IMG/VR virus record: IMGVR_UViG_2579778650_000007
Location: 1-4,832 of that record
Source: a virus
Taxonomy: Duplodnaviria; Heunggongvirae; Uroviricota; Caudoviricetes
Length of the DNA stretch: 4,832 nucleotides
Strand: one strand, 5' to 3'
In this document: piece after piece, positions 1-4,832 of the stretch
How positions within the stretch are numbered: position 1 is the stretch's first letter
How the letters are laid out: every line of letters starts with the position of its first letter
Notes under the pieces: generated by a model
The model's database searches: none
What the model saw: only the letters and a program-made list of their open reading frames with translations
What the model was told of the DNA's origin: nothing
Position numbers and translations under genes: made by a program

Positions 1-295
1 CGGTATCGTGGCAACGGCGGATGATGCGGACGCGAAGCTGTTCCCGCTGAACAAGCCCACACTGCTGACCCGCGTCAATGACGTGCTGGGAAAATGCGGA
101 ACAACGGGGACGCTTTATCGTGCGCTTAAGGCCATCGCAGACCAGGTGAGCACAAAGGTGATCGTCGTTCGCGTGGCTGAACACAAAGAAGAAGACGGAA
201 ATGGCAGTATATCGGGGCAGGCGATGATCGCATCGTGCTTTCTGGTGTGCTTTATCCTGAAATCACAGGTGGCGAAGTGTCGCTGTCGCTGCTGA
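1..295 (+). pseudogene. 5' fragment of a P2 gpFI-like tail sheath gene (frame 2, open to the window start; the true start lies upstream of the window). Sheath similarity ends near 200, after which the frame runs about 30 unrelated codons to a stop at 293-295.
   Basis: Frame-2 translation GIVATADDADAKLFPLNKPTLLTRVNDVLGKCGTTGTLYRALKAIADQVSTKVIVVRVAEHKEEDGNG resembles the N-terminal region of P2 tail sheath FI as I recall it (..DADAETFPLNKPVLITNV..GTL..LQAIADQ..). Only about 70 aa of a roughly 390-aa protein family are present. No search was run. Confidence 0.55.
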
Positions 296-573
296 CCACG
301 CAGGCGTATACAGGACGCCCCTGGCCTCTGATTGATGGCGTCGGACAGATTTACGGCATGTATGTACTGACTGAAACGAATACGACCCGCTCCGAGTTTG
401 ATCGCTACGGTAAGGCGAAAAAGATAGAATTTTCACTGACACTTGAACGCTGTGATGAGGATTTGCGGGAGCGCCTGCAATCCTCATCGTTCAGTGATAT
501 GCTGTCCGGCTTCAAAGATAAGGTCACATCATCCCTTAACAGCGCGGCCAGCTCCGTTAAAGGGCTGTTTTGA
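199..573 (+). pseudogene. 3' portion of a P2 gpU-like tail protein gene (frame 1). There is no in-frame ATG; the ORF track starts it at GTG 235, but the similarity begins upstream at about 199-205. It is joined out of frame to the sheath fragment.
   Basis: Frame-1 translation KWQYIGAGDDRIVLSGVLYPEITGG..WPLIDGVGQIYGMYVLTE..KKIEFSLTLERCDE matches my recollection of P2 gpU (..FQFLGVGEENITLAGVLYPELTGG..WPLLDGTGMIYGMYVI..RKIDFTLSLTRVDE). Frame 1 has stops at 178-180 and further upstream, so the N-terminal ~37 codons of a gpU are missing. Confidence 0.5.
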
Positions 574-580
574 TTAACGC

Positions 581-610
581 AAAACCGCTAATGGTCAGAT
601 TAGCGGTTTT
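581..610. terminator. Bidirectional intrinsic terminator between the convergent gpU-fragment and invertase genes
   Basis: Perfect inverted repeat AAAACCGCTAAT (581-592), loop GGTCAG, ATTAGCGGTTTT (599-610). It is followed by a T-rich run on the plus strand (CATTTTCC), and the stem itself ends in TTTT on either strand. The invertase stop codon (600-602, minus) lies inside the stem. Confidence 0.55.
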
Positions 611-1199
611 CATTTTCCTGAGTCTGCCTGGTTGTTTCTTCAGCCTGTATATCGCCTACAGGGTGATAACGATAAATCGTCGATATGCCGATGTCGTAAA
701 TGATCGCCAGTTGTTTCCTGTCATGACCGTTTTTAATCAGCCTCGCTATTTGCTCGTGTTGTTCTTTTGTCAACTTCGGGCGACGTCCGCCAATGCGTCC
801 TTGTGCGCGTGCTGCTGCCAGCCCGGCCAGTGTACGCTCTACAATTAATTCACGTTCCATTTCGGCTAAAGCTCCCATGACGTGAAAAAAGAAACGCCCC
901 ATGGGTGTTGATGTGTCAATGCTGTCCGTTAGACTACGGAAATTAACACCTTTTTCCCGCAATTCCTCAATAAGCGTGATCAGGTGTTTCATACTTCTGC
1001 CCAGTCTGTCCAGCTTCCAGACAACCAGCGTATCTCCTTCTGATAGCGTTCTGAGCAGTTTTTTCAATCCCGGTCTGGCTGATTTCGTTCCGCTGATTTT
1101 ATCTTCAAAAATCAGTTCACATCCTGCGCACTCCAGCGCGTTACGCTGCAATTCTGTATTCTGGTCATTTGTTGATACGCGGACATAGCCAATAAGCAT
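600..1199 (-). CDS. Serine-recombinase DNA invertase of the Gin/Pin/Cin/Hin family (199 aa)
   Basis: N-terminus MLIGYVRVSTNDQNTELQRNALECAGCELIFEDKISG..TLVVWKLDRLGRSMKHL..GVNFRSLTDSIDTSTPMGRFFFHVMGALAEMERELIVERT is near-identical to the resolvase/invertase catalytic domain, with the catalytic Ser at position 9. The C-terminus (GRRPKLTKEQHEQIARLIKNGHDRKQLAIIYDIGISTIYRY) is the HTH DNA-binding domain. A possible Shine-Dalgarno (AGGGGA) lies upstream of the ATG at 1197-1199. Confidence 0.93.
   Translation of the reverse strand: MLIGYVRVSTNDQNTELQRNALECAGCELIFEDKISGTKSARPGLKKLLRTLSEGDTLVVWKLDRLGRSMKHLITLIEELREKGVNFRSLTDSIDTSTPMGRFFFHVMGALAEMERELIVERTLAGLAAARAQGRIGGRRPKLTKEQHEQIARLIKNGHDRKQLAIIYDIGISTIYRYHPVGDIQAEETTRQTQENENR
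1125..1180. promoter_or_regulatory. Predicted Fis-dependent recombinational enhancer (sis-like) inside the 5' coding region of the invertase gene
   Basis: Placed by analogy only. In the Hin, Gin and Cin systems the enhancer lies within the first ~100-170 bp of the invertase gene. The minus-strand sequence here (GTATCAACAAATGACCAGAATACAGAATTGCAGCGTAACGCGCTGGAG) closely parallels the hin enhancer region as I recall it. Fis sites were not individually resolved. Confidence 0.3.
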
Positions 1200-1226
1200 G
1201 ATGGATCCCCTGAATAAAAACCGGGG

Positions 1227-1625
1227 ATGATGCCAGTTAGCCGTAATCTCTGCATTTTCTTAAACGTTGGTTTAGGAGAAGCGGCAAAACGGAATGTGGG
1301 CACAGGAGATAATCAGATACCGGATATGGGAGCATTCGCTTCTGGTTCGGGATGGTTCAGGCTACCAGGTGGATATATTGTTCAGTTTGGCACTTTTGCA
1401 GGAAACACGACCCGCTTTATCAGTGGACACTTCCCTATACCATTCCCTAATCAGCCGATGGTTTCAGTCAGTGTTATGTCTGATGCCGTTCAGTCAGACC
1501 CGTCGATTCCTGCCCCGCAGGTTTTGTCTGTAAATTTTGAACATATCAGTAATTCAGCGTGGCGTGTGGCAACCAGTGATATCTCACAGCAATACAGATT
1601 CAGTTATATTTCGATAGGACGGTAG
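1227..1625 (+). CDS. Alternative tail-fibre C-terminal cassette (Sv'-like), silent in the present orientation. The functional part is 1281..1625 (114 aa after the shared GLGE); the ATG at 1227 probably only opens the frame.
   Basis: The translation carries ..NVGLGE immediately followed by a divergent C-terminal domain (AAKRNVGTGDNQ..YRFSYISIGR). GLGE is encoded exactly on the crossover site and is shared with the tail fibre at aa 379-382. The stop at 1623-1625 is 2 nt before the start of the downstream chaperone gene. Confidence 0.7.
   Translation: MMPVSRNLCIFLNVGLGEAAKRNVGTGDNQIPDMGAFASGSGWFRLPGGYIVQFGTFAGNTTRFISGHFPIPFPNQPMVSVSVMSDAVQSDPSIPAPQVLSVNFEHISNSAWRVATSDISQQYRFSYISIGR
1255..1280. 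other. Invertase crossover site, invertase-proximal (gix/pix-like, 26 bp, central dinucleotide TT at 1267-1268)
   Basis: TTTTCTTAAACG TT GGTTTAGGAGAA. The inner half-site (rc TTCTCCTAAACC) fits the invertase half-site consensus TTATCnAAAACC. It lies about 55 bp upstream of the invertase start and overlaps the codons V-G-L-G-E of the plus-strand cassette. Confidence 0.75.
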
Positions 1626-1627
1626 AA

Positions 1628-2068
1628 ATGCAGAAATATATTTTCAGTGCCGATAAAAATGCGTTTTTCCCTGTGGAGCTTAAAATCGCTTATCAGGAAT
1701 CCGGCGAATGGCCCGATGATGGAATCGAAATTGACGACACTGTTGCTGCCGAATTTATGAAGGAAGCACCAGAAGGAAAATACAGAGGTGTCATCGACGG
1801 AATGCCTGCATGGATTGATATTCCACCGCCAACTCATGAGGAACAAATTGCCGCAGCCGAACTGAAAAAGCAGCAATTGATTAATCAGGTCAACGAATAC
1901 ATAAACAGTAAGCAATGGCCTGGTAAAGCGGCGATTGGTCGCCTGAAAGGTGAGGAACTGGTGCAATATAATTTGTGGCTGGATTATCTGGACGCACTGG
2001 AACTGGTCGATACTTCCGGTGCGCCAGATATTGAATGGCCTACGCCTCCGGCAGTTCAGGCCAGATGA
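1628..2068 (+). CDS. Tail-fibre assembly chaperone (Tfa/gpG/U'-like, 146 aa), cognate to the alternative cassette
   Basis: ATG at 1628 preceded by AGGACGG. The C-terminus VDTSGAPDIEWPTPP has the conserved Tfa motif DTSxAPDIEWP. It lies inside the invertible segment and is co-oriented with the alternative cassette. Confidence 0.85.
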   Translation: MQKYIFSADKNAFFPVELKIAYQESGEWPDDGIEIDDTVAAEFMKEAPEGKYRGVIDGMPAWIDIPPPTHEEQIAAAELKKQQLINQVNEYINSKQWPGKAAIGRLKGEELVQYNLWLDYLDALELVDTSGAPDIEWPTPPAVQAR

Positions 2069-2633
2069 CATCCGGTGCGGTGCTGGTATCTGTTGCCGTC
2101 ACCGCGTCAATATAATCCAGCACAGCGTTAAGTCGGGTGTTTTCTGGCTGCGTCAGCTTCCGCACGGCCTGTAATTTCAGTTGAATCAGACTGATGGAAG
2201 CCATTGCAGCATCAATCAGCGACTGGCGCTTTACTTCTGCCGCGTCTAGTGCGGCGCTATGCTGTGCCTCGGTATCCGTCACCCATTTCTCACCATCCCA
2301 TTTATCGTATGGCGTTAACGGTGAAAGCGTGACATAACCGTCTTTGATGGCACCGATATAATCCACTGTAACAGCTGCGCCATTTTCGATTGAGTAAACA
2401 GTCTCATTGCGGTGGTCTTCTTCATGGCTCCATCCCTTACCCGTAAATACTGCCACTCTTCCCGGAATGTATTCGCCCGGGTCAATACCAGTGGAACAAG
2501 CGGGCATACTTACGCCAGTATTAATATATTCATCAGACCAGCCAGTATATTCATACGTAACTGCCTCATAATAAAAACAACGCATATTACCCGGTACTGT
2601 AGCCAGCCCATTTTCATCAAAAACAGGTTTCAT
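2040..2633 (-). CDS. Tail-fibre assembly chaperone (Tfa/P2 gpG/Mu U-like, 197 aa), cognate to the currently expressed fibre tip
   Basis: The C-terminus VTATDTSTAPDVIWPELPEA has the Tfa motif. Its start codon overlaps the tail-fibre stop (TAATG at 2631-2635 on the minus strand), suggesting translational coupling. The central part (GKGWSHEEDHRNETVY..DKWDGEKWVTDTEAQ) resembles lambda/P2-type Tfa proteins. Confidence 0.88.
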   Translation of the reverse strand: MKPVFDENGLATVPGNMRCFYYEAVTYEYTGWSDEYINTGVSMPACSTGIDPGEYIPGRVAVFTGKGWSHEEDHRNETVYSIENGAAVTVDYIGAIKDGYVTLSPLTPYDKWDGEKWVTDTEAQHSAALDAAEVKRQSLIDAAMASISLIQLKLQAVRKLTQPENTRLNAVLDYIDAVTATDTSTAPDVIWPELPEA

Positions 2634-4297
2634 TATTTAGCCCTCACTAGAAAGTTAAATGCAATATTTCGTGGGCGGGTTTCTGTACCTACATTTCCAC
2701 TAATTTCACCATAACGTTTAACGCTACGAGAGCTAATAGCTCGTAGTGAGGAAGGCACCCTAAGACCGGGTTCGTCCGTTTTAACTATTCCCCCGTCACC
2801 ATATGTAGCCAGTATTCCTGGGTTGACTCCTTCCCGTGTACTTCCTGCGACAAGCCCGTCCCCCGTCCACAATTCCATATTGTGTGCATGATCCATAATT
2901 GTGTGTGATTGCCCTGAAAGTAGGGTACGTCCGACATCAATCCCGCGTCCGTCATCCCAGATACGAATGAAATCACCGCGTGCGTCAGGTAATGCCAGCG
3001 CCGGAAACACTTTCGCCAGCACAGGGTAATCAGTGGCAGAGAATTTCGCGCCGTTGAACTTCAAAAACACCATGCTGGACCAGCTATCGATTACGGTATC
3101 TGGCATTGCTGCGGACGGCCAGAAGAACGGAACGCCAATAGCTGGAGCACCTTCTCCCAAACCAAGGTAATCAAGAACTCCCTGAGTGCTGGTTTTACCA
3201 AGAATGGCACGTCCAACACTTGTCAACGCGGTTAACGCGGCACGATCTGCCCCTGTAAAATATGGGAGTTTATCTGCTGATGTAGCAAGCTCCGCCAGCG
3301 CCGTCAGGGTGGCATCCTTCGGTTGCTTACCCGCAAGCGCGTTAGTCATGGTGGTCGCAAAATTCGGGTCATTGCCCAGCGCCGCAGCCAGTTCGTTCAG
3401 CGTGTTCAGTGCATCAGGTGACGAATCTACAAGTGCGGCAATCGCAGCCATAACGAAAGCCGTGCTTGCGATCTGGGTACTATTAGTCCCCTGTGGCGCT
3501 GTTGGTGTTGTTGGCGTTCCGGTCAGTGCCGGGCTGTTTAATGGTGCTTTCTTGTTCGTTTCATCCATTACCGCCTTAACAGCTTTTGGTGTCGCTGCCA
3601 GCGTTTCAGACGTGCTGTTCGTGGCGCTACTGAGCTGAACAATCCCTTTTTGTGTAGTGGTGGCGTTCTGGGCGGTATATTTCCCGTTAGCCAGGTCATA
3701 TGCAGCCTTAACCGCTTTCGGTGTTGCGGCCAGTGTTTCTGATTCACTGTTAATTGCACTGCTTAACTGAGTAAAACCTTTTACGGTCAGCGAGGCGTCC
3801 GGGTGACGTCGTGACTGTTCGTGCTCTGATATTTTATCATCCACATATTTGCGGGTTGCCAGAACCACAGACGGGTCGATTTTCAGCGTGATAGCTTCGG
3901 TGTTCGTGACAACCAGAATCATGCGGATAGTCTGGGTGCGTCCACTGCCTTCCTGCAACTGCGGTTTGTACGTTTCCGGGCAGTTTGCCACCGCAATGAG
4001 TACACCTTCATCATCATAAAGACCAATCTCACGGATCCAGAATCCTCCCTCGTTTTCAGGGATGATTTGCTCCGCAATAATCTGGCTCTGATTGTTAGGG
4101 TCAACACTCAGAAGATTCAGCGGTGCAATGCGTTTCTGGTTAATCAGTTTTGTTTGTGCAGGGTCTGGTGTTGGTAACACACCATTTGCATCACCAACGG
4201 CCATTTGCGTCAGATTCAGCTTACTGCCGAGCATCGTCGCGTTAGCCAGTCGTGCCGCGCCCTGATTAGTCAGAATGGCGTAGTATTTCACTGTCAT
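2633..4297 (-). CDS. Tail fibre protein, P2 gpH-like (554 aa): constant N-terminal part aa 1-382 (coded at 3152..4297), variable C-terminal receptor-binding part aa 383-554 (coded at 2636..3151, inside the invertible segment)
   Basis: N-terminus (..MAVGDANGVLPTPDP..GGFWIREIGLYDDEGVLIAVAN..YKPQLQEGSGR) and the paired shaft repeats QLSSA(I/T)NS(E/T)SETLAATPKAVKA match my recollection of P2 gpH. The start overlaps the gpI-like stop (ATGA at 4294-4297). Confidence 0.93.
   Translation of the reverse strand: MTVKYYAILTNQGAARLANATMLGSKLNLTQMAVGDANGVLPTPDPAQTKLINQKRIAPLNLLSVDPNNQSQIIAEQIIPENEGGFWIREIGLYDDEGVLIAVANCPETYKPQLQEGSGRTQTIRMILVVTNTEAITLKIDPSVVLATRKYVDDKISEHEQSRRHPDASLTVKGFTQLSSAINSESETLAATPKAVKAAYDLANGKYTAQNATTTQKGIVQLSSATNSTSETLAATPKAVKAVMDETNKKAPLNSPALTGTPTTPTAPQGTNSTQIASTAFVMAAIAALVDSSPDALNTLNELAAALGNDPNFATTMTNALAGKQPKDATLTALAELATSADKLPYFTGADRAALTALTSVGRAILGKTSTQGVLDYLGLGEGAPAIGVPFFWPSAAMPDTVIDSWSSMVFLKFNGAKFSATDYPVLAKVFPALALPDARGDFIRIWDDGRGIDVGRTLLSGQSHTIMDHAHNMELWTGDGLVAGSTREGVNPGILATYGDGGIVKTDEPGLRVPSSLRAISSRSVKRYGEISGNVGTETRPRNIAFNFLVRAK
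3152..3177. other. Invertase crossover site, distal (gix/pix-like, 26 bp, central AA at 3164-3165), located inside the tail-fibre gene
   Basis: TTCTCCCAAACC AA GGTAATCAAGAA. Positions 3152-3165 match the reverse complement of 1267-1280 at 13 of 14 positions. The site encodes L-G-L-G-E (aa 378-382) of the fibre. Confidence 0.75.
3572..3772. repeat. Tandem direct repeat (two copies of about 69 bp, 132 bp apart) encoding the fibre shaft repeat QLSSAxNSxSETLAATPKAVKA
   Basis: 3704-3772 and 3572-3640 encode aa 176-198 and aa 220-242 of the tail fibre and are visibly similar at the DNA level (GCCTTAAC.GCTTT.GGTGT.GC.GCCAG.GTTTC.GA..). Confidence 0.6.
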
Positions 4298-4832
4298 GCG
4301 TTTACTCTCAGATTATCAATTAAATGAATGGCCGGGGCAGGGAAATAATCCCCTTCGACAATAATGGACTCCGGGGTGTAGGGATAAACCGTCAGGGCAT
4401 CGCCGTGATAGCATCCCGTACCAACGAAAATCTTTCCGTTCACACTCAGGCTGATCGCCAGCCCCGTCAGATGGCGACTTACTGGTTTTGCATCCGCAAT
4501 AAGGCGCTCAAGTTCCTGATACATTTCATCGGTGATGCCCTGATCAAGTACTCCGACAACAATGCGAAATGTTCCCGGCTCCTCGTTGAGTTGCCACCAC
4601 TCCTTTACTTCAATCAGGTAGCCGAGAGGCTCCACGGCTCTTCGCAGTGCGCTGATGGTCCCTTTGTGTCGGTGTATCAGCCATGCATCACGAATCACCT
4701 GTCGCTTTGTCTCTTCCGGCCAGTTGCGATCCCAGTGGTCAACGGAAAATGCCCAGGCGAGATAAGGCAGCAGATGCACCGGGCAGGTGTCCGGCGACCA
4801 CAGCGTGTTGAGGTCTACCGGGATGTCTGTAA
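4294..4832 (-). CDS. Baseplate protein, P2 gpI-like; 5'-partial, the gene continues beyond the window end
   Basis: The frame is open from 4832 with no stop. The translation ..IPVDLNTLWSPDTCPVHLLPYLAWAFSVDHWDRNWPEETKRQVIRDAWLIHRHKGTISALRRAVEPLGYLIEVKEWW.. matches my recollection of P2 gpI (..LLPWLAWAFSVDRWDEKWPEATKRAVIRDAYFIHCHKGTIGAIRRVVEPLGYLINVTEWW..). The GTG at 4779 used by the ORF track is internal. Confidence 0.88.
   Translation of the reverse strand, partial: TDIPVDLNTLWSPDTCPVHLLPYLAWAFSVDHWDRNWPEETKRQVIRDAWLIHRHKGTISALRRAVEPLGYLIEVKEWWQLNEEPGTFRIVVGVLDQGITDEMYQELERLIADAKPVSRHLTGLAISLSVNGKIFVGTGCYHGDALTVYPYTPESIIVEGDYFPAPAIHLIDNLRVNA

Follow-up and report, generated by a model that had tools for sequence, protein, structure and literature searches.

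A clone-specific deletion joins tail-sheath and gpU gene fragments out of frame in a P2-like prophage of O111 EPEC

The window, by which we mean the whole stretch of 4,832 nucleotides that was analysed, carries near its left end a real, clone-specific deletion junction, at which the 5′ part of a tail-sheath gene runs directly into the 3′ part of a gpU-like gene. This is very probably the scar of ordinary prophage decay in a Xuanwuvirus/Gemsvirus-type P2-like prophage (Peduoviridae) of an O111 EPEC2 sublineage, and, as a private deletion in a well-known prophage group, it adds one more case to a familiar class of events. The window is the entire contig JICC01000160.1 of assembly GCA_000691025.1, and its ends fall inside the sheath gene and gpI. 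S6662, the source isolate, came from a child in Kenya and belongs to typical EPEC, with serogroup O111, phylogroup B1 and the EPEC2 lineage; its draft genome was assembled from Illumina reads with the short-read assembler Velvet (PMC4056304). Breakpoints were mapped on an intact prophage of E. coli O111:H2 strain 12A (reference L001). The junction was searched for in 5,426 complete E. coli genomes, GTDB species representatives, IMG/VR and JGI metagenomes, and the material compared included a 6.7-kb ENA metagenome scaffold (L002; ERZ28565781 / SAMEA6085509) and contigs of the sister isolates S7380 and S5274 (L004 and L005). The features at the left end of the window are as follows, a slash marking the join.

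1–201, + strand: tail-sheath (P2 FI-like) gene, 5′ fragment, nt 87–287 of the 1185-nt gene, window frame 2 (Pfam PF22671)
2–295, + strand: truncated sheath reading frame, with 66 sheath codons in the window (30–95; 95 in the full locus) and a TGA stop at 293–295
201/202, + strand: deletion junction GACGGAAA/TGGCAGTA, blunt and without microhomology (0 nt); intact relatives have 4,917 bp more at this point
202–573, + strand: gpU-like tail gene, 3′ fragment, nt 118–489, codons 40–162 and the stop, window frame 1 (Pfam PF06995)
581–610, no strand: 12-bp perfect hairpin, found as an inverted repeat and also in a terminator scan, between the convergent U and invertase genes

On six-frame inspection, the sheath-like frame 2 is open from the start of the contig to the TGA, and the gpU-like frame 1 closes at 573. 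To the left of the junction, frame 2 (nt 2–201) aligns with residues 29–91 of P2 FI at 51% identity (E 2e-18) and matches the Pfam domain Gp18_domIII_N (PF22671, E 9.8e-12), and these two similarities, to P2 FI and to the N-terminal domain profile, place it in the sheath family. Many E. coli genomes have annotated sheath genes that match positions 1–201 at 100% DNA identity, and full-length close copies of the gene occur in about a quarter of the complete genomes (1,376 of 5,426). The stub maps to positions 6883–7083 of L001, where the retained sheath sequence stops at nt 287 of 1185, after 95 codons and 2 nt. The first 86 nt of the gene are absent from the window, as the contig begins within the gene, and are present in scaffold L002. 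Past codon 95, the junction codon is changed from AAG to AAT and is followed by 30 out-of-frame codons from gpU DNA; the 126-aa product of the stub is called whole at 1916–2296 of L002. Of a complete coding sequence of about 394 aa, able to form a sheath, codons 1–95 alone are left in the locus.

Frame 1, read from about nt 190 onward to 573, aligns with residues 36–127 of P2 gpU at 48% identity (E 4e-32), and the fragment matches Pfam Phage_P2_GpU (PF06995) over profile positions 35–120 of 120 (E 8.6e-26), its 90.4 bits lying well above the gathering cut-off of 27.5. Positions 202–573 map to 12001–12372 of L001 with 99.7% identity, and the first gpU base retained, nt 118 of 489, is the first base of codon 40. 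The native ATG and the 39 N-terminal residues are deleted, and the sole in-frame start within the fragment is a GTG at 235, from which gene callers derive a 112-aa product. In place of a D gene, the U fragment is followed by the hairpin at 581–610, whose right arm overlaps the stop region of the invertase gene and which probably serves as a bidirectional intrinsic terminator, and then by the 3′ end of the invertase gene itself. We regard both the sheath stub and the U fragment as non-functional debris, the former because of the out-of-frame sequence at its end and the latter because of the loss of its start codon and N-terminal residues.

The position of the join is exact. Among the 5,426 complete E. 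coli genomes, all top-ranked long matches to the rest of the window begin precisely at nt 202. Matches that extend to nt 207–210 in some genomes are alignment run-on, and the case of KSC9 arises from a 1-nt deletion. The two breakpoints lie 4,917 bp apart in the 12A prophage, and the prophage of FRIK944 (O157:H7) gives an equal figure. The missing interval takes in the remaining 76% of the sheath gene, all of the tube, E/E′ and 2.8-kb tape-measure genes, and U codons 1–39. Because the sheath and U genes are read in different frames at the junction, the fusion is out of frame. The parental sequences, read in five relatives, are GACGGAAA/GACGCAGG for the sheath gene and CAGCAAGC/TGGCAGTA for gpU; KSC9, one of these five, is 1 nt short at the sheath-side breakpoint, which frameshifts its own sheath gene. 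With the parental breakpoints aligned across these five relatives, 0 nt at the join are common to both parents, and microhomology or slippage is rejected as the means of joining. IS-mediated deletion is rejected as well, since the junction has no IS sequence or terminal repeat and nothing is inserted. An imperfect inverted repeat (202–226 versus 2431–2455, 76%) begins at the junction base, which we judge to be a coincidence, as its left arm belongs to gpU itself and runs on unbroken in intact relatives. The initial annotation, which had read an FI-like frame 2 up to about nt 200 and the C-terminal part of a gpU in frame 1 from there, is thus borne out well beyond chance, the breakpoint it had placed near 197–205 falling at 201/202; its proposed deletion of most of FI, all of FII, E and T, and the start of U agrees with the interval found, to which the loss of E′ is to be added.

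By exact-protein look-up, the 112-aa U fragment is carried by six contigs, among them the window contig, two contigs of sister isolates (GCA_000691045.1, JICD, isolate S7380; GCA_000691005.1, JICB, isolate S5274, O111) and the ENA scaffold. Every contig fetched, that is, S6662, S7380, S5274 and the metagenome scaffold, has the identical junction, in four separate assemblies. The scaffold differs from the window by 1 base in 4,718 and supplies 2 kb of upstream context, in which the hok side and ogr are present together with the start of the sheath gene and, on the opposite strand, a D gene of 369 aa. A literature search on this scaffold turned up nothing. The carriers of the junction are 3 of the 5 Kenyan EPEC2 isolates of one study (PMC4056304) and one metagenome. 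When the locus is compared across related strains, the junction is present in S6662, S7380 and S5274 and in none of the 5,426 complete E. coli genomes, and it was not found in the GTDB species representatives, IMG/VR or JGI metagenomes. Being shared by sister isolates and a metagenome and absent from the genome and metagenome collections searched, the junction is a derived deletion specific to one clone.

Within the window, the sheath and U fragments lie on the + strand, whereas the invertase, G, H and I genes lie on the − strand. In intact relatives, ogr and D are on one strand and sheath-tube-E-T-U on the other, and the end of U lies 27–36 nt from the end of the convergent invertase gene. 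We see this layout in the two 12A prophages, O157:H7 FRIK944 (whose prophage of this type adjoins ihfA), KSC9, Gemsvirus 500465-2 and the Citrobacter phage phiSM (Xuanwuvirus). Both phiSM (PMC6456863) and its relative P88 (PMC5285337) are reported as active, plaque-forming phages. The convergent layout, being common to all relatives examined, with phiSM and P88 reported active, is the working architecture of Xuanwuvirus/Gemsvirus-type P2-like phages and not a further lesion. The window's element belongs to this group by its near-identity to classified members and by its convergent layout, with ogr and D 5′ of the sheath stub in scaffold L002. It falls short of the gene set of a viable phage of the group, as the tube, E/E′ and tape-measure genes are gone and the sheath and U genes are truncated. 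Two statements of the initial annotation are therefore correct as descriptions and mistaken as evidence of rearrangement, namely that sheath and U run opposite to I-H-G, which is standard in the intact relatives, and that no gpD follows gpU, since D lies 5′ of the sheath gene on the other strand. The order FI-FII-E-T-U-D, which it gives for P2, does agree with the annotation of P2, where these genes are colinear on one strand. We note that P2 is the wrong gene-order reference here, and that neither an 'inverted FI-U block' nor 'no D after U' ought to be counted as a rearrangement in phages of this group.

Orthology to a particular 12A prophage is close on both sides of the junction. Prophage 1 of 12A, the copy adjoining raiA (NZ_CP077479.1, 1.34–1.37 Mb), is 100% identical in the intergenic region, 99.7% in the sheath stub and 99.7% in the U fragment, and right of the U fragment the identity is 99.9–100%. 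Over window positions 202–4832, the two differ at 5 bases (99.9% identity). The remainder of the window forms a fibre and invertase module with the following features.

600–1199, − strand: Gin-like serine DNA invertase, 199 aa, intact (Pfam Resolvase, PF00239, and HTH_7, PF02796)
1227–1625, + strand: alternative fibre C-terminal cassette, from the ORF list and Pfam Gp53-like_C, unjoined to H in the present orientation
1255–1280, no strand: left crossover site TTTTCTTAAACG-TT-GGTTTAGGAGAA, identified by its inverted match to 3152–3177 and by recombinant half-sites in L004 and L005
1628–2068, + strand: tail-fibre assembly gene, partner of the alternative cassette (Pfam Caudo_TAP, E 9e-34)
2040–2633, − strand: tail-fibre assembly gene (P2 G-like), partner of the fibre tip now in the expressed orientation (Pfam Caudo_TAP, E 1.5e-24)
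2633–4297, − strand: tail-fibre gene (P2 H-like), 554 aa, intact (Pfam Phage_tail_fib and Phage_fiber_2)
3152–3177, no strand: right crossover site, within the H gene, TTCTCCCAAACC-AA-GGTAATCAAGAA, identified by its inverted match and by recombinant half-sites
4294–4832, − strand: gpI-like baseplate gene, cut by the contig end (Pfam Tail_P2_I, E 6e-48)

The reading frames of the invertase, H, the two assembly proteins and the alternative fibre tip are all full length. Among solved structures, the DNA-invertase chains 4m6f and 3uj3, which we take to be phage Mu Gin, match the invertase with E values of about 1e-91, and the protein has the features of the Din family, i.e., a resolvase catalytic domain, a C-terminal HTH and relatedness to Gin. 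The two crossover sites are inverted, 26 bp long, share the central dinucleotide AA/TT and lie within the LGLGE-coding stretch of both fibre versions; the invertible segment between them is 1269–3163. The homology of the alternative cassette begins at the left site, and the portion of the H gene 3′ of the right site falls in the invertible segment. The contig of S5274 runs from the left flank through a recombinant site into the far end of the segment, reversed. That of S7380 has the un-flipped left junction together with the flipped junction at the other end. In both contigs the exchange of half-sites falls at the central dinucleotide or beside it. The sites have 15 nt alone in common, which is below usual assembly k-mers, and the flipped junctions are for that reason taken as real molecules. 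With two inverted 26-bp sites, an equal central dinucleotide and both orientations seen, the segment has the make-up of a Din-family switch, and, judging from these contigs, its inversion is continuing in isolates bearing the tail deletion. For P2-like prophages of EPEC, phase variation of fibre segments has been described previously (PMC4272514).

In the annotation of P2, E, E′, T and U are essential tail proteins, and FI and FII are the sheath and tube proteins. With genes essential for the P2 tail lost, the element cannot make tails and would be expected to form no infectious virions; the S6662 prophage is presumably intact otherwise, in a contig whose view ends in the sheath gene and gpI. 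In the mechanism that we favour, one event of illegitimate recombination within a single prophage would have made the sheath::U join, and by elimination this event would have been independent of homology. A microhomology-free join is less usual in E. coli than a microhomology-mediated deletion. The event would also have been recent, which would account for the intact state of the fibre and invertase module beside it and for the continued inversion of the segment. Over the module (nt 574–4832), the window differs from the intact prophage at 4 of 4,259 bases, and with so little divergence the intactness of the module is what a recent deletion predicts and is no evidence of selection. The initial annotation had offered either a defective prophage with an intact fibre and invertase module, or a module retained for another use such as a tailocin or a donated receptor-binding unit. 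The former is supported. A tailocin is excluded for this element, as the sheath, tube and tape-measure genes are those deleted, leaving incomplete the set of intact sheath, tube, tape-measure and baseplate genes that marks the R type. The donated unit is not needed as an explanation, because a module with so few base differences has had no time for decay.

Among the other readings weighed, it is improbable that the join arose by illegitimate recombination between two co-resident P2-like prophages, the junction then being one end of a large chromosomal inversion or deletion. Strain 12A, the closest complete genome, shows that such prophages can co-reside, for three places in its genome match the sheath gene and at least two full prophages lie in opposite orientation about 300 kb apart; the invertase and fibre of its prophage 2 differ from those of the window. 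In addition, the D gene left of the junction, in scaffold L002, is 99.6% identical to prophage 2 and 97.0% to prophage 1, whereas the right side is 99.9–100% identical to prophage 1, and measured by identity the element is a mosaic, its left D gene nearer prophage 2 and its right side nearer prophage 1. However, the 440 nt that directly adjoin the junction on its left (intergenic region and sheath stub) have 1 mismatch to each prophage, with 3 end bases unaligned for prophage 1, and the D patch is equally well explained by homologous exchange between prophages. The known rearrangements between prophages use homology, whereas the positions joined here are non-homologous and have no bases in common; a local deletion, as one event, is more parsimonious. 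In the simplest reading, an orthologue of prophage 1 would have gained the D-gene patch by homologous exchange and, separately, lost the 4,917 bp. We consider it harder still to believe that the tail-less element has been selected as a store or donor of receptor-binding fibre cassettes or invertase activity for co-resident P2-like phages, or that the fusion products are functional. The same low credence attaches to the proposal that the EPEC clone keeps the remnant for the benefit of intact P2-like prophages, either as a phase-variable reserve of receptor-binding fibre cassettes or as a supplier of fibre and chaperone proteins; if it were true, co-resident intact prophages would widen their host range through the remnant, by recombination or in trans. 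A reservoir would fit the intact fibre, chaperone and invertase frames, the persistence of inversion in deletion-carrying strains and the likely presence of co-resident relatives, given the three sheath-gene places of 12A, and it has a precedent in C. rodentium, where a genetic reservoir role has been suggested for a defective phiSM-like prophage (PMC6456863). At 4 of 4,259 bases from the intact prophage, however, the intactness of the module is uninformative on selection, and the deletion is found in one small clone only. As for functional fusion products, the stub of the sheath gene runs out in nonsense codons, and the U fragment is without a start and 39 N-terminal residues.

The remaining two explanations are scarcely credible. 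An assembly chimera might be suspected in a Velvet short-read draft whose contig is just 4.8 kb long (PMC4056304), but three isolates share the identical junction with an independently assembled scaffold that has 2 kb of upstream context, and there is no parental repeat at the join to cause a misjoin. Because the parents share no sequence there, a k-mer (de Bruijn) assembler has no repeat on which to misjoin, and the reads must carry the junction. Nor can a sequencing indel have split a single intact gene across positions 1–573, as the initial annotation had allowed, for the two sides are different genes, 4.9 kb apart in the intact relatives, and no small indel can restore one frame. Deletion of the interval by the Gin-like invertase itself, acting on two pseudo-crossover sites in direct orientation, can likewise be given almost no weight. 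It is suggested by the active serine invertase encoded 27 nt downstream of U, and by the related recombinase Cin, which can act on quasi-sites. Serine invertases, however, exchange strands at a 2-nt central overlap that is necessarily equal in both sites, and no dinucleotide is common at or across the junction (AAA/GA on the sheath side, AGC/TG on the gpU side); moreover, neither breakpoint resembles the form TTCTCCCAAACC-AA-GGT of the real crossover sites. A single local deletion in one decaying prophage is left as the reading that we prefer.

Read in this way, the junction GACGGAAA/TGGCAGTA offers an exact, PCR-testable clonal marker for the Kenyan O111 EPEC2 sublineage, and a clean example of a very recent, microhomology-free deletion inactivating the tail operon of a prophage. 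A mildly useful point is that a Gin-like fibre switch still flips in a prophage unable to make tails, which is the expected first stage toward remnants such as e14. Otherwise the finding matters little beyond bookkeeping.

Compared with the intact prophages and phages of its group (12A, FRIK944, P88 and phiSM), the window's element is alike in gene content and layout, including the Gin-like invertase, the invertible fibre segment and G, H and I, and differs in having lost 4,917 bp, sheath nt 288 through gpU nt 117. The likeness to P2 is more distant: the retained parts of FI and U are 51% and 48% identical, respectively, and I, H and G are of the same families. In P2, the order I-H-G-fun(Z)-FI-FII-E-T-U-D-ogr runs all on one strand, with D directly after U and no invertase, whereas the window's phage group has an in-place inversion of the FI-to-U block and, in the position occupied by fun(Z), an invertase accompanied by a flip-flop fibre segment. 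The switch itself resembles the G-segment of Mu with Gin, the C-segment of P1 with Cin and the P-segment of e14 with Pin, in its Gin-like invertase, its 26-bp inverted sites, its two fibre C-termini, each with an assembly gene of its own, and its observed inversion. Unlike those switches, it is placed in a P2-type tail cluster, which gives the deletion its context. Among decayed prophages, the nearest counterparts are e14 of E. coli K-12 (pinE with stfE/ycfK), whose invertase still flips a fibre segment (PMC4272514), and CRPr20 of C. rodentium, in which a deletion adjoins the invertase gene (PMC6456863). Both of these are old or extensively deleted, whereas the element in the window appears to have undergone a single recent deletion, confined to one clone.

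The fibre segment of the prophage, about 1.9 kb long, lies between two crossover sites in inverted orientation:

Window 1255-1280, 26-bp crossover site, central AA/TT
Window 3152-3177, 26-bp crossover site, inverted relative to the first, central AA/TT

Both orientations of this segment are found among the three sister isolates, and the S7380 culture itself appears to be mixed for orientation. Recombinant crossover sites are present in the contigs of S7380 (L004, 3147-3222) and S5274 (L005, 1132-1197), each of which stops 50-60 nt beyond the recombinant site. Because these sites have exchanged their half-sites at the central dinucleotide, the Gin-like switch remains active in a prophage that is tail-less. 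Within the invertible segment sit two convergent tail-fibre assembly genes, at 1628-2068 (+) and 2040-2633 (-), whose 3' ends overlap by 29 nt on opposite strands and whose products resemble each other at the C-terminus, where they read DIEWPTPP and DVIWPELP.

Between the U and invertase genes, which are likewise convergent, lies a further element:

Window 581-610, 12-bp hairpin, perfectly paired and flanked on either side by A/T runs

The hairpin overlaps the invertase stop and looks like a bidirectional terminator common to both genes. One arm of a second, imperfect inverted repeat (202-226 versus 2431-2455; 25 nt, of which 9 nt are exact, with 76% complementarity overall) begins precisely at the first base past the deletion junction. 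This match with the junction was judged a coincidence, because intact relatives have the arm as part of their native gpU sequence. E. coli KSC9 (L009, 4938-6120) has an annotated frameshift in its copy of the sheath gene: it lacks one base precisely where the deletion in the window begins (GGAAA-ACGCAGG versus GGAAAGACGCAGG). The gap may reflect misreading of a homopolymer during sequencing, or else a lesion that arose there independently.

The D gene, carried upstream of the sheath stub by the metagenome scaffold (L002), was compared with its counterparts in two prophages of E. coli 12A:

L002 650-1759, D gene of the scaffold
L001 5530-6639, D gene of the first 12A prophage
L011 14651-15760, D gene of the second prophage of 12A, which sits at the flk locus

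It is 97.0% identical to the first and 99.6% identical to the second, and the remainder of the element is 99.7-100% identical to the first, a mosaic pattern that suggests homologous exchange among co-resident P2-like prophages. PGAP calls D in L001 (5530-6383) as 266 aa plus a pseudo-fragment, yet a 369-aa open reading frame aligns over its full length.

The public records of two relatives also show problems of annotation. That of 'Escherichia phage 500465-2' (NC_049343.1, 1-6400) contains the host genes mnmC, fabB and flk, and therefore represents a prophage region by prediction rather than the genome of a virion. In that of Citrobacter phage phiSM (OR565851.1, 2294-4745), the D-like gene is labelled 'ogr', and the sheath gene is labelled 'late control gene D protein'. 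The phiSM virions were described as Siphoviridae with long non-contractile tails (PMC6456863), a description in disagreement with the genome record, which is assigned to Peduoviridae and has genes for sheath, tube and baseplate of the P2 type.

Follow-up and report, generated by a model that had tools for sequence, protein, structure and literature searches.

Invertase-driven inversion of tail-fibre genes has been described for the G segment of Mu (Gin), the C segment of P1 (Cin) and the P segment of the prophage e14 (PinE), as well as for P2-like phages and prophages. Mu and P1 belong to other families (Muvirus and Punavirus, respectively). The P2-like switches include those of the enteropathogenic Escherichia coli (EPEC) E2348/69 prophages, Escherichia phage 500465-2 (Gemsvirus), Xuanwuvirus P884B11, "phage P2" of O157:H43 T22, and Fels-2 Fin. 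In the P2-like prophages of E2348/69, the inversion has been verified by sequencing and PCR (PMC4272514). The Z/fun hotspot of P2, which separates the fibre genes from the F operon, is noted in the literature as a frequent location of invertases.

The locus analysed here is the entire contig JICC01000160.1 (4,832 nucleotides, called the window below) from EPEC isolate S6662 of the EPEC2 lineage. We consider it very likely that this is a Gin/Cin/Pin-type switch in which site-specific inversion changes the tail-fibre tip of a P2-family prophage (Peduoviridae, Gemsvirus type). Switches of this kind are common and already known, and near-identical loci are annotated both in complete E. coli genomes and in phages of the Peduoviridae.

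Organization of the locus

The features of the window are listed in Table 1. A complete Gin/Pin invertase switch with two inverted sites at 1255-1280 and 3152-3177 had been proposed in a sequence-only reading of the window, and all the parts are found at these positions. The order between the sites is tipB-chapB-chapA-tipA, each tip has its own chaperone downstream, and the two pairs are convergent. This order, confirmed by domains and homology, corresponds to the Sv'-U'-U-Sv arrangement given in that reading. The 172-aa and 114-aa tips described there correspond to the sequence past the 26-bp sites (3151-2636 and 1281-1622, respectively). The P2-type nature of the fibre also holds: Tail_P2_I and Phage_tail_fib domains are both present, gpI is 65% identical to P2 I, and fibre residues 26-382 are 74.5% identical to residues 27-383 of P2 H. 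Among the parts between the sites, chaperones B and A are 55.6% and 60.5% identical to TfaP and TfaE of e14, respectively, and tip A shares 43% identity with the variable part of e14 StfE.

Table 1. Features of the window, with positions counted from its first letter
Feature	Position	Strand	Basis
Tail sheath fragment (gpFI homologue, ~codons 29-96)	2..201	+	Pfam Gp18_domIII_N, E=3e-12
gpU 3' part (~codon 40 to stop)	202..573	+	Pfam Phage_P2_GpU, profile positions 47-120
Hairpin, 12-bp stem, between convergent gpU and invertase genes	581..610	.	Terminator scan
DNA invertase, 199 aa, Pin/Gin/Cin family	600..1199	-	Pfam Resolvase E=6e-52 and HTH_7 E=1e-12
Candidate recombinational (Fis) enhancer, nt +19 to +90 of invertase gene	1110..1181	-	Sequence homology
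Invertase-proximal crossover site, pix/gix-type, 26 bp, central TT at 1267-1268	1255..1280	+	
Tip B, alternative fibre tip	1269..1625	+	Gp53-like_C domain
Chaperone B, 146-aa tail fibre assembly protein belonging to tip B	1628..2068	+	Caudo_TAP, E=9e-34
Chaperone A, 197-aa tail fibre assembly protein belonging to tip A	2040..2633	-	Caudo_TAP, E=1.5e-24
Tip A, variable C-terminus now fused to fibre, ~residues 379-554	2633..3164	-	Continuous 554-aa ORF
Distal crossover site, 26 bp, inside fibre ORF, encodes ...DYLGLGE...	3152..3177	-	Central TT 3165-3164 (reverse strand)
Constant fibre part, P2 gpH type, residues 1-378	3165..4297	-	Phage_tail_fib N-terminal, E=2e-62, and fibre repeats
Whole fibre ORF, 554 aa, Phage_tail_fib N-terminal domain	2633-4297	-	
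gpI baseplate/tail protein, runs off window end	4294..4832	-	Tail_P2_I, E=6e-48; 65% identical to P2 I

Crossover sites and reading frames

The two 26-bp sites are inverted relative to each other and have the same central dinucleotide. They are the only matches to the pix-type pattern in the window, where none is expected (200 shuffles). The proximal site is identical to the pinE-proximal pix of e14 at 24 of 26 positions and the distal site to the distal pix of e14 at 22 of 26. Aligned in register with Mu gix, both agree at 18 of 26 positions. Homology with other genomes breaks at 1262-1267 (proximal) and 3165-3169 (distal). The pattern search found no third crossover site in the window, and therefore the identification of the locus as a shufflon was rejected.

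The two sites share the codon phase, and the constant N-terminus joins either C-terminus in frame. When the segment is inverted in silico between the central dinucleotides, the 554-aa fibre becomes a fibre of 496 aa without interruption, in agreement with the absence of a frameshift claimed earlier. The spacing of stop and start codons should be noted. The ATG of chaperone A overlaps the fibre stop codon (TAATG) in the present orientation, and chaperone B begins two bases downstream of the fibre stop after the inversion (a 2-nt gap). This spacing suggests translational coupling of the chaperones. The 3' ends of the two chaperone genes overlap by 29 nt. Tip B is silent in the present orientation because it has neither its own N-terminus nor a promoter.

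In the mechanism that we propose, dimers of the invertase would bind both 26-bp sites, a Fis-bound enhancer in the 5' coding region of the invertase gene would assist, and strands would be exchanged at the central TT to flip the 1,897-bp segment 1268-3164. Since the distal site is internal to the fibre ORF, the constant N-terminus would be read into either of two ends. The 378-aa gpH-type part would continue into tip A, followed by chaperone A, in the present state (554 aa), and into tip B, followed by chaperone B, in the flipped state (496 aa). The two tips would presumably bind different receptors.

Invertase and candidate enhancer

The invertase is a small serine recombinase with a resolvase domain, a nucleophilic serine (Ser9) and a C-terminal HTH. 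It is 82.5% identical to e14 PinE and 72.8% identical to Mu Gin. For residues 1-185, the matches to crystal structures of Gin (4M6F and 3UJ3) have E~1e-91, whereas γδ resolvase matches only at E~1e-31, indicating closer kinship to the characterised invertases than to resolvases. The ORF is intact, and its N-terminus (MLIGYVRVS9T) is the same as that of Gin, including the nucleophile Ser9. The gene lies immediately beyond the invertible segment, and no sigma-70-like promoter was detected for it between its ATG and the proximal site.

Lys46, Lys47, and Arg50, and Gln150, Arg153, and Leu154 are present in the invertase. With a one-residue offset in numbering, which we infer, they correspond to the Fis/enhancer-contact residues of Hin, the basic residues at 47, 48, and 51, and Gln151, Arg154, and Leu155, which have been described as specific to the invertases that depend on an enhancer (PMC3798978).

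The region at 1110-1181 is homologous to a stretch annotated in the P1 record as "enhancer of Cin-mediated C-segment inversion". Its nucleotide identity is 79-85% to cin, gin, and pinE, and 79% to the annotated P1 enhancer. Together with nucleotides +1 to +18, this region (+19 to +90) is the best-conserved part of the invertase gene. The window gene, pinE, gin, and cin all retain two Fis-like 15-mers, whose centres lie at +30 and +78 with a separation of 48 bp. Identity to gin at synonymous codons is 67% in codons 1-40 versus 12-47% elsewhere. The distance from the proximal Fis-like site to the crossover is ~97 bp, and the figure for Hin is ~100 bp. Judging from these sequence features, a two-Fis-site enhancer appears to be present in cis inside the invertase gene, and the inversion probably depends on Fis and this enhancer.

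State of the prophage

In comparison with E. coli 12A, 4,917 bp are missing at window 201/202 (7084-12000 of the 12A locus L001). Window 1-201 equals L001 6883-7083, within the annotated sheath gene (6797-7981), and the window from 202 on equals L001 from 12001 on, within the U gene (11884-12372). The C-terminus of the sheath, the tube, E/E', the tape measure, and the N-terminus of gpU are lost. The window thus lacks a complete series of sheath, tube, E/E', tape measure, and U genes; only out-of-frame pieces of the sheath and gpU genes remain, fused to each other at the join. The sole possible translation start of the gpU remnant is an internal GTG at 235. The hairpin that follows this remnant is likely a bidirectional terminator.

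Because of this fusion by deletion, the prophage is unable to build tails, and the switch now operates in a tail-less cryptic prophage. The sequence-only reading placed the switch in a P2-like tail module; the P2-type gpI and gpH parts bear this out, but the module itself is broken by the deletion. Similarly, the long tip, which was regarded as expressed with the short tip silent, is indeed the one in register with the fibre ORF, but, given the broken tail module, "expressed" can only mean in register. No phenotypic output of the switch is obvious for a tail-gene-deleted prophage on its own.

In P2, the H-G pair precedes an F operon that runs in the same direction. The window lineage does not have this gene order, and the block from FI to U is inverted and converges on the invertase gene in 12A, phage 500465-2, and E. 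coli GF31.

Inversion in related assemblies

The deleted remnant occurs in three isolates and one metagenome scaffold. The contigs JICB01000146.1 (isolate S5274) and JICD01000138.1 (isolate S7380) have the deletion at 201/202 together with the flipped junction, in which the invertase flank is joined to tip A. Sister isolates thus show both orientations at one and the same deleted locus, and the segment evidently flips in this E. coli lineage. The flipped junctions agree base for base with the in silico prediction, including the G/A position of the hybrid site, which puts the exchange between 1268 and 1274 in the two sister contigs. S6662, S5274, and S7380 are at least 99.9% identical across the shared deletion and differ in orientation; therefore, the inversion came after the deletion.

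The cassette (96-98% identical) is also found beside an invertase gene in both orientations among complete E. coli genomes. In E. coli KL53, it lies in a prophage with the true P2 gene order, and tip B is in register. In GF31, it lies in a prophage of the same Gemsvirus type as the window.

Alternative interpretations

The flipped junctions in the sister contigs could be assembly artefacts at a short inverted repeat in a frozen relic, the differences in orientation being old. The assemblies are Velvet short-read drafts, and one sister contig is a hairpin-like chimera holding both junction types. However, a shared repeat of only ~15 nt would probably not suffice for a de Bruijn mis-join, and the other sister contig (1,197 bp) joins the deletion junction, the invertase gene, and the flipped junction without conflict. 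Every part of the switch is intact and, as described above, both junctions equal the predicted recombinant down to the G/A position, and isolates nearly identical across a common deletion differ in orientation. A frozen relic is hardly tenable in view of these points. A different question is which enzyme flips the segment. Another Pin/Gin-type invertase, encoded at a different place in the genome, could act in trans, with the local gene silent or dispensable: cross-action is well documented, the E. coli genomes matching the window have a median of two and up to 13 matching places, and a promoter was not detected for the local gene. Against this, the local ORF is intact with the catalytic Ser9 and the Fis-contact residues, an enhancer homologue lies in cis on the local gene, and the local sites resemble (24/26 and 22/26) those of PinE, the closest characterised relative. 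Catalysis in trans is therefore rather unlikely in our judgment, and we infer that the local invertase is the catalyst.

The last alternative concerns the purpose of a flipping switch in a tail-less prophage. The host may have co-opted it, either for a fibre or tip that is made in one of the orientations and masks a surface receptor against other phages or as a supply of fibre tips to a co-resident P2-like prophage. PinQ and StfE2 of e14 offer a precedent, as they have been reported to block a surface receptor and to protect against other phages (PMC12529663). Tip A and chaperone A are of the StfE/TfaE type (43% and 60.5%), the switch is intact and flipping despite the deletion of the tail genes, and the same remnant is shared by the three isolates and the metagenome scaffold. 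On the other hand, the deletion may be recent. The copies are ~100% identical, and therefore the intactness of the switch is no evidence of selection. In addition, the window contains no dedicated promoter for the fibre gene, whose transcription would require an Ogr-type late activator. Co-option is consequently very unlikely; if true, use by the host would be the reason why a working fibre switch has been kept in a tail-less P2-type remnant. An inversion switch of a P2-family prophage, left in a cryptic remnant, is the interpretation that we prefer.

Comparison with known systems

The e14 P segment (PinE; stfP-tfaP/tfaE-stfE) resembles the switch of the window in the invertase, the sites, both chaperones, and tip A, at the identities given above. 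The order of the constant part, tip, chaperone, chaperone', tip', and an invertase gene with its 5' end facing the proximal site is also the same, and e14 is likewise a defective prophage that is still flipping. The constant part of e14 is, however, the StfP N-terminus, whereas that of the window is of the P2 gpH type, and no match was detectable between tip B (Gp53-like_C) and e14 StfP. The segment is 1,897 bp in the window and 1,797 bp in e14, and the window invertase is 15 aa longer than PinE at the C-terminus.

The Mu G segment and the P1 C segment belong to the same mechanism class, with the same Sc-Sv-U/U'-Sv' logic and with the enhancer in the 5' coding region of the invertase gene (79-81% nucleotide identity). 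In contrast to Mu, the tips and chaperones of the window are not of the Mu S/U type, though the C-terminus of a chaperone weakly matches Mu U'. In P1, the 3' end of cin faces cixL, unlike the arrangement in the window.

The P2-like switches have the same architecture at the same place in the genome. The locus of E. coli O111:H2 strain 12A is 99.9% identical over window 202-4832, and that of phage 500465-2, with an annotated DNA invertase, is 93.7% identical. The window copy differs from them in the 4,917-bp sheath-to-gpU deletion. One of the two loci of E2348/69 is a three-site shufflon, whereas the window contains a simple two-site switch.

Canonical P2, in which the H-G pair is fixed, shares gpI and the gpH region with the window, and the homology between P2 H and the window fibre stops precisely at the codon of the crossover. 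An invertase gene is absent from P2, where Z/fun occupies the corresponding place. The sequence-only reading held that a P2-type fibre had gained the switch. This gain is not established, since P2 H has a fossil gix site (23/26) at the same codon as the crossover of the window. The fossil site, the deletion at 201/202, and the homologue of the P1 Cin enhancer had been missed in that reading. In P2, the C-terminal part of H (46% identical) and gpG (93% identical) are of the Mu S/U kind, and canonical P2 has the appearance of a single arm of such a cassette in a frozen state.

Organization of the fibre switch

The features of the window are listed in the table. The invertase gene, two inverted crossover sites, and two pairs of fibre tip and chaperone genes are all present, so the complete Gin/Pin-type fibre switch claimed in the sequence-only reading is confirmed as an observation, and its interpretation is supported. 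Tip A and chaperone A are the pair now joined to the fibre, and tip B and chaperone B are the alternative pair. The claimed tip lengths (172 and 114 aa) are correct as residue counts beyond the 26-bp sites.

Features of the window with the basis of each assignment
Feature	Position	Strand	Basis
Tail sheath gene fragment	2-201	+	ORF listing and Pfam scan
gpU tail gene, 3' part	202-573	+	ORF listing and Pfam scan
Hairpin terminator	581-610	.	Terminator prediction
Serine recombinase (invertase), 199 aa	600-1199	-	Pfam Resolvase and HTH_7
Candidate enhancer	1110-1181		Homology to the P1 Cin enhancer
ORF with Gp53-like C-terminal fibre domain	1227-1625	+	ORF listing and Pfam
Proximal crossover site, beside the invertase gene	1255-1280	+	Pattern and weight-matrix scans
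Caudo_TAP chaperone gene (chaperone B, 146 aa)	1628-2068	+	Pfam
Caudo_TAP chaperone gene (chaperone A), convergent with the 1628-2068 gene	2040-2633	-	Pfam
Fibre, 554 aa, P2-type N-terminal "tail-collar fibre" domain	2633-4297	-	Pfam
Distal crossover site, inside the fibre ORF	3152-3177	-	Pattern and weight-matrix scans
gpI, continuing past the window end	4294-4832	-	ORF listing and Pfam

Residues 26-382 of the fibre are 74.5% identical to residues 27-383 of P2 H, and the similarity ends at the crossover codon. For gpI, the identity to P2 I is 65%. The variable portion of e14 StfE is matched by tip A at 43% identity, and chaperones A and B are 60.5% and 55.6% identical to TfaE and TfaP, respectively. 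The 3' ends of the convergent chaperone genes share 29 nt (2040-2068). An 18-nt inverted repeat (1978-1995 and 2104-2121, 89% complementary) is located close to these gene ends; the repeats were rejected as extra recombination sites, since they encode the conserved C-terminal LDYLDA/LDYIDA of both chaperones. The Rfam scan of the window for structured RNAs gave no matches.

Crossover sites and the in-frame product

The proximal site is TTTTCTTAAACGTTGGTTTAGGAGAA, and the distal site, as the reverse complement of 3152-3177, is TTCTTGATTACCTTGGTTTGGGAGAA. Nothing else in the window matches the pix-type pattern, and no match arose in 200 shuffles. With a half-site weight matrix, both sites score 27-31 bits, while the rest of the window reaches at most 5.5 bits. 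A third crossover site or a shufflon, as in one E2348/69 prophage, was rejected because both scans give two strong sites only. The short core pattern AAACSWWGGTTT matches the proximal site and misses the distal one due to TTACC in the outer half of the latter. The sites flanking the e14 P segment are identical to the window sites at 24/26 and 22/26 positions, and Mu gix at 18/26, in register. The central dinucleotide TT is common to both sites, and this identity permits inversion where differing centres would leave the product mismatched.

The codon phase is equal at the two sites. Inversion of 1268-3164 in silico joins 378 constant residues to tip B with the frame kept (...VLDYLGLGEAAKRN...), and chaperone B begins 2 bases past the new stop codon. 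The product is an uninterrupted chain of 496 aa, in agreement with the claim that inversion causes no frameshift.

Deletion in the prophage

By an exact protein match of the truncated gpU ORF, the window is the complete contig JICC01000160.1 of the typical EPEC isolate S6662 (O111, EPEC2 lineage, Kenya), which was assembled from Illumina reads with Velvet. All E. coli matches begin at window 202. Window 1-201 corresponds to 6883-7083 (sheath gene) of the E. coli O111:H2 strain 12A locus, L001, and window 202 onward corresponds to 12001 onward (gpU); relative to 12A, 4,917 bp are deleted at 201/202, and the two ends show no microhomology. The deletion takes the sheath C-terminus, the tube, E/E', the tape measure, and the gpU N-terminus, and the sheath and gpU remnants are mutually out of frame. 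Since the tail genes from sheath to gpU are deleted, the switch is located in a tail-less remnant. The "P2-like tail module" of the sequence-only reading is thus appropriate for the P2-type fibre and gpI but not as a working module.

The junction has no exact match in one-genome-per-species contigs and is spanned by no complete E. coli genome. An artificial splice is rejected, because the junction is present in four independent assemblies, those of three EPEC2 isolates from Kenya (S6662 and its sisters S5274 and S7380) and a metagenome scaffold that reaches gpD and ogr.

E. coli GF31 (L004, around 9100) has another defective copy of this prophage type, independent of the one in the window. There, similarity to the flipped cassette stops within tip B, and a truncated capsid scaffold gene is annotated next, so everything from the constant part of the fibre to most of the late genes is missing.

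In the Gemsvirus-type lineage (L001 6797-12372, L002, and L004), the FI-FII-E-E'-T-U block is inverted with respect to the P2 order seen in KL53 (L003) and P2 (L006). The inverted block and the invertase gene are convergent, with gpD and ogr unchanged in orientation. Positions 6693 (D-FI intergenic, 9.6 bits) and 12351 (gpU end, window 552, 5.5 bits) are among the best in the crossover-matrix background of L001, and they are the two borders of the block. These scores weakly suggest that the block may be a fossil of inversion at quasi-sites.

Evidence for inversion

In contig JICB01000146.1 (S5274), the deletion junction is followed by the invertase gene, the proximal site, and directly tip A. 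Contig JICD01000138.1 (S7380) contains the entire segment and then passes from tip A to the flank of the invertase. Both junctions agree with the in-silico recombinant base for base. They carry G at the single position differing between the inner halves of the two sites, indicating strand exchange between 1268 and 1274. The deletion is common to the isolates whereas the orientation is not, so the inversion is later than the deletion. The draft sister assemblies thus provide evidence, independent of raw reads, that the segment continues to flip after the loss of the tail genes, and both orientations were probably present in the sequenced S7380 culture. A hairpin-like chimera is observed at 3147-3222 of JICD01000138.1, where the segment in one direction is followed by the junction of the opposite orientation. 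Invertible switches can add to contig breaks and chimeric contigs in draft short-read genomes.

Independent support comes from complete E. coli genomes, in which the cassette is 96-98% identical and adjoins the invertase gene in either orientation; the homology is interrupted at window positions 1262-1267 and 3165-3169. It is flipped in KL53, in a prophage with the true P2 gene order, and in GF31, in a prophage of the same type as that of the window. In many genomes the similarity stops exactly at the distal site, so the cassette is attached to different fibre shafts; some of these loci are annotated pinE. A truncated cassette copy is also found in the unrelated myovirus-type prophage vB_EcoM-606R2.

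Invertase and candidate enhancer

The invertase shares 82.5% identity with e14 PinE and 72.8% with Mu Gin, and matches the Gin crystal structures with E~1e-91. Ser9 is retained, as are K46/K47/R50 and Q150/R153/L154, the counterparts of Hin residues reported to be specific to Fis/enhancer-dependent invertases (PMC3798978). A sigma-70 promoter scan of the minus strand at 1200-1300 found no invertase promoter. Catalysis in trans by a different Pin-type invertase could also account for the flipping. As for the resident invertase, its C-terminus carries an extra stretch of about 15 aa (...PVGDIQAEETTRQTQENENR), acidic and polar, that PinE (184 aa) lacks, and its stop codon lies within the terminator hairpin that serves gpU as well.

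The candidate enhancer, absent from the sequence-only reading, was located from the P1 GenBank annotation, in which the Cin enhancer is +19..+90 of cin. Its nucleotide identity to cin, gin, and pinE is 79-85%, and no part of the invertase gene is better conserved than this stretch taken with positions +1..18. Among codons for identical amino acids, codon identity to gin is 67% in codons 1-40 and 12-47% beyond. All four genes compared retain two Fis-like 15-mers with centres at +30 and +78, and their separation of 48 bp is the spacing in the Hin and Gin enhancers. About 97 bp separate the proximal Fis-like site from the crossover, compared with about 100 bp in Hin (PMC3798978). Judging from these features at the sequence level, inversion here would be dependent on Fis.

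A fossil site in P2 H

Codons 375-383 of P2 H (3358-3383 of a P2 sequence, L008) are TTATCGAATATCTCGGTTTACAGGAA, identical to Mu gix at 23/26 positions, and this site falls exactly where homology to the window fibre ends. Beyond the site, P2 H 376-667 shares 46% identity with Mu S 167-502, and the identity between P2 G and Mu U is 93%. With the gix-like site and the Mu S/U-like H C-terminus and G, canonical P2 resembles a single arm of a Mu-type cassette, minus the invertase. The description of a P2-type fibre with a Mu/e14-style switch stands, but its gain relative to P2 is not established; given the gix relic, gain and loss are both possible. The data show that the crossover site is the seam for tip exchange: the breaks at crossover sites and the fossil in P2 H illustrate that such sites are seams for tip swaps between phage families.

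Comparison with known systems

This kind of switch is already known: it is a host-range switch of the textbook type, in a spot of P2-like genomes already noted for frequent invertases. In a survey of P2-like phages, the Z/fun hotspot often encodes a DNA invertase, with the neighbouring genes inverted. Phase variation by inversion was demonstrated by sequencing and PCR in two P2-like prophages of EPEC E2348/69 (PMC4272514). The Salmonella H segment is a known target of the Fels-2 invertase Fin. A near-identical copy of the locus is annotated in RefSeq. The locus offers little new biology, and its one point of note is that it is a clean case of a switch still flipping within a defective prophage. 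A more novel but improbable reading is that the remnant persists for a benefit to the host, such as the receptor masking reported for PinQ/StfE2 (PMC12529663).

The locus of E. coli O111:H2 12A is 99.9% identical, with the deletion absent and all genes annotated. That of Escherichia phage 500465-2 (Peduoviridae, Gemsvirus) is 93.7% identical with an annotated DNA invertase, and Xuanwuvirus and the "P2" phage of O157:H43 also have invertases at the same place. The overall architecture matches those of Mu G/Gin, P1 C/Cin, and above all e14 P/PinE, whose P segment likewise lies within a defective prophage.

Follow-up and report, generated by a model that had tools for sequence, protein, structure and literature searches.

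Evidence for a Din-family inversion switch exchanging the tail-fibre tip in frame in a P2-like prophage of Escherichia coli

Background

The window analysed here, by which we mean the whole stretch of 4,832 bases, carries a tail-fibre gene, a second fibre tip lying silent on the opposite strand and, next to the latter, a gene for a DNA invertase. The question raised by this locus is whether inversion can bring either tip behind the constant part of the fibre, and whether the fibre would still be read as one protein after the exchange. The preliminary description, made from the sequence of the window, had proposed that a GLGE codon block common to both crossover sites would let inversion swap the tip in frame. 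We find that it does: the inverted window encodes a continuous ORF, sibling prophages are found in two orientations, and the exact protein expected from the inversion is present in the NCBI database.

We are highly confident that the locus is a site-specific inversion switch of the Din family, Pin/Min type, which exchanges the tail-fibre tip together with its chaperone in a P2-like E. coli prophage. This type of switch is already known and has been shown experimentally to invert, and both protein products of the locus are in NCBI. The result matters little beyond correct annotation, and offers a worked example of an invertase switch recognised from raw sequence.

Gene content of the window

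The window corresponds to one entire draft contig, JICC01000160.1 of assembly GCA_000691025.1, in reverse complement; this identity was checked. Both window ends are thus contig ends, probably caused by other P2-like prophages in the same genome. The window covers the tail-fibre end of a P2-like prophage (Peduoviridae) of E. coli. Its features, other than the crossover sites and the candidate enhancer, are as follows.

4294-4779, minus strand: C-terminal part of gpI (ORFs and domains)
2633-4297, minus strand: gpH-like tail fibre of 554 aa (ORF; Pfam Phage_tail_fib, 2e-62, and Phage_fiber_2 repeats)
3166-4297, minus strand: constant part of the fibre, aa 1 to about 377, outside the segment (ORF and Pfam)
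2633-3163, minus strand: tip A, the now-expressed variable C-terminus, fibre aa 383-554, ending ...RPRNIAFNFLVRAK (ORF)
2040-2633, minus strand: tip A assembly gene, 197 aa, TfaE-like (Pfam Caudo_TAP, 1.5e-24)
about 1266/1269-1625, plus strand: tip B, the silent cassette, GLGE followed by AAKRNVGTGDNQ...YISIGR (Pfam Gp53-like_C, 3.9e-9, C-terminal domain)
1628-2068, plus strand: tip B assembly gene, 146 aa, TfaP-like (Pfam Caudo_TAP, 9e-34)
1267-3165, no strand: invertible segment, 1,899 bp core to core, with two alternative fibre tips and two assembly genes (exact inversion of the equivalent segment between sibling strains)
600-1199, minus strand: Din-family serine DNA invertase, 199 aa (Pfam)
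581-610, no strand: candidate two-way terminator hairpin, a 12-pair stem followed by a T run, with the same arms as inverted repeat I19
235-573, plus strand: gpU remnant (ORFs and domains)

From the ORF map and the domains, the segment excludes the constant 5' part of the fibre gene and includes the two alternative 3' parts, on opposite strands and each followed by its own assembly gene. The two tips carry different Pfam domains, tip A having a weak match to the Collar domain, and the comparison of their sequences yielded no significant alignment. Tip A shares 43% identity with the tip encoded by stfE in the e14 prophage. In the window the tip B cassette has no promoter. The assembly proteins are related to those of e14, the 197-aa TfaE-like protein being 60% identical to TfaE and the 146-aa TfaP-like protein 56% identical to TfaP, and their genes are convergent with an overlap of 29 nt (2040-2068).

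Several smaller elements were also observed. An 18-nt inverted repeat (I3, 1978-1995 / 2104-2121, 89% complementary) corresponds to a C-terminal motif, (W/V)LDY(L/I)DA, common to the two assembly proteins and encoded on the two strands; the C-terminal ends of both proteins are almost identical to the TfaP/TfaE ends of e14. The hairpin at 581-610 is a perfect 12-bp stem (AAAACCGCTAAT...ATTAGCGGTTTT) with A and T runs on either side, located between the convergent gpU remnant and invertase gene.

Among complete genomes, the closest relative is E. coli O111:H2 strain 12A, with 99.9% identity over positions 202-4832. The same gene set, including a protein annotated as 'DNA invertase', is found in GenBank relatives such as Escherichia phage 500465-2 and Xuanwuvirus P88.

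Crossover sites

Two 26-bp sites were identified at the borders of the segment, each consisting of a pair of imperfect 12-bp half-sites on either side of a 2-bp core, and both agree with the family consensus.

1255-1280, no strand: site L, the invertase-proximal crossover site, TTTTCTTAAACG TT GGTTTAGGAGAA, core TT at 1267-1268 (29.5 bits, highest score in the window)
3152-3177, no strand: site R, the crossover site inside the fibre gene, TTCTCCCAAACC AA GGTAATCAAGAA, core AA at 3164-3165 (23.6 bits, second in the window)

Site L is intergenic, beside the invertase gene, and site R is located at fibre codons 374-382. The sites are inverted relative to each other: the reverse complement of site R reads TTCTTGATTACC TT GGTTTGGGAGAA, and once the sites are aligned in inverted orientation their core dinucleotides are equal and non-palindromic. 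Over the core and the inner half-site, 13 of 14 positions match, against only 5 of 12 over the outer half-sites; the match is extended by one further base (G) and then ends. The plus strand translates to VGLGE over 1266-1280 and the minus strand to VLDYLGLGE over 3178-3152, i.e. aa 374-382 of the 554-aa fibre. Both cassettes read the core dinucleotide and the inner half-site in the same frame, as Leu-Gly-Leu-Gly-Glu. All the figures of the preliminary description, namely the site positions, the codon readings and the equivalence of the two cores, were reproduced when we recomputed them, and the same holds for its remark that only the inner half-sites are well conserved.

As a plain inverted repeat, the L/R pair is absent from the 25 longest inverted repeats of the window. 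The pair is too short to stand out in this way and repeat length alone cannot support the finding, so site-specific scoring was used instead. A consensus pattern allowing up to 3 mismatches matched at these two sites only in the window and never in 200 shuffles. Because this pattern was possibly biased by the site itself, a scoring matrix was rebuilt solely from the 12 half-sites of gix, cix and pix in the annotated Mu, P1 and E. coli K-12 (e14) records, and was checked against the published table of Din-family sites (PMC3241671), which also served for the comparisons with individual sites. Scoring against known invertase sites, a check suggested in the preliminary description, clearly singled out the two sites: the scan of the window gave 29.5 and 23.6 bits, with 7.3 bits for the next-best position and 14.9 bits for the best position in 300 shuffles. 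The outer half of site R taken separately scored poorly (6.8 bits). The reverse complement of site L is identical to the published pixR of e14 at 24 of 26 positions, and site R is identical to the published mixQ''R' of p15B at 25 of 26 positions and to pixL at 22 of 26. Taken as a plain inverted repeat, the pair does not exceed chance; taken as invertase sites, it exceeds chance by far.

A third site, which would have indicated a multiple-inversion system such as p15B Min or a shufflon-like one, was sought and rejected, the third-best position (7.3 bits) being within the range of the shuffles. The window contains two sites only, and the system accordingly has two states.

The same figures bear on the reading that the match to invertase sites is coincidental and the in-frame fusion an accident of a short repeat. 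A bare inverted repeat of 13/14 bp is indeed unexceptional in 4.8 kb, but the scores of an independent matrix are far above those of the shuffles, the sites match experimentally defined ones at 24/26 and 25/26 positions, and an invertase gene adjoins. The fusion product and the inversions found in nature, described below, weigh further against it.

Predicted product of the inversion

We inverted the segment computationally and translated the result from position 4297. Whether 1269-3163, 1267-3165 or 1268-3164 was inverted, the identical continuous ORF of 496 aa was obtained, in agreement with the fibre of about 496 aa announced in the preliminary description. The recombinant fibre consists of aa 1-382 followed by AAKRNVGTGDNQIPD...YRFSYISIGR. 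The common frame at the two sites is what allows residues 383-554 (tip A) to be exchanged for the 114-residue Gp53-like tip B, so that the window encodes a continuous fibre ORF in both orientations, of 554 and 496 aa respectively. The inversion also puts the assembly chaperone gene belonging to tip B directly downstream of the fibre gene. A protein identical to the predicted 496-aa fibre at every residue is recorded in NCBI (WP_072131337.1 / SQB77012.1), and the fibre of strain JB2, in which tip B is joined, differs from the prediction by 1 residue.

These results affect the annotation of the locus. In RefSeq, the silent tip is annotated as a stand-alone protein of 132 aa (window 1227-1625), whose ATG is outside the segment and which is read across site L. 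The ORF that opens at ATG 1227 passes through site L in frame and so would read into either tip; no Shine-Dalgarno spacing was seen upstream of this ATG when the sequence was read. The 132-aa 'gp53-like domain-containing protein' beside the invertase is the silent fibre tip and no independent gene. Where a genome has the other orientation, the automatic pipeline has broken up the continuous fibre ORF (496 or 501 aa) into a gp53-like protein and pseudogene pieces labelled 'incomplete'. Such split annotations occur at 5585-7075 of locus L001, 3539-5029 of locus L002 and 4606-6111 of locus L005.

Natural inversions in sibling prophages

Complete E. coli genomes were searched with the window as it is and with its computationally inverted version, and relatives were found by both searches. 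In 5,426 complete E. coli genomes, the parental junction between the constant part and tip A was present at full length in 4, and the recombinant junction between the constant part and tip B in 9. Public genomes already contain both states of the switch. An isogenic inverted twin of exactly this prophage was also sought among these complete genomes, and none covers more than 88% of it, because the best inverted relatives have another second cassette. Two other pairs of strains, each effectively isogenic, were used instead.

In the first pair, O157:H7 strains FRIK944 and BB24-1, the flanks are 100% identical (3,080 and 3,682 bp) and the 1,920-bp middle is exactly inverted. The second pair, strains B7A and 503025, shows the same pattern, with an exact inversion of the equivalent segment between matching flanks, and in addition allows the crossover to be mapped. 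The inner half-sites of B7A/503025 are one base apart, A or G (GGTTTAGGAGAA versus GGTTTGGGAGAA), and this marker moves with the segment, whereas the last base of the outer half-site, which is G in one site and C in the second, keeps its place. The crossover consequently lies within the 7 bp TTGGTTT (window equivalent 1267-1273), which start with the core dinucleotide. An uninterrupted fibre ORF was read in each of seven related loci, whichever way round the segment lies, the lengths being 544/501, 501/468 and 554/496 aa; JB2, DETEC-S589 and 503025 have tip B fused in frame to the fibre. Inversion of the segment with crossover at the core is thus observed for sibling prophages, the source window being a single 4.8-kb draft contig in one orientation. 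The preliminary description had named an interrupted ORF at the recombinant junction, or inversion junctions mapping elsewhere, as the outcomes that would contradict it. We looked at both: the junction ORF is continuous, and the breakpoints in the siblings lie inside the sites.

With natural inversions at exactly these sites and the exact fusion product in NCBI, the coincidence set out above is refuted jointly by the strain-pair inversions, the crossover mapping, the matrix scores and the 496-aa NCBI protein, and we give it practically no weight.

Compared with window 2322-3150, JB2 (L001, 4026-5170) and DETEC-S589 (L002, 2070-3124) have another second cassette, while sharing the fibre constant part, tip B and the TfaP-like gene. 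The difference concerns either the tip alone or the tip and part of the chaperone gene. JB2 has the G type at both inner half-sites. The crossover site is thus also a boundary of cassette exchange between prophages. As the point at which tips are exchanged, the LGLGE cassette boundary is useful for fibre engineering.

This exchange of cassettes at the boundary, seen in the two strains that have tip B joined and another second cassette, together with the G type of both inner half-sites of JB2, could be taken to mean that the orientations of the strains arose by homologous recombination, modular cassette exchange or assembly error instead of site-specific inversion. We consider such an origin very improbable. 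Orientation of the segment is all that separates the members of each of the two strain pairs, their flanks and segment being identical in other respects, and four independent assemblies agree. Moreover, the common repeat is only about 16-18 bp, a length too short for efficient RecA-dependent recombination, and the marker exchange narrows the crossover to 7 bp around the core of a canonical invertase site. Site-specific inversion by an invertase remains our reading of these pairs.

Invertase and candidate control elements

The invertase comprises an N-terminal Resolvase domain (Pfam, 6e-52) and a C-terminal HTH_7 domain (1.4e-12). It shares 82% identity with PinE, 75% with Cin and 74% with Gin, and the motifs YVRVSTNDQ, which contains the catalytic serine, and KLDRLGRS are conserved in the alignment of the invertases. 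It is identical at 199/199 positions to the invertases of strains 12A and JB2. Its gene is outside the segment and points away from site L, like gin and pinE. One candidate control element was located within it.

1110-1181, minus strand: candidate recombinational (Fis) enhancer stretch, invertase codons 7-30 (same position as the enhancer of the P1 record)

This stretch is identical at 57/72 positions to P1, 58/72 to gin and 61/72 to pinE. A Fis-bound enhancer may therefore be contained in the 5' end of the invertase gene, where the Gin, Cin and Pin systems have theirs, a suggestion drawn from position and resemblance; the same stretch is also conserved coding sequence, so that its conservation is no independent proof. 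A simple scan of both strands around the invertase start, including the 55-bp gap to site L (1200-1254), detected no sigma-70-like promoter. Within this gap, between the start codon of the invertase and site L, a small terminator-like hairpin was observed on the minus strand (1238-1219).

The invertases Hin, Gin and Cin make a staggered 2-nt cut at the core of their sites and exchange the ends by subunit rotation, and they need Fis, the enhancer and supercoiling; in this family the cut involves a phosphoserine link. By likeness to these enzymes, the invertase of the window would make 2-nt staggered cuts at the TT/AA core of both sites and religate the ends after rotation, and would depend likewise on Fis, enhancer and supercoiling. 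As in Mu and P1, switching would be expected to alter the receptor and the host range.

A defective copy of the prophage

Relative to strain 12A, the window lacks 4,917 bp at the junction of positions 201 and 202. Bases 1-201 are the 5' part of a P2-type tail sheath gene (Gp18_domIII_N), joined to the middle of gpU. The deletion fuses the sheath gene (at about codon 95) to gpU, removes the tube, gpE and tape-measure genes and most of the sheath gene, and also takes about the first 39 codons of gpU. No obvious microhomology was found at the 201/202 junction. Contig DBJOAO010000114.1 (L014) and a metagenome scaffold (L015) carry this deletion too; being shared with two other assemblies, it marks a real defective lineage and no assembly error. 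Owing to this 4.9-kb deletion, the switch may have no phage phenotype in the source strain. The invertase ORF, both sites and both cassettes are intact despite it.

The deletion raises the alternative that the architecture is a frozen relic, i.e. that in the source strain the switch no longer flips, or flips without consequence, the prophage being defective. The fusion of the sheath gene to gpU by the 4,917-bp deletion, found in two other assemblies as well, agrees with this, as does the simple scan, in which the invertase had no promoter-like site. All five contigs with the exact 554-aa fibre are in the tip-A orientation too, although this is necessarily so. On the other side, the invertase is intact and 199/199 identical to those of intact prophages in both orientations (12A and JB2), and both sites are intact and close to active ones. 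Furthermore, inversion still takes place in the cryptic K-12 prophage e14, which is no less defective (PMC4272514), and Din invertases of other prophages can act in trans, as PinQ does on e14 (PMC12529663). On balance a relic appears unlikely, though it is the alternative to which we give the most serious consideration, and an inversion switch of the Pin/Min type is retained as our reading of the locus.

A further, quite improbable suggestion is that the switch is kept for the benefit of the host in a lineage without sheath, tube and tape-measure genes. If it were so, the fibre or tip protein might block a receptor against other phages, as reported for StfE2, the product of inversion of the e14 P segment by PinQ, which is reported to block adsorption of phage T2 (PMC12529663). 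Alternatively, the switch might re-arm the tails of a second P2-like prophage or of a tailocin in the same cell.

Comparison with known systems

The layout is shared with the e14 P segment and PinE of K-12, which has the same succession of elements: an invertase gene pointing away from the proximal site, a silent tip, two convergent tfa genes, an expressed tip and the constant part. The tfaP and tfaE genes of e14 overlap convergently by 29 nt, exactly as in the window. At the pix site of stfP, the inner half and the core are identical to those of site R, and the junction peptide reads NLGLGE in e14 and YLGLGE in the window. The two elements differ in that e14 is lambdoid whereas the window prophage is P2-like (gpI, gpH, gpU), with unrelated constant parts of the fibre. 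Tip B, with its Gp53-like domain, has no counterpart in e14, and the C-terminal tail of the window invertase is 15 residues longer than that of PinE.

With p15B Min, the window shares the exchange of tail-fibre tips and the outer half of site R, GGTAATCAAGAA, which is wholly that of mixQ''R'. Min differs by its six sites and many permutations, against two sites and two states in the window.

The Mu G segment with Gin and the P1 C segment with Cin belong to the same mechanism class as the switch of the window and serve the same purpose. In Mu the invertase gene is placed as in the window. In P1, by contrast, cin reads towards the segment and cixL overlaps the 3' end of cin. The core is GA/TC in Mu and AA/TT in the window. 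Mu (NLGLQE), P1 (YLGLRE) and e14 (NLGLGE) all translate their crossover site in the frame used here, as L-G-L-x-E; the GLGE block is thus not special to the window element. The repeats of Mu measure 34 bp against about 16-18 bp in the window, and only Mu is longer among the sequences that we examined. The repeats of the P1 C segment are about 0.6 kb.

Hin of Salmonella moves a promoter and not coding ends, and hin lies inside its own segment. Its hix sites resemble those of the window in being 26 bp long with an AA/TT core, and hixL and hixR share 14 bp, corresponding to the core and one half-site (PMC3241671). The shared repeat of the e14 pix pair is equally short, 16 bp, after which the sites diverge. 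The one point on which the preliminary description has to be amended is therefore its view of the L/R repeat as unusually short: this length is typical of the family.

Finally, invertible tail-fibre loci have been described in the P2-like prophages of EPEC E2348/69, where both orientations were detected side by side in cultures by sequencing and PCR (Goldberg et al. 2014, PMC4272514). One of these loci has three repeats and four variants (PMC4272514). Going by their published description, they are of the same kind as the window locus. More broadly, in a survey across bacteria, tail-fibre genes located by 'phage tail protein I' and 'tail fiber assembly protein' were among the most enriched contexts of programmed inversion (PMC9881135).

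Follow-up and report, generated by a model that had tools for sequence, protein, structure and literature searches.

The locus described here is very probably a Pin-type site-specific inversion switch in a P2/Fels-2-like prophage, carrying two unrelated tail fiber tips that each have their own chaperone. As such, it represents an ordinary type of DNA-inversion switch in phages, one that is well understood. Ever since Mu, P1 and e14, textbooks have covered invertible tail fiber segments in which unrelated alternative tips come with cognate chaperones. The Mu G segment (gin; S/U, S'/U') and the P1 C segment (cin) combine a constant fiber N-terminus and a Din-family invertase with alternative C-termini and a separate assembly protein behind each of them, and switching changes the host range. 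The present locus resembles the G and C segments, but its host phage is P2/Fels-2-like. Genes identical to those of the locus are already annotated in RefSeq and, as the pairing of a collar tip with a gp53-like tip is already found in the P segment of e14, this kind of switch was already known.

Organization of the Inversion Switch

The features of the window, i.e., the whole stretch of 4,832 nucleotides that was analyzed, are listed in Table 1. We refer to the tip that is joined to the fiber shaft in the window as tip A, and to the unjoined, invertase-proximal tip as tip B.

Table 1. Coordinates of the genes, cassettes and crossover sites in the window.
Feature	Position	Strand	Remarks
Tail sheath gene fragment, codons 29-96	1..201	+	99% identical to L001 883-1083 (394-aa sheath gene); Pfam Gp18_domIII_N
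gpU tail gene, C-terminal part from codon 40	202..573	+	Residual ORF 235-573
Serine DNA invertase, Pin/Gin/Cin/Hin type, 199 aa	600..1199	-	Pfam Resolvase 6e-52 and HTH_7 1.4e-12
14-codon leader MMPVSRNLCIFLNV, outside the invertible segment	1227..1268	+	Provides an ATG, at 1227 or 1230, for the invertase-proximal cassette
Left 26-bp crossover site	1255..1280	+	TTTTCTTAAACG-TT-GGTTTAGGAGAA; inner half 1269-1280 encodes GLGE
Unjoined cassette of tip B, GLGE + 114 aa + stop	1269..1625	+	Pfam PF21882
Tip B tail fiber assembly protein, 146 aa, TfaP-like	1628..2068	+	Pfam Caudo_TAP 9e-34
Tip A tail fiber assembly protein, 197 aa, TfaE-like	2040..2633	-	Pfam Caudo_TAP 1.5e-24
Tip A cassette, GLGE + 172 aa + stop, joined to the shaft	2633..3163	-	2XGF match; HTIMDHAHNMELW at 2867-2905
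Right 26-bp crossover site	3152..3177	-	TTCTTGATTACC-TT-GGTTTGGGAGAA on the - strand; inner half encodes GLGE
P2 gpH-like tail fiber, constant part, aa 1-378	3164..4297	-	Pfam Phage_tail_fib 1.8e-62, Phage_fiber_2 6.5e-42
P2 gpI-like baseplate protein, cut by the contig end	4294..4832	-	Pfam Tail_P2_I 1.5e-40; gene call in L019

In the proposed mechanism, the serine invertase would exchange strands at the central TT of the two inverted 26-bp sites, upon which the ~1.9-kb segment between them would flip. The receptor-binding C-terminal module would then be supplied by whichever cassette faces the constant fiber codons. In the sequenced orientation the fiber ends in tip A (176 aa including GLGE), and an inversion would give it tip B instead (118 aa, again with GLGE). 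Transcription of the fiber operon would start at a late promoter upstream of it. Because the right crossover site lies inside the fiber gene, codons 1-378, which comprise the baseplate-attachment domain and the shaft repeats, are constant.

The crossover sites share a 15-nt core, TTGGTTTRGGAGAAG, of which the window holds two exact copies in inverted orientation (1267-1281 on the + strand and 3151-3165 on the - strand), against an expected count of 0.00 in 200 shuffles. This core is the same as the repeat of the e14 P segment, TTGGTTTGGGAGAAGG, as given in PMC12529663. The exchange point is the TT/AA dinucleotide directly before GLGE (1267-1268 and 3164-3165); GLGE is thus part of both cassettes, and the units being exchanged measure 176 and 118 aa. 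In the fiber, GLGE occupies residues 379-382 (3163-3152), and in the + strand ORF it is encoded by 1269-1280. It is the sole element common to both tips because the inner halves of the two 26-bp sites code for it, and its conservation follows from its being the translation of a half-site that the invertase must recognize. When the segment was inverted in silico, the fiber ORF remained in frame and measured 496 aa. On unrelated shafts (P0001, P0004, P0122, P0123), the same tips are likewise attached at GLGE, which makes it a natural splice point for fiber swapping.

Both Orientations Occur in Other Genomes

The flipped joint (shaft and tip B) is present in seven complete E. coli chromosomes, with 98.6-99.4% identity over the full 660-bp query, and the joint of the window (shaft and tip A) in four, with at least 80% of the query covered. 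A 189-aa ORF consisting of the leader and tip A, which is the flipped silent form, stands for 165 member sequences. In one further contig (L020), the sequence changes from tip A to the leader beside the invertase precisely at the dinucleotide that had been predicted, a recombinant joint located at the left crossover site; this chimeric contig may stem from a genome that carries the switch twice, once in flipped form, instead of from mixed orientations in one culture. The terms "expressed" and "silent" that the initial annotation applied to the tips hold for the sequenced orientation, but they capture a single moment, as both orientations occur in nature and are found in other genomes.

The prophage itself is defective. 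At the joint between positions 201 and 202, 4,917 bp are absent, corresponding to the rest of the sheath gene, the tube, gpE/E' and tape measure genes and the start of gpU. Deprived of its sheath, tube and tape measure genes and of part of gpU, the prophage cannot assemble a tail by itself, and the switch is therefore carried by a decaying element, which may make no use of either fiber form. Exact-protein look-ups retrieved the same joint from L005, L006/L018, L020 and L021; it had no exact match in the one-genome-per-species contigs and was in no complete E. coli genome searched.

The deletion and the out-of-frame sheath-gpU fusion that it created would fit a dead switch, in which the lineage no longer inverts the segment and the unjoined cassette has become a decaying pseudogene, as would the fact that the equivalent stfE of e14 is marked as a pseudogene in RefSeq. 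However, all five switch genes are intact, and they share 97-100% identity with their copies in isolated phages and in complete prophages. The invertase, which has 82.5% identity to PinE of e14, is residue-for-residue identical to a very widespread protein, found in 3,560 index blocks of the collection, and the L020 assembly, a sister that shares the deletion, holds the precise recombinant joint between tip A and the leader. On the strength of the widespread invertase and this joint we rejected the dead-switch reading, which we consider very improbable.

The Two Tips Belong to Different Structural Families

The fiber ORF (2633-4297 on the - strand) encodes 554 aa, with 172 aa following GLGE and ending in ...TETRPRNIAFNFLVRAK. 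The + strand ORF (1227-1625) reads MMPVSRNLCIFLNV-GLGE, followed by 114 aa (1281-1622) that end in ...YRFSYISIGR and a stop codon at 1623-1625. Tip lengths of 172 and 114 aa after GLGE, the terminal residues of the unjoined tip and the His-containing motif HTIMDHAHNMELW in the joined one (fiber residues 465-477) had all been reported in the initial annotation, and the translated ORFs bear them out.

The same source had described the tips as dissimilar beyond GLGE, in agreement with both BLASTP and profile-profile comparison. Aligning the tips with BLASTP gave only chance matches of 3-8 residues (E ≥ 2.5), hhalign of a 64-sequence tip B profile against the tip A profile gave a probability of 0.3%, and hmmsearch with the tip B profile scored tip A at -1.6 bits. 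An earlier hhalign match (89.7%) did not represent tip homology, as it consisted of the shaft end, GLGE and a few residues after it, contributed by full-length rows.

Tip A is predicted to be a collar domain of the T4 gp37/gp12 type that accommodates a short metal-binding HxH needle as an insertion. It matches the receptor-binding tip of T4 gp37 (2XGF) with an E-value of 1.3e-4 in a single-sequence phmmer search and of 1.4e-17 with the family profile; T4 gp12 entries match at ~1e-4. The Pfam Collar model (PF07484) scores 16.9 bits on the tip A of the window alone, below the cut-off of 24, and relatives that are 73-76% identical have a precomputed PF07484 match. Three co-linear matches to gp37 correspond to the collar, the HxH stretch and the terminal NIAFNYIVR: tip A DHAHNMELWTGDG aligns with gp37 EHSHYIEAWNGTG (EH929SH931YIEAWNGTG), and NIAFNFLVR of tip A aligns with NIAFNYIVR. 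Like gp37 with H929 and H931, tip A has an HxH followed by ExWxGxG, and H87, H92 and H94 are invariant in the 18 tip A sequences aligned; H92 and H94 of the tip correspond to H470 and H472 in the numbering of the fiber. The domain layout and the iron-binding histidines of gp37 have been described (PMC6957217); its insertion measures 128 aa and holds seven iron sites, whereas that of tip A is only ~70 aa with one HxH. A further difference is that gp37 depends on the chaperones gp38/gp57A, whereas tip A has a Caudo_TAP protein. Among the lambda/HK97 Stf C-termini, the end of HK97 Stf is 39.6% identical to tip A. The last strand of tip A, NIAFNFLVR, is predicted to return to the collar, and the receptor-contacting residues would lie in the middle of the cassette, not at its C-terminal end. 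The receptor of tip A may be LPS or an outer-membrane protein.

Tip B comprises a connector of ~30 aa and a Gp53-like_C lectin-type domain, and is predicted to form a jelly-roll, lectin-type foot of the R-pyocin/AP22 gp53 family. The Pfam Gp53-like_C model (PF21882) aligns to residues 45-132 of its 132-aa ORF with 37.0 bits, against a gathering score of 24.9. A single-sequence search of the PDB with tip B yielded no significant match, and a shallow profile retrieved only 9ZD7 (0.0045); 64 diverse tips from a representative search were needed for the profile to reach the pyocin and AP22 structures (6CXB, 2.2e-9; 4MTM, 6.9e-9; 6CL5, 1.3e-8; 6CT8, 2.2e-6; 6CL6, 3.3e-6; also 9ZD7). The feet of R1/R2 pyocins (6CXB, 6CT8, 6CL5/6CL6) and AP22 gp53 (4MTM) match the last ~90 aa of tip B, though at low sequence identity and with distal specificity loops that are not conserved in tip B. 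R-pyocin fibers bind core LPS through a lectin/jelly-roll foot and require a downstream chaperone (PMC6363177), and the receptor of tip B is probably an LPS core sugar. Copies of tip B that are 97.5% identical occur in sequenced phages. In the PDB searches, neither tip profile matched the fiber entries of Mu.

The AlphaFold2 monomer model of tip A, built on an alignment of 18 close homologs, had a mean pLDDT of 30.5; that of tip B, built on 21, had a mean pLDDT of 40.5 and was all-beta with seven strands. In view of these values, the fold assignments of both tips rest solely on sequence-profile homology. The poor models are likely due to the shallow alignments (at least 74% identity) and to the trimeric, intertwined nature of the tips.

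The profiles of the two tips thus match different folds, represented by disjoint sets of solved structures (the gp37/gp12 collar and the R-pyocin/AP22 foot), which argues against a single domain. If the tips were nevertheless divergent versions of one domain that bind the same receptor, the switch would be functionally neutral. The common GLGE junction could be read in this way, and both tips are short, beta-rich fiber ends in need of Caudo_TAP chaperones. Yet apart from the disjoint structures and the profile-profile probability of 0.3%, the tips differ in length, the HxH motif is confined to tip A, and the N-terminal domains of the chaperones are unrelated. We rejected homology of the tips on the BLASTP, hhalign and hmmsearch results, and judge a neutral switch of this kind extremely unlikely. 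That the tips recognize different surface receptors, as initially proposed, is supported by sequence comparison. For those who engineer fibers, the structural class of a tip (gp37-type collar/HxH or R-pyocin-type lectin foot) guides to the expected receptor-contact residues and tells which chaperone must accompany which tip.

Each Tip Is Followed by Its Own Assembly Protein

A dedicated chaperone for each tip had also been proposed at the outset. Both candidates are Caudo_TAP proteins (PF02413), a family that includes lambda Tfa, P2 gpG and Mu U, each gene lies directly downstream of its own tip, and the type of chaperone tracks the type of tip. The two tfa genes are convergent and overlap by 29 bp. 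Their products share 36% identity that is confined to the C-terminal ~80 aa, and have unrelated N-terminal domains; for a protein identical to the tip A chaperone, Caudo_TAP_N is recorded. Among loci with an identical invertase, Gp53-like tips always lie beside a short Tfa of 136-147 aa, and collar tips beside a Tfa of 197-200 aa with Caudo_TAP_N. The N-terminal domain is probably the part that binds the tip. A phmmer search of the PDB with each Tfa gave no significant match, and the link to the Mu Tfa-fiber complex, which North et al. reportedly solved in 2019, is consequently based on the Pfam family and on the literature.

Comparison With e14 and the Possibility of a Free Tip

The closest parallel in organization is the P segment of e14 (pinE, stfE, tfaE, tfaP, stfP), a cryptic prophage of E. 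coli K-12 that is defective, like the prophage described here. The gene order is the same (invertase, proximal tip ORF, convergent tfa pair, fiber), and the same tip classes are paired, a collar/HxH tip (StfE, 43% identical to tip A) and a gp53-like tip. TfaE is 60.5% identical to the tip A chaperone and TfaP 56% identical to the tip B chaperone. In contrast, the StfP shaft of e14 is a stub of ~96 aa, whereas the locus has a full P2 gpH-type N-terminus of 378 aa, and the StfP tip is not similar to tip B at the BLASTP level. Relative to the MG1655 reference, the orientation of the window corresponds to that of an "inverted" e14.

The StfE2 protein of e14 consists of the stfE leader joined to the gp53-like StfP tip. 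According to Kirigo et al. (2025, NAR; PMC12529663), StfE2 blocks a receptor: when it is produced, adsorption of T2 falls to 3-12%, and cells whose e14 segment is inverted are resistant to this phage. The ORF at 1227-1625 has the same build (a short outside leader, GLGE and a gp53-like tip) and lies in the same place beside the invertase. The ATGs at 1227 and 1230, pointed out in the initial annotation, are indeed in frame with the unjoined tip, in a frame that is open only from 1218. The leader overlaps the left crossover site, in its outer half, as well as the region upstream of the invertase. The ORF (131-132 aa, depending on the start) might encode a lectin tip that is made free of any shaft, probably with the Tfa at 1628-2068 as its folding partner, and that coats or masks a surface receptor and so protects the host from other phages; the tail-less remnant would then retain the switch as a defense toggle, as for StfE2.

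Several observations favor a free tip. The ORF is the exact positional counterpart of StfE2, and the StfP tip, though only remotely related to tip B, fits the tip B family profile with an E-value of 7.5e-13. The DNA that separates the invertase start from the crossover site, with ATGATGCCA and a purine-rich stretch immediately before it, is conserved between e14 and the locus without a frame-breaking change. Furthermore, the tail genes are lost, yet the invertase, both tips and both Tfa proteins are intact in at least three independent samples; these intact genes, however, may just reflect a recent deletion. Other features weigh against it. A crude consensus scan for sigma-70 sites found no sigma-70-like promoter upstream on the + strand, the ATG is only 27 bp from the divergent invertase start, and a GGGG run abuts the ATG at 1227, which is poor spacing for a Shine-Dalgarno sequence. 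Elsewhere, the leaders of equivalent ORFs vary in length and sequence (MISILNL, MVIKKV, MSASPVVKTGEEAKYHLIQKNISKV), as would be expected if this DNA did not code for protein and if nothing but the crossover site and the promoter of the invertase constrained it. At the BLASTP level, tip B and the tip of StfE2 are not similar, and the published evidence for StfE2 comes mainly from plasmid over-production and docking. Taken together, a protective free tip appears rather unlikely.

In a broader version of this reading, the invertase-facing tip of the tail-less remnant, translated from the ATG at 1227 or 1230, would be a free trimeric adhesin that is assembled with its Tfa and masks a host surface receptor, and inversion would toggle two different superinfection-exclusion states instead of host range; this we regard as unlikely. 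If it were true, the single report on StfE2 of e14 would be extended to a widespread family of the P2/Fels-2 type. The invertase-proximal ORF, which annotation pipelines call as a gene, is now tied to that recent claim.

Two fibre tips assigned to different families

The two tips had been described in the initial annotation as differing in size and unrelated in sequence, and every size and position given there matched our ORF listing and translation. In the 554-aa fibre, the GLGE junction (residues 379-382) is followed by the 172 aa of tip A, which include HTIMDHAHNMELW and end in ...NIAFNFLVRAK. The unjoined ORF next to the invertase encodes MMPVSRNLCIFLNV-GLGE and then the 114 aa of tip B, ending in ...YRFSYISIGR; the terms 'expressed' and 'silent' do no more than distinguish the shaft-fused tip from the other. 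The lack of kinship was borne out by BLASTP of tip A against tip B (best E 2.5), by hhalign of a tip-B profile (64 sequences) against a tip-A profile (probability 0.3%) and by the score of tip A with the tip-B HMM (-1.6 bits). On profile homology, the tips are assigned to two different structural families, so that a single domain common to both, which would argue against two receptor specificities, was not found. AlphaFold2 models (pLDDT 30.5 for tip A, 40.5 for tip B) were unusable. The observation is confirmed, and its interpretation as two receptor specificities is supported by homology.

Features of the window, present in full as the 4,832-bp contig JICC01000160.1 (assembly GCA_000691025.1)
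Feature	Position	Strand	Basis
Deletion joint	201/202		
gpU fragment	235-573	+	Pfam
Hairpin, 12-bp stem and T-run	581-610		
Serine recombinase, resolvase/HTH_7	600-1199	-	Pfam
Gp53-like_C	1227-1625	+	Pfam
18-nt inverted repeat (crossover)	1264-1281 / 3151-3168		
Caudo_TAP chaperone, convergent with 2040-2633	1628-2068	+	Pfam
18-nt inverted repeat (tfa)	1978-1995 / 2104-2121		
Overlap of tfa genes	2040-2068		
Caudo_TAP chaperone, convergent with 1628-2068	2040-2633	-	Pfam
P2 gpH-type fibre, Phage_tail_fib + Phage_fiber_2	2633-4297	-	Pfam
Collar part of tip A	2999-3145		
gpI	from 4294	-	Pfam

As a single sequence, tip A matched the receptor-binding tip of T4 gp37 (2XGF, E 1.3e-4), and its family profile matched 2XGF (1.4e-17), a short tail fibre (9CUY, 2.9e-17) and T4 gp12 entries (~1e-4). 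The gp37 match is co-linear and made up of three pieces: the collar domain, DHAHNMELWTGDG aligned with EHSHYIEAWNGTG of gp37, and, at the end, NIAFNFLVR aligned with NIAFNYIVR. Counting the first chain residue as gp37 785, the gp37 His residues within the second piece are numbered H929 and H931. In gp37, the needle is inserted into the collar domain; iron is bound by H929/H931, and neighbouring residues contact the receptor (PMC6957217). By analogy, tip A would be a collar with a hairpin insertion of ~70 residues, and receptor contact should lie mid-cassette (about fibre residues 473-510), not at the C-terminus. Tip residues H87, H92 and H94 are invariant across 18 relatives. Most of the variation in the family falls in the collar part, which in the window type carries the 9-residue insertion DTVIDSWSS and numerous substitutions; residues 85-142, comprising HxH and the predicted distal part, do not vary. 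If strain specificity were determined by the distal part, the opposite pattern would be expected. One database protein (P0077) is a mosaic of both types of the family. Among phage records, the best match to tip A reached 58%, and HK97 Stf 39.6%.

Tip B passed the Pfam Gp53-like_C threshold (37 vs 24.9 bits), and a full HMMER scan returned 444 cluster representatives. Nearly all tips of this family are 100-130 aa long; GLGEAAKRxVGTGxNQIPDM...LPxGxIxQWG is conserved at the start, the last residues are ...IAIG, and the middle varies. The family profile matches the R1 pyocin fibre (6CXB, 2.2e-9; 6CL5) and AP22 gp53 (4MTM, 6.9e-9), as well as R2 pyocin fibres (6CT8, 6CL6) and 9ZD7. The pyocin foot, of jelly-roll/lectin fold, uses its distal loops to bind core LPS and depends on the downstream chaperone for solubility (PMC6363177). 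At 97.5% identity, tip B is found in the sequenced phages SKA5, vB_EcoM-611R5, Klebsiella Kp48xx-2 and 500465-2. The representative search also returned P0251, a protein of 1,893 aa with 20 tandem units at a 76-aa period that match tip B residues 3-52 (GLGEAAKRNVGTG...LPGG..QFG); this suggests that tip B starts with a repeatable fibre module of ~50 residues that is not part of the lectin domain.

Chaperones

The proposal of one dedicated chaperone per tip is supported by loci with an identical invertase, because Tfa size and domain content track the tip class: Gp53-like tips are always followed by a Tfa of 136-147 aa, and collar tips by one of 197-200 aa with Caudo_TAP_N. TfaA and TfaB, the chaperones of tips A and B, share 36% identity over the last ~80 residues only. 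Tfa proteins are reportedly modular, with a conserved C-domain and an N-domain that varies and binds the tip, and a likeness limited to the C-terminus fits that published picture. The two tfa genes converge with a 29-bp overlap, and an 18-nt inverted repeat (89% complementary) encodes the conserved LDYLDA/LDYIDA of the shared C-terminal domain; homologous inversion or recombination within the segment might use this repeat as a substrate.

Inversion of the segment

An 18-nt inverted repeat flanks both tips and both chaperones, and its 15-nt core has exactly two copies in the window, against none in 200 shuffles. The crossover sites can be written as 26 bp, TTTTCTTAAACG-TT-GGTTTAGGAGAA and TTCTTGATTACC-TT-GGTTTGGGAGAA, with the GLGE codon run as the inner half-site (GGT TTR GGA GAA); thus the sole protein element common to the tips is translated recombinase-required sequence. 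In silico inversion at the TT yields an in-frame 496-aa fibre ending in tip B, and a leader plus tip-A ORF of 190 aa adjoining the invertase. Four lines of evidence indicate that the segment inverts. The flipped joint (shaft and tip B) occurs full-length in seven complete E. coli chromosomes (98.6-99.4% identity) and the window-type joint in four, and a 189-aa protein, MPVSRNLCIFLNV-GLGE-tip A, which stands for 165 database members, is the flipped silent form. Contig L020 (JICD01000138.1), from a sister assembly, is identical to window 5-3165 and past the AA core continues as the reverse complement of window 1266-1206 (joint within L020 3147-3222). This is a precise recombinant joint of tip A to the invertase-side leader, inside a 7-nt identical core; either the culture contained both orientations or the genome carries a further copy in the flipped state.

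A flipped-type joint, 82-84% identical, is also present in three records (H53-H55) whose length, 90-110 kb, points to P1-like phage-plasmids, in which case related tip B cassettes would also reside on plasmid prophages.

The fourth line is the identical 199-aa invertase, which is present in 3,560 index blocks, adjoining many different tip pairs. Among loci L008-L017, which share it, the pairs are Gp53-like/Gp53-like, Collar/Gp53-like or tips without a Pfam match; L017 has a SopE effector gene within the fibre region, like SopE-phi-type phages, and degradation is evident in L014 and L016. Several unrelated shafts are also joined at ...NLGLGE to tips A and B, in proteins of 193-289 aa with much shorter N-terminal shafts (P0001, P0004, P0122, P0123), so the crossover site at GLGE is also a module boundary across phage groups.

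Comparison with the e14 P segment

The closest described system is the P segment of e14 in E. coli K-12. PinE is 82.5% identical to the window invertase, TfaE 60.5% to TfaA, TfaP 56% to TfaB and StfE (collar/HxH type) 43% to tip A; the tip of StfP belongs to the tip-B family by profile (E 7.5e-13). The crossover core is identical to the e14 repeats as printed in PMC12529663, and, with MG1655 taken as the reference, the window orientation matches that of 'inverted' e14. The switch is an ordinary system, a further case of a known type and not a new one.

The in-frame ATGs at 1227 and 1230, noted previously, are real: gene callers start there and predict a 131-132-aa 'gp53-like domain-containing protein'. 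In position, this ORF corresponds to e14 StfE2, which is reported to block T2 adsorption when produced and has been credited with the T2 resistance of cells with the inverted e14 segment (Kirigo et al., PMC12529663). Conservation of the spacer between the window and e14, including ATGATGCCA, favors a functional free tip made from these ATGs, but we consider this improbable: no sigma-70-like promoter was found upstream of them, only 27 bp separate the ATG from the divergent invertase start, and a G-run directly abuts ATG 1227. Moreover, neither the length nor the sequence of the leader is conserved among other loci, as would be the case if the only constraints on the region were its roles as a crossover site and as the sequence upstream of the invertase.

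A tail-gene deletion

The prophage of E. coli O111:H2 12A, which is 99.9% identical, has 4,917 bp that are missing from the window, where sheath codon 96 runs out of frame into gpU codon 40. Lost with this stretch are the remainder of the sheath gene, the start of gpU and the genes for the tube, gpE/E' and the tape measure; with this gene content, the prophage cannot build its own tail. The joint was found in none of the complete E. coli genomes; it recurs in two sister assemblies, one further NCBI assembly and a metagenome scaffold from ENA (L005, L006/L018, L020, L021), and is therefore real and inherited. Between the convergent gpU fragment and invertase gene, a hairpin overlapping the final invertase codons is likely a bidirectional terminator.
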